This document shows, in pieces, positions 1 through 64,000 of a stretch of 64,000 nucleotides of DNA. Position 1 is the first letter of the stretch. Each line of letters begins with the position of its first letter. The notes beneath the pieces were generated by a model that did no database searches, had not been told where the DNA came from, and saw only the letters and a program-made list of their open reading frames with translations. The stretch is from positions 160,001 to 224,000 of IMG/VR virus record IMGVR_UViG_3300028048_000001. The stretch is one strand, 5' to 3'. This DNA comes from a virus (Duplodnaviria; Caudoviricetes). The translations under genes and the position numbers were made by a program.

Positions 1-171
1 TTTTTTGCTTTCAAGCTCTTTAACCCTTTTTCTCAGTCTGCTATTTTCAGACCAGAAAAGGATAAGGGCACCAATAGTTGAGACTTCTGTTAATCCTGTA
101 GCTGTTGCAGCGATCGTTCCGATTGCAAGACCGATGGTAGCAACATCCTTAGCAATAGACTTCTTATCCAT
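1..171 (-). CDS. Small membrane protein, truncated by the window edge (MDKKSIAKDVATIGLAIG...)
   Basis: ATG at 171 with a GGAGG RBS; open to the edge; hydrophobic segment; not in the ORF track. Confidence 0.65.
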   Translation of the reverse strand, partial: MDKKSIAKDVATIGLAIGTIAATATGLTEVSTIGALILFWSENSRLRKRVKELESKK

Positions 172-293
172 AGTAGTACCCTCCTTCAGGCAAACACAAA
201 TAGGTTTTATTAAATTTTTAATTCCGTTTTCTTAACCCCGTATCTAGGGGAGGAAGTTTAACCTCATTCCTCATGAGGATGATGGTCTGAGAA

Positions 294-698
294 TTACTTC
301 ATAAAGATAGTAAATTTCTCAGTGCTCATCCGCTTCTCAGCGGGAGCAACCCTCTCATACCCCTTAGCAGGTGTCATACCGACCACCTTTTCAGGATATG
401 CCTGAGCAGCGATGATAGATCCAACGATCCGAACCGGACCTTCAAAACTGCTTGCTTCCTGGAGGATCTGCTCAATAAGAGCTTCCCCTTCAGAGGTGCC
501 AACAAACTCTGTGGTAACAAGACCAGCGCCCAGGTCACGTTCCACAGCCCTAGCATTGAGAATATAGTTCTCATTGCTGGGGATCTCCACGATGCTTCCA
601 TCATGATCGATGAATCTGATCAGATGAGGAGTCGTGTTGACAATGAGAGTATTGATACCCTCAAAACCACTGGTTGCAACAAAATTGCTACTCATCAT
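294..698 (-). CDS. Hypothetical phage protein
   Basis: 134-aa ORF with AGGAGG RBS; VNTTPH motif near the N-terminus. Confidence 0.75.
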   Translation of the reverse strand: MMSSNFVATSGFEGINTLIVNTTPHLIRFIDHDGSIVEIPSNENYILNARAVERDLGAGLVTTEFVGTSEGEALIEQILQEASSFEGPVRIVGSIIAAQAYPEKVVGMTPAKGYERVAPAEKRMSTEKFTIFMK

Positions 699-780
699 AA
701 TACACCTCCTGAGATTGAGAATGAAAGTTTCTGTATCTTGTCATATTTATTATATATAATTAAAAAATTTAAAAATAAAA

Positions 781-810
781 TAATAGCAGGAAATTACTCT
801 CCTGCTATTA
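781..810. terminator. Intrinsic terminator-like hairpin
   Basis: TAATAGCAGGA/TCCTGCTATTA inverted repeat flanked by A/T runs. Confidence 0.65.
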
Positions 811-1579
811 TTTTAAATGCATCTATACCTCTTAAAATAATGTCCTGATACTTTGACATTATTTTATCATGATTAGCAATAAAATCTTCAATTGTGACAT
901 TTACAACACCTATATCACATTGATTTAAAAGTATAACTTGATCATGAACCCATTGTCCATATTTAGCAATAAATTCTTCTTCAAGCTCTTTCCCAGTTTT
1001 TTCGCTTCCCCATGGCTTATTATTACCTTTTGACCAAACGTTAAAGGGAAGCATGTGCGAATGAATGATTGTTATATAAGGAGCAGCTTCTTCTTTATAA
1101 AATCCGATATTCTTAAAGATAATAGCTGCCCCAAAAGCAGACAATTTTTCATGATCATAAAAGCAGAGATCACCTTTTCTATTTACTCCAGTGTCATACT
1201 TTTTTGCACAGTCATGGAGTAATCCAGTAAAGAGTAACCATTTGTCATTCGTTCTTTCCATCATACTACCCAATACCATCAGAATATGAGTGTGAATAGA
1301 TTCTGCATGATATTTAGAAGTCTGCTGGCCAATAAATCCAGCTTTTTCAGATGCTCCCTTCTGAAAAGGAGGAAAAATTACATTAGGACCGTAAAATTCT
1401 AATGTTAATTCATCCTCTGTGTGTTGATCTTTCATAAAGCTCTGTATAAATTCAGCAGGGCCTTTATCTTTGTATTTAATATCAAATATAGAAAATTTGC
1501 CATAATCCTCTTTGTCATACACTGCTTCCATAATATCTTCAACAGTGTTGCATTTGATTCCTAATAATTTTTTATTCAT
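794..1579 (-). CDS. HD-domain phosphohydrolase
   Basis: H..SIHTH, GLLHDCAKK, FYDHEKLSA, IIHSHM and NQCD metal-ligand pattern. Confidence 0.75.
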   Translation of the reverse strand: MNKKLLGIKCNTVEDIMEAVYDKEDYGKFSIFDIKYKDKGPAEFIQSFMKDQHTEDELTLEFYGPNVIFPPFQKGASEKAGFIGQQTSKYHAESIHTHILMVLGSMMERTNDKWLLFTGLLHDCAKKYDTGVNRKGDLCFYDHEKLSAFGAAIIFKNIGFYKEEAAPYITIIHSHMLPFNVWSKGNNKPWGSEKTGKELEEEFIAKYGQWVHDQVILLNQCDIGVVNVTIEDFIANHDKIMSKYQDIILRGIDAFKIIAGE

Positions 1580-1599
1580 TTTATATTCTCCTTTATTGA

Positions 1600-1737
1600 T
1601 TATTCAATATGTATTTTTATATATTTTATAATCATTGCTAACAAAAAGCAATTCATAGCACATTCTGTTTCTCCATTATATATTAGAATAATAGCTGAAA
1701 TGAATAATATTATGTCAATGGGTATTTTTATTTTCAT
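1600..1737 (-). CDS. 45-aa membrane protein
   Basis: MKIKIPIDIILFISAIILIY...; AGGAG RBS; hand-translated. Confidence 0.55.
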   Translation of the reverse strand: MKIKIPIDIILFISAIILIYNGETECAMNCFLLAMIIKYIKIHIE

Positions 1738-1764
1738 ATATTATTCTCCTATATATTCTAAATA

Positions 1765-1914
1765 TTAAAAAAATCTATATAATATTTTTTTGATAATAAT
1801 AGCATAAAGTAAAGCCCATGCTGCATTATTCTGATACCCTATGGCAACCAATACAATTGAAGAGAGGGATAAAATTATCCCAGCAACAACTAATAAATTT
1901 TTTAATATTTTCAT
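1765..1914 (-). CDS. 49-aa membrane protein, similar to its downstream neighbour
   Basis: MKILKNLLVVAGIILSLSSIVLVAIG...; AGGAG RBS; hand-translated. Confidence 0.55.
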   Translation of the reverse strand: MKILKNLLVVAGIILSLSSIVLVAIGYQNNAAWALLYAIIIKKILYRFF

Positions 1915-1929
1915 ATATATTCTCCTTTA

Positions 1930-2244
1930 TTAATTTTCAAGATAGACTCTAAAATTATCAAAATCTGTTTCTGGATACCACGATCCATCATCTGTATAAG
2001 AGTCAAGATATCCTCTTTCTATATATAATCTTCCAACCGGAGTCATAATTTTTAACATTCCACCATAAGAATACCCAGATGATTCATATACTATCACATT
2101 GTTAAAAGTATCAAATATTTTTAAATCTACATCAAATATAGATCCAGAATTGGTAGCCTTTAAAAGGATTCTTCTATCATCCCCTTCAATATCAAACCAG
2201 GTATCTTCATTAACCATTAAATTCTCATCATAAATAATATACAT
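1930..2244 (-). CDS. Hypothetical protein
   Basis: 104-aa ORF with GGAGG RBS. Confidence 0.65.
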   Translation of the reverse strand: MYIIYDENLMVNEDTWFDIEGDDRRILLKATNSGSIFDVDLKIFDTFNNVIVYESSGYSYGGMLKIMTPVGRLYIERGYLDSYTDDGSWYPETDFDNFRVYLEN

Positions 2245-2353
2245 AATATCATATCCTCCATAAAATATAAACCAATATTTTTATATAATCTATTTCATTA
2301 TTATAATACCTTTTTATTTATTATTAAAAAATAAAAAGAGTAGAGATTTATCT

Positions 2354-5089
2354 CTACTCTTCAAACTTTATTCCTTTAGAAGAACAAATAATCTTACTAG
2401 TACTCTGAGTATCAAATTCTACATTATGTGAGCAAATTATACATTGTTCAGAATTCATTATGTCAAGTATACTATTAAGAACTTGAATAAATGTAATTCT
2501 GTTTCCTTGATCAAGACCACCATCTAACTCATCATATCTAGGAATATTGTATTTTAAACTAGATTTCATCATTGCAACTGCAGAAAATACAAGTCCTATC
2601 ATACATTTTTGAGCAGTAGATCCATTTGATATATCAGGAACCCTGATTCCACCAGGACCAATAAAAGGTATAGAAAATTGTTTTTCGTTTATTATTGGAA
2701 TATCTAATTGAATCATCCCTCCAAACATATATGAAAGCATTCTGTTGCAGTCAATAATGATATCACTCATATATCTCTTTATATATTCTGATTGTATCCC
2801 TGTACCACTTCCTGGAGAACAAGCGTTTCTAATTACAATCATTTTATCATATTTATCAGACAGAGATCTGTATTCCATTTGATAATTTATTATATTTGAT
2901 AAATTATACGTTATATTATTTATTGTATTTCTTAAAGGTTCTATATCTAATTCTATTGAATTAATTTTAGTTTTTAATATGTTTACAGAATCTACTTTCT
3001 CTTTTACTAAAGATATTTTATCTTTCACAGAATTGTATTCTTCTTTTAATTTAGATTTTTCATTATCTAAAGATATTATTTTATTATTCGTTTCTATAAG
3101 AGATTTTAAATTTTCTATAGTAATAGAAGTTTCTGATATTACTCTTTCTAAAAAATCACAATCTTTCGATAACGATTTAATTTCATTTTCTCTTTCTGTA
3201 TATTCTGCTTCTAATTTACTAATAGATTCGTTTAAAGAATCTTTCATTAACTTATTAGCTTTATATACTTTAAGATCAGATTCCATTTCTTTTAGTTGAA
3301 TAGATAATTTAGAAAAATTATCATATATAGACTTCTTTTCTATTAAATCATCAATAACGGAAAATTCTGGAAAAGTATTATGATTAATTATTCTTAAAGA
3401 CAATTTATCAAAATCTTTTAAAAAATGTATTTTAGAAATTTTATCTATTATAGACTTTGATGTAAAATTAAGTATAGGTTTTAATTTATTTATTATATCT
3501 AAATAAATATTATCTTCTTCTATTCTTTTATTAAGATCTTTAGATATATTTTTATTATTTTCTAATTCTATTTCTAGGTTAGAAATTTCTTCTTCTGATT
3601 TTATGTTATTTTTAATTTTTATATACTTTGTAATATATGGGCAAGTATCAATATTACATTTTTCTGGTCTTGTATAATTAAATTCCTTTAATTCATTATA
3701 ATCTTCTATATATTTTTCTAAATCTTTTTTAGTAGATATTATAAATAAAGTAATTTCTTGTAATCTTTTTCTTAATTCAATTATATCAGATTTAATATCA
3801 GATTCATTATTATAATAATTTAATGCGATTTTAATATTATCATCACTATATAATTCTTGTATTGTAGAAATCGTTGTCTTGAAATTTTCTAAATCACATT
3901 TTAAATCTTTTAATTCTGATAAAGAAACAGATTCTAATATATTAATTTCTGATTTTTTAATATAAGAAGAATATATCGATAATTCTTTTTTAATATCTTC
4001 TACAGCTTCTTCTATATTAATTTGAACTTCATTTCTTGATAGAGATAATAACTTATTTTTATTTTCTTCCAAAGAATTATATATAGATTGATTAATACTT
4101 AAAAGACTATTAATCTTAGATTTATTTAAATCATAATTTTTATTATATTCTGATAATTTTTCTTCTTCTTTTTTCAAGACATTATCGAAATCTTGATTTT
4201 GAAGATTTATATTTAATTTGCTATATATCTTATCTAAAATTGATTTATTTTTCTCCATTTCCAAATTAATAATCGTCAACCTATCAGAAATAGAGTTATA
4301 AAGATCCTGCATTTTATTATCCGGATCTATTAATTTAACAGTAGTTTCAGATTCTGATAATTCTTTTAATAATCTATCTCTTTCTATATTAAGATTTTTT
4401 AATTGAATTTCTAATTGAGATTTTTGTAATTTTAACTCATTTTCATTTCCTATTTCGTAAATCTTATTATTTAAAGTATTCATATAAGATTTAAGGTTAG
4501 ATACTTTTTTAGAAATATTTTTATAAATATTATTATAAGTATCTAATGATCCAATATAATTAGCCATATATTTTCTTCTTTCAGAAGGAATCATATCTAC
4601 AATTCCTCTAGATTCAGAAGAAACAAATGATAAATCTAAATATATAGGATCTATCCCCAATAAATCGTCTCTTATTTCTTTAAATGAAGTAATATTTCCA
4701 TTTGGATTTAATTCTTCATTATTCTTTTTAATAAACGCCTTAGTAGTTCTTCTTGTTCTAGATTCATCTACTAAAGATTGTATTAAAATTTTATATACAA
4801 TAGGATTATTAGATTCATCATAATCTAAATAATGAATTTCTTTTTCACCAGGATATTCTATAATTTGTCTATTTCCAAATTGATCAATAAAAACATCTGT
4901 TCTAAACGAATCAGAAGAATCTGGATTTGGTGTTAATGCTCTTATTATTGTAGATTTTCCTGTTCCATTTTCACCAGATACAAGTATAATTCTATTTTTA
5001 AAATCTAAAAATGGTAATACTAACTCATCTAATCCCATGCCATTTAAAATATTTATATAACCTTTAATTCTAAAATAAGTAATTTTCAT
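2354..5089 (-). CDS. sbcC: SbcC/Rad50-like SMC ATPase
   Basis: Walker A GENGTGKST, long coiled coils, central CNIDTCPY hook-like motif, Walker B/D-loop YDELDGGLD, H-loop CSH. Confidence 0.9.
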   Translation of the reverse strand: MKITYFRIKGYINILNGMGLDELVLPFLDFKNRIILVSGENGTGKSTIIRALTPNPDSSDSFRTDVFIDQFGNRQIIEYPGEKEIHYLDYDESNNPIVYKILIQSLVDESRTRRTTKAFIKKNNEELNPNGNITSFKEIRDDLLGIDPIYLDLSFVSSESRGIVDMIPSERRKYMANYIGSLDTYNNIYKNISKKVSNLKSYMNTLNNKIYEIGNENELKLQKSQLEIQLKNLNIERDRLLKELSESETTVKLIDPDNKMQDLYNSISDRLTIINLEMEKNKSILDKIYSKLNINLQNQDFDNVLKKEEEKLSEYNKNYDLNKSKINSLLSINQSIYNSLEENKNKLLSLSRNEVQINIEEAVEDIKKELSIYSSYIKKSEINILESVSLSELKDLKCDLENFKTTISTIQELYSDDNIKIALNYYNNESDIKSDIIELRKRLQEITLFIISTKKDLEKYIEDYNELKEFNYTRPEKCNIDTCPYITKYIKIKNNIKSEEEISNLEIELENNKNISKDLNKRIEEDNIYLDIINKLKPILNFTSKSIIDKISKIHFLKDFDKLSLRIINHNTFPEFSVIDDLIEKKSIYDNFSKLSIQLKEMESDLKVYKANKLMKDSLNESISKLEAEYTERENEIKSLSKDCDFLERVISETSITIENLKSLIETNNKIISLDNEKSKLKEEYNSVKDKISLVKEKVDSVNILKTKINSIELDIEPLRNTINNITYNLSNIINYQMEYRSLSDKYDKMIVIRNACSPGSGTGIQSEYIKRYMSDIIIDCNRMLSYMFGGMIQLDIPIINEKQFSIPFIGPGGIRVPDISNGSTAQKCMIGLVFSAVAMMKSSLKYNIPRYDELDGGLDQGNRITFIQVLNSILDIMNSEQCIICSHNVEFDTQSTSKIICSSKGIKFEE

Positions 5090-5147
5090 TTCTTACCTCT
5101 TATAATATCTGGTATATTTGATATTATATGAAAATAATTTAAAAATA

Positions 5148-5345
5148 TTATAACCAATCCTCATTATTAGCATCTACTTGTTTAATTTTAATTTCTACAT
5201 TATCCATATTAATATCTCTATGTGTATATTTAAAATGCTTAATAGCTGAAGATTTAGCTTTATCTTTACCATTAGCATCTTCTCTAATAATAATTATATT
5301 TTCTTTCGTATTTTTATCAATAAAAATCACATCATAAGTTCTCAT
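5148..5345 (-). CDS. Small hypothetical protein (probable start MRTYDV)
   Basis: AAGGAG RBS before the ATG at 5345; the longer track ORF overlaps a terminator hairpin. Confidence 0.55.
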   Translation of the reverse strand: MRTYDVIFIDKNTKENIIIIREDANGKDKAKSSAIKHFKYTHRDINMDNVEIKIKQVDANNEDWL

Positions 5346-5446
5346 AAAATCTCCTTTATTTAAAAATAATAATATATAAAGTGGTTTATTAAAGTATAAA
5401 AAATTAAAAAACATGAGAGGAATAAGAACATTCCTCTCATGTGTTA

Positions 5447-6244
5447 TTACCAATCTTCTTCAGAATTATTATTTTGCTGAGTATTATCTTCATTAATTGT
5501 ATTATTAATAATATTTAAAATATCTTTTTCTGACAAATCTTGTTTTACAAAATTATTTAAATTTATAGATTCTGTAAAATTTATTGATTTTTTTAATTTA
5601 TAATTAATCTCATTAATATCACTATATAAAGTATCAAAAGCATCAATATACTCATTAATTACACTATATAATGATTTATTATTTTTAATATTTACGTTTA
5701 AATCGTATCCATAATAATCATAATCATTAGATGAAAATATAATAAATAATTCATGTCTAAAGAAAGCTAATTCTTTAAACATTAGTTCTATGCATTGATT
5801 TAAATCACTTATATTTCTTTTCATTTTAATATCATTAGGTTCTAATAACCATTCTCTAAATTTAATAATAAATTTATCCAATGAATTAAATATTTCATCT
5901 AAACTTAAAGAATATAAAATATCTGTCTCTTCAACAGGAATCGTAAAACACGAAGGAATACGATTTTTAAATTCTTCTTTTATATTTTCTTTTTTAGTTT
6001 CTGCATATTTATAAAAATGAAATGTTGATACTAATAAAGAATTTTTTGAAATTATTTTATTTTCTAATTGAATAATCATATCTGCAGTTGTTTTTAAAAA
6101 TATACTATAATCAAAAAATCTAACTGCCATATAATTAGACAAATCGTCTAATACAGTTATATAATTATTTAATTTTTCTCCGATTTGAGAATTTAAAATA
6201 CATTCTCTTATATTAAAATCATTATTCATAAATTCAATCACCAT
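5447..6244 (-). CDS. Hypothetical protein
   Basis: 265-aa ORF in operon context. Confidence 0.65.
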   Translation of the reverse strand: MVIEFMNNDFNIRECILNSQIGEKLNNYITVLDDLSNYMAVRFFDYSIFLKTTADMIIQLENKIISKNSLLVSTFHFYKYAETKKENIKEEFKNRIPSCFTIPVEETDILYSLSLDEIFNSLDKFIIKFREWLLEPNDIKMKRNISDLNQCIELMFKELAFFRHELFIIFSSNDYDYYGYDLNVNIKNNKSLYSVINEYIDAFDTLYSDINEINYKLKKSINFTESINLNNFVKQDLSEKDILNIINNTINEDNTQQNNNSEEDW

Positions 6245-6250
6245 CTTTCA

Positions 6251-6964
6251 TTAAGATATAACTATCATATTTTTTATTGCTTCTTTATATTTTTTATCTT
6301 TTATATTATTAATAAATTCATTCCAAATCTTATAATGCTTATCGGATTCAACTTTTATTCTTTTATTAAGTTTATTTATAACTTCTTCATTATCAAATTT
6401 TTCTATATCTATACCATCATAATTTTCTTTATATACATAAGGATTTACATACCCATTCATATAATTATGAATTAATTTAAAATCTAAAATACTTTCTTCA
6501 TCTAAATCATGATTAATAATAATTTTATTTAAGAATGTAGAAACTATTTTAGTTGCAGATATTACAGCTTTTATTAAATAAATATCTAAAGGAATGATAT
6601 TACAAAATAAAGAGTACCATTTTATATCATCATTATTATTAAATTCTCTATTATTATTTTTTTCATTATTATATATTTCTTGTACTAAATAACAAAAATA
6701 TTTTCCTAAATATTTAATAGCTTTTTCATTCAAAATATCAATACAATTATTAAGTTCTACATTATTTACATTTGCAAAATATCCAGTATTTGTAATATCC
6801 TCATAATAAATAGCTGTACAACAATCTTTAAATTCTTCAAAACTTTTTGATGATTTATATTTGCAATAAAAATCTTTTGGTGCATTAGGAAATTTTTCTT
6901 CCTTTTCTTTTAAAAACTTATTTTTTGCATCTAATAAAATTTCTTTTTTATAAGAACTATACAT
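6251..6964 (-). CDS. Hypothetical protein
   Basis: 237-aa ORF with RBS. Confidence 0.65.
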   Translation of the reverse strand: MYSSYKKEILLDAKNKFLKEKEEKFPNAPKDFYCKYKSSKSFEEFKDCCTAIYYEDITNTGYFANVNNVELNNCIDILNEKAIKYLGKYFCYLVQEIYNNEKNNNREFNNNDDIKWYSLFCNIIPLDIYLIKAVISATKIVSTFLNKIIINHDLDEESILDFKLIHNYMNGYVNPYVYKENYDGIDIEKFDNEEVINKLNKRIKVESDKHYKIWNEFINNIKDKKYKEAIKNMIVIS

Positions 6965-7040
6965 TTATTTTATCCCCTTTCTATATTATATTGTCATAAT
7001 TATAATATCTTTTTATTTCATTAATTGGTACATTATAAAA

Positions 7041-7066
7041 AGAGTAGGGAATTTCTTCCCTACTCT
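7041..7066 (-). terminator. Intrinsic terminator
   Basis: AGAGTAGGGAA/TTCCCTACTCT stem followed by a U-tract on the minus strand. Confidence 0.75.
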
Positions 7067-7069
7067 TAT

Positions 7070-7298
7070 ATATTAAAATCTTAAGATATTAAATTAATGT
7101 CATGGAATGCCATAACCAATTTTATAAAATTATATAGTATATTTTTAGCCGTCTTCAAAATAAACTCATATATATCTACAAACCTACGTTTCTGGTTAGA
7201 AATAATTCATAATAAGATACTCGCAGCTCTTTATATTATTGGAGCCTAATCTTATTACTAGCATTTTTAATTAACTTAATAATCTTAAGATCTAATAT
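7070..7298 (-). ncRNA. Candidate structured RNA of about 230 nt
   Basis: No ORF; ends 7070-7098 and 7270-7298 form an imperfect 29-bp closing stem; internal stem 7210-7218/7249-7257; lies between a stop codon and a terminator. Confidence 0.45.
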
Positions 7299-7300
7299 CA

Positions 7301-8053
7301 TTAATTATAATGCCATGAACCAGTACTTTCATCTATCCATATTTTTGTACTAGAATTAAATTCTAATAATTTAAGATCTATAGTATTATAAAAATCATAA
7401 ATATTATTAATCAATTTATTGCTTTCTTTTAATAAATTTAAAGGATCTAATATTTCTAATTTATTAGCATCTTCATATTCTTTAGCAAAATCTTTATACT
7501 GTGGAATAGATAAAAGACTATTCAATTTATCAAAATCAACATTTATTTTTAAAGTATTTAATTTAGTTAATACATAAGTATTAATTTTATCATCAGATAA
7601 TGTAGACTCGTTGTATTTTTTTAAAGTAGAATTTACAAAATCAATATCATCTTTTATTCTTTCAGCAAATTTCATATAATATTCTTTTATCATAGGTGAT
7701 TTTAATATTAATATTTGAGAAATAGTCAATAGCTTACTATTAAAATCCCCCAAGATAATATCAGGAACAACAAGTTTAAAACTTGAATTAACTTGTTCTT
7801 TAATAATAAGTAAATTTCTAAGTTTGTTAATATTAAATACAATATTATTATATTGTATTCGTATATCTTCTAAAGTTTCATTTATTGAACTTCCATTTAT
7901 TGTTGTATTTCTTGAAGGGTTGTATAAAGAAATTAATGATTTAGCTTTTTTAGATTCTTCTTTGTCTAAATATTTATGATCAGTTTCTAATACAATTTTT
8001 CTTTGTCTTTTTATTCTATTTAAAAGTTCTGTTATAGTGATATTTTCTTCCAT
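7301..8053 (-). CDS. DIP1984/septicolysin-like coiled-coil protein (probable start MEENITITE)
   Basis: ITITELL, EQVNSSFKLVV, LTISQILILK, EILDPL, IDLKLLEFNSSTKI resemble the duplicated pattern I recall for this family. Confidence 0.5.
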   Translation of the reverse strand: MEENITITELLNRIKRQRKIVLETDHKYLDKEESKKAKSLISLYNPSRNTTINGSSINETLEDIRIQYNNIVFNINKLRNLLIIKEQVNSSFKLVVPDIILGDFNSKLLTISQILILKSPMIKEYYMKFAERIKDDIDFVNSTLKKYNESTLSDDKINTYVLTKLNTLKINVDFDKLNSLLSIPQYKDFAKEYEDANKLEILDPLNLLKESNKLINNIYDFYNTIDLKLLEFNSSTKIWIDESTGSWHYN

Positions 8054-8054
8054 G

Positions 8055-8354
8055 TTAATCCCCAAATTCATTAAAAAAATTATAAATACTTTTATCATAT
8101 AAAGGTTTAATATTTGGAGAATCACATTTATCTTTATTACATTCAGTATTTATAATTTCATATTTTATTGGACATATATAATCACATCTATTACATTGAT
8201 ATCGGATTAATATATTTTCTTTAAATAATTTTTTTGTAATTAATTCTAATTTATTTCCACAATGAGGACAGGTATTATCACAAAAAATAATACCCTCAAC
8301 AGGTTTTTCTTTTTTAAATCTATCTATTCCTGTGCAAAGTTTTAATTCTTTCAT
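8055..8354 (-). CDS. Zinc-ribbon protein
   Basis: CPHC...CNRC. Confidence 0.7.
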   Translation of the reverse strand: MKELKLCTGIDRFKKEKPVEGIIFCDNTCPHCGNKLELITKKLFKENILIRYQCNRCDYICPIKYEIINTECNKDKCDSPNIKPLYDKSIYNFFNEFGD

Positions 8355-8431
8355 ATATTCCTTAAAAAATAATATTATAATTATATTGGTAGAGTAATTA
8401 AAATATATACTCTACCAATATAATATTTTAA

Positions 8432-9181
8432 TTATTCTTTAGATATAAATTCCATAAGAGTTCCTTTTTCTATAGAATCTCTTACGCTACTTATATTAGT
8501 TCCAAATTTTATAAGAGCTTGAATAATATTATTTCTTACTTTTTCTGGCAATTCTTCATTAGTAAAAGAACATAAAGTAAGATCTTCAACATTAGAACTT
8601 TTATTATATTCAAACCAATTTTTCATTATTATATTCATACATAATAATGCAACATAATTCATTTGAATATCATAACTATAAATATCTATTCTCTTATCGT
8701 TAGCAACCCTGATAATTTCAATACCAGGTTTATACTGTAATGCATCATCTAATCCTAATAATCCAAAATAAACTTCTCTTAATAATTGAGATGAAAGATC
8801 TGCATTAAAATTTTCATTAAATGCTAATCTTGGTATTCCAACAAAAATACAAATTCCAGGACCTCTTTTTTCTTTATTATCAACATGAATAGAAATTTTG
8901 TCAATAATAGGTTTAGTAACATTATTAATTACAGAAATATATACTGGGTTAAATATGTTTTCAGTATCTGAAGTTAAACATATTTTTGTTGTTATAGGCT
9001 TATTTTTATCATATACAATTTCATCATAATGTCTTAATAAATATCTATCAATAGAAGAGTATATAAATTTAGGAACTTCAGGAAGTTTTCTTATATTAGA
9101 TTTACCAGGATTATTATAATAATCTGATAATATTGTAATTTGAGCTGTAACGATAGACATTATTTCAAAAATATGTGCCAT
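8432..9181 (-). CDS. Hypothetical protein
   Basis: 249-aa ORF, AAGGAG RBS. Confidence 0.7.
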   Translation of the reverse strand: MAHIFEIMSIVTAQITILSDYYNNPGKSNIRKLPEVPKFIYSSIDRYLLRHYDEIVYDKNKPITTKICLTSDTENIFNPVYISVINNVTKPIIDKISIHVDNKEKRGPGICIFVGIPRLAFNENFNADLSSQLLREVYFGLLGLDDALQYKPGIEIIRVANDKRIDIYSYDIQMNYVALLCMNIIMKNWFEYNKSSNVEDLTLCSFTNEELPEKVRNNIIQALIKFGTNISSVRDSIEKGTLMEFISKE

Positions 9182-9195
9182 TATAAATCTCCTTT

Positions 9196-9447
9196 TTATT
9201 TACGTGATACAGGAGTATATTTCATTTTAGATATATAACCTTCTGCAATCACTTTACAGTCAGGATATCTATTTGATGATTTTTTAGACATTTCTGTAAA
9301 AGGTTTCTTCCTTCCATTAACAATCACAGTGCCAGGAGTAAATATTCTAGACATCTTCTTCTCTATAGCCGTTCTCTCCTTAAACTGTTGCTCTGAATAA
9401 AGAAAATATACATAAATGTTTCTATCTTTTAGAATATTTGGACTCAT
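9196..9447 (-). CDS. Small basic hypothetical protein
   Basis: 83-aa ORF, AAGGAG RBS. Confidence 0.7.
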   Translation of the reverse strand: MSPNILKDRNIYVYFLYSEQQFKERTAIEKKMSRIFTPGTVIVNGRKKPFTEMSKKSSNRYPDCKVIAEGYISKMKYTPVSRK

Positions 9448-9483
9448 ATTAATAATCTCCTTTAATATTATTAATAAGTCGAA

Positions 9484-11424
9484 TTATTCTAAAGAAGTAG
9501 TAATAGTTCCAACTCCATCTTCAGAATCGGATTCTATTAATACTTTTTCTTCTACATCAATAAGTGCTCCCAATGTATAATCTTTCTTTCCTTCTATATC
9601 AATAATAAGAGGCATTAATCTATGATATGTTTCTATTGTTTCTTTAACCATATCATCTTTTACATAGTCGTAAGAAAGACCAAGTTTCTTTTTAATTTCA
9701 ATAGCTTGCTTCATATTATATAAATCATTAAGTTCTATCAATGTTTCTTTATAAAAATCTCTCCATCCATTTGGTTCTTGATAATCAGAAAAAGAACCAT
9801 CATATACTTTTGCCATAGGGCAAATAATACCAGATAATCCAGGATCTGATGCTGAAGAAGAGTCTAAATCTACACGTCCCAAATGAGATGGATGAACACT
9901 TCTGTAGATAATTGGAACAGCTGTTCCATTACCCTGATCACCTAATCCAGATATTCCTTTGTAAGTATACGATAATGCTAATTCTGCATCATTATCATTA
10001 ACAAGATCTACATAATCTACTAAATTAGCAGAATTTATAGATTTAAGTATATAATCTGGAGCTGTATCTATTACTCTTGTTACATCTTTAAATGTAATAT
10101 TTTTCCCTTTATCAGAAATTCTATAAATACCAGTAGAGATTTTCTTAGCATATATAGCAGGTAAATATTCATCTGCTTTTCTTGGATGCTTTGTAGATAT
10201 ATCTATATTGTCTCTTTGTTTTAAATAAGAAAATTCTCTCATCATCCATCTAAGAATACAATAAGTATTTTCTTTATCTTCTAATGGTAATCTTATAGAT
10301 TGTTTTGTCTTAAGATCATAAATACTTTCTAATGAATCAAGTACAGGAATTCCTTTATCTAATGTAGCAGATTGAAAATCTGCACCTAAAACTTTATTCC
10401 AATATCTCGGATCATAAATATCATTAAATTTATTTAATTTTTTAACACTCTTTAATACTGTATAACAGAAAGATTCTGTTACATTATCTTTATCAAAAAC
10501 TCTTTTTGCTACAGATAAAATTATTTTATTATGTTTATCTGTAAAATTATAAAAAATATCAGGATTTATTGGTTTACCGTTTTCATATGGTTGAATATAA
10601 ATCGCTTCTAATTCTAACATTTCAAGAGCACCATAAAATCCATATCTTCCTAAAATGAATTTTATAGTATCAGTCTTTTTGGTAAATACATAACTTGCAA
10701 ACAATACACATCTATGAGATTCTTTATCACACATATCTACAAGGTCATAATACTCTTTATATACTTTAATAGGCATAAACTGAGTCTTTAAAGTAATAGA
10801 TTGTGTTTTACTGTTAGATGTAGAATTATTATATGTACTACCATCAACTATCTGAAAAATTGGATTATAATAATTACCAAGAATTCTAAAGTAATATTTA
10901 TCAACATATCTTGGTAAAGCTATTAATACATTTACAATTCCTTCACTCTTCTCCAATTCTCCAGTTTTATTATCAACTCTAATCTTATTATCTGGTACAT
11001 TAAGTTTTACATAGTATATTATTTTTAATAACATAATATCTGAGTCTCTTAAATTAATATACTCATAATTATTATCGATTTTTTTACCATTCTTGGTTTT
11101 AGATGAATAATATTCATAAAGAGTTCTGTTGATCTCATTATAATCTTTAATAGTTTCAAAATTTAAAACTTTTAAAACAAAATATTTATCTCTTTGACAA
11201 GATAAAATTACTTGTTTCATTCCTTCTATTAAATCTTCATCATTTCTTTGAAACCAATAATCGTTAAATTGTTCTCTATTATCTTTATTAAATTTATACA
11301 TAAATTCATCAACAGATGGCTTATTATTTGGAGAAACCATCATTTTACCAATATTTCCAGAATATGGATTTCTATTTTCTGGAGTTGGTATTTGTTCATA
11401 ATTATAAGAAAAATTTTGATTCAT
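9484..11424 (-). CDS. Phage multisubunit RNA polymerase, beta N-terminal part (phiKZ gp123-like, probably non-virion RNAP)
   Basis: YRSVHPSHLGRVDLDSSSASDPGLSG matches the RpoB RDVHxTHYGR...GL region. Confidence 0.85.
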   Translation of the reverse strand: MNQNFSYNYEQIPTPENRNPYSGNIGKMMVSPNNKPSVDEFMYKFNKDNREQFNDYWFQRNDEDLIEGMKQVILSCQRDKYFVLKVLNFETIKDYNEINRTLYEYYSSKTKNGKKIDNNYEYINLRDSDIMLLKIIYYVKLNVPDNKIRVDNKTGELEKSEGIVNVLIALPRYVDKYYFRILGNYYNPIFQIVDGSTYNNSTSNSKTQSITLKTQFMPIKVYKEYYDLVDMCDKESHRCVLFASYVFTKKTDTIKFILGRYGFYGALEMLELEAIYIQPYENGKPINPDIFYNFTDKHNKIILSVAKRVFDKDNVTESFCYTVLKSVKKLNKFNDIYDPRYWNKVLGADFQSATLDKGIPVLDSLESIYDLKTKQSIRLPLEDKENTYCILRWMMREFSYLKQRDNIDISTKHPRKADEYLPAIYAKKISTGIYRISDKGKNITFKDVTRVIDTAPDYILKSINSANLVDYVDLVNDNDAELALSYTYKGISGLGDQGNGTAVPIIYRSVHPSHLGRVDLDSSSASDPGLSGIICPMAKVYDGSFSDYQEPNGWRDFYKETLIELNDLYNMKQAIEIKKKLGLSYDYVKDDMVKETIETYHRLMPLIIDIEGKKDYTLGALIDVEEKVLIESDSEDGVGTITTSLE

Positions 11425-12093
11425 TTAATCCTCCTCGGAATTATACTTGTCTGTTAACGTTGTCTCAATAGTAATTCCCATAGGATTTGCAATATTAGTA
11501 TTTTTATCATTTAAAATTAATTTAGCTTCAATATCGAGTTTATTACATATTGATATCAATTTATTCATAGTGATATCATCACCTTTTAATATTCTCTTAT
11601 CATTTAAATAATTTTCTCCAAATCTAGAAGAGTACCTATCTATGTCCATATGTTTAGCAATGATGGCTTGTTTTATAGCTTTCATATGCTCACTTTCTCT
11701 TCCAGAAATTGGTGGAACAAAAATTTCATCAGAATCTGATAACGATAAATTTTCCATTTCTCTAACTTGATCATTTTTATTTAAAAAATCATTTATATTA
11801 TCAACATTAGAAAAATCTATAATTTCTAAATTATCTTTATTATAAGATAACTCTTCTTCTGCTGTTTTTGGATATTTTACAAAATAAATATGACCATCTG
11901 GGTAAATTCCAGGTCTATCATCAGATTTACCTCTAAAAGGTAATATATATGATTTATCTTGATTATTAACTTCAAGAGCAGTCATATAATAAATAGATGG
12001 ATTATTAGAATACATATCATATTTACTTTTATATTCTTTTTCATCGATAACATCCATCACTTTACCATCTATAGAAGTATTGCGATATTGCAT
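11425..12093 (-). CDS. Jumbo-phage protein directly upstream of the RNAP beta gene; possible C-terminal HTH
   Basis: 222-aa ORF; DITMNKLISICNKLDI resembles the end of an XRE-type HTH. Confidence 0.6.
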   Translation of the reverse strand: MQYRNTSIDGKVMDVIDEKEYKSKYDMYSNNPSIYYMTALEVNNQDKSYILPFRGKSDDRPGIYPDGHIYFVKYPKTAEEELSYNKDNLEIIDFSNVDNINDFLNKNDQVREMENLSLSDSDEIFVPPISGRESEHMKAIKQAIIAKHMDIDRYSSRFGENYLNDKRILKGDDITMNKLISICNKLDIEAKLILNDKNTNIANPMGITIETTLTDKYNSEED

Positions 12094-12177
12094 ATCAATC
12101 TCCTTTTAAACAAATTTCTATAAAATATAGAGAGGAATATTTCTATTCCCCTCTATATTTTAACACAACTTAAGATA

Positions 12178-12786
12178 TTATTCCTGAATTGCAGAATCGT
12201 CCTTAATAAGAACCTTCATAGCTCCATCAGGAATAATACTCATTTCAATTTTACCATTCTCTACTTTACCAATGGCTTTAAAGCAATTTTCAAGAACCAA
12301 TACAGCAGGATCGGTCTGAGAAGTATTATCTTTTACCCATCCGATAATCATTTCAAGAATAGTTATCATAGAAGTAATGCAAATATCAAGTCCTAAGAAT
12401 TTAAGATTATAAAGTTCCTGACCAGCAGAAGTAAAATAAACAAGTACTGTAGAATTAGTACTAAGATCAATAGTGTCTACACCCTTCATATCTTCTTCAT
12501 AACAAGTCCAAGTATAATCCCATCTACCAGCAGAAAGATTTCCAGGATCAGATTCATTTGCAAAATATTCTACTTTAGCTCCAGCAAGAAATTCATTAGA
12601 TAATGATCTAATAATGATTCCCTTAGGAATATTATGATTTTTAACTGAAGCGAGATATTTAGATATACCAGTAAATAAAATATTGGCTATTCTATATGCA
12701 TGCTGTGGACCAAGAAGAATAGACTGTTTTGCCAGTGCTCTGCTAAAATCTTCAGAAATATTTGTTTCTTTAAACTTCATTTCCAT
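12178..12786 (-). CDS. Hypothetical protein
   Basis: 202-aa ORF, strong RBS. Confidence 0.7.
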   Translation of the reverse strand: MEMKFKETNISEDFSRALAKQSILLGPQHAYRIANILFTGISKYLASVKNHNIPKGIIIRSLSNEFLAGAKVEYFANESDPGNLSAGRWDYTWTCYEEDMKGVDTIDLSTNSTVLVYFTSAGQELYNLKFLGLDICITSMITILEMIIGWVKDNTSQTDPAVLVLENCFKAIGKVENGKIEMSIIPDGAMKVLIKDDSAIQE

Positions 12787-12892
12787 GTTACATTTCTCCT
12801 TTCGATATTACATATATTAAAATAAAAGATAACCCTTTATTGGGTATCAAGATTATAATACTTTATTGTTTTTAATTTTATAAAGTTTTATT

Positions 12893-13600
12893 TTAATCTT
12901 TTTTATCTGCCTGTTTATTTTTTATGAAATCTTTAAATTTTTGTGTTTCTTCAAAAGTTTTTTCTATTATTCCTATATTATTTTCTATTTTACCTGGATA
13001 TGATATTAAATTAGAATTAATAATAAAAGAATCTTGACCAATATCATCAGGAATTCCAGCATATCTAATATTAAAATATCTATTATCAATATTCATTATT
13101 CCAGATATGCTAAAAATATTTCCTTCATTGGTATTATAAATATTTAATAAAGTATTTCTAAGCTCATTAATAAAAATATTATATTCTTTTGCTATTATAC
13201 TAGTATAATAGCAAATGCTTTCTAATGATTCATTTTTAAATCTAATAAAAGATAGATCATCAATTACTTTTATATTGGTATTAATATTCATAATATCTTC
13301 ATCAGATAATTCTTGAGGATATTCTTTATTGCCAATAATAATATAAAGACTTTTAAGTCCATTAATACTATCTGTAACAGGAGACATTGTAATAATATTA
13401 TTACAAGATCTAATATAAACATCTAAAAGTTGTAAAGTCTCATATTTATTAATATTAATTTTTTGTGACCTTAAACACTCAGTCAATTGATCTATTTGAT
13501 AATCTATATTAAATATTGATCTTATAATAGGATATTTATCAAAAAATCTATTAGATTTGTATGCTTTATTTTCATAAGGATCAAAATATGAAAATCCCAT
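12893..13600 (-). CDS. Hypothetical protein
   Basis: 235-aa ORF with RBS. Confidence 0.65.
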   Translation of the reverse strand: MGFSYFDPYENKAYKSNRFFDKYPIIRSIFNIDYQIDQLTECLRSQKININKYETLQLLDVYIRSCNNIITMSPVTDSINGLKSLYIIIGNKEYPQELSDEDIMNINTNIKVIDDLSFIRFKNESLESICYYTSIIAKEYNIFINELRNTLLNIYNTNEGNIFSISGIMNIDNRYFNIRYAGIPDDIGQDSFIINSNLISYPGKIENNIGIIEKTFEETQKFKDFIKNKQADKKD

Positions 13601-13612
13601 GTTTAATCTCCT

Positions 13613-16000
13613 TTACTTGTATCTTTCTATATTATTCATAATATCTTCCATAGGAACTATTGGAATATTATATGAATTAGCCATTTGTGTCTTATAGCTT
13701 GTAAAACCAGGTGTCGGAACTACTACATAGCTTACATCTTTTGTAATTGTTCTATTAAAATCTACAATAAATCCATTATCTGTTAATAATTTTACCAATG
13801 CTTTATCTCTAGTTCCAGATAATTTTACTATTTTACCTTTAACAGGTACATATTCTACAACATTTCCATGTTGAATCATATAATCAATATCTTCATAAAA
13901 ATACTTAAATTCTCTAGCAATAGTATCTGCTATAGCAGGTCCTATGCCTTTAATAGATGACATGAATTCTATACCTTTTTTATAATAAAATTTACCAGGA
14001 TCTATCATTGTAAATAATTCTCTTAATTTAGAATATTTTATTTTTGATAATATGGTTTCCCATGTTTTTGTAGATATACCTGTAAAACCAATAGCTCCTA
14101 AAAGTTTAGCATCAGTAATAGGATCTTTTAAAAGCCCAATCAATTGATTAGTAATATTTACAGCTTCAACAGGACCAAATCCTTTATTAATAAACTTAAT
14201 AGATCTATCTTCTTGATTAATCATAATCATCTCTTCTAGTAAATCTTTAAGATGATAATATCCAAGTTGCTGTATTGTAGCTTCTCCAAATCCTTCTAAT
14301 CCTAATTTAGCAAACATATTAACCATTCTAGCTAATTGTCTACCACCACAATCAGGATTTATACATTTAGCGGATTTTCCAGAATCTGATATTTCTATAG
14401 GAGATCCACAAATAGGACAATTTGTTGGAAAAACTTCAGCAGAAACTCTCTTTTCATTATCTAAATTAAAATCATTGAAAGGTTTATATACGTAAGGCAT
14501 TACATCATTTACATATTCTATAGCTAAAATATCTCCCAGATGTAAATTTAACTCTTTAAATCTAGCAAAAGAATGTCCAGAAGATTTAGCATGAATAGTT
14601 CCATAAAATTCAACTGGATCATAATGAATCATAGGAGTTATAGAACCATCTTGCCCTACAGTGTATGTGTATCCTCTAAATATTGTTTCTTTTCTAAGAG
14701 GATTAAATTTTACAGCAATAGAATATTTATTAATAAAATTTTCTCTTCCTAAAGATTTTCTTATATTCTCATCTCTATAAGATGCTACAATTCCATCATA
14801 CATAAAAGGAACCCAAGGTCTAGAAGATTCTGCATTTTCTGTAAACATATTAATCCATATTAAATTTTCTAGATAGTTTCCTCTTACAACAACAGATCTT
14901 AAAGGACATCCTTTAGATATAAATTCTTTATTTAAAAATTCTATTTCTTGTACTCTATCAGAATTACATACAGTTTTATATATTTTTTCTTCTACAGCTA
15001 ATGGAACTAATGTGATAAAATCTCTATATTTCCAAGCATCAGAAGAAGAAAATAATCCTACAATAGCAGATCTACAATTCTTATAATCATAATTTTTAGC
15101 CTTATTAAAGAACGGTAAATCATATTGAGTAATAATAGCTTCGAATTTAACTCCAACCATAGGACTATTTGGTGTTCTATGTGGAAATCTATACCCTTTT
15201 AATATCGGTGTCAAATCTGAAGCTTTTCCTATTCCTGTATCTCCTCTAGATCTTGCAGAAACTATAACATCTGTACAATCTGCTTCTATAGAAATTCCAT
15301 CATATTTTAACTCTAATACCATATCAAAAATTGTATTGGTATTTATAATTCCTCTTTTAATATGATCTTGAATAAAATCTCTTTCTACGATTTTTACATT
15401 AGAATCCTCATAAACTCCTCTTGTAATAGCATCTCTTTCTAATACAAATTTACATTTGTCAAGAGTACCAACCAATTCTGGATGATTATGAGATGTATCA
15501 TGTAATCTTTTAGTTATATATTCACTTTCTGCATGATTATTATTATTAATAAAATCTCTATAGTCTAAATATTTTCTTTCATCTACAATAATATTATTAA
15601 CAAAATAATTATCTTTTTTATCTGGAATTGGATTAAAAGATATAGCCTCTCTCATAGGCTTTATTACTTCACCATTGTTATTAGTAATAATAGGTTCAGA
15701 AGATGTAAAATTAATAACTTCTGCTCCTACTTGAAACTTTGGATCATATTTTTTATATTTTTCTAATAATAAATCATAAATACCATCTTCAATTGGTAAT
15801 AATTCTTTATCAGTATCATTATAAGTAATATTACATATTAAAATTATATTTTTAAAATCTTCCAATTCATCTTTAGATAATCCTGTTTTATTGTAAAGCA
15901 TCATTGCATAATTATTTAAATATTGTTTATTATCATAAACTAATTTAGTACTACCAGATCTTAAATCGTTTAATATATTATTTATAATAATATCCTTCAT
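13613..16000 (-). CDS. ligA: NAD-dependent DNA ligase
   Basis: ELKYDG adenylation motif, SRGD, YDGIV, AVKF, zinc finger CPIC...CINPDC, HhH GIG repeats, C-terminal BRCT-like domain. Confidence 0.92.
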   Translation of the reverse strand: MKDIIINNILNDLRSGSTKLVYDNKQYLNNYAMMLYNKTGLSKDELEDFKNIILICNITYNDTDKELLPIEDGIYDLLLEKYKKYDPKFQVGAEVINFTSSEPIITNNNGEVIKPMREAISFNPIPDKKDNYFVNNIIVDERKYLDYRDFINNNNHAESEYITKRLHDTSHNHPELVGTLDKCKFVLERDAITRGVYEDSNVKIVERDFIQDHIKRGIINTNTIFDMVLELKYDGISIEADCTDVIVSARSRGDTGIGKASDLTPILKGYRFPHRTPNSPMVGVKFEAIITQYDLPFFNKAKNYDYKNCRSAIVGLFSSSDAWKYRDFITLVPLAVEEKIYKTVCNSDRVQEIEFLNKEFISKGCPLRSVVVRGNYLENLIWINMFTENAESSRPWVPFMYDGIVASYRDENIRKSLGRENFINKYSIAVKFNPLRKETIFRGYTYTVGQDGSITPMIHYDPVEFYGTIHAKSSGHSFARFKELNLHLGDILAIEYVNDVMPYVYKPFNDFNLDNEKRVSAEVFPTNCPICGSPIEISDSGKSAKCINPDCGGRQLARMVNMFAKLGLEGFGEATIQQLGYYHLKDLLEEMIMINQEDRSIKFINKGFGPVEAVNITNQLIGLLKDPITDAKLLGAIGFTGISTKTWETILSKIKYSKLRELFTMIDPGKFYYKKGIEFMSSIKGIGPAIADTIAREFKYFYEDIDYMIQHGNVVEYVPVKGKIVKLSGTRDKALVKLLTDNGFIVDFNRTITKDVSYVVVPTPGFTSYKTQMANSYNIPIVPMEDIMNNIERYK

Positions 16001-16027
16001 ATAAACCTCCTTTCTTTAATTTATATA

Positions 16028-16687
16028 TTATTCATTTTCATAATAGGAATTTCTCTTTTCTAGTCTTTTATCTTTATTTTTTCTAGAACTAAGAATAAAC
16101 TTTCTATAACTCTCATATCCTTTAAATGTTCTATATTTGCAATTCTGAACATCAAAGCAATTATTTCCTCTAGCTAACTCATAAGAATTTGTAGAAGCTA
16201 TAACATAAAATTCTATTCCTAATTCTTTTGCATCTGGAATGATTAAATTTTTAATAATATCAACTACTTCAGAACAATAATCAATACTAAGTCCAGAATC
16301 TATAGCATCAAGAAATACAAATAATTTTTCTTTATTATCTTTTTTATATTCATGAATAGCTTTTCCTATTTTTCCAACAATATCACCAATATTGTAGTAA
16401 ATATTTTCTCCTTCGGATGAAGAAAATCTTAAAGCAACTTCATCAAATTTATTATAAAATGCAAGTTCTGATATTTTATTGCCACCGCCTTGCGTAAGAT
16501 TATTAAATTCTAATATTTTAATAGATTCATTTTTTCTTAATTGGTCTTTCATTTGATTAATCATGGTAGTTTTTCCGCTACCATTACAACCCACTAAAAT
16601 AGTTAAACCTTCTTCAATTTCTATACAATCTTTTTTGTATAAATTTCCATCACCATAATAATCTTTAAAAATTTTAAATGTGTACAT
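16028..16687 (-). CDS. ABC/AAA-type ATPase
   Basis: GCNGSGKTT, SSEGE, VFLDAIDSGLS. Confidence 0.8.
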   Translation of the reverse strand: MYTFKIFKDYYGDGNLYKKDCIEIEEGLTILVGCNGSGKTTMINQMKDQLRKNESIKILEFNNLTQGGGNKISELAFYNKFDEVALRFSSSEGENIYYNIGDIVGKIGKAIHEYKKDNKEKLFVFLDAIDSGLSIDYCSEVVDIIKNLIIPDAKELGIEFYVIASTNSYELARGNNCFDVQNCKYRTFKGYESYRKFILSSRKNKDKRLEKRNSYYENE

Positions 16688-16741
16688 TATTCTCTCCAGT
16701 ATTATAATATAGAATTTTATAAAACAGTAACGATATCAATA

Positions 16742-17254
16742 TTATAATATCTTAACATTATCTATTTTAATATCTTCATTTAGAGATAGATTATATAGAT
16801 TATTAAATTCATTTAAAGTTGTTTTTATTTGTGGGGGAGATAAATATTCAAGAGTACTCAATCTGACGGGTTTAAATGATATTATAGAAGTATTTGGATT
16901 TGATTCATCTATGTCGGTAAGAACTATTCCAGAAAAAATAATATATTTAACAGATGAATTTTTATTGATTGATTTTAAAAAAGTTTCATCATTATTTATA
17001 TCACTTACTACAAGATCTATAGAATCAGAATTTCTAATATAAATTCTATCAGCATTATAAATATCTATATTGCTATATTTTTTAAGAAATTTATTTTTAA
17101 ATTCTTCATAAGATTTAAAAAAAGGTATTATATCTTCAGATTTCAAAGTTATTATGTAATCATTTTTAATATCTATATTTATATTTTTTACTTTATCTAA
17201 AGATGATATAGATATTAATTTATGTAATTTTCCAAGTTTATAACCAATATCCAT
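16742..17254 (-). CDS. Hypothetical protein
   Basis: 170-aa ORF with RBS. Confidence 0.6.
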   Translation of the reverse strand: MDIGYKLGKLHKLISISSLDKVKNINIDIKNDYIITLKSEDIIPFFKSYEEFKNKFLKKYSNIDIYNADRIYIRNSDSIDLVVSDINNDETFLKSINKNSSVKYIIFSGIVLTDIDESNPNTSIISFKPVRLSTLEYLSPPQIKTTLNEFNNLYNLSLNEDIKIDNVKIL

Positions 17255-17318
17255 AATATTAATTCCTTTTTAAAAAATATAAAGAGGAATATTTCTATTC
17301 CTCTTTATATTATATATT

Positions 17319-19598
17319 TTATTCTTGTTCTGGAGCATGACTCATATCTTCAGTAAAAGCGATACCATTAATCATAATAGCATTTTTCTTTTTAATTTCT
17401 TCTATTTCATATAGAGTTTTATACCAATGATTAAAATCATATCCTTCCTCCATAAATTCAATTGCATCAATTGGATCTTCTGGAGATCTTTCATAAAATT
17501 CTAATGCTGGAATTAATGCTGCATATTTTTTATGCTTTTTGATCTTCTTAAAAACCAATCTGTATCCCATGGTTTTTAATCTAGTATTAAGAATTTCAGC
17601 AGATCTATTTTTTGCTTTATAATCTAATTTGATATCTACATTATATGGATCACCAACTGCTGCTTCTTCAACTAATCTTCTACCATGTGGGGATAAAGAA
17701 TGAAGAAGTAAATTAATTACAACATATTCTGTTCCCATATGATCAAAATCACCAGATTCCATTTGACCAAATTTTATAGGTGTATTAGAATTAGGCTCTC
17801 TATAATTCTTACTTGCTTTACTTTTAGTATTTTCATTTTTAATATTAGTAGAACTTAAACTAGCAGCAGAAAATTTTTCTTCAGCAAACTGTTTAAGCCT
17901 TAAACAATATATCGGAGCAGCTATCATTGGTCTTCTTGATTTTATAAATCTATAATTTCCTCGTGAATCTACAATAGGAACCATCAAATATGATTGGCTA
18001 ATCCATGGAAATTCTTTATACAACATTCCTAATTTATCTATATCCATAGTTTCAGATATAGGATTATTAGAAATTGGAATACATGTTTTCTGTAATATAC
18101 TTTCTAAAAAGTATATCATAGACTGTCTATCATATGAGTTTACATAAACCTTCATTTCTTCATACTGTTTAGGAGATTGCAATTTGATAAATTTCATAAT
18201 ATCATCCATTGCAGCATCTATATCATCTCCATAATATCCAGATCTTATTCTGTCAAGAATACACATAGAAATATAATTAATTTCTAATTCAAATATTTGT
18301 CCAGCATTTTCTCTGTTATACATTGTAGAAGAATTTTTAATCATTTCTACAGGTGTTCCATTAGCCATTTTAGGCATTAATTCACTTGGAATAATTTTAG
18401 ATATTACACCTTTTCCACCATATCTGTCTGCTACTTTATCTCCTATTCCTAATGGTCTATTCTCCATAACAGTAAATTCAATTCTGATATTAGAGAACAA
18501 CTTTTTCTCCATAAATTTCTTACCATTAACTTCAGAGACTGCTCTAGAATATAATTTATCTAATCTATATGTAAGTTTATATCCCTGTGCTTTATAAGGT
18601 CCAACAGCATCCATAATCTCTGTACACATTCTAATCCTATCCTTATAATAGGCATAAAACTGCTGATTATATGTAGACTTAGAAATATATTCAGGATTAT
18701 TACAATAAAGCTGAATATCAATTACTTTTCCTTTAATAGTAATTTTATCATCAGACATCATCATCTGTTGTAACCTAGATACAGATTGTGTATAGATTGC
18801 TTCTTCTCTTTTTTCCCTACGATAAGCAAGAAGAATTCCATCTTTAACATCTTCTCCAATATCTGGAAATACTTTATAAATAGAATCGTTTCCATAAATA
18901 TTAAGAGGAATATCATTTTCATTTAAGATAATTTCTACTGTACGAATAAGAGGTGCAGAGAGCTTTTGAGAACAAGTATCAGAGATAATTACAGAATCTT
19001 CCATATTATGATCAAGAGCCATATAAGCAGTATTTACATTATATCCATCTGCTTTATTCCCATAAGCATCAAAACCAGTAGAACGTCTAAGAATTGTATT
19101 AGGCGGTATAATAGAGCCAGGAACAGAATAAGCATCTAATGTAGAATTATTATAAAGAAATCCATAACATTCGGTTTGATATTTATATGATACTCTTTCA
19201 ATAACATCAAGACAATTAGATTCTGTATCTTTTACTATTAAATAATAATGATGATTTGGTGCATAAGAAAATTTAGAAATCTTAGCAAGTACTTCTATAG
19301 GAGAAAAAGATGATGCTCGATGTGAATTATCATTTTTTTCATGAGCAAATAATTCAGAAGAATTAATAATAGAAGAAGATCTCTCTCCAAAACGATTCTC
19401 AAAACCTGTACCAAGATATGGAGGCTGAGCTTGTGAAAGTGTAAGATGATGGCTTTCATGTACAGCATGCATCAGCTTCCTCGCACCGCTATTTGTAGCA
19501 CTATTTGGTTGTAATAACCCTTTTGCTAATATTTGTTCTTTTGTTTCTAAATTAGAATAACTTTCTTGTACTTGTTCAATAAAATTATTTGATTTCAT
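17319..19598 (-). CDS. Phage multisubunit RNA polymerase, beta C-terminal part (phiKZ gp71-73-like)
   Basis: NSGARKLM, NMEDSVIIS, GDKVADRYGGKGVIS, NRENAGQIFE, KFGQME RpoB motifs. Confidence 0.92.
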   Translation of the reverse strand: MKSNNFIEQVQESYSNLETKEQILAKGLLQPNSATNSGARKLMHAVHESHHLTLSQAQPPYLGTGFENRFGERSSSIINSSELFAHEKNDNSHRASSFSPIEVLAKISKFSYAPNHHYYLIVKDTESNCLDVIERVSYKYQTECYGFLYNNSTLDAYSVPGSIIPPNTILRRSTGFDAYGNKADGYNVNTAYMALDHNMEDSVIISDTCSQKLSAPLIRTVEIILNENDIPLNIYGNDSIYKVFPDIGEDVKDGILLAYRREKREEAIYTQSVSRLQQMMMSDDKITIKGKVIDIQLYCNNPEYISKSTYNQQFYAYYKDRIRMCTEIMDAVGPYKAQGYKLTYRLDKLYSRAVSEVNGKKFMEKKLFSNIRIEFTVMENRPLGIGDKVADRYGGKGVISKIIPSELMPKMANGTPVEMIKNSSTMYNRENAGQIFELEINYISMCILDRIRSGYYGDDIDAAMDDIMKFIKLQSPKQYEEMKVYVNSYDRQSMIYFLESILQKTCIPISNNPISETMDIDKLGMLYKEFPWISQSYLMVPIVDSRGNYRFIKSRRPMIAAPIYCLRLKQFAEEKFSAASLSSTNIKNENTKSKASKNYREPNSNTPIKFGQMESGDFDHMGTEYVVINLLLHSLSPHGRRLVEEAAVGDPYNVDIKLDYKAKNRSAEILNTRLKTMGYRLVFKKIKKHKKYAALIPALEFYERSPEDPIDAIEFMEEGYDFNHWYKTLYEIEEIKKKNAIMINGIAFTEDMSHAPEQE

Positions 19599-19684
19599 TT
19601 TTATTATTTCTCCTTATTAATTATAAAATTGTAATGTATATAATAAAAAATGAATATCATACATATCATATTTATAATATATAT

Positions 19685-20416
19685 TTAATCTTTAATTTGA
19701 TCCTGAGAGATTGGTCTTCCAAATTCATCTAAAAAATAAATAGCATTAATAGGATTTCTATTATCTTTTCTTCCTCTCATTGCTTCTTCAAAATCCCATC
19801 CTCTTTGAATCCTTACTCTTGCAGTATTAGTATTAACTCCAAAAGCTCTAGTCCAATCTGTAAGGGTCATATCATGATTATTATAATTAATTATTACATT
19901 TGATCTTGTATTATTTGTTTGAACAATTCTTGGAGCCCATCTACAATTTTCTGGAGTATAATTTCTATTAGGATCTATTCTATCTAAAGTCCATCCATTT
20001 ACATATGTTGGAGCCATATCTGAATAAAAATTCATAAATCCATCTTCTTCATCTAACCATCTTTGACAAACTATAATTCCTCTTCCACCATAATTCTTAT
20101 AATCTTTATTTTTAGGATTATAACACCTAGATTTCATAGCAATATAATGCATATACTCTTTTGTTTTAGATAATCCATGTGTAGTTCCAGCCGGATAATC
20201 TTTTTTATAGCAACCACAGCTAATTGTAGGTCTATTAGTTTTTGTAAGTGCATGACCTGCTACAATGGTTTCATTTCCACATTCACATTTGCATTTAAAC
20301 ATTTTAACAGTATGCCCATTAGGTTCTCTATGAATAGGAGCTTCTTCTATTACAGTAAGTCTTCCATATTTATCTCCTATTTCTACATGTTTATATCCAT
20401 TTTTATCAATAATCAT
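19685..20416 (-). CDS. Free-standing HNH-family homing endonuclease
   Basis: YGRLTV..CKCECG, SCGC, YGGRGIIVCQRW, TLDRIDPNRNYTPENCRWA. Confidence 0.88.
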   Translation of the reverse strand: MIIDKNGYKHVEIGDKYGRLTVIEEAPIHREPNGHTVKMFKCKCECGNETIVAGHALTKTNRPTISCGCYKKDYPAGTTHGLSKTKEYMHYIAMKSRCYNPKNKDYKNYGGRGIIVCQRWLDEEDGFMNFYSDMAPTYVNGWTLDRIDPNRNYTPENCRWAPRIVQTNNTRSNVIINYNNHDMTLTDWTRAFGVNTNTARVRIQRGWDFEEAMRGRKDNRNPINAIYFLDEFGRPISQDQIKD

Positions 20417-20715
20417 AATATTATCTCCTATAAATATATTTTATTTTTATATTATATTGTTGTAAAGTTAATAAAGTTTTAATAATCCTGAATTAATAAA
20501 TAATGTATTTTCATTATTAATTAAAAAAGAAAATAGAAATTAATTTCTCTTCTCACTATTATCAATTTATATTTAATATCTATTTGAAAGGAAGAAATCC
20601 TAAAATTATTCCAGAGGAGATTACTCTCCTCTGGTTTCTTTATCTTTATTTGCTATTAATTTTTAACGCTAATAATATAAATATATCTCTAGAGAAAAAT
20701 CTCTAGAGATATATT

Positions 20716-21342
20716 TTAACCTATTAATTTCTGAATATCAATTAAATAAGAATATAATCCAGCTGTACCAGCATTATCTTTTGTTACTAATATATAGCCA
20801 TCTTCTGTACTTTTAAAATTAGCACTAGAATAAGGTTCTGGATTTGCAGTATATACAACACGAATTCCAGAAATATTATTAGCAGATGTTCGTTCTTCTT
20901 CAGGAATTTCTAATATATTAACAGTGGTAAATATACTTCTAAATCTTGTTCCAACAATTCCTCCAAGAAGTAACATATATGATTTATTAGCTTCTACTTC
21001 ATATATATCAGAATAGGATACTGTATCTCCTCCCCATCTCCATTGATCCGCATATACATATCCAGTTGAATCATCATATGCAATTGGAGAAACTATACCA
21101 GGAAAAGAATTAATTTCTATTTCAGAAAATCCATCTAAATTATAATTAGATGCATTATATGTACCATTTTGATCAAAATATTGAGTTCCTAGTATAAATG
21201 GGTTTATTTGATTTATTCCAGAAATAAAATCTTGAGGAAAAGATAAAGTATTATTGTTATTTAATTTTTGACGTATTTTATTAGCAATAGATGTAAGGTC
21301 AGAATTTAATTTTGCTGAATCTATAAAAGAATATGTTGGCAT
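20716..21342 (-). CDS. Putative tail or virion accessory protein (paralogue A)
   Basis: DLTSIANKIR...LSFPQDFISGINQI N-terminus typical of phage tail-associated proteins; aligns with the next ORF. Confidence 0.6.
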   Translation of the reverse strand: MPTYSFIDSAKLNSDLTSIANKIRQKLNNNNTLSFPQDFISGINQINPFILGTQYFDQNGTYNASNYNLDGFSEIEINSFPGIVSPIAYDDSTGYVYADQWRWGGDTVSYSDIYEVEANKSYMLLLGGIVGTRFRSIFTTVNILEIPEEERTSANNISGIRVVYTANPEPYSSANFKSTEDGYILVTKDNAGTAGLYSYLIDIQKLIG

Positions 21343-21368
21343 TTTATATTCACATCCAATCGATTTTA

Positions 21369-21992
21369 TTAATTATCTGGTATTGTTTTTATTATTTTAA
21401 ATAAATAACTAATTATTCCAGATACACCCTGATTATCTTTTTGTATTATTACATATCCATCTTCTGTACTTTTAAAAGATTTGAATGTATATGGTGATGG
21501 ATCATTTAGATGTTGTATATTAATTCCTTTAACTGTAGCTGCTTGAGTTTCATTTATATTTATTGTACTAAACATGACTCTGAATCTAGTTCCGACAACA
21601 GAACCTATAGCTATCATATAGTTAGTATTGGCTTCTACTTCATATATATCAGAATAGGATACAGTTATGCCACCTCTTGTCCAAGTTCCACTTGCAACGT
21701 ATCCTAATGAATTATCAAAATCAATAGGAATAATAAGTCCAGGATGAACATCTACTATTATATTAGAATACCCATCTAAATTATCTTCATGTGCATTAAA
21801 TATACCATTTGATATAATATTTTTAGGACCATCTATATTATATGGATTTATTTGTTCTATTTGAGAAATAAAATCAGATGGAAATGATAACTTATTTGAA
21901 CTTGGTAAATCTCTTCTATCTCTTATAGTATTAGCTATTAAAGTAAGATCAGAATCTAATTGAGAAGCATCAACATAAGCATCTATAGGCAT
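21369..21992 (-). CDS. Putative tail or virion accessory protein (paralogue B)
   Basis: Shares TVSYSDIYEVEAN, VGTRFR and FKSTEDGY with paralogue A. Confidence 0.6.
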   Translation of the reverse strand: MPIDAYVDASQLDSDLTLIANTIRDRRDLPSSNKLSFPSDFISQIEQINPYNIDGPKNIISNGIFNAHEDNLDGYSNIIVDVHPGLIIPIDFDNSLGYVASGTWTRGGITVSYSDIYEVEANTNYMIAIGSVVGTRFRVMFSTININETQAATVKGINIQHLNDPSPYTFKSFKSTEDGYVIIQKDNQGVSGIISYLFKIIKTIPDN

Positions 21993-22268
21993 TTAGTATT
22001 CTCCTCCATTCCAAATTGTAAGAGATAAAAGATTTACTAGTTGTGTCATTTGAGCAGCTGTAACTGTAACTTCATCTTGTGTATCCTTCGCTAGAACCAG
22101 TGATGTTGAAGATTTTTTATTTATATCAGAATCTATAGAAGAGATTTTTGTTTCAAGGTCAGATCCATCGTCAAATTCTATAGATTCTGCTTTTGTCCAA
22201 TATGATAATGGCTTATAGCCGGTTCCAGATAATAATACATGACGCTTTGCTTTCACGTAATTACCCAT
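21993..22268 (-). CDS. Small putative virion protein
   Basis: 91-aa ORF; WTKAESIEFDDGSDLETKI motif; co-transcribed with the paralogue pair. Confidence 0.55.
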   Translation of the reverse strand: MGNYVKAKRHVLLSGTGYKPLSYWTKAESIEFDDGSDLETKISSIDSDINKKSSTSLVLAKDTQDEVTVTAAQMTQLVNLLSLTIWNGGEY

Positions 22269-22374
22269 TTTTATACTACTCCACTTCTACATAATTATAT
22301 ATAAAGTATTATTTAGAAGTGATTAAAAGATAAAAAGAGAAGGAATAGTTCTCCTTCTCTTTTTATATTAAAAA

Positions 22375-22881
22375 TTAATTATATTTATATATTGGATTAT
22401 CAAGATCTATAGTATGTTTACAATCAAGAATTCTTTGATTTTTACTTCCTCTAAATTTAAGAGTTACATCTTTTAATTCTTCTATAAATCTACCATATAC
22501 TAAATAATCTACTAATTTAATAATTTCTTTTTTCTTTTTATCAATTCTTATCTCATCTATATTATATCCAGTAAATAACCAGAAAGTTTTTGTATCTTTA
22601 AACTCATATCTCAATCTTTCTAGTATTAATATTACTGAATCAATATTGAAATCTGCTAATGGTTCTCCTCCAAGAATAGAAATTCTTTTAATATAATTTC
22701 TTTTTCCTAGAGTAATAAATTCTTCTAAAATATCATCAGTAAATTCAGATCCTCCATATTCATACCATGTTTCAGGATTAAAACATCCTTTACAATGAAG
22801 AGGACATCCTTGAACAAATAATGATATTCCTATTTGTGAACCATTACAAATTTCAAATTTATCTATTCCAGCATATCTCAT
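22375..22881 (-). CDS. nrdG: Anaerobic ribonucleotide reductase activating protein (radical SAM)
   Basis: LFVQGCPLHCKGCFNPETW, LGGEPL, FRGSKNQR; probable start MRYAGI; directly downstream of nrdD. Confidence 0.95.
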   Translation of the reverse strand: MRYAGIDKFEICNGSQIGISLFVQGCPLHCKGCFNPETWYEYGGSEFTDDILEEFITLGKRNYIKRISILGGEPLADFNIDSVILILERLRYEFKDTKTFWLFTGYNIDEIRIDKKKKEIIKLVDYLVYGRFIEELKDVTLKFRGSKNQRILDCKHTIDLDNPIYKYN

Positions 22882-22898
22882 AATGAGCCTGCCTTTTA

Positions 22899-25800
22899 TT
22901 ATCTTTTCCAAGATTTAAGCATTTTTGAATGTTTATATCTCATATCTGCTTCTTGCTGTTTACCAAGATTAAATGATTTATGATAATCTCCAGTAAGATA
23001 TCCAGTAACTCTGCGAAGTCTTTGAATATCAGATGATCCACAAATTGGACAATTATCATTAATTTCATCAGTATATCCACAATTCATACAAGTATCAGAT
23101 GGAACATTTATTGCAAAATAAGGAACATCCTTATCCATAGCATAAATAATAATATCTTCTAATGCTTCAAGATTATTTTTAGCAGATGATTCTATTTCTA
23201 CATATGTAATACAACCTGCAGAAGAATATCCTGTTAATTGAGATTCTATATCAATTTTTTCAAAAGGATCAATTTCTTTCCATACAGGAACATGAATACT
23301 ATTCGTAAAATAAAGTTTATCTGATACATTAGGAATAGTTCCATATTTTTCTTTAAACTTAGTCATGGCAGTATATACTAATGTTTCTGCAGGTGTATAA
23401 TATACACCAAAATTAAGTTTATATTTCTGTTTAAATTCTGCACATCTATCTTTAAATAATTGTTCAATTCTTTTAGCTAATTCCATACCTTTTGGTTCAG
23501 TATGATCACATCCTATAAGAATTTGAAGAGTTTCTGCTAAACCAACTTGACCTAATGCTAAAGTTCCATGTTTAAGTGCAGATCTTGTATCTTTACCATC
23601 ATAACCAAGCATTACTTTATTACCATACATGAATTTAGCACATTCTGCTGGTTGAGCACAAATCCACTCAAATCTTTCAATCAATTCATCTTTAGCATCA
23701 TTAATATAATGATCAAGAAGATTCATAAATTCTTCAATAATATCAGAATTTTTCTTTAATGATTCTTCTTTTGCCATCATAGCGATAGTTGGCATAATTA
23801 CAGTAACAGGACAAATATTTCCTCTTCCATCTTTAGTTTGTGGATTAACATCTGGATCATGATTTATATCATAACCATTTACTGTCCTACACATTTTACC
23901 CTTTATCACTAAAGGAACTGACTATATCATCATTTAAATATGGGATTTAAATGTCCTCCGCTTCGAATATGTGCTTATCTCATATTCTACTCTCTTACAT
24001 TCATCAGAGATAGTCGATACACTTTCAATCAAGAATAGTAATTTTATTATCATTAATATTAATGATAACTCCCCATTTACTATATATACAATATTCAATT
24101 CTCTTGATTGCTTAGCACGGTCTCAACTTTAATAATATTTTATTATTGCATAAATAATAAAGTCCTAACCGTTAGCAGCTTATAATTAAGCTACACCCAT
24201 TAAGCATGGTTCAAAGGATTTTATATGGGCTGTAGTTCTAGACTTACCCATAGTTGCAAATTCTGTTTTTGGATCATTTGGATCATATCCAGCATTGCCA
24301 GACCAATCTACATTTGCATAATTAGGATATAATCGTTTAGCTGTACACTTAACAGCTAATTTAAATATATCATAATTAGGATCTCCTGGATGCTTATTAA
24401 TGCCATTTTTTAATTTATAAATACAACAAGGAAATATTGGAGTTCTATGAACTTCTCCAATTCCTTTAATAGATTCTTCTAAAAGAGCAATAGATATCAT
24501 TCTTCCTTCTGGAAGAGTACATGTACCATAGTTAATTGAGGAAAAAGGTCAAATGTTATCTTATAGACTTTTTATTCTATAATTCTTACAATTTCTTGTA
24601 AGGTCGGCGTACATATTCACCATGGTATTTTACTACTTTAGGTATGGGTACTCTTGGATGGATTATTATATTCTTCACCATCTACGCTCTACAATGTCAG
24701 TTTACCTTTTAAATTAAACTGATTATCTCGGTATTAACATAATATATTAAATTTAAATTAATATATCTTAGCCTTCACCGATTTTACCCAATTCATCTTA
24801 TATATTTCTATATAAGCGGCCACCAATTTAGCTGAGATAATTTTATTATCTTATAGACTTTTTATTCTATAATTCTGGAAATCGCTTTCATACTCTACAT
24901 ACCTTTATTAGTAGAGATACGTCTGTCAATTCAGACCAGTTTGGCATAAATTTTTACCCTCGTTTAACGTTAGGTTTGTCTGCGATCAACTCAGACTCAT
25001 ATAGTGCTATACACTATAGTATTCGACACTCGTGGGAGTATTATATTTATTCAACTCCTATGCTCTACAATACTAATTATCCTTACGTAATATAATTAGT
25101 TATCTCGGTATTGTCACAAATAATTTTATATTCTTCAAATTTTCTTCTTAAAAATAAATTTTGTGCAAAATTATATATATTATTTTGTGAGTTTTACCGA
25201 TTTTGCCGAATTAATCTAATATATTTCTATATTAGTGGGCCCTCATTTGACCCGATCTACTCTGCAGTGTGTTAAGATTATGGTACATGGCTTCTATAGA
25301 TTGATAAACTTCTCTTTTTGTCATATCCATAGCATAATTATATGCTTTAGAATATTTCTTATACCAATCATCTTCTATAGAAATTTCTTTAATATTTTTA
25401 TTAATAGGGTTTTTATATTTATCTATTAATTCTTCTTTATTTTCTACATATTTTAATCCATCTCTAAAATGTTTATTAAAGCTTTTTCTTACAAATGGAA
25501 CCATTGTCCAGTCGAGGTGCGTGGCACTAACTCCCATTACTCTTTATATTTCTATAAAGTCTGACTATATCTTCTTTATTCTATTGAATAAAGTCTCGCA
25601 CTTGGGTAATAGATATTTTATATCTACTATGTGGTCTTGATACCACTCCTACTCCCTTACATTCATCAGGGATAGTCGATACATTAAGGAAATAATACAA
25701 TATATTTATTTACTCTTTTTCTATAATTATTATTTCTAAAAGTTGAAGATTTCCTTAACACGGTATTACCATATCTATATTTATATAGACTTAGGCTCTC

Positions 25801-26571
25801 TTACCACTTTAATCTTTCGATTTGGTTGACCGTTAGCAATTTATTATAAAAATAAATCACACCCTATATCTATAGGTTCACGAGATTTTACTTCGGCAGA
25901 GTATATTATTTACCGAATTCCTCTAGACTTTGAATTTGAAATATAACTGCTACTAATTGAAAAGCAGTACTTACTGTCTGTGGAGGTCTAATATCATTTT
26001 TTGAATTTCCTTTTAATGCAAACCCTTTTTCAAATAACATATCAAAAGGAACACTCATGCAATTATGCATTCCTACTACATATCTGTCTAAATCATGAAT
26101 ATATACTATATTATTTCTATGATTATCAGCATGTCTTTTAGACATATATTCATCTAATGCTAATTCTTTCATTATAGCATTATCTGCTTCACCAATTCTT
26201 CCACCAAAACTTGCTTCATCTATATTAGCATTCTGATTTTGAACGTTAGACGCAGCAAGTTTTTCTTTAATAATTTTTCTAATATTTGACTTTTTTTCTC
26301 TTTCTTTAGTACGTTCATTTCTATAAGTAATATAAGCTCTTGCTACATCTTTTCTTACATCCATAAGAGCTTCTTCTACTTTGTCTTGAATTTGTTCTAC
26401 AGAAAGATTTTCATTTAAATCATAAATATTTTGTGCAATTTTTCCAGCTTCAATAAGAGCTTCTTCAGTGCATATACCATCTACAGCATTAAATGCTTTA
26501 ATAACAGCAGTTGATATTTTATTTTTATCAAATGATTGCATTGATCCATCTCGTTTTTCTACATAAAGCAT
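22899..26571 (-). CDS. nrdD: Class III ribonucleotide reductase, 5 exons: 26571-25912, 25534-25250, 24837-24830, 24549-24246, 23891-22899 (749 aa spliced)
   Basis: ATP cone; joined exons read EEFG|GVSATHLDW, LQSRSG|SQL|PFSSINYG, FATMG|CRT; C-terminal CxxC-CxxC and RRVTGYL glycyl-radical loop; frame preserved. Confidence 0.95.
23892..24245 (-). ncRNA. Group I intron 4 in nrdD (354 nt, no ORF)
   Basis: Exon ATGGGT pairs with GCCCAT; guide CTACA pairs with 3' exon TGTAG; P7 GACTA/TAGTC; terminal G. Confidence 0.9.
24550..24829 (-). ncRNA. Group I intron 3 in nrdD (280 nt, no ORF)
   Basis: Exon GCT pairs with GGC; guide GGT pairs with 3' exon ACC; P7 GCGTA/TACGC; terminal G. Confidence 0.87.
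24838..25249 (-). ncRNA. Group I intron 2 in nrdD (412 nt, no ORF, apparent terminal A)
   Basis: Exon GGGT pairs with GCCC; guide TGAGG pairs with 3' exon TCTCA; P7 GCATA/TATGC. Confidence 0.85.
25535..25911 (-). ncRNA. Group I intron 1 in nrdD (377 nt, no ORF)
   Basis: Exon TTCGGT pairs with GCCGAA (U.G at the splice site); P7 GACTA/TAGTC with AAGATATAGTC; terminal G. Confidence 0.9.
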
Positions 26572-26687
26572 AAGAAAAATATCTCCCTCCTTAAAAATAT
26601 ATTAATGATTAATACAAAGTTCTACTGTATATACGAATTGAAAAAAAAAATAAAGAGGGTTTCCCACTCTTTATTTTTTTACACATT

Positions 26688-27182
26688 TTATGTATTTTTA
26701 TATTTCTCCCAAAACTCCTGTGTGTCATACATATTATCTATGATATAATCTTTCATATCTTCATGCTTAATCTTCTGATTATCCCATTTTTTATTATATC
26801 TATCTTTCATTTCACTATAGATAGATGTAATAGGATAATTAAAAGGAAACGCATGAGAAAAATCTGTAGGAGTTATTACATAACCTACAGGTAATTTATC
26901 ATAATTGTGTATATTCATGATATCATCAAATATCTCAGTGGTTATCATCAACACTTCAGCAGGAGTTTCTGCACAAGCAGAAATAATGATCAGTAATTCA
27001 TCAGGAATCACTACATCAACTTTTGCCCAAGCAAGTCTCTTGATAAGAATTTCTGCAAAAAACACATTCTTCATGATTTCTTCTCTTTTACTTGTGAGAT
27101 CTTCCACTGAAACATGTTTATTTGTTTTCATAAACCATGAAATAAATACTAAATTTAAATTTTCAATCAAATCGTTTTTCAT
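26688..27182 (-). CDS. Hypothetical protein
   Basis: 164-aa ORF with RBS. Confidence 0.65.
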   Translation of the reverse strand: MKNDLIENLNLVFISWFMKTNKHVSVEDLTSKREEIMKNVFFAEILIKRLAWAKVDVVIPDELLIIISACAETPAEVLMITTEIFDDIMNIHNYDKLPVGYVITPTDFSHAFPFNYPITSIYSEMKDRYNKKWDNQKIKHEDMKDYIIDNMYDTQEFWEKYKNT

Positions 27183-27200
27183 TTTATAACTCTCCTTTAA

Positions 27201-27860
27201 TTAAGTTAAAATGATATCAATTCTATCAATAAGACTTATATAAAGTCCTGTTGTATTTGATATAGAATACAACGGGATCCAAATAACTGTTTTTATAATA
27301 TTTCCTTTGTTAGTGACCATGCTTTCATCATATTTATTCTGCAGAAATTTTACCCATTTCTTAGCTAGCCCAAATGGTATATTTGATACATGTTTATCTA
27401 TCCAAGATAAACAGTTGCAAACATTACCGACGATTCCTCTATATTTCTTTTCTCCTATCATCTTAACATTAATAGGAGTTAATTCTCCTTTCTTTAATAT
27501 ATAAGGATTAAGCAATCTATAATCGTAGGTTGTACGATACAATTCTTTTAATTCATCATCTTTTTGTTCATCTGTTAAAGAATCGTTTTCATTAATCATA
27601 CCTTCTGCTAATTCATAGTCTACTTCAAGATCATGAGGAATAATATCACTATCATCATAATCATCTTTACTACCTAAAATAACTTGAATATTGGATGATA
27701 ATGGCACAACTAATGTATTTTCTTGATATAATTTTGCAACAAAACTTTCTATATTATCAAATTCTATTATTTCATTCTGATAAAATATTCCAGAGGAGGT
27801 TTTTACTTCCTCCTCTGGCTCATAATCCTTATTTTTTCCTTTGTTTCCAACTATAAACAT
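27201..27860 (-). CDS. Hypothetical protein
   Basis: 219-aa ORF with RBS. Confidence 0.65.
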   Translation of the reverse strand: MFIVGNKGKNKDYEPEEEVKTSSGIFYQNEIIEFDNIESFVAKLYQENTLVVPLSSNIQVILGSKDDYDDSDIIPHDLEVDYELAEGMINENDSLTDEQKDDELKELYRTTYDYRLLNPYILKKGELTPINVKMIGEKKYRGIVGNVCNCLSWIDKHVSNIPFGLAKKWVKFLQNKYDESMVTNKGNIIKTVIWIPLYSISNTTGLYISLIDRIDIILT

Positions 27861-27945
27861 AATTTAATCTCCTTTCATATTTTTAAAAAGATATTACGAC
27901 TTCAATATTATAATATCTTTTTAAGATAAAGAAGATTAAAAAACA

Positions 27946-28842
27946 TTAATAAATTTTAATATTAAATACTTTTTCTAATTCATCTCTAGCATCAACTATT
28001 TTACGATAATCATCAGGACTTATAGAATTTAAAGAAAATCTTCCTTTAACACCAGTTTCTTCCAATTCTCTTGAATAAAGAATAAGTATATCTTTAATTT
28101 CATCATAATCCATAGTATTAAGGATTCTGAGTATAGCAATATTTACAGAAGAATATACATATTCTTCATTAAAATCATCAAATTCATCAAACCTATCTGT
28201 CATTACAGCACAAAATAGATTAGTTAGTTGATCTTGAAATAATATTGTAAATATTTTTATTATAAGATCCTCATCCATAATATTTCTATTAATGTGCTGC
28301 ATTGCTCTTGTTGCTCTTCTTATATTTCTTCTTTCATCTGTAGATGAATATCTATTTATCACAATCCAAAGAGCATTAGATTCTACTAAATCCTTAGTAA
28401 CAATTTTATCAACAATTTCTTTATTAAATTTAAGAGCTATATTATACATAAGATTAGCACATTCTGTATTAAATATAGCATTCTTTACAGGATTTATCAT
28501 ATAAGCTCTATAAACTCTATTAAATCTGTTAATATAATCTTTAGTCATTATATTATTAAGATAAATAGACCCTGTACTATCTTTTAAAAGAATATCCATT
28601 GATTTAAGAAAATCTTTATCTGTAATAATTCTAAGACTATTTGGATTTTTATCTATAGCTGAAGTTAATAAATCTGTAATGTTGTTAAGTACAAAATTAC
28701 ACATTTCAACATAGCCATATTTAGATATTCTATTTTTTATAGATATAAATAATTGATAAATATCGTATGCAACATTTGGTCCTGCAATATTATTATTTAT
28801 TATATACTCATCTTTAATTTTAAAAGTAATATTGTTATCCAT
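27946..28842 (-). CDS. Hypothetical protein
   Basis: 298-aa ORF in operon with thyA/DHFR. Confidence 0.7.
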   Translation of the reverse strand: MDNNITFKIKDEYIINNNIAGPNVAYDIYQLFISIKNRISKYGYVEMCNFVLNNITDLLTSAIDKNPNSLRIITDKDFLKSMDILLKDSTGSIYLNNIMTKDYINRFNRVYRAYMINPVKNAIFNTECANLMYNIALKFNKEIVDKIVTKDLVESNALWIVINRYSSTDERRNIRRATRAMQHINRNIMDEDLIIKIFTILFQDQLTNLFCAVMTDRFDEFDDFNEEYVYSSVNIAILRILNTMDYDEIKDILILYSRELEETGVKGRFSLNSISPDDYRKIVDARDELEKVFNIKIY

Positions 28843-28846
28843 ATTT

Positions 28847-29530
28847 CTACCACACTATATTTTTATTTTTTAAATATTTATCTTTTCTGATATAGTGCCA
28901 AAATTCACAAATGATATCTCTATCATCATCTGTTTTTACAACATCTATATTTCTTACTATCCATTTAGGAGAATTATTTTCATCAAAATCTTTATCTAAA
29001 TTTAAAAAATATGAATCAGCTTCTTTATCAGAATTTACTTTTGTTACAAATATTTCATCAATATAAGTCATCATTTGATTATATATTGATGAACCACCAC
29101 ATACAAAAATATCATCTTCGTATGCAATTTTTCTAGAAAAATCGACAGCTTGCTCTATACTATTTGCTACTAATAATATAGGCTTTACATTAAATATTGT
29201 ATGATTATTATTACAATATTGAGAAAAAAGATTATATTTAAATAAATCTTTAAAATTTTCATTTTTTGTTTTAACTTCAACAGCTCTGCAAAAAGAAGAT
29301 TTAAATACAGATTCTTCATCTATATTATTTATATCTCTTGTAATAACAATATTTATTCGTCCCTTTAATGGAGCCTTATGAGGAAAAGATTTAAGAGTAT
29401 TATTTCCATATATAATTACTTTATCCATTGTTTTTTCTTTAAAAAAATTCATATCTTCTTTAATATGAAAAAGGAGTTTATTATCTTTTCCTATACCCCA
29501 ATTATTATTTATACACACTATAGATTTCAT
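28847..29530 (-). CDS. folA: Dihydrofolate reductase with internal insertion
   Basis: WGIGKDNKLLFHIKEDMNFFKEKT, PLKGRINIVITR, FVCGGSSIY, ADSYF. Confidence 0.92.
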   Translation of the reverse strand: MKSIVCINNNWGIGKDNKLLFHIKEDMNFFKEKTMDKVIIYGNNTLKSFPHKAPLKGRINIVITRDINNIDEESVFKSSFCRAVEVKTKNENFKDLFKYNLFSQYCNNNHTIFNVKPILLVANSIEQAVDFSRKIAYEDDIFVCGGSSIYNQMMTYIDEIFVTKVNSDKEADSYFLNLDKDFDENNSPKWIVRNIDVVKTDDDRDIICEFWHYIRKDKYLKNKNIVW

Positions 29531-29539
29531 ATAAGCACC

Positions 29540-30568
29540 TTACACTGCTATAGGAATATCTTTAATCTGAGGACCATGTTGATAATTAATAAATTTTACA
29601 TCGTTTTTAGTAAAATCATAAAAATTATGAATATCAGGATTAAGCCAAAAATCTGGAGCAGGATATTCTTCTCTAGAAATTAATTCATTAATAATTGGAA
29701 TGTGTCTATCATAAATATGGCAATCCGATATTACATGAATAAATTCACCAGCAATCATATCACAACATTGAGCAATCATATGAATAAGTACAGCATATTG
29801 TACTTCATTCCAACTAAGTGCAGCTAATACATCTTGTGATCTTTGATTTAAAATTCCATTAAGAACAAGTTTATTTGAATCTTTATCTTTCGTAACATTA
29901 AAAGTCATAGAATATGCACAAGGATAAAGATTCATTTCATATAAATCACTAAAATTATAAATATTTGTCATAATTCTTCTAGAATATGGATTATGCTTAA
30001 GATCCCAAATCACAGCATCTATTTGATCTAACTTAAGATATGCTACAATATCATAATTATCATCTTTTTTATATTTTACAGTAGTTTCATATTCTGCTGA
30101 TGGATAATATGAAATATCAACATTATTTTTCATATATTCATCTATCTCTTTGTAAAGATCAACAATATCAAAAGTTTCTTGATTATTATAACTAGTAATA
30201 ATATGATGATTATATTTTTGACCGATTTGATATCCATATGCTTTTCCAATACTGCCTCTATAATCTGCCCATTCGTCCCATATATTAAGTGACATATCAT
30301 CTATATTATGAGATTTTTTCTGCCAAATCCAAAGAAGTTCTTCTGTAGCAGATTTAATACCTGTAGGTCTTAATGTAATAACAGGAAATTCTTTTCTAAG
30401 ATCGTAACGATGAATAACACCGAATTTTTTAATAGTATATGCTTTTTCTCCAGTATCTGGCCAAATTGGTCTTACTAATTCTCCTTTTGTATCTGTACCA
30501 TTATTAATAATATCTCTACAAGTATTTTTAAATACTTTATCAGCATAAGACATTTTTATTTCCCCCAA
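29540..30568 (-). CDS. thyA: Thymidylate synthase with internal insertion
   Basis: ELLWIW, GKAYGYQ, SRRI, LYPCA, NQRSQD...WN, HIYDRH. Confidence 0.95.
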   Translation of the reverse strand: MGEIKMSYADKVFKNTCRDIINNGTDTKGELVRPIWPDTGEKAYTIKKFGVIHRYDLRKEFPVITLRPTGIKSATEELLWIWQKKSHNIDDMSLNIWDEWADYRGSIGKAYGYQIGQKYNHHIITSYNNQETFDIVDLYKEIDEYMKNNVDISYYPSAEYETTVKYKKDDNYDIVAYLKLDQIDAVIWDLKHNPYSRRIMTNIYNFSDLYEMNLYPCAYSMTFNVTKDKDSNKLVLNGILNQRSQDVLAALSWNEVQYAVLIHMIAQCCDMIAGEFIHVISDCHIYDRHIPIINELISREEYPAPDFWLNPDIHNFYDFTKNDVKFINYQHGPQIKDIPIAV

Positions 30569-30571
30569 ATT

Positions 30572-30922
30572 TTATATTTTATTAAAAAAATCAATAGCAT
30601 CTGATAAATTTATAATATCATCAGATTGATATCTGATACAATCACGATATAATACTATAGAATTTAACGGTTCTCTTTTAATATATTCTTTAAAATTTTC
30701 TAAATCATCATATCTATCAGAATCTATAATACCACTAGAATCGTAAAAATAATCATCAATTTTACACACAAAATGATTATATATTTGAGAATACCATATT
30801 TCCCCATTAAATAAATTTTTTAATATAAATGCAAACCAAAAGCATTTACCATTAAGAAAATAATATTTTAATTCATTAAATTGAGAAATAAAAGATATTA
30901 TATTAGACATTTTATTATCCAT
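30572..30922 (-). CDS. Hypothetical protein
   Basis: GKCFWFA...HFVCKI..FYDSSG; Cys/His/Asp arrangement reminiscent of papain-like folds. Confidence 0.65.
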   Translation of the reverse strand: MDNKMSNIISFISQFNELKYYFLNGKCFWFAFILKNLFNGEIWYSQIYNHFVCKIDDYFYDSSGIIDSDRYDDLENFKEYIKREPLNSIVLYRDCIRYQSDDIINLSDAIDFFNKI

Positions 30923-31014
30923 ATTAATTAATCCTTTTTATTTTTTATTTATATAAAGTCTATTAAAAAATAAAAAATAAATTTGCAGGGACCTTTATGG
31001 TCCCTGCTATTATT

Positions 31015-31212
31015 TTACTTGCTGTGATCTTCACAAGAAGTGCAGACTTTATCAGAAGGAGAATCTTTCTCCTCCTTATAGATCAACTCAGCAACTTTTC
31101 CTGCCATCTTAGACACAGCAGCAATTAATGTCATCTGAATGGCGAGCCATCCGATTGTACACATCAAAGTATCAAACTTCTTGTTGGATGTGCAGTAATA
31201 ATACTTATTCAT
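31015..31212 (-). CDS. Small single-TM protein (probable start MNKYYY)
   Basis: GGAGG RBS before the ATG at 31212; hydrophobic IGWLAIQMTLIAAV. Confidence 0.6.
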   Translation of the reverse strand: MNKYYYCTSNKKFDTLMCTIGWLAIQMTLIAAVSKMAGKVAELIYKEEKDSPSDKVCTSCEDHSK

Positions 31213-31375
31213 TTTTTTCCTCCTTCTTCTCTTCTCTCTTGCTACCTCTGATCTTTTTAATAACAGCAAGAATTGTGCACAAAATACCAATGCGCAGAAT
31301 CATCCATCCTATATCACTACAGAAGTCTTCCATTGGACCCGGAAGTCCAATCAAGTTGAAATTCTTTTCTCTCAT
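31205..31375 (-). CDS. 56-aa single-TM protein
   Basis: MREKNFNLIGLPGPMEDFCSDIGWMILRIGILCTILAVIKK...; AGGAGG RBS; hand-translated. Confidence 0.6.
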   Translation of the reverse strand: MREKNFNLIGLPGPMEDFCSDIGWMILRIGILCTILAVIKKIRGSKREEKKEEKNE

Positions 31376-31492
31376 TTTTTCCTCCTTTTTACTTTAGTTA
31401 TCGAATAAACAATAGATCCGATATCTATTCATTCATTCACTTTTATATCATCTAATTGAAAAATTTAACTTTTTAAAAAATAAAAAGAAGGA

Positions 31493-32119
31493 TTATTCAT
31501 CCTTCTTTTTATTATCTGGTAATAATTTTACCCATGTATATAACTTTTTCATTATATTGATTATTTTAATATAAAATTTATAAATATCTATATCTTCATT
31601 ATTTATTCTTGATTTTTGAACAATATCACTTATATCATAATATAAGCTTATTAAATATTTCCCATTAGGTTTATTTTTTAATAAATTAAAATCAGAAATT
31701 ATACCATTTTCATCACATAATTTCAATCTTTCTTCAATAGATTCTGGCATATATTCTACAAACCATTTTTTAGGTAATGTATCTAAATTTGGTAAATCTA
31801 TATCTTTATCAAACATTATATATGGACAAGACCATCCTTCATCCATTTCTCTATTTTTATTATCTGTAAATATTAAATTAGAACATTCTATATCATATTC
31901 ACCAAAATCAAAAGCAATATCTTCAAGATTATTTTTAAAGTAATGTCCAGAACAGCTATATTTAGTCTTATATCCTTTTTGATTAAGTATCTGTATGATT
32001 GGAGCTATTAATTCATCAACTTCAAAACATGTTTGTCTTTTTTCTTTACTTTCTATTTCTTCATCTGTATCGTAAGATGTAGAAAAGTAATATTTATAAT
32101 CTTTTGTTAATAAAAACAT
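31493..32119 (-). CDS. Hypothetical phage protein
   Basis: VDELIAPIIQILNQKGYKTKYSCSGH, similar to a TYW3-like N-terminal motif. Confidence 0.65.
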   Translation of the reverse strand: MFLLTKDYKYYFSTSYDTDEEIESKEKRQTCFEVDELIAPIIQILNQKGYKTKYSCSGHYFKNNLEDIAFDFGEYDIECSNLIFTDNKNREMDEGWSCPYIMFDKDIDLPNLDTLPKKWFVEYMPESIEERLKLCDENGIISDFNLLKNKPNGKYLISLYYDISDIVQKSRINNEDIDIYKFYIKIINIMKKLYTWVKLLPDNKKKDE

Positions 32120-32122
32120 TAT

Positions 32123-32548
32123 TTATTTTTTCTCCTTCTCATAATCACAAATGTCTATGCATACACTCATATCTTTACTTCTGGCAATATCAATCATATT
32201 TCCTGTTCCCTTAGATTTACCATTCCAAAATGCTATTAAAACACCAGTAGCATTATCAGATGTTGCATATTCTGCCATCTGAGCATTTCTAATAATACCA
32301 GCTTTTCTACCATATTTAAACCAATCTGCAGGAAATATTTGTAAATTATATCCTTTCATTCTTGCATATGATTCACCTAGTCTATCTGTTCCTTTTGCGT
32401 TTCCTGATATAATAGTAATATTAATATCGTCATTATAATATCCAGATATTACTTTATCACAAGTTTGTGATAATCTTTTAAAATCATTAAATTCTCTTCC
32501 ACCAGCAATAATAATTCTAACATCATTGGGATTTTTCATTTTTATCAT
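32123..32548 (-). CDS. SLOG-superfamily (DUF2493/YspA-like) protein
   Basis: IIIAGGREF, ISGNAKGTD, PADWFKYGRKAGIIRNAQM, AFWNGKSKGT. Confidence 0.85.
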   Translation of the reverse strand: MIKMKNPNDVRIIIAGGREFNDFKRLSQTCDKVISGYYNDDINITIISGNAKGTDRLGESYARMKGYNLQIFPADWFKYGRKAGIIRNAQMAEYATSDNATGVLIAFWNGKSKGTGNMIDIARSKDMSVCIDICDYEKEKK

Positions 32549-32585
32549 CCTTTTTCTTGTTTAGATATAAATAAATTCTGTTACA

Positions 32586-32978
32586 TTATGCGATAAGATA
32601 TTTTTCAATAAAATACAAATATCCATATTTAGTAAATGGGGTATATAAATATCTATATCCATCCATAATTAATATATTATTATATTCATCTTTAAATATA
32701 AAATAATAATTAGATTTAAATTTTTTATTTTTATTATAAATACCAAAATCTACTAATTTCCATTTAATATGCTTTTTTGATTCATAATTTGGAAATAAAA
32801 TTCTTTTTATAAGTATATTTACTTCTTCAATAGCAGATAAAATAATATTATTATCATAATATGAAGCTCTTTTTATTTTTGATGGGTATTTATATGGATA
32901 TTTATTATAAGTATTTTTATTAATGTTTTTATTTTTTTCATATTTAATATCGATATCATTTTTATTATTCATTATCAT
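32586..32978 (-). CDS. Hypothetical protein
   Basis: 130-aa ORF with RBS. Confidence 0.55.
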   Translation of the reverse strand: MIMNNKNDIDIKYEKNKNINKNTYNKYPYKYPSKIKRASYYDNNIILSAIEEVNILIKRILFPNYESKKHIKWKLVDFGIYNKNKKFKSNYYFIFKDEYNNILIMDGYRYLYTPFTKYGYLYFIEKYLIA

Positions 32979-33049
32979 TCTCCTTTAAATTAAATATTAT
33001 AATACTGAAGAGCATATGCTCTTCAGTATTATAATATATTTTTATAATA

Positions 33050-35305
33050 TCATAATTTTATTACATTAGTGTAATTAGGTTTTTTATTACCAAAACTACT
33101 TAAACCTACCGATTCTATAGGAAATGTAGTTAAATTATCATCAATAATAGATTCATAATCAATAAAAGGAATTAAAAATTCTGGTACTGGTAAATCTTTA
33201 GGAAGTGCAATACATTCTAATTTTCCTTTAAATATTTCAGAAAGTTTTATATCATCAATCATTTTATCAGTATTAGGATCTAATATTTCGAGTAATCTAT
33301 CATACTGTGAAGGATATTGATTTTTAATTTTAATAACAGATTCTTTATCTATTTTAAGTTTAATTATATCTAAAGAATTTCTAGCTGTTAAATCAAAACC
33401 AGGTAAACCAGATTTAATATAATTCCATGCTAAACTTGCTTTAATCCCTTGTATTCTTAATGGATTTTCATATGCATTTGCAGCTTTTATAACCATTGGT
33501 TTAAAGTATTTTTTACTACCACTTTTAAGATCATTATAAATTTCTCTTTCAAGTATAGCTATATCTTTTATTAATTTTAATTGATCTACTTTTCCTGTAA
33601 GAATATCTTCAAGTAAAATTTTTCTTAAAGCTTTCTGTGTATCCTTAGATACAACAGATTTTGTTAAACATGGAATACCTTTACAATCTAATATTCCGCC
33701 ATTAAGATAATTTCCTTCTTGTAAAATTTGTAAAGAAACATAATTCTTTTTAGTTGAAGTTAACAATATCCTGGCTAACATAAATTCATTTTTCATATTA
33801 ATTCTACATAACTCATCAGACCTATAAGATCCAGATTGTTTTGTAAAATCAATCATATAAAGATTAATAATTGTAGATAATATATAACACATAATATTTA
33901 TTAAAGCAAATTTCATATTATCTTGTGGTATAATTTCTAAAGCATTTATTAATCTTTTTCTTTCAATAATTTCTTGATTATAAAAATCATAATCTTTTTC
34001 ATTATCTAAAAATTCTAATCCTTCTAATCTAGAAGTATCTATTATATCTCCAAATTCATCAGTTTCAAGAATTTCAATTCCTTGTCTTTTATCAATAGAA
34101 TTATACCAATCTGGAATTTCTTTATCTTTCCAATAAAAATCTTTAGATTTCTTTTCTTTTTCTAATTTCATGAAAAGATCTAATTGTTGATGGATAATTG
34201 GACAGTCAATATCTTTAAGATATTCCATATTATAATGATACCATGCATCTAGAGATACAAAAGATGAATCTGTATCTGATACAATAGAAATATTCTTAAT
34301 CATATTTTTATTTCTATCCATTCTATCCATCCATTGATGATTATAGAATACATATTCAACCAATAAATCTCTTAATTCATTTAATTGAGGAATAATTTCT
34401 TTAGGTGGTTTTGCAGGTTCTATATATGGAGTCTGCATATTTGAGATAATAGAAATCATAAGATTTCTTGCTATTGGAAGATCCATAAAACAATATAAAT
34501 TATTTTTATAAAACAAACGATTTAATTCTATTTGATTACAATTTTGAAGAATTTTGTATATTGTATCCATATCTTCATAAGAAGGTATATACTTATATCC
34601 ACAATTCATCATGAGTTTATTAAAGCATTCTTCTAAATTTACAAAACCAGAAGATTCTAATATAGAATAATCGTTATATTTCCAAGATGAATATTCTAAT
34701 CTTACATTATCAATAAAAATAAGAATATCATTTAATGATGAAAATTTTACATTATTACCAAGAAATCCTTCAAAACACAATATAGCAGAAGATATAAGAG
34801 ATCTTCCTGTTGAAGTAACAGCAGGTGCTATATTAAGATCAAAAAGAATAGATACATAAAGGCCGATCAACCCATATATGCCATTAACATCTATTTTACT
34901 AAGTGCTTGTAATAAATTATATTTTTCAAATTGTTCACTTCCTTTTGGATATTTGAACATTTCTTTTTTATATTGTTTTCTTAAATCTAGAAAGCTTTGT
35001 ATAACTTTAGCCATTGGATTAGGTACTGTTTCATGTCTTTTAAACATTGTACCATAACTAGTTATAATAGGCTCTCTATTTTTTATATAATCAAGTATTT
35101 CTAATGCTGTCATATTTGCAGTTTTTTCATTGTATTTATTCTGTATTTTTAAATCAAAATCTTTAAATCTTTTTTGTATACTATATTCTACAGCTCTTTC
35201 TATATCTTCTTTATTCATCAAAGGATATTTAGAATTTATAATTCTTGTCATCGTATCTCTATATTGTAATAATATAGAATGATCTTTAATTTTTACCTTA
35301 TTCAA
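33050..35305 (-). CDS. Family B DNA polymerase, polymerase-domain subunit of a split phiKZ-type enzyme
   Basis: Motif B QALSKIDVNGIYG, VTSTGR, motif C SDTDSSF, KNE..KKNY..KG; no N-terminal exonuclease. Confidence 0.88.
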   Translation of the reverse strand: MNKVKIKDHSILLQYRDTMTRIINSKYPLMNKEDIERAVEYSIQKRFKDFDLKIQNKYNEKTANMTALEILDYIKNREPIITSYGTMFKRHETVPNPMAKVIQSFLDLRKQYKKEMFKYPKGSEQFEKYNLLQALSKIDVNGIYGLIGLYVSILFDLNIAPAVTSTGRSLISSAILCFEGFLGNNVKFSSLNDILIFIDNVRLEYSSWKYNDYSILESSGFVNLEECFNKLMMNCGYKYIPSYEDMDTIYKILQNCNQIELNRLFYKNNLYCFMDLPIARNLMISIISNMQTPYIEPAKPPKEIIPQLNELRDLLVEYVFYNHQWMDRMDRNKNMIKNISIVSDTDSSFVSLDAWYHYNMEYLKDIDCPIIHQQLDLFMKLEKEKKSKDFYWKDKEIPDWYNSIDKRQGIEILETDEFGDIIDTSRLEGLEFLDNEKDYDFYNQEIIERKRLINALEIIPQDNMKFALINIMCYILSTIINLYMIDFTKQSGSYRSDELCRINMKNEFMLARILLTSTKKNYVSLQILQEGNYLNGGILDCKGIPCLTKSVVSKDTQKALRKILLEDILTGKVDQLKLIKDIAILEREIYNDLKSGSKKYFKPMVIKAANAYENPLRIQGIKASLAWNYIKSGLPGFDLTARNSLDIIKLKIDKESVIKIKNQYPSQYDRLLEILDPNTDKMIDDIKLSEIFKGKLECIALPKDLPVPEFLIPFIDYESIIDDNLTTFPIESVGLSSFGNKKPNYTNVIKL

Positions 35306-35335
35306 TTTATCACCCCTTATTATAAATATAAATAA

Positions 35336-35659
35336 TTAATAAATCAATACTACATTATCAGAATCGATTAAATATGTTATTCCATTCTCAAAAGTTATTT
35401 GAATTTGATCAGATTTTTTATAATTTATATAATTTTTAATTTTCCCTTCTATTACTTTATCATTTGGTAATTTTATAATAGCTGTACGAAAATCATTAAT
35501 ATGTACAGTGGTTCTATCAATAATAATATCATTTATTATTGCATATCCAAGTAAAATAGCTAATATAACAGCTAATATAAATTTAGTATTAAAAATAAGA
35601 TCTATTAAACTATACCAAAAATAATCTTTTATATAATTATTATCCTTTTTATCTTTCAT
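35336..35659 (-). CDS. Membrane-anchored hypothetical protein
   Basis: One N-terminal TM segment. Confidence 0.65.
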   Translation of the reverse strand: MKDKKDNNYIKDYFWYSLIDLIFNTKFILAVILAILLGYAIINDIIIDRTTVHINDFRTAIIKLPNDKVIEGKIKNYINYKKSDQIQITFENGITYLIDSDNVVLIY

Positions 35660-35711
35660 AAAAATATCCTTTTATAATTTATTATTATAATATTATTTTA
35701 TTAATCATATT

Positions 35712-36038
35712 TTACCATGCAGAAATTTTTTGCTTTTCTATAATTAAATCATATCCAGACGGTGCATCATCTTCTATTTCATATCCTATTATTAAAGCAT
35801 TATTATATAAATCTGTATCTTTATTATTTGGATATATTGCTGTTTCACAATCCCATTCATATATTCCTCTAAATAATATATCTACAATTCCATTTTCTAT
35901 AGTATAATCTGTTTCGTTTCTATCAATAGTTACAATTTTACCATCATTTCTTTTAATAGAAATTGTATTAAGATATAAAGATTCTTTTTCAACAATTTTG
36001 TTTTTATAAGTTCCTGTAAATTCTATTTTCATTTTCAA
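35712..36038 (-). CDS. Hypothetical protein
   Basis: 108-aa ORF with GGAGG RBS. Confidence 0.65.
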   Translation of the reverse strand: MKMKIEFTGTYKNKIVEKESLYLNTISIKRNDGKIVTIDRNETDYTIENGIVDILFRGIYEWDCETAIYPNNKDTDLYNNALIIGYEIEDDAPSGYDLIIEKQKISAW

Positions 36039-36102
36039 TCCTCCATATTATTAAATTAAATAAACCTCAAGTGTATTTCTACACTTGAGGTAAATTTTTA
36101 AT

Positions 36103-36570
36103 TTAGCACATACATTTTTTACAATCAATAAGATTCATACTATTAGCCCAGGAAATAACTTTTGCTTTAGTATCATAATCTGGAATTTGCTCAATAATAA
36201 TTGGACCAAATACCATTATAAGATTAGGAATTCCTTGACCATCAGGATCAAATTTAAGTTTATCAAACATTCTACAAGTTTTATAACCAACTTCAATCAT
36301 TTCTGATTGAAATCTGTCATCAAACTCTTTTTTGTAATTATCTCTTACATTTACATAATGCATATATGGATAAAATAAAGCTAATCTCTCTTTAAAACTC
36401 ATTTTATCCCAATTATCAATTAACCATCTCCATCTTTCATAATTCTCATTAATTATAGAAGAAGATCCTTTTCCATTACAATTACAATCACAATCTGGAT
36501 TAACTTTAACAGTATTGGATACAGGATTAAAAAATTCTCCTTTTACATCTTTCTCAATATAGTTACCCAT
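36103..36570 (-). CDS. Hypothetical protein with Cys clusters
   Basis: CDCNC and CKKCMC. Confidence 0.65.
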   Translation of the reverse strand: MGNYIEKDVKGEFFNPVSNTVKVNPDCDCNCNGKGSSSIINENYERWRWLIDNWDKMSFKERLALFYPYMHYVNVRDNYKKEFDDRFQSEMIEVGYKTCRMFDKLKFDPDGQGIPNLIMVFGPIIIEQIPDYDTKAKVISWANSMNLIDCKKCMC

Positions 36571-36575
36571 AGCTT

Positions 36576-37070
36576 TTATTCCTTTTCAGTGCAGAAGAAT
36601 ACTCCTTCTTCTTCACCAACAAGCTCTGTAGCAATATCCTGATAAAGAGTAGATCTTAATCCATTAATATCTTTAAGACTATCAATACCATACTGAACAA
36701 CTTTATTCTTAAAAACAACATAAGTTACAGGATTTGTAAAAGCTCCAGTAACGGTCTTCTGATATAAATATGCAGGGTTTCCTTTAAATGCTGCCTCAAT
36801 AATTCCAGCTCTTGTATTTAAAAATTCATTAGAAGGAATTATATTGATCTTAAGAATAACATCACCAAAAGCCTGTTCTGAAGGAAGAAGTTTTTCTATA
36901 GCATTAGCTTTAGTATCACCATTTACATAAAGTTTAAGAACCAAATTATCATTATCATAAACAATTTTAATATCAGGATCTTCTCCAAAAAGAGCTTCAA
37001 TTTCTTTAGTATAACAAACCCATGGAGAATAAATATTTAAGTTTTTACTATTGATATTATCAGACATCAT
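36576..37070 (-). CDS. Hypothetical phage protein
   Basis: 164-aa ORF, GGAGG RBS. Confidence 0.7.
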   Translation of the reverse strand: MMSDNINSKNLNIYSPWVCYTKEIEALFGEDPDIKIVYDNDNLVLKLYVNGDTKANAIEKLLPSEQAFGDVILKINIIPSNEFLNTRAGIIEAAFKGNPAYLYQKTVTGAFTNPVTYVVFKNKVVQYGIDSLKDINGLRSTLYQDIATELVGEEEGVFFCTEKE

Positions 37071-37086
37071 AATAATATCCTCCTTA

Positions 37087-37779
37087 TTATTCTTCTGTTT
37101 CAGTTTCTACCTTAGCTTCTTCTGAAGTTGTATTAACCTGGATATCATCAGCAATATCAGAATTAATATTTTCAGTTACTTCTGCCTTTTCTTCTACAAC
37201 AGGAGCAAGAGGAGTTCCTTCTTCAGGAATAACTTCAATACTAGAATTTTCAGATTTATTATCATCATTCCACTGGAAAAGATGACGATAGTTTTCCATA
37301 ATATTATCAATTCTATTATGAAGTTCTTTCTTAAAAGAGGTCTTCAGTCTTTCCTGAATATAAAGAATACGAATATTAATTCTATCACCACTTACATAAC
37401 CACTTCTTTGAGCGTTAGCAAGATCCATCATAATATAATTGAACTGGGAAACAGTTTTAGTATCATCCTGAGCAAAACCTTTATCATTAACAAGATAATT
37501 CAAAATCTCTTTCATAGTAATTTTCTGAATATTACTAGTATTTGAAATATCTGTATTAGCAATATCGTTATCAAGATATTCAGCTACAGCTTCAATCATA
37601 TCAAGATTTGCATTCTGCTTTGCAATAATCTCTTGCTTCTTGTTATACTGCTGATTATTGTTTCTATTGTTATTACGATTATTAAAATTTCTGTTACCAT
37701 TGTTTCTGTTGTTATTAAAATTTCTCTTATTGTTACCATTGTAACTCATAACAAATGTCCTTTCTTGGGTTTTGCCCAT
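37087..37779 (-). CDS. Protein with N/R-rich N-terminus and acidic C-terminus
   Basis: NNKRNFNNNRNNGNRNFNNRNNNRNNNQQ low-complexity tract; start may be MSYNG. Confidence 0.7.
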   Translation of the reverse strand: MGKTQERTFVMSYNGNNKRNFNNNRNNGNRNFNNRNNNRNNNQQYNKKQEIIAKQNANLDMIEAVAEYLDNDIANTDISNTSNIQKITMKEILNYLVNDKGFAQDDTKTVSQFNYIMMDLANAQRSGYVSGDRINIRILYIQERLKTSFKKELHNRIDNIMENYRHLFQWNDDNKSENSSIEVIPEEGTPLAPVVEEKAEVTENINSDIADDIQVNTTSEEAKVETETEE

Positions 37780-37960
37780 ATAAAATTAAAAAGTTTTTGT
37801 AATATATAGTGAATAATATATTATTTTTTAATTTACAACTTTTCTATAATGATTAGTATTATATTTATGAGATAATAAAACGAGCTCAATTATTTCATAA
37901 TCAATATTATAATATCTAATTATTCTAAATATTCTACATGTAGAAAGGAAAAATTATATT

Positions 37961-38425
37961 ATGGGACTGTATTCTAGTAATGAAGATGAATATTATGGTA
38001 TTGATGAAAATGCTCTTATAGAAGCTTTTCTGATTGATGATCTTACACATAATTATGGGGAAGATGCAATCCATGAGTTTTGTGCTCCTGGTGGAGTAGC
38101 AGATGCTTTACTTGAAGCTAAAGTTCTTTCTAATAAAAGAACTGTTATTAGACTTGACAAAACTGCTGATGCTTTAAGGCGTAAAGTTATTACTGCTATT
38201 ATGATGGCAAAAGCTAAGAAAGATCCTCTTTATGCTAAGCTTGTTAAATATCAACTTCTTCGTAAACAAACCAGACAAAAGATTGTTGATAAATATGGAG
38301 CAAAAGCTACTAAGGCTGCAATCAAAGGTCAGAAAGCTTATGTTAAATCTATGAGAGGAGTTAATATTTCTAATAATGTTAATTCTTCTATTTCTGATGC
38401 TATTTCTAAAGATAAAAATCGTTGA
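37961..38425 (+). CDS. Putative internal virion protein (acidic N-terminus, basic C-terminus)
   Basis: 154-aa ORF, RBS, AACT-N6-TA upstream. Confidence 0.65.
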   Translation: MGLYSSNEDEYYGIDENALIEAFLIDDLTHNYGEDAIHEFCAPGGVADALLEAKVLSNKRTVIRLDKTADALRRKVITAIMMAKAKKDPLYAKLVKYQLLRKQTRQKIVDKYGAKATKAAIKGQKAYVKSMRGVNISNNVNSSISDAISKDKNR

Positions 38426-38516
38426 TCTCTCCTTTTTCTTTTATCCCGATAGGTTTTATACCTATTGGGATTTTTAACTTCAATATAATATTATTAAAAT
38501 TTAGGAGATATCAAAA

Positions 38517-38960
38517 ATGCATCTACCTGAATTGGGTTCTTATCCATTAACATTGAGAGATTTTGACATAAGTAATCCTAGGCGAGGAGAATTACTTCTT
38601 GATTATAGTAAATATGAATTGTATTATGTAAATAAATATACTGGAGAACTGGTATCTATGGCTCAAGATATTTATCAAAGAATACTTAGAGCCAAAATGG
38701 AAAATACCAATATTATAAGATATGATAATACAGATAATCCTTCTCCAGTTATTGGAAAAAATTTATCATTACAAAATGCTACAGTAATAGGAACTACAGT
38801 ACAATTAGAAGAATCTAAATATACATATGCTCAATTTAGAGAAGATGTAGAAAGATATACTCTTTTTCTTGATGATAGTATGTATATGCATCCTCCAATT
38901 TCTGAAAGAGAATACAATACATTTTATTATATTATTAATTCTGCAACTATTGTGAATTAA
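38517..38960 (+). CDS. Putative structural protein
   Basis: 147-aa ORF, AGGAG RBS, AACT-N6-TA upstream. Confidence 0.6.
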   Translation: MHLPELGSYPLTLRDFDISNPRRGELLLDYSKYELYYVNKYTGELVSMAQDIYQRILRAKMENTNIIRYDNTDNPSPVIGKNLSLQNATVIGTTVQLEESKYTYAQFREDVERYTLFLDDSMYMHPPISEREYNTFYYIINSATIVN

Positions 38961-39001
38961 AAACAATCCCAAGAAGGAATCAATTCCTTCTTGGGATTTA
39001 A

Positions 39002-39631
39002 TTAACTTATACTAATATTGATTCCTATTTTATTTGTGAATTTAGCTCCAGTATTTTTCTGAGTATATGGTATAGATACTCTTCCATATTTTGATTTATA
39101 AATTATTTCATTTGTAGATCTTTTAATAATTACCGTACAAGGACTTGTATCACAAATATTAACAGCAGCTTGATAATCTGGTGTTTTGTCTATAATATTA
39201 GAATTTCTTGTATTTTTTATAATATATAATTCCGAAGATTTAGGTATCGATTTTCCATTATTATCTATAAGATTAAGATACATAGCCAATAATGTAGACA
39301 ATTTTTCTTTGTTTAAATCAATAGCATCAGAAATTATAATATTCTTTTTTACTTTATTTGTATACCATACAGAATTTGGTGAATTACATATTCTAAAATT
39401 ATATCCACCAAAATTTAAAATTTCTTTTAATTTAGTCAATTCTTTTATTGTTGGAACAACAATATCATATTCTTTCATATGTGTAAATACACAAAACATA
39501 GAAGAATTATTTTCTATTAATTTATGAATATCCGAAATTACAGATCCTAATAATACTTCAACTTTTCTTGTATCTATTTTTTCTGGCATATCTATTCCAG
39601 TATTATTATCAAACATATATATTTTGCCCAT
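39002..39631 (-). CDS. Hypothetical protein
   Basis: 209-aa ORF co-transcribed with the GH73-like gene. Confidence 0.65.
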   Translation of the reverse strand: MGKIYMFDNNTGIDMPEKIDTRKVEVLLGSVISDIHKLIENNSSMFCVFTHMKEYDIVVPTIKELTKLKEILNFGGYNFRICNSPNSVWYTNKVKKNIIISDAIDLNKEKLSTLLAMYLNLIDNNGKSIPKSSELYIIKNTRNSNIIDKTPDYQAAVNICDTSPCTVIIKRSTNEIIYKSKYGRVSIPYTQKNTGAKFTNKIGINISIS

Positions 39632-39645
39632 ATACTATTCCTTTC

Positions 39646-40632
39646 TTATCTAATATTGATATATCCATATATAAGATTAGGATCTGGTTTCATATTTTCT
39701 ATACCTTTTACAGTAGTAATTTTAGCTCTACCGTTATATACTATATTATCATAAAAATAGAATGTTCCAGATACGTATCTATCTGGTTTAGAAGATATAG
39801 TATTTTTATATACTGCTCTTTTATTTAATATTAGTTGTTTACCAGTTTCTGGTTTTACAACAGGAATAGCTTTTGGAGTATTATCTGGTTCTACAATAAC
39901 AGATCTATCCCAAGGATCAAAGAAAATTTCACCATTATCATTAATAAATACTTTATAACCTTCATGTTTAAATGCCATCTTTAATGCATCTTCGTATATT
40001 GCTGAAGCATATATTTGAGAATCTGGATTATCCCAACTTAATCTTACTCTATACATATTCATATTAATTTTATTCTCTTTTTCTATAATATTATTTTTTA
40101 TTACTTTTTCTTTAATTTCGGAATCCCATAAATATAATTTATATTTTTCTATAATATTTATCATCTTATCTTGTATAAATTTTATATCATCATTTAATCT
40201 AAAATAATCTTGCATAAATCCTGCTCTTATTAATTTATCAATACAGGATTTATAATTAAAATCTTCAATAGCAAATTGATATTTTAATGGACCATTTTTA
40301 GATCTTCTCTTTGTAACAATGTAATTTATAAAATCTTCAATAGATTGATTATAATTTTTATAAGCTTTATATAATATTGGTCCAACCTCTCTACATTCTG
40401 ATCTTTTATTATAAATTTTACCAGAATTTTTTGAATAGCACATTCCAAACCATAATTCATCTATCGGTAAGTTAAATAAATTTCTAGCAAATGCGGCTTC
40501 TCTAGTAGTAGCAAAATTTGATTTTATTATAGATATCATTGCTACTATAGAAGGACAAAATCTATTTTTATTGCATTCATTAATTATTGTAGGTTTTATC
40601 ATATTAAGAAATGTTTGTTCGTTATTAGTCAT
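39646..40632 (-). CDS. GH73 glucosaminidase-like protein with putative cell-wall-binding C-terminus; catalytic site looks degenerate
   Basis: PSIVAMISIIKSNF, ARNLFNL, YKAYKNYNQSIEDF, IIEKYKLYLWD follow the FlgJ/GH73 layout; YRVRLSWDNPDSQI domain. Confidence 0.65.
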   Translation of the reverse strand: MTNNEQTFLNMIKPTIINECNKNRFCPSIVAMISIIKSNFATTREAAFARNLFNLPIDELWFGMCYSKNSGKIYNKRSECREVGPILYKAYKNYNQSIEDFINYIVTKRRSKNGPLKYQFAIEDFNYKSCIDKLIRAGFMQDYFRLNDDIKFIQDKMINIIEKYKLYLWDSEIKEKVIKNNIIEKENKINMNMYRVRLSWDNPDSQIYASAIYEDALKMAFKHEGYKVFINDNGEIFFDPWDRSVIVEPDNTPKAIPVVKPETGKQLILNKRAVYKNTISSKPDRYVSGTFYFYDNIVYNGRAKITTVKGIENMKPDPNLIYGYINIR

Positions 40633-40754
40633 ATTACATTCCTTTTATATATAAGATTATAAAGATGTTTTGGAAATCTATGATTTATAAATAGATATTA
40701 TAAATATGGAAGACAGTGTAGCTTCCACTATAATAGCGAAAGGGACTTATTAAA

Positions 40755-40901
40755 ATGTGTAACTTTAGATCTTATTTTGGAGAAGATACTACGACATATG
40801 GTTATGAATATGATCGAAGTATATTTGAAGATATAGGACCTAACGATACAGATGAAGGAGGTGATGTAGAAATTCGTTTTAGCCTAGAAGATGAAAAATA
40901 A
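40755..40901 (+). CDS. 48-aa acidic protein
   Basis: MCNFRSYFGEDTTTYGYEYDRSIFEDIGPNDTDEGGDVEIRFSLEDEK; AAGGGA RBS; hairpin downstream; hand-translated. Confidence 0.5.
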   Translation: MCNFRSYFGEDTTTYGYEYDRSIFEDIGPNDTDEGGDVEIRFSLEDEK

Positions 40902-40965
40902 TATAATAATAATCTAATATTGATAAATATGCCAAAGGATAAAAATTATCCTTTGGCATTATATA

Positions 40966-41667
40966 TTATTTTTTATATTTTTTCTTTTTTCTAAACGTAG
41001 GTTTAATATTATTTAAATTTAATTGTTGAAAACTATGTTGAATATTTTCTGTATTAGTATCTGTGGTTTCTTCAAAAGTATCATCTTCGTCTTCATTATC
41101 ATTAATTTCTATAGATTCTTCATTCTCAACTTTTTCTTGATTATTATTTAAATCAATTTTTTCTTCATCTTGCTGTTCTACAGCTTCTTCAGAAGTTAAT
41201 ATTTCTGGAATATTATTCTCATAAGTTTCTGTTTGTGTATATTTTTCTTTTTCTGATATATCATCTGATGGTATAGAAACTGATTGAATTTCTGAAATTG
41301 TATTATTTGTATTATTTTCATCAATTTTATCATTATTAGATTCTACTACTATTTTTTCTTTTTCACATTCTTCAATAGTACCTTCTCTATTAATAATAAT
41401 ATTAGTTTCTTTTTTATCTTCTTTATTATAAATTTCTTCTAATTTATTATAATCCATATTTCTTATAAATTCCCAATTATTATTTATTAAAACTTCAATA
41501 TCGCAAATTGTAAGAATTCTTTTTGCATATGCATAAGGAACAGAATTAAGATAAATATTAGAAGATTTTTTCTCAATATTACGTCTATCAATAATTCCTC
41601 TAGAAATAAGTCTAAATAAATTACTTTTATTAATTTTAATATTTTTTCTATTCATAAAAATACTCAT
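40966..41667 (-). CDS. Hypothetical protein with long acidic region
   Basis: 233-aa ORF. Confidence 0.65.
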   Translation of the reverse strand: MSIFMNRKNIKINKSNLFRLISRGIIDRRNIEKKSSNIYLNSVPYAYAKRILTICDIEVLINNNWEFIRNMDYNKLEEIYNKEDKKETNIIINREGTIEECEKEKIVVESNNDKIDENNTNNTISEIQSVSIPSDDISEKEKYTQTETYENNIPEILTSEEAVEQQDEEKIDLNNNQEKVENEESIEINDNEDEDDTFEETTDTNTENIQHSFQQLNLNNIKPTFRKKKKYKK

Positions 41668-41782
41668 TTTGAATACCTTTCTTAATTTGAAAAATAATAT
41701 TATTTTATTTATCTTAAGGTTATTAAGATAAATTCTCCCATAGAGGTTTAACTCCTCTATGGGAGATAATATTTATTAAATA

Positions 41783-42865
41783 TTACATTTTAACAACTTC
41801 TACAGTTCCATTATGAGCTTTTTCTGCTTTATATCCTTTTGCAATATAATCTTCATTTTCAAGATTACTAAACTTACCACCATAAATAAAGTTCTTGCAA
41901 TCGGATTCAGGAGTAAGGGTTTTAACCGCTTCTTTAGCAGAGAATACTCCACCATAAATTCCAATGGTAGTATTTTCAGTAGCTACTCCGGTTTCATTCG
42001 GATCACCTTCCATAAATGCAGCACCATTAGCTTTAAACTTACCGCCAAGAATCTTAACTTCAATAGGAAGTTTGGTACTATGCTCAGCTACAGAGATACA
42101 AATATTTTGTCCAGTAGATCCGTTACCATTCTTCTTCTGAGTAGCTTCTCCTTCTCCAGTAGAAATATATTCTCCACCTTCAATAGTAAGTTTTCCTGCA
42201 CGGATTTCAACAGGAAGGAAAGATTCAACTTTAGAATTTCCACCAAGGAAATATTCACCATCACCAGCAAGATAAATACCATTTGGTTCATCTGCTGCTT
42301 CTGCTCTAGTAATAGCAGTACCATTAAAATTAAGTTTAGTTCCAGTAGATGTACCATTAGTAGAAAAACCATACCAAAATCCATCAAGAACTACATCTTT
42401 ACCAATATTAATAGTAGCGTTTTTAGTTTTACTATTAGTAAAAACAGCAGCATTGGCTATAACTCTAATCTTACCATCAATATTAAGAATTGGATTCCAA
42501 TCATCATAGATGTTAGACATAATAAACAGATAATCGTTATCCATATCAGATGCTTTTATGGTACCTTCTCCTACAACATTAAGAGTTTTATTCCAACAAT
42601 AAATTGGTTGATTACAAGTAAGACTAGCTTTATTTAATTGGATGGTGACATTATCATATTTATATATCTGAATATAATTATTCATAACAGTATTTTTATT
42701 AATAACAATAGTACTACCATCTCTAACTCTCTTAAATGCATCTTCAAAAGAATCAACAGCAATACCATCTACAGTAATAGGATCGAGACTTGCTTTATCT
42801 TCTTGTCCAACAATTATGTCTTCAGTTACAGCAAGTCTATTATCAAACATAAAACTTACATTCAT
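41783..42865 (-). CDS. Putative beta-helix surface or virion protein
   Basis: Repeated G-x-hydrophobic strands (TIEGGEY, ILGGKF, IYGGVF, IYGGKFS). Confidence 0.6.
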   Translation of the reverse strand: MNVSFMFDNRLAVTEDIIVGQEDKASLDPITVDGIAVDSFEDAFKRVRDGSTIVINKNTVMNNYIQIYKYDNVTIQLNKASLTCNQPIYCWNKTLNVVGEGTIKASDMDNDYLFIMSNIYDDWNPILNIDGKIRVIANAAVFTNSKTKNATINIGKDVVLDGFWYGFSTNGTSTGTKLNFNGTAITRAEAADEPNGIYLAGDGEYFLGGNSKVESFLPVEIRAGKLTIEGGEYISTGEGEATQKKNGNGSTGQNICISVAEHSTKLPIEVKILGGKFKANGAAFMEGDPNETGVATENTTIGIYGGVFSAKEAVKTLTPESDCKNFIYGGKFSNLENEDYIAKGYKAEKAHNGTVEVVKM

Positions 42866-42884
42866 ATTTTTAGACTCCTTTTAA

Positions 42885-43592
42885 TTAGATTCCACTATTG
42901 TCACCAGAATCCGTATTTCCGTTTCCAGAGTCATCTGGATTGGTTTCGGTATTATCATCTTCACTATCTGATCCCTCACTATTAGTAGGGGTATATTCTG
43001 CAGATATAGAAATAACTTTAGAAGATACATCAGCTTGAGATATTCCCATATAAATATAATTCACACCATCTTCAAGCTCTTTTTCTTCACCAAAAAGTTT
43101 AGCCTCAGTATATCCTTCTTCTGCTGCACCAGACTTATCAAATTTAATAGCAAACCAATAGCCATTCTTATCAATAGCATCTATTCCAAGCTTGGTATAA
43201 TCTTCAACTTTAACAAGTTTACCAGAAAGTATACCATTATAAATTTCAATCTTATCTTGAATTTTATCAAGACCTTCTGCATCTTCATTTGAAGGAATAG
43301 AGAAGAAATAATCAAGTTTCTTAACACCAAAATTATGATCTTCTTCAACAGTAAGCTCTTCACCAGCAGAAATGTGATCATACTGCTCATAAACATTAGT
43401 CTCATCTACAGGATAATATTTATCATCCTTGACAATAGCAACATGTGCAGTATCAAGAAGAGCAATAACTTGTCTAGGTACATTGACTTCAGCGATATCA
43501 ATAAATCCTTCTTCATTTTTAACAAGAACTTTATCAATAGCCTTTCTAGTAGGATACTTAGGCTTTACAGCAACAAAAATCTTTTCAGCCAT
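42885..43592 (-). CDS. Putative virion protein
   Basis: 235-aa ORF, strong RBS, in late-gene operon. Confidence 0.65.
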   Translation of the reverse strand: MAEKIFVAVKPKYPTRKAIDKVLVKNEEGFIDIAEVNVPRQVIALLDTAHVAIVKDDKYYPVDETNVYEQYDHISAGEELTVEEDHNFGVKKLDYFFSIPSNEDAEGLDKIQDKIEIYNGILSGKLVKVEDYTKLGIDAIDKNGYWFAIKFDKSGAAEEGYTEAKLFGEEKELEDGVNYIYMGISQADVSSKVISISAEYTPTNSEGSDSEDDNTETNPDDSGNGNTDSGDNSGI

Positions 43593-43626
43593 GATATTAA
43601 ACTCCTTTTATATTTAAAATTTTAAT

Positions 43627-43974
43627 TTAAATATCATCAACAAGTTCATTAACATTAACATCTTGTGTTATATTATCTTTATCGCTTCCAATTGCGATAT
43701 CAATAACTTCATCATCTTCGAAAGGATCAAATGCAATATCTCTCTCTGCAGCTATAATATCATCTGCATCTACCCCTTCAATAGAATTATCAACTTCATC
43801 ATCTATATAATCTATATTTGTATCAACAATTTCATCATCTTCTTCATCACTTAAAGAATTATCATCTAATTTAATATCATCAATATTATCATCTACTGCT
43901 AAAGCAGTATCTATAGCATCTTCAAAAATATAATTTAAATCATCATATTCAGGAATAGCTTTTCTATTGTACAT
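43627..43974 (-). CDS. Highly acidic protein
   Basis: Asp/Glu-dominated 115-aa ORF. Confidence 0.7.
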   Translation of the reverse strand: MYNRKAIPEYDDLNYIFEDAIDTALAVDDNIDDIKLDDNSLSDEEDDEIVDTNIDYIDDEVDNSIEGVDADDIIAAERDIAFDPFEDDEVIDIAIGSDKDNITQDVNVNELVDDI

Positions 43975-43991
43975 AATAATCTATTCCTCCT

Positions 43992-44285
43992 TTAAAAATC
44001 AGAATCTAAATCTTCATCAAAAAGTTCATCTAAATCTTCATCACTAAGTTCATGTTTATCATATTTATCACTAAGAAGATCATCAACATCATTTTCTAAT
44101 TCACATTCTTTTTCAAATGTTTTATAATCTTCATCAGTAAATAAATGATCATTAGACTCAGTTTTAAACCTATCTTCAATCACCCCAATAAGAAGATCTT
44201 CATCATCACTTACTATACTATCCATATCTTCGATAGCATCTTGCATTTCAATATCTTCTTCAAAGAGAGAATCTAAACCTCTCAT
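43992..44285 (-). CDS. Highly acidic protein
   Basis: Asp/Glu-dominated 97-aa ORF. Confidence 0.7.
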   Translation of the reverse strand: MRGLDSLFEEDIEMQDAIEDMDSIVSDDEDLLIGVIEDRFKTESNDHLFTDEDYKTFEKECELENDVDDLLSDKYDKHELSDEDLDELFDEDLDSDF

Positions 44286-45592
44286 ATCTTAATCCTCCTG
44301 GGAATATTATTATGAAGTTCCTCTCTAACTTCAACTCTAGTCATTAAATCTTTAATATAAAATTCAATAACAAAAATAAGCATGGGAATAAGAAAATAAT
44401 TTTCTGTATTATTTTCAGTTTCAGTTATTCTTTCAATAGGAATGATATCCTCTACTCCTAAATCAATATGATTAAAATATTTTATAATCATATTGTATTT
44501 AGTATATTTTGTATCTTGATCAAATAACTGATTTTCTAAAATATGCCCAATTACTTGAGGATCAAGGATATCAATAGAATTAGCAAACATTTCTGCTACA
44601 GGATCTGGATCATTATAAGTTAATTCAAAATAATCTTCATATCTAGTACTAAATATTGTACCAGGATCATCAATATATACAGCAGCAGATGAATGTTTAC
44701 AAGCAGAAAGTTCATATTTTTCTCTTGTTTCAAATACTTTCCATATAGATTTATTATATTTAATATTAAAATCTGGCATTAATGTAGTTTTATGATCAAC
44801 AAAATCATATTTAGAATCTACATTATCTAAAAGCTTATTTCTAATAATAAATTCCATCATATATGGATCATAGAAATAATCAGAATTCATATTCCATTGA
44901 CAAACTCTATATAAATATACAAAAGTATAAGTTTGTACTTTATTATTATAATATAATCCCTTAAATAATTGCTTCATATTTACTGCAGCATCATCTAATT
45001 GTTTACAAACATTATATTTTGTTTTATGTAAAACAGAAGCATAATTGGTTCCAATATTACCAGATATGAATTCAAACTCATCTACTACCAATTCATATAA
45101 TTCGTGATCATCAAGATGATCAAGTTTATATTCTATTCTAAAATAATTACTACCATTATCAAAAGTATCAGTAGTAACTGACGTTACATTAAACTGATAT
45201 CGTTGATCAATCATAGTTATAACAAAATTATCTCCTACATATGGATGAATAGTATTAGGAAGTATTATAGCATCACCAGTAATTTCTGAAGTCTCTAATC
45301 CATAATCACCATTCTCTAATGTAGTAGATATTCTATCTATCCCATATAAATAGAAATTTCTAATTAAATTAAATCTTAATGACGACTCTGGGCCGTGGTC
45401 AGCATACGTTATTCTTAATGATGGATCAAGTGTGGTTCTTGTAGTATTAATATTATAATAATCTACAGGAGTACCTTTTTTATCATTAAATAAATAAAAT
45501 GGATTTTTTAATAGATCTTTTTGGAGACCTATTAAAGATTGGGTCACTACTTTATGTTCAGTATTTATTAAGCCCACTATAAGGACCTCCAT
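44282..45592 (-). CDS. Putative virion structural protein
   Basis: 436-aa ORF preceded by AACA-N6-TA; function inferred from context. Confidence 0.6.
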   Translation of the reverse strand: MEVLIVGLINTEHKVVTQSLIGLQKDLLKNPFYLFNDKKGTPVDYYNINTTRTTLDPSLRITYADHGPESSLRFNLIRNFYLYGIDRISTTLENGDYGLETSEITGDAIILPNTIHPYVGDNFVITMIDQRYQFNVTSVTTDTFDNGSNYFRIEYKLDHLDDHELYELVVDEFEFISGNIGTNYASVLHKTKYNVCKQLDDAAVNMKQLFKGLYYNNKVQTYTFVYLYRVCQWNMNSDYFYDPYMMEFIIRNKLLDNVDSKYDFVDHKTTLMPDFNIKYNKSIWKVFETREKYELSACKHSSAAVYIDDPGTIFSTRYEDYFELTYNDPDPVAEMFANSIDILDPQVIGHILENQLFDQDTKYTKYNMIIKYFNHIDLGVEDIIPIERITETENNTENYFLIPMLIFVIEFYIKDLMTRVEVREELHNNIPRRIKI

Positions 45593-45604
45593 ATTATATT
45601 GAAT

Positions 45605-45616
45605 TATAATGATGTT
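45605..45616 (-). promoter_or_regulatory. Candidate late promoter AACA-N6-TA
   Basis: AACAtcattaTA directly upstream of a putative structural operon; the motif recurs elsewhere. Confidence 0.5.
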
Positions 45617-45637
45617 TTTTGAGACCTTATTATGGTT

Positions 45638-46138
45638 TTAATATTTATTAAAAAATGAAATATATGCAGCTTTTTTTATAATATCATCCCCAAATGTTGG
45701 TAATATCTGAGATTTTACAATATCTTCAATTTTATTAATATCATCTGTATTAAATAATTTAGTGGAAGAATTTTTAATAATATTTGTAAGTCTAATTAAT
45801 ACATCATTATCAGTATATCCATCAAAATGCGGTGCATGAGGAATTTCTGGTATTTTAAATAAATCCCAATATTCTAAATCATAATGATAAGATACCATTC
45901 CTGTAGGTGTTGGAAATCCTGTAACAAACATACCATCATACATAGTTCCATCTTCATGAATTTTAGATTTCCAAGAATATGGAAAATTTAAAAATAATAA
46001 TGCTGATAAAATGGTTCTATGCTTGTATAAATCATCAAAAGAATGATATGTATCACTTAATTCTCCAACAGATTCATTAGGATTTTCTTTTTTAAAATTA
46101 TCTATTAATCTCTGAATATGTTTTAATTGTATATTCAT
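45638..46138 (-). CDS. Conserved-type phage protein (SDxYHxFxxLYxHR / WKSKxHxDG family)
   Basis: SDTYHSFDDLYKHR, WKSKIHEDG, VSYHY, FDGYT. Confidence 0.7.
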   Translation of the reverse strand: MNIQLKHIQRLIDNFKKENPNESVGELSDTYHSFDDLYKHRTILSALLFLNFPYSWKSKIHEDGTMYDGMFVTGFPTPTGMVSYHYDLEYWDLFKIPEIPHAPHFDGYTDNDVLIRLTNIIKNSSTKLFNTDDINKIEDIVKSQILPTFGDDIIKKAAYISFFNKY

Positions 46139-46139
46139 T

Positions 46140-46631
46140 TTAATTTCTCCAATAATTATCTATAGCAATTTTATCTATATCTTTATAATTATTTAATACA
46201 AACATCATAATATCACTCCAATTAGAATACATTTCTTCTATTAATTTTATCATATTATCACATTCATTTAATATATTTTTTGATTCTTCATCATTACTAT
46301 TATTAGATATATTATTTATCAAATCATTCATATCTACTGCTAATGTATTTTCAACAATAAGTCCAATAGGATTAGCAGGATATTCTTTAGCCTCTTCATA
46401 TTTAATTTTTAAGTATTCTAATATAGATTGATATTTATTTTCATTTGTTCCTTTGTCTAAATTATACCAGAAAATAGAATTAAATGGTCTAATTTCTTTT
46501 GTATAAGGATTAAATTCAAAACAATGATTACAAGAATAAAGTACCATATGTAAATCTAAATTATTGTTTTTTAATCTTGATTTATAAGCTTCGATATAAT
46601 TTTTCAAGCAGATTCTATCTTTTGATTTCAT
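46140..46631 (-). CDS. Hypothetical protein
   Basis: 163-aa ORF. Confidence 0.6.
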   Translation of the reverse strand: MKSKDRICLKNYIEAYKSRLKNNNLDLHMVLYSCNHCFEFNPYTKEIRPFNSIFWYNLDKGTNENKYQSILEYLKIKYEEAKEYPANPIGLIVENTLAVDMNDLINNISNNSNDEESKNILNECDNMIKLIEEMYSNWSDIMMFVLNNYKDIDKIAIDNYWRN

Positions 46632-46707
46632 AACATATTAAGCTTTAACTCCTCCTATCTATTAATATAAAATATTGGCCCAGAATTCCTTTAATAATAA
46701 GTAAATT

Positions 46708-47493
46708 TTAATCATCAAAGAAACTTTTTATTTTAGAATTTCTGTCTAATGGTTTATTTTTTATTATATTTACAGAATTATTATCAGACATATAATCTTC
46801 TGGTTCATATGAAGTTTCTATATTATATCTTTTATTAGAAGAATATTGAGTATCAGATAAAGCATTTCCTACTAATTGTGTAATATATGGACTAATCAAT
46901 TGTGATGCCCAAAGATATAAATCACATGTTTGAATTATATATACAAATTCTTTCCATTTAGTTATAGATCTTATTGTAAAATAGTATTCTTCATTTAATC
47001 CAATATTTACACCATAATCTAAATCATTTTTATCTTTTCCTTCATATAAAGAATGACTAAATTCTATACTATAATTTCTCATTGGTCTAGATGTTACAGT
47101 TACAATTTTATCAGAAAGAATTTGTAAAGAATTATCTGATTTTAAATAATACGGATCAAACAATATACTATCAAATTCTTTTACTTTATCTCTCAGACCT
47201 AATATTGCATAGACAGGAATCATTACACTTTTTACATTATATTCTGATTCTCTTGATGGATAATCTATTCTTAAATAATAATTAAAATTTCTTTTTGCTG
47301 TTATAAGTGATGATTCATTTCTATATTTATTAGAATTATATTTAAATTCTTCATATACCCTTTTCTTGTTATTATCTTTATCTTTAAATCCTAAATCTAC
47401 AACCAATTTTAATGATACACCATTATAGAAATCTATAACCGTATCTATCAATCTTTCATATTGAAATAATAATGCTGCCCTTAATTCACTCAT
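46708..47493 (-). CDS. Hypothetical protein
   Basis: 261-aa ORF with RBS. Confidence 0.7.
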   Translation of the reverse strand: MSELRAALLFQYERLIDTVIDFYNGVSLKLVVDLGFKDKDNNKKRVYEEFKYNSNKYRNESSLITAKRNFNYYLRIDYPSRESEYNVKSVMIPVYAILGLRDKVKEFDSILFDPYYLKSDNSLQILSDKIVTVTSRPMRNYSIEFSHSLYEGKDKNDLDYGVNIGLNEEYYFTIRSITKWKEFVYIIQTCDLYLWASQLISPYITQLVGNALSDTQYSSNKRYNIETSYEPEDYMSDNNSVNIIKNKPLDRNSKIKSFFDD

Positions 47494-47594
47494 TTATTTT
47501 CTCCATATAGTATATATAAAAAACGATTTAATTAAAGGTAAAAAAAGAAATAAAAAAATATTAGGGGAGATATCTCCCCTAATATTTTTAAAAC

Positions 47595-49367
47595 TTAATT
47601 ATTATTTATAATGCCGAAAATATAATTAGAATCTTTATATTTATCGACATCATAATCTACCCAGAAATTACCCTGGGCTGCTTTGATGTGTGATTCTTCC
47701 TGACCAAGTGTAGATTTATAGAAAATCTGCACTTTATCATCACATATCATTTTAAAATGATTGCAGTCTTTAATCTCTGTAATCCTGAATCTGCAAACAG
47801 GAATTTCAGAGTTCTTGAATATATTTGAAATATTGATGATCAGTTTTTTCCACTCATTAAAACTGATCGATCTTCCATCTTCTTTCTTCGTAAGTTCCTG
47901 AAGATTATGAAGATCGATTCTATCTATGAAGATATATTTATCTTTATAATCTCCTAAAACTCTAGGAAGCTGATCCATGTTCTTTTTTCGATCATCTTTA
48001 TCAAAAGTACCTTTGATGATCTTTTCTACAAGGTCCTTTTGCGAAATAGCAACAAAAGTACCTTTTCTTGCTCCTTCATGATCTTTCATATGGATTACTC
48101 TTAATGTATCTCCATATATAATACAAGGATCAAGAAGAACATATCTTTTATCTTCTGGATTGGTTCTACTGAAGATGAAAGCCTGAACCAGATTAGGATA
48201 CCACTGATTATTACTATAGAATACAGAGTATCCATTGTTTCTGCAGAGATTGGTAAATCTATCTAACTTATTTACAAATCCTTCTGCATCTTCATTGTTC
48301 TTTTTAATTGTTTCATCAGGCTCATCAGGTCTTTTATAAATCTTTTTCTGAAGAGTCTCTTCTTTCTTTTCCTCCTTTTTAGGAGTAGGATCTTTTACTT
48401 GTTCAAATTTACCGTCAATAATTTTTTCTTCTTTCTTTTCATTATTGACGATATCAAATACTTTATTTACAGCTTCTGATATTGTATCTGAAGAATTATT
48501 AACAACCACCGCTTCTTCAAACGGTGTTTCTTCAGATACATTTTCTTCTACAGCTCCGGGTTCTTTATCATCCATAGGATGTTCATCCATTACTGGATCT
48601 GTAGAAATATACCCTGTAACCTGTTTTACTTCTCGATAATCTTCATTCTCTTTAAGAGTCTCATTCTTGTAGTGATACGTAAATGGAGATTCACATTTTT
48701 CATTAAGAATATAATATTTCTTAACAATATCAGGAATATCCTCCATAGAATTAATATAACTATTCCACAAAGGAACAAGTTCCTGATGCTTAGGAATCAA
48801 TCTGTATTGATAGTTCTCATTAAAGAACCTATCAATTACATAAGAATGAACTACAATCCAAGCAGCCTCTTTAAGAGGATTTTGCTTTCCATTACATTTT
48901 CCTGTATAATATGCTTTTCTTACAGCTCCTGCTATAAGTTTATCACCAAGAGAATCATATTCTTTATACAGATCATTATTCACCTGGCGATTTAATACAT
49001 TGAAATGTCTTGCTAAATTCGCAAGATTTTTATCGGATTCTTGTGTATTGATTCTGGATTCAAAAAACCTTTTTACAAGCCAGTAGACATCTCCATCCTT
49101 CTTTGTAAAATATGGTTCCGGTTTCAGTTTTCCATTAATGAATTTCTGAAAGTATTCATTAACAATTGCAGGATCTCTATATCCTGTTCTTATAATAAAT
49201 ACTTTAGAATATTCAGGATATTCTTTGGTATTAGAAGATTTATCTTTGTAAAAATCAGAAGAAAGTCCCATTTTGTTGTACTCAAATTCTTTAGGTAGAT
49301 TGTTAAAGAATTCGAATAAGTTTTGACTCTTGTTTTTGGCTTCAACTGCAGCTACAAATTTGCTCAT
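47595..49367 (-). CDS. Large hypothetical protein with central acidic linker
   Basis: 590-aa ORF, AGGAGG RBS. Confidence 0.75.
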   Translation of the reverse strand: MSKFVAAVEAKNKSQNLFEFFNNLPKEFEYNKMGLSSDFYKDKSSNTKEYPEYSKVFIIRTGYRDPAIVNEYFQKFINGKLKPEPYFTKKDGDVYWLVKRFFESRINTQESDKNLANLARHFNVLNRQVNNDLYKEYDSLGDKLIAGAVRKAYYTGKCNGKQNPLKEAAWIVVHSYVIDRFFNENYQYRLIPKHQELVPLWNSYINSMEDIPDIVKKYYILNEKCESPFTYHYKNETLKENEDYREVKQVTGYISTDPVMDEHPMDDKEPGAVEENVSEETPFEEAVVVNNSSDTISEAVNKVFDIVNNEKKEEKIIDGKFEQVKDPTPKKEEKKEETLQKKIYKRPDEPDETIKKNNEDAEGFVNKLDRFTNLCRNNGYSVFYSNNQWYPNLVQAFIFSRTNPEDKRYVLLDPCIIYGDTLRVIHMKDHEGARKGTFVAISQKDLVEKIIKGTFDKDDRKKNMDQLPRVLGDYKDKYIFIDRIDLHNLQELTKKEDGRSISFNEWKKLIINISNIFKNSEIPVCRFRITEIKDCNHFKMICDDKVQIFYKSTLGQEESHIKAAQGNFWVDYDVDKYKDSNYIFGIINNN

Positions 49368-49506
49368 TTTTATTCCTCCTTTTAGAGAATTAATATTGTT
49401 ATTAATTTAAGCAAATATTCCTTTCTTAATATTTACTCATAATAATAATATCTCATTTAAAAATAATAAAAAATAAATTGGAAGGGTTATATAACCCTTC
49501 CAATAT

Positions 49507-51141
49507 TTAATTATATTCATTATCCCCAAATATGATTCCAGAAATCATTTTTTCTTTGGTAAATATAATAGCTTCTCTCATTCCAATACAATTAGGTTCT
49601 ATTGCTTCTTTAAATCTGTTTTTAATATTTAATTTTGTTTCTTCTTGTATATTGTACATTTTTAAATTATCTATATTTAAATTTTTACATTCAGAAGCAT
49701 ATTTATTAAATACAGGTTTTTTAGCATTGTAATAAGCATTTAATTGTTTAAATCCAACATCTACTAATTCAATATATATTGTATTATTGTCTCTTGTTCT
49801 TCCTAATGTTTGTCTAGCTAACACTTCAGATTTAAAAGGTTCTGCTAATACTACAGAATATTTTAAATGTGGAATATCTTCTCCAGCTCCTGCTGATTTT
49901 GTTGTTGTTAAAATATATTTTTTATTTTTCTCTTCTATTTTATTTTCACTAATAGATGTATATATTCCAATATCATATTTTAATTCAGGATAATTAAATA
50001 AAATTCTTTGTTTTACTTTTAGTATTGCTGAATTTGTTCCTATATAAAATAATGCTCTTCCACCAGATTTATATATAAGAGAAAATATATAATCAAACAT
50101 TATCCAAAATCTTTCATTTCTCATTAAATAATCTATATACAAAGGATTACTAATTCCATAAACAGATGTTTTACATTTAGCAATCTCTGATGGTTTTGGA
50201 AATGAATTATATTTTATAGCTATATATTTAGTATGAGCATCCACATCAGGATTAAATAAATCTATAGATGGTACATTTTTCATATATAATTTATATATTT
50301 TATTTTCTGTACTATCAGATCTTGATGGCGTTGCTGTAACATAATATGTTCTCCATACATCTCTAGCAGCAAAATCTATTAAACTCATATTAAGAAAATT
50401 TTGATGAGCTTCATCAAATACTTTAATTCCTATTTTAAGAGTTTTAAATAATTTGCCAATAGATTCCCATCCATGTGTATTAGCATAACTTTGTAAAGTA
50501 GAATGGGTACAGAGATATAATGATTTATTCAATATTGTACTTTTATTTTCCAATATTCTTGAAATCATTGGACCACCTTCTATCTTTACAATTTCAGAAT
50601 CATCTATTGTTGTATATTCTTTTATTCTTTCTATCCATTGATCTAAAATACCTGTTTGTGCAGTAATTACTATAGTTCTTATTCCTAAGTAACTTATAGC
50701 AGCAGATATTACAAATGTCTTACCCTTTCCAGTAAATAAATTTAAAGCAAATTGTGATTTACCAGAATTTTTATAATATTTATCTTTACATAATACAAAA
50801 TTTAAGGCTTCTATTTGTATATTATCTCTTGGAGGAATTTTTAATTTAATAGGTTTTTTATTGTAAGAATATTCATAATTATGAATTATAGTAGAAGAAA
50901 ATTCTTCTATATCCATATTAGAAGAAATTTTTCTTTTTACATAATCAACATCTATTCCTCTTGGTAAATATAATTTTCTATTATTTTTATCATAATAAAT
51001 TCCAACATAATCTTTCTTAAATCTTAAAGGATCCCAGTTAGAAAATTTATTTGTTAAAGTTGGATAATCTTCCCAGTTACAATCATTAATAACTATTGCA
51101 GAATTATGCAATACCATTTTATAGTCATCTATAGTTTTCAT
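49507..51141 (-). CDS. Superfamily 2 DEAH helicase (phiKZ gp75/UvsW-like)
   Basis: FTGKGKT, FDEAHQ, TATPSRS, QTLGRTR; adjacent to RNAP beta-prime as in phiKZ gp74-gp75. Confidence 0.9.
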   Translation of the reverse strand: MKTIDDYKMVLHNSAIVINDCNWEDYPTLTNKFSNWDPLRFKKDYVGIYYDKNNRKLYLPRGIDVDYVKRKISSNMDIEEFSSTIIHNYEYSYNKKPIKLKIPPRDNIQIEALNFVLCKDKYYKNSGKSQFALNLFTGKGKTFVISAAISYLGIRTIVITAQTGILDQWIERIKEYTTIDDSEIVKIEGGPMISRILENKSTILNKSLYLCTHSTLQSYANTHGWESIGKLFKTLKIGIKVFDEAHQNFLNMSLIDFAARDVWRTYYVTATPSRSDSTENKIYKLYMKNVPSIDLFNPDVDAHTKYIAIKYNSFPKPSEIAKCKTSVYGISNPLYIDYLMRNERFWIMFDYIFSLIYKSGGRALFYIGTNSAILKVKQRILFNYPELKYDIGIYTSISENKIEEKNKKYILTTTKSAGAGEDIPHLKYSVVLAEPFKSEVLARQTLGRTRDNNTIYIELVDVGFKQLNAYYNAKKPVFNKYASECKNLNIDNLKMYNIQEETKLNIKNRFKEAIEPNCIGMREAIIFTKEKMISGIIFGDNEYN

Positions 51142-51207
51142 AATTAATCCTTTAATAAAAATATAAGGGAAGTATTATAACTTCCCTTATATTAATTTTT
51201 ATTTATT

Positions 51208-53319
51208 TTAATTATCACAATCATTAGGTTCTTCATTATCTATAAAATATATAGCATCTCTCATTTTATTAACTTCATTATCTTCAATCATATTATATTT
51301 ATCTGAAATCATATCATTATTTTCTAAATAATTTTGAGGTTTTTCCATAAAATATAAATCAAATACTGACGGTTTTCTTTTTCTTGTAGATAATGGACTA
51401 ATAAGAGTTTTACCTATTCTCTGATATTCAAGATTTACAGTAATAGAAGGACTATTATTTAATGCTGAACCTAATGTAAGAATTTTATATGGAGCATTTT
51501 TAATTGACCAATTTGGCATAGATAATATATCTTCTGGATCTCTCATTTGATTAGATACAATAGTTTCAAGATGAATAGCAGAAATATCAATACCACCATC
51601 CATATTAGCAGTAATAAATTCTTTAACTATTTCATCTTTTGTATAACTACTAGTATCTTTTTCTCTATTAATAATATTTTTTGATCTTTCTAGAGTTCTT
51701 TGTAATTCTTTATTTTGAATTTTTACAGTAAATACAACAGGAATATTTTTTAATTGGTCTAATGGTATAATATAAATACCATCATCATTTTCTTTTGTTT
51801 TCTTTGATCTTAATAATTTATTTAAATCTTCTGTAAGATAAATATTGTCTTCTTCAGATGTATGGAAAGTAATAATATTTCCATTTGGATATCTAATATC
51901 AAACGATGGAGTATATTCTTCATACTGAATAGTAGAGTCTTCTGAATCATCTTCATCATCTGACGTAAATTTATTTGAATCTAATATCATATAATATCCA
52001 TCTAATTCTACATCTTCTTGTATAGATATCATATTAAGATTTAATTCAAAAATATCAAAAAATTCAGAATTCCATTTCATTTCAATTACAGAAGATTCTA
52101 GTAAATGCTTTGCTGATAAAAGCATCTGTGTATATTTTGAAGATAATAATTCTGCTGCTATTTTACCAGGGTTAATATCTCTATTTACATAATAAAGATC
52201 GCCATAGCATTTCTTGCAAATTCCATTTCCATGAGCATAAGATGCACATGTAATTGGAGATCTAAAATATAATGTCTGACCAATTAAATGATAATCTCTG
52301 TCTTTATCTAATAAATAATCAATACCTTCTGGATTAAATTTATAATATCTTTTATCATATTTAGATAACCAATTAGAATCTTTAATAAATACTTTAATAA
52401 AATTTTTTGTATCACAAGAATATTCTGAATCTGGATTAAAGAATGTATCAAGATTATTAGTTTCAAGTAATCTTGCAAAAGCTCCAGATGTACCAACATT
52501 CATTTTTTGTAATATCTGTGCTGTTCTTCCAACAGATGAATCTATAACATAAGATTCTGGATTAGATACACCACCATTCATAAATGAATTATTAATAATA
52601 TATGGAAATATACCACCATGCCCATCTGGTTTAGTACCAATATTTACAGATACTTCTTTAAACTGCTTTGGAGATATTGCTTCTTGTGATATAAATGAAT
52701 CTCTTAAACAATGATCATTATTTTTAATATAATTAATTTGAGTTTGAGTATATTTCATTCCAATATCTTTTACATCTTCAATCGGAACGTTAGATAAATC
52801 TGCATGTATAGATTGATTAAATTCTGGATATTTTTCCATTAAATCTAATGTATCTTTAAAATTTACTGTATTTGATAAATACATAGCAAATTCATCTATA
52901 TATTTAAATTTATAAATAGTTTCATCAATAAGATTGTTTAATGTAATAAAATCTACATCTTTTGAATGTAATTTTATTAACATATTAAAATATTCTTTTA
53001 TAGTACGTTTAGTTATTTGTCTTGTATCTATTAAATGAATTACTGTAATAGGATCTTTTATATAAATAGGAAAAGTCCAAAAGATTAATTGAAAATAAAA
53101 TTCTGGAATTGTTAATCTCAAATAATTTCCATCATCTAAATGAATTCCTATTTTAAGAGATTGTACTTCTGGATCTTCTATACCATCTCTCATAATATTA
53201 AGTAATCCATTAAAATAATCAACATAATTTTTAGGAGTTATATCTTTTGTATATAAATCCATATATTTGTTTTGAATAAGTGTAACAAATGGTCCATAAT
53301 TTTCAAAGTATTCTACCAT
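51208..53319 (-). CDS. Phage multisubunit RNA polymerase, beta-prime C-terminal part (phiKZ gp74-like)
   Basis: Bridge-helix-like GTSGAFARLL, RSPITC...GICKKCYG zinc site, trigger-loop-like TQMLLSAKH, IHLETIV. Confidence 0.9.
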   Translation of the reverse strand: MVEYFENYGPFVTLIQNKYMDLYTKDITPKNYVDYFNGLLNIMRDGIEDPEVQSLKIGIHLDDGNYLRLTIPEFYFQLIFWTFPIYIKDPITVIHLIDTRQITKRTIKEYFNMLIKLHSKDVDFITLNNLIDETIYKFKYIDEFAMYLSNTVNFKDTLDLMEKYPEFNQSIHADLSNVPIEDVKDIGMKYTQTQINYIKNNDHCLRDSFISQEAISPKQFKEVSVNIGTKPDGHGGIFPYIINNSFMNGGVSNPESYVIDSSVGRTAQILQKMNVGTSGAFARLLETNNLDTFFNPDSEYSCDTKNFIKVFIKDSNWLSKYDKRYYKFNPEGIDYLLDKDRDYHLIGQTLYFRSPITCASYAHGNGICKKCYGDLYYVNRDINPGKIAAELLSSKYTQMLLSAKHLLESSVIEMKWNSEFFDIFELNLNMISIQEDVELDGYYMILDSNKFTSDDEDDSEDSTIQYEEYTPSFDIRYPNGNIITFHTSEEDNIYLTEDLNKLLRSKKTKENDDGIYIIPLDQLKNIPVVFTVKIQNKELQRTLERSKNIINREKDTSSYTKDEIVKEFITANMDGGIDISAIHLETIVSNQMRDPEDILSMPNWSIKNAPYKILTLGSALNNSPSITVNLEYQRIGKTLISPLSTRKRKPSVFDLYFMEKPQNYLENNDMISDKYNMIEDNEVNKMRDAIYFIDNEEPNDCDN

Positions 53320-53492
53320 TTTATTTCTCCTTTTCTGTATAAGGTGCCAATACCTTATATATTTAAGTTTTTCAATTTATAAATTTCAAATTTAAATATT
53401 TACTACATATCAAAATTATAATATATTTATAAAAAATAATTTATAAATATAGAAGAAGGAGATTTTTCTCCTTCTTCTATTATAAGTATTAA

Positions 53493-53720
53493 TCAAAACC
53501 ATTCTACTTTGTCTGGTTGTTGTTCATGAATAAATCCGCAATCTTTTCCTGTATCAATATCAACAATTCTAATTCCTGTTGTTGGTAATCCTAATCTTTT
53601 AGCATTAAAATATTCTTGAGATTTATATATTATATCTCCTCCAATTGGATAATAATCTGCGTTTTCATGACAAAGTTCTCTTAATTTTTCAATCAGATTC
53701 TGTTTAGTTTCTAAAAACAT
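53493..53720 (-). CDS. Hypothetical protein
   Basis: 75-aa ORF with RBS. Confidence 0.6.
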   Translation of the reverse strand: MFLETKQNLIEKLRELCHENADYYPIGGDIIYKSQEYFNAKRLGLPTTGIRIVDIDTGKDCGFIHEQQPDKVEWF

Positions 53721-53741
53721 TTTTATTTTCTCCTTTTAATA

Positions 53742-54572
53742 TTATTTATCAATATATATTCCTGATAAAGAATCTTTTAATACTTTAACAAATGCTTTAT
53801 AATTTTTACTATTGCTATCTGGAATAGCAAATATAATATTTGTAAAATTATATTTTTCTGATAATAAATATTCTTTAAATAAATGTGCTACTTCTTCAGG
53901 ATTTTGTCTAAATACTCCACATCCAAAAGCTCCTAAAATAAGAGTTTTTAAATTTTCTGTTTCTGCAATATCTAGTACAAATTTAATTCTGTTAGATAAT
54001 GCAACAGTATTAAATTTTTCTAATATAATTGCATCAGCATTTCTAATATTAGGTGCAGCTACAGTAATAACTGCTACATTTATAATATTTTTATTTTCTC
54101 TTAGAAACATTATATTTGGACTATAAATTCCTCTATCTAAATAGATAAAATTTATAGTTGGATTCATTTTACATTCATATCTATTTGCTAAATAATAAGT
54201 ATTACTAAAGGATTTTAAAGTTTCATATAAATTGCTTTCATGACATAATGCTTCTTCTTGTGCAGAAGAACCTTTTAAAAACATTCCACCTGGATATTTA
54301 AAAGAAGCAAAATTTAATATTCCAATGTTACTGTAAAAATTGTTAATCATATATAATGCAGATACTGTATCTGTATCTAAAATCTGAATAATAGGTTTGA
54401 TTCCTGTTTCAGATCTTTTACACATTTCTGGTGTATATATTTTAGAATTAGCAATAGATATATTTGTTATATCTTGATAATTTTCTTTTATCATTTTATG
54501 ATGATTTTTAGCTTTTTCTGCTAATTCTAATTTGTATAGATCACTATTTTTTGTTCTAAAAACAAAATTCAT
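53742..54572 (-). CDS. Bacterial-type PARG macrodomain (TIGR02452/DUF2263-like)
   Basis: LNFASFKYPGGMFLKGSSAQEEALC, ITVAAPN, LILGAFGCGVFRQNP. Confidence 0.9.
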   Translation of the reverse strand: MNFVFRTKNSDLYKLELAEKAKNHHKMIKENYQDITNISIANSKIYTPEMCKRSETGIKPIIQILDTDTVSALYMINNFYSNIGILNFASFKYPGGMFLKGSSAQEEALCHESNLYETLKSFSNTYYLANRYECKMNPTINFIYLDRGIYSPNIMFLRENKNIINVAVITVAAPNIRNADAIILEKFNTVALSNRIKFVLDIAETENLKTLILGAFGCGVFRQNPEEVAHLFKEYLLSEKYNFTNIIFAIPDSNSKNYKAFVKVLKDSLSGIYIDK

Positions 54573-54833
54573 ATTATTTCTCCTTTTTTTGATAATAAAA
54601 ATAATTTTATTTAGAAAATAGTATATAATGAATATATTATTTTGAATTTTTACAATATTCTCCTTTCTTATATTATATAATATTGAATCAGTATTATAAT
54701 ATCTTTTTAAAAATAAAAATAGTTATATGGTTTTTAAAAATATTTTTTATTTTTTCTTCAGAAAAAATGAAAATACCCCATTGGGTTATTATTCCATATG
54801 ACGTTTATTAACTATTCATTATTAATATACATC

Positions 54834-55073
54834 ATACTATTATTATTAATATTATTTTTATTATTACATTTAGACTAACAAATACTATTATTATTAATAT
54901 TATTTTTATTATTACATTTAGACTAACAAATACTATTATTATTAATATTATTTTTATTATTACATTTAGACTAACAAATACTATTATTATTAATATTATT
55001 TTTATTATTACATTTAGACTAACTAATACTATTATTATTAATATTATTTTTATTATTATATTTAGACTAATAA
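54834..55073. repeat. Five tandem copies of a 48-bp AT-rich unit
   Basis: ATACTATTATTATTAATATTATTTTTATTATTACATTTAGACTAACAA; TAGACTAA at 54871, 54919, 54967, 55015, 55063. Confidence 0.95.
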
Positions 55074-55210
55074 TAATATTAAATTTAATATTATTATTAT
55101 ATTATATCATGGATATAATAACTAATTGAAAAATTTTTTACTACCCCTATTTTTAGGATTTTATATAAAATAGGAGAGGACAAATAAGTCCTCTCCTATT
55201 GAATATTATA

Positions 55211-57751
55211 TCAATTACCATCATCAGCATGATAGAAAAGTTCACCATCAAGTACATTTTCTGGTCTTGCAATATTTTCAGTAGTAGGAATATAGTCCAA
55301 TAATTTATCATGATCCGGAAAGATTGTAATAAGCTTGATAATATCTTCATTATCAAGATCTTCATTACCACTATATCTACTATAAGGATCCCATTCTGCT
55401 CTTTCAAAGTCATAAACAAATGCTTCTCCAGTAGCTGCTTCATTTCTTACAAGATAATAATCTATAACAATATCATAGAGAATACTTCTAAGTCCACCAA
55501 AATATGTTTTATAATTGATTTCAATATCTTGATCTTCTATAGCAAAATATCTACCATAAATACATGATAATCCATCTTCTATATTAGTTCTTTGAAGATT
55601 CTCTATATAAGTTCTCCAAGAATCATAATTACCATCTTCTAAATAAGTTGGTAATTCTTCATCTCCTTCTATATATTCCATAACAGTTATATTGTTGATA
55701 GATGGAATATTATATTTAACAGTTTCCCAATATCCATAATTATTGATTTTATTACCATATTCATCTCTTACATATTTATCTACAAAGATGAGCATTTGAT
55801 TCATATCAATATCTTTAATTTCTAATGGATTTACTTTATACCCGTTTATAAATATCATTGTTGTATATTTAGAAAATGGATATTTTGTTGGATATTCTTC
55901 TGTTAATTGTAATAATCCATCTTTTTCGATAGTGTCTAATCTATAACTCTCTTTAAGAATCATAGGGATATAAAATATATCTACATAATCTCCTTCATCT
56001 AATATTGTAGAGAGATATAAAATTAATTTATCGAAAGGTCTATGTTTATTCATAATAGTAACAGTATATTCTGTTCTATCTATTTTTTTACCATTAATAA
56101 ATATTAGATATCTATTTGGATCATGGCAGTAATTAAATTGTGTAGGAAGTATAATCTTAAATTGTCCATCTTTTTGTTTAAATCTATAATGTTTAAATTG
56201 TCTCTTTGGAACTATTTTAAGATTTTTTCCATAATAATATTCATTATCAAAAAATATTTTATAATATCCTTCTTTATTTTCTATTTTCTCAAAAGTATAA
56301 TCTGGAATATATTGTTTTCTATGTTCTATACTATCTGGAACACTATAATCAGGATCAGCACAAGTTTCTGACATAATATACGCATCATCTAAATTATATT
56401 CTGGATGAATATATATTTCTTCATCAGATGAATTTACTTTAAGATCTAATACAAGATTATTACATTTTGTAAATAATATAAGCTCTACATGATCATCATC
56501 CATTATTCCAAATATTGGAATATTAATAATATTATTTGTATAACTTATATCAATAGAATATTCATATAATTTACTATTCACAAAAACCATTGCTACATCT
56601 TGTATTGGATAATCATGTCTTCTTGATAAATGAATATATCCTTTATCATCAGACATATTTTTGTATTCTGATCCTTTATAAGTATATATTTTTATTGGCT
56701 CATCATTAAAAAACGATGTTCTCCAAAGTCTATAATCATATTTACTTATATAATTAGCAGCATTAAATATATTTATATCATAATTGATTCCAAATTCATG
56801 ATCAAAATCAAATTTTTCTATTAATCTTGCTACTTTGTTATTCCAATCTTCAGAACCATATTCTACTGAATCTAATAATTCATGTATTTTATTTTCATCT
56901 AAATCTTCCATCCTATCATATAACGATGCTAATGATTTAGTATGTGAAGTATTATATAATAAAATACATACACCTACTGAATCATTATTAATAACTTTAA
57001 ATTTACCAAAATTACCATTGTATATATCACTAAAATATTCTGATGCATCATTATGTATAAATTTTCCATCTATATCAAATAATAAAATATTATCTAAAGA
57101 TGGAATAAATCCTTTTGGAAGATCTGTAAATTCTATATTACTAGAAAGATAATTTGATAAATCTATTTCTTTATAATATATATCATCATCAAGAATTTCT
57201 AATCTTACAATTATTTCTGCAAAATCAGCATCTACAAGTCTAGTTCTATCTTTTCCAAAATAAAAACCTTTTCTATCAGATACTCCAGCTAATATATCAT
57301 CATCTTCGCCATATCTAATATGTTTAGATCCTATAGGAAATACTATCATATCTGTATAAAAAGAATAATCTGGACCATAATTATCTATTCTCATATAAGA
57401 ATAATCATAATCATGAATAATAGTAATATCTGACCAAGGTATTACTTCTCCATTAATAAATAATAAAAATGGCCATACTTTATCTTCATCAACAAGATCT
57501 TTAAGATTTCCTTGAAATACTGTATTTTTTATATCATTATCATAACAGTATGGAATTTCTTTAACAGCATAGATATGTGTATTATCTTCCCAAAGATTAT
57601 ATTTATATCCATCATACCAATATTCAAATTGATAATTCATATAAATATTTTTATTAATCATTGGACATAAATTTTTTTGTAATGCTTGAATTCTAGAGTA
57701 AGTATGATGTCTTAAAGTTTCTATTCTGTCAATAAACTTTTGTTCCATCAT
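55211..57751 (-). CDS. Putative virion structural (tail/baseplate) protein
   Basis: 846 aa with repeated L/M-x-F-I/V-N-G strands; structural gene context. Confidence 0.65.
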   Translation of the reverse strand: MMEQKFIDRIETLRHHTYSRIQALQKNLCPMINKNIYMNYQFEYWYDGYKYNLWEDNTHIYAVKEIPYCYDNDIKNTVFQGNLKDLVDEDKVWPFLLFINGEVIPWSDITIIHDYDYSYMRIDNYGPDYSFYTDMIVFPIGSKHIRYGEDDDILAGVSDRKGFYFGKDRTRLVDADFAEIIVRLEILDDDIYYKEIDLSNYLSSNIEFTDLPKGFIPSLDNILLFDIDGKFIHNDASEYFSDIYNGNFGKFKVINNDSVGVCILLYNTSHTKSLASLYDRMEDLDENKIHELLDSVEYGSEDWNNKVARLIEKFDFDHEFGINYDINIFNAANYISKYDYRLWRTSFFNDEPIKIYTYKGSEYKNMSDDKGYIHLSRRHDYPIQDVAMVFVNSKLYEYSIDISYTNNIINIPIFGIMDDDHVELILFTKCNNLVLDLKVNSSDEEIYIHPEYNLDDAYIMSETCADPDYSVPDSIEHRKQYIPDYTFEKIENKEGYYKIFFDNEYYYGKNLKIVPKRQFKHYRFKQKDGQFKIILPTQFNYCHDPNRYLIFINGKKIDRTEYTVTIMNKHRPFDKLILYLSTILDEGDYVDIFYIPMILKESYRLDTIEKDGLLQLTEEYPTKYPFSKYTTMIFINGYKVNPLEIKDIDMNQMLIFVDKYVRDEYGNKINNYGYWETVKYNIPSINNITVMEYIEGDEELPTYLEDGNYDSWRTYIENLQRTNIEDGLSCIYGRYFAIEDQDIEINYKTYFGGLRSILYDIVIDYYLVRNEAATGEAFVYDFERAEWDPYSRYSGNEDLDNEDIIKLITIFPDHDKLLDYIPTTENIARPENVLDGELFYHADDGN

Positions 57752-58719
57752 GCATTTTCACTCCCTACTCTCAATAATTCATTAGTGAATATTGTAAAAT
57801 TCTTTCCTACAATTTTTTCAATAGTATTTTGTTGATTTAAATATGCACCAACATAAGTATCAGTAAGCATCTCAGCAAATGGAACAAAACAATCTAAAGC
57901 AAAGAAAGTATTTGGACCATAAGAATACATCCAGCGTTGAACAAATGATTCTGTAGTTAATTTTGCTCTATTTTTAGGACTTATTTGTGTATTGTCTTGA
58001 TCTAAAAATACTTCTGCAAATTTACTAAGAAATTTATCAAATGTAGTTTCTTTACTGATACAAGAATTAAAAAGAATATGAAGATGATCGCATATTCTTT
58101 TCTCTTTTATTCCAGATACATTTTTTGATAAATTGTATGTGGTTTCTCCATTATCTTTTCCTATTACACATATTTGATAATATTCAGCTAAAGCAAAACT
58201 CATCCTTTCTTTATTATCATTATATGTAACAGGTACTTTTAAATATCCTAATACATAAAGCATTAGGTCTACAAAAGCTTCAGTAGAGGATTTCATTAAA
58301 GTATTATTTGACATAATAACTTTTGGTATATTATAATATACAACATAAGTCATAGCTGTAATTAAATATGATATTAAGGTACCGATTTTTTTAATTTTAT
58401 ATTCATTATTTTCATATGTAATTACACCTGTACAATCAATAAATACTTTCTTTTTACTATTTTTTCCTTCTTTAGGATCTATAGAATAAATTACTTTAAA
58501 AGCTCTTGATACTCCTTTTTGATCAATCATTAATACTACTTTATTACTTAATAGAACTTTTACTAATATTGGAGAAACAGCTTGTCTTTTTACATCATAT
58601 ATAATATCTGTAAAAGTTTCATTTTCTTTATTTACTCTATGTGCACCAATTAGATAAGCTGTTAATGGCTTATCATAATCTATTTTATCATAAAAGCAGG
58701 AATCAGAAAGAACTTTCAT
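57748..58719 (-). CDS. Putative virion structural protein
   Basis: 323-aa ORF, GGAGG RBS, AACA-N6-TA upstream. Confidence 0.6.
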   Translation of the reverse strand: MKVLSDSCFYDKIDYDKPLTAYLIGAHRVNKENETFTDIIYDVKRQAVSPILVKVLLSNKVVLMIDQKGVSRAFKVIYSIDPKEGKNSKKKVFIDCTGVITYENNEYKIKKIGTLISYLITAMTYVVYYNIPKVIMSNNTLMKSSTEAFVDLMLYVLGYLKVPVTYNDNKERMSFALAEYYQICVIGKDNGETTYNLSKNVSGIKEKRICDHLHILFNSCISKETTFDKFLSKFAEVFLDQDNTQISPKNRAKLTTESFVQRWMYSYGPNTFFALDCFVPFAEMLTDTYVGAYLNQQNTIEKIVGKNFTIFTNELLRVGSENA

Positions 58720-58750
58720 TTTAATGAATCCTCCATCAAAATCAGAATAT

Positions 58751-58762
58751 TATATTAATGTT
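58751..58762 (-). promoter_or_regulatory. Candidate late promoter AACA-N6-TA
   Basis: AACAttaataTA about 30 bp upstream of the start codon. Confidence 0.5.
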
Positions 58763-58816
58763 TTTTATAACAACAAAAAGCCACTACTGATAATATCAGT
58801 AGTGGCTAATTTAAAA

Positions 58817-59407
58817 TTACATAGGTTGTATATCAGTAGAAGGAATACTTGGCATTGCTTTAGCAATTGCAACTTGATCAAAATAAAGTGTAGAATTATT
58901 ATTAGCAAGAGCTATAATTTTAATTTTAAAACAAGCAGAAGATTTATAAATACCATAAAAATCAGATATAAAAGAATATTCTACATATTTATTTATATCA
59001 CCAATATTTATTCCTGTAATTGTTTTTGTTTCAAGTAAATCTCCTTCTATTTCATCAAGTGAATCATAATAATAAATTTCTATTTTTGCAAGTTCAATAT
59101 TATCTATATTATTTGATTTCATCCTAATATTTACAGAAACATTTCCAAAAGGAATTCCAGCAACAGATGTCTGAAATAAAATCTTATTTGTAGAAGGAGA
59201 TGATATCATAATAGCAGAACCGTTATTTGCATATTCATCAATAGTTTTAGTACCTTCTGTAATAGTAACAGATCCGCTGGTAATATCAGTAGTAGCATCT
59301 TCTGCATCTATAATTCTACCAGCTAAAGAAGATCCAGACTGAGTTTCGGGATAATATATATTTCCTTCCCAATCTTCTATTCTAATATTTCTTCTTTCAA
59401 TAGCCAT
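58817..59407 (-). CDS. Putative tail-associated protein
   Basis: GNIYYPET N-terminal motif, beta-sandwich-like C-terminus (LYFDQVAI); follows the tail fibre. Confidence 0.6.
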   Translation of the reverse strand: MAIERRNIRIEDWEGNIYYPETQSGSSLAGRIIDAEDATTDITSGSVTITEGTKTIDEYANNGSAIMISSPSTNKILFQTSVAGIPFGNVSVNIRMKSNNIDNIELAKIEIYYYDSLDEIEGDLLETKTITGINIGDINKYVEYSFISDFYGIYKSSACFKIKIIALANNNSTLYFDQVAIAKAMPSIPSTDIQPM

Positions 59408-59439
59408 GTTTTATTTATCTCCATAATATATTTTATTAA

Positions 59440-62400
59440 TTAATAAGCAACTTCATTACCATCAATTATAACACCAGTAATTTTTTCTCCTTTGACCCAA
59501 GCAGTCTTATCAATAACAATATCACTAGGCACAGCAGTACTATCTGTCTGAGATTCAAGAGTAGCTGCTTTAATTACAAACCCATTTGGATAATATCCGG
59601 CTTGAACAGTAACACTATCTCCTGCATTAATTGTAACATTACTTCCAGTTCTTATAGGTATTGTACCAATTAATTTAACACCATTAGCCCAAGCTATTTT
59701 ATTTTCTAATATATCATTTACAGTAGCATCTCCAGGAGTTTGAGTATCCGTTCCAGCTGCTATAACCGTTCCAGTACCATCATGATATCCTTTTGGAATA
59801 ATATATGAATCTCCTCCATTAAGAGAAATATCAACAGTTCCAATATTAGGCATTGTACCAGTTATTTTAGTACCATTAACCCAAGCAGTTTTATTAATAA
59901 GAATATTATCAGATATAGCATCACCAGGAGTCTGAGATGCTAAAGTAGCAGCAATTATTTTACCAGTACCATCATGATATCCTTCTGATATAGTATGAAT
60001 AGAACCACAATTAATAGTATCATTTTCTGATCCTATATCTGGCATTGTACCAGTTATTTTAGTACCATTAACCCAGGCGGTTTTATTAATAAGAATATTA
60101 TTAATTACAGCATTGCCAGGAGTTTGAGATGCTAAAGTAGCAGTTGTTATAACTCCAGTACCATCATGATATCCTGCTGATATAGTATGAGTAGAGCCAG
60201 CAAGTAACTCTTCCGATTCAGAACCTATATTAGGTATAGTACCAGTTAATTTAATACCATTAGCCCAAGCAGTTTTATTTATTAAAATATCAGAACTTTC
60301 TGCAGTAGCTGATGTTTGAGATGCTAAAGTAGCAGCAATTATTTTACCAGTACCATCATGATATCCTTCTGATATAGTATGAATAGAACCACAATTAATA
60401 GTATCATTTTCTGATCCTATATTAGGTATAGTACCTGTAATTTTTTCACCATTAACCCAAGCGGTTTTATTTATTAAAATATCAGAACTTTCTGCAGTAG
60501 CTGATGTTTGATCTGATAAATTTGTAGCTACTATAACTCCATTACCATTATGATATCCTTCTGATATTGTAAAACTTTCTCCGGCGAGTAATTCTTCATA
60601 TATTGTATCTATAATTGGTATCGTACCAGTTAATTTAATACCATCAACCCAAGCAGTTTTATCTTTAATAATATCATCTGCTGTAGCAGTACCAGGAGTT
60701 TGAGTATCTGTTCCAGCCGCTATAACCGTTCCAGTACCATCATGATATCCTTTTGGAATAGTATATGAATCTCCTCCATTAAGAGAAATATCAACAGTTC
60801 CAATATTAGGCATTGTACCAATAAGTTCAATACCATTAACCCAAGCAGTAGATCCTTCTATTATATTATCTTCAGTAGCAGTACCAATGGTTTGTTCATT
60901 TAAAGATTCTGAAGTTATAACTTCAGAACCATCATGATATCCTACCGGAATAGTATATGACTCTCCTGCAGATATTGTTTGACTTTCTGGTTCTACTATT
61001 GGAATCGTACCTACAACTTTTTCACCATTAACCCAAGCAGTTGATCCTTCAAGCATATCTGTTGCTGTAGCTGTACCAGATGTTTGATCTGATAAATCTG
61101 CAGAAGATATTGTAACTTGAGTATCATGATATCCAGTACGAAGAATAAATGATTCATTAGCATACAATACAGTATCTGAATCTGTAATTGTAGGCATCGT
61201 ACCAGTCTGTTTACTTTTAGCATTTGTATTATAAAAAGTTTTTCCAGATACTACATGTTCTGGATATGCATTTCCTGTTAATTCTAATGTACCAGTAAGT
61301 TTTTGACCATCAACCCAAGCTGTTTTTGGAGATAATATATCTGAAACAGTAGCAGTACCTTCTGTTACAGATTCTATAGAAGGAGCTGTTATTTTACCAG
61401 AACCATTATGATATCCAGCTGGAATAGTATAAACTTCACCAGAGTCTAATCTCTTTGTAATTGCTCCTCTGTTTACCATTGTTCCAGTTTCTTTAAAATC
61501 TGGATAAGTTGTATAAAAAGTTTCCCCTTCTAATACATGTGCTGTTTTAGCATTACCAGTTAATTCTAATGTACCTTCTAATTTTGTAAAAGGATCATCA
61601 GAATAAAATTTATATCCTCTTAGCACTTTATCTGCAGTAGCATCTCCAGTAAGTTCAAGCTCACCAGTAATTTGTTGATGTACATTATTATTGTAAAAAG
61701 TTTTTCCTTTTAATACTTGTACAGAAATTGCAGTACCTGTTAATTCTATATTACCAGTTAATTTAACTCCATCAACCCAGGCAGTTTTATCTTTAATAAT
61801 ATCATCTGCTGTAGCAGTACCAGGAGTTTGAGCATCCGTTCCAGTTGCTGTAATTATTCCAGTACCATCATGATATCCTTTTGGAATAGTATATGACTCT
61901 CCTCCATCAAGAGAAATATCTTGATGATTTATAACAGGTATAGTACCTGCTATTTCTGTACCATTAACCCAGGCAGTTGATCCTTCAAGTAGATCATTTG
62001 CTGTAGCAGTACCAATAGTTTGTTCTTCTATAGATTTTGTCCAAATACGATCATTACCAGTATGATATCCACTTAAAACACTATAAGATTCTCCTGGCTG
62101 AAGTAATATTTCTACAGTTTGACGCAATGGCATTGTACCAGTTAATTTGACTCCATTAACCCAAGCAGTTTTTCCTTCAAAAATATCAATAGATTTTGCA
62201 TCAGCCACAGTTTGAGAAGCTAAATCTTTACCTTTAACAATACCATTTCCAGAATGATAACCTTCTGGAATATTATATATTTCATCACAAGCTACTATTT
62301 CATTTAAATTTTCAATTTTTGGCATAGTACCTGTAATTTTTTCGCCATTAACCCAAGCAGTTTTTCCTTCTATTAGATCGTTTGGTTCCATATTAGCAAT

Positions 62401-63282
62401 TGTAACATTAGCAATACCTGTTACTTGTATTGCTGTAAGGCCATTATAATATCCTGCTGGGATATAAAATATATCATCATTTGTTAATATTCTGGTTTCT
62501 TCTCCAGAATGATCTATCATGGTACCTTCAACTACTGTATTATAAAGAGTAGAATAGAATTTTTTCCCTTCCAATACATATTCTTTTTGAGTTGTAGCTT
62601 CAGATAACCATTCTCTAACAGCATCTTCTGTCTTAAAAGTTCCAACTATTTTCTCACCATTAACCCAAACAGTTTTACCTAAAGCTATATCTTTAGCTTC
62701 TGCATCACCTACAGTTTGAGATGAGAGATCTGCAGCAGTTATAACAGATTCTCCAGAAGATAATCCATATGGAATAATATACTCTTCTCCTGGTAATAAT
62801 ATTTTATCTATACGATATAAATATGGAATAGTACCAATTATTTTTTCTCTTCTAACCCATGCAGATTTACCAGACATTATATCATCTGCAGTAGCATTAG
62901 CATCCTGTTCATTAGAATCTACATCTAAAGTTCCAACTATTTTTTCACCATTAACCCATGCTACTTTGCCAGCAGCTATATCTTCTGCTTTAGCTGTACC
63001 ATAAGTATATTCAGATATACTAGGAGCTATTACTATTCCAGTACCATCATGATGCCCTTCTGGAATTATATAATAAGATTCTCTTCCATCTTCACTTGGT
63101 TCAAGAACTATATGAACAGATCCATTTTCTGGCATTGTACCAACTAATGGTTCTCTAGTAATAGCATCTTGAAATATATATCCTGACATTACACTATTAG
63201 ATGAAGCAATAGTTCCATTTCTATTAATCTCGGTAGACCTATTTGCTGCATCATTATCATAGTATAAAATATTATCAGCCAT
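59440..63282 (-). CDS. Repeat-rich tail fibre-like protein
   Basis: Many repeats of TAxDIxxxKTAWVNGxKITGT and YTIPxGYHDGTG. Confidence 0.8.
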   Translation of the reverse strand: MADNILYYDNDAANRSTEINRNGTIASSNSVMSGYIFQDAITREPLVGTMPENGSVHIVLEPSEDGRESYYIIPEGHHDGTGIVIAPSISEYTYGTAKAEDIAAGKVAWVNGEKIVGTLDVDSNEQDANATADDIMSGKSAWVRREKIIGTIPYLYRIDKILLPGEEYIIPYGLSSGESVITAADLSSQTVGDAEAKDIALGKTVWVNGEKIVGTFKTEDAVREWLSEATTQKEYVLEGKKFYSTLYNTVVEGTMIDHSGEETRILTNDDIFYIPAGYYNGLTAIQVTGIANVTIANMEPNDLIEGKTAWVNGEKITGTMPKIENLNEIVACDEIYNIPEGYHSGNGIVKGKDLASQTVADAKSIDIFEGKTAWVNGVKLTGTMPLRQTVEILLQPGESYSVLSGYHTGNDRIWTKSIEEQTIGTATANDLLEGSTAWVNGTEIAGTIPVINHQDISLDGGESYTIPKGYHDGTGIITATGTDAQTPGTATADDIIKDKTAWVDGVKLTGNIELTGTAISVQVLKGKTFYNNNVHQQITGELELTGDATADKVLRGYKFYSDDPFTKLEGTLELTGNAKTAHVLEGETFYTTYPDFKETGTMVNRGAITKRLDSGEVYTIPAGYHNGSGKITAPSIESVTEGTATVSDILSPKTAWVDGQKLTGTLELTGNAYPEHVVSGKTFYNTNAKSKQTGTMPTITDSDTVLYANESFILRTGYHDTQVTISSADLSDQTSGTATATDMLEGSTAWVNGEKVVGTIPIVEPESQTISAGESYTIPVGYHDGSEVITSESLNEQTIGTATEDNIIEGSTAWVNGIELIGTMPNIGTVDISLNGGDSYTIPKGYHDGTGTVIAAGTDTQTPGTATADDIIKDKTAWVDGIKLTGTIPIIDTIYEELLAGESFTISEGYHNGNGVIVATNLSDQTSATAESSDILINKTAWVNGEKITGTIPNIGSENDTINCGSIHTISEGYHDGTGKIIAATLASQTSATAESSDILINKTAWANGIKLTGTIPNIGSESEELLAGSTHTISAGYHDGTGVITTATLASQTPGNAVINNILINKTAWVNGTKITGTMPDIGSENDTINCGSIHTISEGYHDGTGKIIAATLASQTPGDAISDNILINKTAWVNGTKITGTMPNIGTVDISLNGGDSYIIPKGYHDGTGTVIAAGTDTQTPGDATVNDILENKIAWANGVKLIGTIPIRTGSNVTINAGDSVTVQAGYYPNGFVIKAATLESQTDSTAVPSDIVIDKTAWVKGEKITGVIIDGNEVAY

Positions 63283-63384
63283 TTGGGATTTTAGACTCCT
63301 TTAAGCAATATTAATATAATGTGCTCAAAGCCTAAGATTCAACTCCATAGTAATATTATGGCTATTCTATATAGGAGGAATATT

Positions 63385-64000
63385 ATGCCATTTACAGATT
63401 CTATTAAAATGGTTGATGTTGTTATATCAGATAAAGAATTAATTACAGCATCTCCTATTGATGTTGCTAATGGAAAAGTATATATTGGAACCACATCACA
63501 ATTAGAAACTGGTATTATGCCTGTTGCAGCATATTCTGGTGATATTAGTTTGCTTTCTGGAGAATCACACGTTGTACCTTTTGGAAAGATTCCACAATCT
63601 TATACGGTTACAGCTGCAGCTTTATCAAATCAAACTCCTGGAAATGCTATATCTGATAATATTCTTATTAATAAAACTGCCTGGGTTAATGGTGAAAAAA
63701 TAACCGGTACAATGCCAAGCATTGATTCTGAATCAATAGAATTACAATCTGGTGAAAGCTATACTATACCAGAAGGATATCATGATGGTACTGGAGTTAT
63801 AACAACTAGAGGAGTATCAGATCAGACTCCAGGAGATGCTGTAGCTTCTAATATTTTAAATGGAAAGATTGCATGGGTAAATGGAAGATCTATAACTGGT
63901 ACAATGCCTAATATTGGAACTGTTGATGTTTCTCTTAATGGAGGAGATTCATATACTATTCCAAAAGGATATCATGATGGTACTGGTAAAATAATTGCTG
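63385..64000 (+). CDS. Second repeat-rich tail fibre-like protein, truncated by the window edge
   Basis: AGGAGG RBS, ATG at 63385 (MPFTDSIKMVDV...), same KTAWVNG/GYHDGTG repeats; absent from the ORF track because it has no stop in the window. Confidence 0.8.
   Translation, partial: MPFTDSIKMVDVVISDKELITASPIDVANGKVYIGTTSQLETGIMPVAAYSGDISLLSGESHVVPFGKIPQSYTVTAAALSNQTPGNAISDNILINKTAWVNGEKITGTMPSIDSESIELQSGESYTIPEGYHDGTGVITTRGVSDQTPGDAVASNILNGKIAWVNGRSITGTMPNIGTVDVSLNGGDSYTIPKGYHDGTGKIIA

Follow-up and report, generated by a model that had tools for sequence, protein, structure and literature searches.

Alignment of the protein, guide complementarity, covariation, single-intron relatives and an exact joint in RNA together support the interpretation that nrdD, the gene for class III (anaerobic) ribonucleotide reductase in a 274-kb rumen jumbo phage, is interrupted by four group I introns that lack ORFs, a micro-exon of 8 nt being all that separates two of them. 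The gene is on the minus strand at positions 26571-22899 of the window (the whole 64,000-nt stretch of DNA analysed) and comprises five exon pieces, which are listed below with the introns and the adjacent nrdG.

Exon 1 (E1), 25912..26571, minus strand: aa 1-220, ATP-cone and N-terminal part; 3' end UUCGGU; an uninterrupted homologue aligns through the junction
Intron 1 (I1), 25535..25911, minus strand: 377 nt, family A; guide 25892-25902; P3 25880-25885/25594-25599; P7 25672-25677/25563-25568; terminal G
Exon 2 (E2), 25250..25534, minus strand: aa 221-315; 3' end AGAUCGGGU
Intron 2 (I2), 24838..25249, minus strand: 412 nt, family B; guide 25237-25245 (UGAGG/GCCC); terminal A (24838)
Core helices of I2, minus strand: P3 25205-25210/25022-25027; P4 25196-25200/25105-25109; P7 25059-25065/24943-24948
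Micro-exon TCTCAGCT, 24830..24837, minus strand: 8 nt; codes for Ser316, Gln317 and two bases of Leu318
Intron 3 (I3), 24550..24829, minus strand: 280 nt, family B; guide 24819-24824 (GGU/GGC); terminal G
Core helices of I3, minus strand: P3 24786-24790/24645-24649; P4 24777-24781/24728-24732; P7 24683-24689/24606-24611
Exon 4 (E4), 24246..24549, minus strand: third base of Leu318 to Gly419; 3' end AUGGGU; covered by RNA contigs, joined to exon 5
Intron 4 (I4), 23892..24245, minus strand: 354 nt, family A; guide 24224-24235; P3 24213-24218/23954-23959; P7 24010-24015/23920-23925; terminal G
Exon 5 (E5), 22899..23891, minus strand: aa 420-749 and stop; glycyl-radical motif RRVTGYL
nrdG activase gene, 22375..22911, minus strand: directly downstream of nrdD, context only; Pfam Fer4_12 (6.5e-38) and Radical_SAM

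Exons, relatives and RNA joints

When joined, the exons summed to 2250 nt and gave a stop-free protein of 749 aa. This protein could be aligned with the NrdD of PDB 8p23 across residues 4-740 (2.3e-109) without gaps at any junction, being continuous over EEFG/GVSA, RSG/SQL/PF and ATMG/CRT, and was similarly gap-free at every junction when compared with uninterrupted homologues. The features by which the NrdD family is recognized were all present, namely an ATP-cone, the MGCR cysteine loop, a C-terminal RVTGY glycyl-radical motif and an adjacent nrdG. Among near-identical strains, 19 of 21 variants within the exons were synonymous changes at third positions (p = 8e-8), the proportion downstream of I2 was 16 synonymous out of 18, and dN/dS against relatives was approximately 0.15; the downstream exons are under purifying selection.

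In most of 80 IMG/VR relatives nrdD was uninterrupted, while close relatives contained between zero and four introns. The I1 site was also occupied in L008, L060, L087 and L092, and the I4 site in seven IMG/VR relatives. With respect to the I2/I3 pair, I2 alone was present in L086-L091 and L102, and I3 alone in L092-L097, L045 and L067; because relatives carry one or other intron, both edges of the micro-exon are fixed, the 5' edge by L086 and L102, and the 3' edge by all of the relatives with I3 alone. According to the 8p23 alignment, the micro-exon is required for both the reading frame and the conserved RSG-SQL-PF motif; skipping it creates GGU/ACC, a frameshift and an early stop. To our knowledge, no shorter exon separates group I introns in any phage or bacterium. 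The locus had no megablast match among 50,697 phage records, and an exact-pattern scan of IMG/VR for the 5' end of I2 found none; L102 came from a metagenome scan.

These results bear on an earlier sequence-only reading of the locus, which had placed four introns of 377, 412, 280 and 354 nt within 22899-26571; all of its coordinates held. It had positioned I4 immediately before the active-site cysteine (MG/CRT), as the coordinates and the 8p23 alignment agree, and had separated I2 from I3 at 24837-24830, each edge of which was borne out by relatives with a single intron. The contribution of Ser-Gln and two Leu bases to SRSG-SQL-PF is likewise apparent from 8p23, and the shift of frame on skipping was as foreseen. 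The comparison of intron occupancy in related phages, which it had suggested, found single-intron and intron-less relatives in agreement with the junctions as drawn.

At the RNA level, rumen metatranscriptome contigs (X15, X16) joined 23891 to 24246 and so skipped exactly the 354 nt of the predicted I4 excision; these contigs belong to one sample filed as two runs, and could in principle represent an I4-less DNA variant in an RNA library. Of the spliced junctions that the sequence-only reading had offered for examination in RNA, that of I4 was matched precisely by these contigs, while the E1-E2 and E2-micro-exon-E4 junctions (I1, I2 and I3) were not seen in the RNA contigs. I1, I2 and I3 would also be self-splicing. 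A search of 5.8 billion proteins yielded the relatives with I2 or I3 alone and no near-identical spliced peptide. The order of splicing may be constrained, the only hint of this being an RNA contig from which I4 had been removed and in which I3 was retained.

Two further observations were suggestive of spliced forms and were left out of the evidence: RNA contigs stopped at 25912 and at 24549, and record 11 of X16 departed from the window at 25256, leaving 45 letters unplaced.

Guide pairing and intron families

Each 5' exon ended in U paired to a guide G. All four introns had P7, a contiguous P10 and a P1 that includes a U.G pair; P1 and P7 had been noted previously for each. Guide pairing was continuous across the predicted ligated junctions for 11 bp (I1), 9 bp (I2), 6 bp (I3) and 12 bp (I4), and was equalled by shuffled controls in 14, 29, 297 and 7 of 2000 trials respectively; for I3, where P1 and P10 are 3 bp each, the guide match is not significant by itself. 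The I2 guide paired with GGGU/UCUCA over all 9 bp. The micro-exon was split cleanly between its neighbours, UCUCA pairing with the I2 guide (P10) and GCU with the I3 guide (P1), which are the partners that the sequence-only reading had assigned. Its statement that no intron encodes an endonuclease was also upheld, in that ORFs of at least 30 aa in the four introns had no Pfam match.

The introns formed two paralogous pairs, I1/I4 (family A) and I2/I3 (family B), the latter family being found also in Staphylococcus and Clostridioides phages. Across 10 members of family B, P3, P6, P7, P7.1, P9 and P9.1 paired in essentially all, with many double changes; P3, P4, P6, P7 and P7.1 were paired in 10/10 with compensatory changes, which also back the pseudoknot formed where P3 and P7 cross. 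P7 in this family was G(A)GC.UA / UA.GCC, with a closing pair that covaried between G-C and A-U, while the guanosine-binding G-C pair (the second P7 pair, after the bulged nucleotide) was invariant, I2 included. In family A, P7 (GACUA/UAGUC) and J8/7 were the same as in Tetrahymena and T4. Covariation was observed for P3, P7.1, P7.2, P8 and P9, and the P4-P6 domain was read by eye. Another candidate for the P3 of this family, adjacent to GCUAA, was rejected; it is unpaired in I1 and in relatives at site 4, and the strand following the AAAA(U/C) motif covaries instead.

Rfam produced nothing relevant, either at gathering score or at E<=10 over 4.5 kb of the locus. When introns were scanned singly, RF00028 was the top family for I1 (25.1 bits), I3 (22.0 bits, aligned at full length) and I4 (27.6 bits), all below the gathering score of 50 bits; I2 had no match to RF00028. 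The T4 nrdD intron, as a control, scored 105 bits against 25-28 bits for I1/I4. The Infernal search with group I models suggested by the sequence-only reading thus fell short of the Rfam threshold, and standard Rfam scans miss AT-rich phage introns such as these.

The terminal nucleotide of intron 2

I1, I3 and I4 end in G; the last nucleotide of I2 is A (24838), and I2 therefore lacks the omega-G expected of group I introns. This was overlooked by the sequence-only reading. The omega-G is needed for the second splicing step, and a terminal A is expected to slow exon ligation strongly, as established in Tetrahymena. The same A was present in L086-L088, in L102 and in a DNA contig of run X2, an independent DNA sample identical to the window over 24557-24875. 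It is common to three lineages with exons differing by ~14%, among which L102 carries this intron only and has open exon blocks on both sides. Between hosts with ~86% exon identity, identity of the terminal-A intron reaches ~97%, implying that this intron is spreading. Other peculiarities of I2 included a P10 of 5 bp, unusually long and continuous with P1, and A-U in P9.0 where G.U is usual; a C-G to U-A double change in one of its peripheral stems suggests that RNA structure is under selection. Going by the title of Raghavan et al. 2007 (J Bacteriol 189:6572, in PMC5423948), self-splicing has been recorded for a natural intron lacking omega-G. Given this Coxiella exception, the terminal A lowers confidence in the efficiency of I2, not in its group I membership. 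Since the A is shared by three lineages and X2, the guanosine pair is canonical and downstream variants are synonymous, I2 most likely still splices; judged on these sequence features, it probably ligates its exons despite the terminal A, which the ribozyme would have to tolerate.

Three other explanations for the 3' end of I2 were rejected. A pocket switch from G-C to A-U in P7, adapting I2 to bind A, does not apply because the changed pair is the fourth of P7, two beyond the binding pair; moreover, L045 has the same A-U, yet a terminal G. A 3' site at G24832 is not conserved, being A in L086, and one at G24850 would break the frame in both L086 and L102, where there are 13 nt and not 12.

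It is probable that a single pre-mRNA loses four endonuclease-less group I ribozymes to become the mRNA for the 749-aa NrdD. In the proposed mechanism, nrdD would be transcribed as one pre-mRNA containing all four; each would fold round a P3-P8 / P4-P6 core, its guide would pair with the end of the preceding exon (P1, with U.G at the cleavage site) and with the start of the following one (P10), and two transesterifications would remove the intron. I1 and I4 would be paralogues related to the T4 nrdD intron, and I2 and I3 paralogues of a second family. I3 matches the intron of L092 at 97% identity, except that the latter contains a 278-aa ORF with weak LAGLIDADG similarity; I3 would be a copy of a mobile intron of the LAGLIDADG type that has lost its ORF. 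I2 and I3, of which relatives carry one or the other, presumably entered independently, at sites 8 nt apart, and would thereby have left the micro-exon UCUCAGCU, of which the first five bases would serve I2 as P10 partner and the last three I3 as P1 partner. On balance, we favour a reading of I2 as a mobile terminal-A lineage that ligates through an ordinary G-C pocket, compensated by the long P10 and the Watson-Crick P9.0, and that stands back to back with its paralogue across the 8-nt exon.

The chief competitor, which we regard as unlikely, is that I2 is crippled: the G-to-A change would block exon ligation, nrdD would be a recently inactivated pseudogene and the phage would rely on host enzymes. 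The requirement for omega-G is consistent with this, as are the terminal G of the other family B members (8/8), an in-frame TAG downstream in L086, another carrier of I2, and the fact that spliced E2-E4 RNA was seen neither in contigs nor through the protein search. Yet an inactivated intron would hardly be common to three lineages with ~14% exon divergence, nor would L102 be fully open on both sides of it; P1 and P10 are intact and unusually long at the junction, variants downstream are predominantly synonymous among near-identical strains, and there is the natural self-splicing precedent noted above (cited in PMC5423948).

Much less probable still is that the splice sites around the micro-exon differ, either because I2 ends at G24850 or G24832, or because I2, micro-exon and I3 leave together, altering the protein at the motif. 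A terminal G would be restored to I2 by the former, and skipping has precedents in the 23-nt exon of Twort and the 34-nt exon of Coxiella, according to PMC10136302; but G24832 is not conserved, G24850 does not keep the frame in relatives, skipping destroys the frame, and only the sites as drawn fit the guides and yield the RSG-SQL-PF of all homologues. That the interruptions are inert insertions, in a gene either unexpressed or expressed in separate pieces, is scarcely credible. The Rfam scores below threshold are in its favour, but long-range helices covary, the core is in part identical to that of the T4 nrdD intron and the I4 joint in RNA is exact, while separately translated fragments are ruled out by the 8-nt piece and the non-zero phases.

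Known systems and significance

Precedents exist for all of these features, in the Coxiella 23S gene, Twort orf142 and the nrdD of jumbo gut phages. The terminal G is almost universal among group I introns, and a terminal A is rare but has been reported earlier; Raghavan and colleagues are said to have described, in 2007, a Coxiella intron ending in A, without omega-G. In the Coxiella burnetii 23S rRNA gene, a 34-bp exon lies between Cbu.L1917 and Cbu.L1951 (PMC10136302); there the gene is bacterial and ribosomal and the introns are of different subgroups, whereas here the exon is 8 nt, the gene encodes a phage protein such that frame matters, I2 and I3 are paralogous and nrdD contains two further introns. 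Orf142 of Staphylococcus phage Twort, with three group I introns, is likewise a phage protein gene with several such introns and has a short exon between two highly similar IA-type introns; skipping of that exon was shown experimentally (Landthaler & Shub 1999, as given in PMC10136302 and PMC11878797). It is 23 nt long against 8 nt here, where skipping would shift the frame.

The T4 nrdD (sunY) intron interrupts the same host gene and has the same layout of P3, P7, P7.1, P7.2, P8 and P9 as family A, the core of which is 28/30 identical to it in the P7-P7.1 region (I4). However, T4 has a single intron with an endonuclease ORF (I-TevII), inserted elsewhere in the gene, near aa 305-307 of the present NrdD and ~10 codons from the I2 and I3 sites, whereas I1 and I4 have no ORF and two extra hairpins between P3 and P4. 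In the 'Jug' jumbo gut phages, group I introns divide nrdD into as many as four fragments, and metatranscriptome reads support splicing; these are other phages, of 360-402 kb with Bacteroides hosts, and for them the available text of PMC12880540 mentions no micro-exon and no intron lacking its terminal G. A single-base exon separates two group IB introns in placozoan mitochondrial cox1 (PMC5436844), so that 8 nt is no lower limit; that micro-exon also arose when a second group I intron inserted beside the first, although it is 1 bp in length, in animal mitochondria and in a different intron subgroup.

If the favoured reading of I2 is correct, the I2 and I3 ribozymes would have to act successively on these eight bases, and would have to avoid a skip that shifts the frame, with the I2 pocket using the terminal G of I3. 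As a natural system defined at the sequence level, the locus lends itself to testing two open questions on the mechanism of group I splicing: how a 3' splice site is chosen and used without omega-G, where the pocket is unchanged and sister introns ending in G provide controls, and how two ribozymes may share an eight-nucleotide substrate without skipping it. It also documents the assembly of intron-rich phage genes.

Structure of the split nrdD gene

Scattered ORF fragments with clear similarity to NrdD were found on the minus strand between 26571 and 22899. Five pieces were joined in a single frame:

26571-25912, minus strand, nrdD exon 1 (E1)
25534-25250, minus strand, nrdD exon 2 (E2)
24837-24830, minus strand, nrdD micro-exon
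24549-24246, minus strand, nrdD exon 4 (E4)
23891-22899, minus strand, nrdD exon 5 (E5)

The resulting 2250-nt frame encodes a protein of 749 aa with zero stops, of which residues 4-740 aligned to a solved Prevotella NrdD structure (8p23, E = 2.3e-109). All junctions were gap-free in this alignment (EEFG|GVSA, SRSG|SQL|PFSSINYG and ATMG|CRT). The split gene was therefore confirmed as the sequence-only reading had drawn it: introns 1-4 (I1-I4) were again 377, 412, 280 and 354 nt long, the micro-exon supplied residues within SRSG-SQL-PF, and I4 lay directly before MG|CRT. No ORF of at least 30 aa in any of the four introns matched a Pfam family, in keeping with the claim that none encodes an endonuclease. 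The next gene downstream is nrdG. The parent record is a complete virus of 274 kb with terminal repeats and 26% G+C; gut metagenomes of cattle and sheep, from 13 studies in all, contained near-identical DNA.

Intron families and group I identity

By sequence, I1 groups with I4 (family A) and I2 with I3 (family B). Within the first 25 nt of every intron lies a guide that forms an unbroken pairing over the predicted junction of the ligated exons, and the last base of the 5' exon was always a U facing a guide G.

I1: guide ACUCU-GCCGAA, ligated exons UUCGGU|GGAGU
I2: guide UGAGG-GCCC, ligated exons GGGU|UCUCA
I3: guide GGU-GGC, ligated exons GCU|ACC
I4: guide CUACA-GCCCAUA, ligated exons UAUGGGU|UGUAG

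Family B was aligned across 10 members: I2 and I3, introns from five further loci (L086, L092, L045, L067, L031), and those of phiCDKH02 (a Clostridioides phage) and the Staphylococcus phages PT1-1 and SA2. P3, P6, P7, P7.1, P9 and P9.1 were paired in essentially all 10, with numerous double changes, while P4 was invariant. P3 crosses P7, which is the group I pseudoknot, and P7 is canonical: its closing pair covaries between G-C and A-U and is followed by a bulged nucleotide and an invariant G-C pair. The 3' half of family A reads GUAUC-GACUAUC-[P7.1]-GAGUAG-[P7.2]-P3'-[P8]-AAGAUAUAGUC-[P9], with covariation in the hairpins and P3, and 28 of 30 core positions are shared with the T4 nrdD intron. 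The group I interpretation is thus supported; P1 and P7, proposed for every intron, were recovered, as was the dual role of the micro-exon, with UCUCA on the I2 guide (P10) and GCU on the I3 guide (P1). Family B introns also occurred outside nrdD: one splits the SA2 large terminase gene (L100:1479-1680), the pieces being annotated as two 'terminase large subunit' CDS, and another lies within a different gene of an IMG/VR contig (L031, 9973-10200).

The Infernal search with group I models did not bear this identity out at threshold. Window-scale Rfam scans gave no hit on the nrdD introns; single-intron scans scored 25.1 bits for I1, 22.0 for I3 and 27.6 for I4, all below the model's own threshold, with no match for I2. 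The T4 nrdD intron, as positive control, scored 105 bits. We infer that AT-rich insertions depress the scores. I2 carries long insertions in P8 and P9; family A has two extra covarying hairpins between the P3 5' strand and the GCUAA-P4 segment (I4 24150-24212, I1 25822-25879; also in L006, L010, L024, L025 and L008), where the T4 intron has only UAAAA. The unusual placement of these hairpins may lie behind the low Rfam scores. In L008 and L012 an endonuclease ORF sits inside the second hairpin.

Intron occupancy in relatives and origin of the micro-exon

IMG/VR contained 80 loci encoding NrdD with exon 5 identity of 65-72%. Since the majority were uninterrupted, the spliced reading of the window was independently validated. 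Others were interrupted at the window's sites, and two additional sites were also seen.

Site 1: L008, L060, L063-66, L070
Site 3: L045, L067
Site 4: L006, L008, L010, L012, L024, L025, L075

Closer relatives (L086-L097) were found by searching with the exon-2 peptide. L086-L091 carry I1 and I2 and lack I3 and I4; L092-L097 carry I1 and I3 and lack I2 and I4. I2 is the sole intron of a further relative, L102, whose two exon blocks are open and match the window protein at 90-91% identity. Occupancy was consistent with the structure drawn for the window. In genomes with I2 and without I3 the 5' edge of the micro-exon reads ...GGGU|UCUCA(G/A)..., and in those with I3 and without I2 its 3' edge reads ...CAGCU|ACC...; each edge is therefore the only junction there in some relative. 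On this comparison, the micro-exon is the product of two independent intron insertions 8 nt apart.

Several further observations concerned these loci. A sister contig of L086-L091 has an HNH gene within I1. In L092-L097 the P5 loop of the I3 homologue (L092:2244-3080) contains an ORF of 278 aa, whose LAGLIDADG_3 match was weak and below cut-off (E = 6e-4); I3 of the window is this same intron after clean loss of the ORF, and at the corresponding position the L086 copy of I2 (L086:607-762) retains an ORF remnant of 51 aa. The micro-exon's choice of synonymous codons suits both flanking guides, UCU-CAG-CU (24830-24837) making 5/5 pairs with the I2 guide; in I3-only L092 (2101-2108) those residues are written UCG-CAG-CU, and this pairing would be broken. 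T4 nrdD (L105:2100-3110) and L052 have introns close to HNL|NTL, some 10 codons upstream of the I2 site (window aa 305-318), giving three distinct insertion sites within about 13 codons of the most conserved NrdD motif. Single in-frame stops interrupt nrdD in L086 (TAG, 1509-1511, at a Tyr of the window, about aa 484) and L092 (TAA, 968-970, at Glu67), while L094 and L096, sisters of L092, are intact; these stops could be nonsense mutations, assembly errors or, for the TAG only, recoding.

Splicing and the terminal A of intron 2

Two metatranscriptome runs of one sample (X15, X16) each yielded a contig, at about 99% identity to the window, in which 23891 is joined directly to 24246, so that exactly the 354 nt of I4 are skipped at the predicted junction. 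The joint rests on assembled contigs and the RNA library could contain DNA; a DNA source is countered by the known I4-less relatives, which are only 83-88% identical to the window rather than 99%. The X15 contig continues from E4 into I3, so molecules with I4 removed and I3 kept exist, while that of X16 ends exactly at the I3/E4 boundary (24549). For I1, I2 and I3 the metatranscriptome contigs showed no spliced junction. A 247-nt X16 contig, 99% identical over 25257-25458, departs from the window 7 nt ahead of the E2/I2 boundary (region 25212-25257) and may represent a doubly spliced form: its unplaced part is 45 letters long, a length that would be made up by 7 nt of E2, the whole micro-exon (8 nt) and 30 nt of E4, had a strain SNP cut the alignment short.

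The final base of I2 (24838) is A (...AAAAUUA|UCUCAGCU), a feature absent from the sequence-only reading, and aligns with the terminal G (omega-G) of other family B members (L067 GAUAACAAAACUG versus GAUAAUAAAAUUA in the window). Assembly error was excluded, because the same A occurs in L086-L088 and L102 (AAAAUCUA|UCUCA) and, in an independent DNA run (X2), in a contig identical over 24557-24875. No alternative 3' site at a nearby G was both conserved and in frame when L086 and L102 were compared. I2 keeps the usual guanosine-binding pair. Specific to I2 are an A replacing the family-invariant G directly after the P7 3' strand, and a P10 of 5 bp versus 1-3 bp in sister introns. In Tetrahymena the base following the P7 3' strand forms part of P9.0, pairing with the nucleotide that precedes omega, and the substitution would thus convert a G.U pair to A-U.

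Model ribozymes are severely impaired by loss of omega-G, and I2 might accordingly be thought no longer productive; the TAG downstream of I2 in L086, itself an I2 carrier, agrees with such decay. Against it, both exon blocks around I2 are open in L102, and the three I2 copies share about 97% identity where that of their host exons is about 86%, so the terminal-A intron has spread between diverged alleles. A peripheral stem of I2 shows one C-G to U-A double change, and comparison with relatives gives a dN/dS of about 0.15 on either side of I2. Of the 21 exon differences listed between the window and near-identical strains, 19 were synonymous third-position changes (p = 8e-8), including 16 of 18 downstream of I2. 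On these comparisons, productive splicing of I2 is probable.

A natural self-splicing intron without terminal G has reportedly been described among the 23S rRNA introns of Coxiella burnetii (Raghavan 2007, cited in PMC5423948). In Twort orf142, which has three introns, two similar ones flank a 23-nt exon, and exon skipping occurs (PMC10136302); in placozoan cox1 two group IB introns flank an exon of 1 bp (PMC5436844); and nrdD of jumbo gut phages is cut into four fragments by group I introns, as RNA data support (PMC12880540). Given these precedents, nrdD of the window is a further example of an already known arrangement. Particular to it are an exon very short for a phage, the paralogy of the introns flanking that exon, the mobility of the terminal-A lineage and the existence of natural controls, namely the I2-only relatives, the I3-only relatives and the I2 sister introns ending in G.
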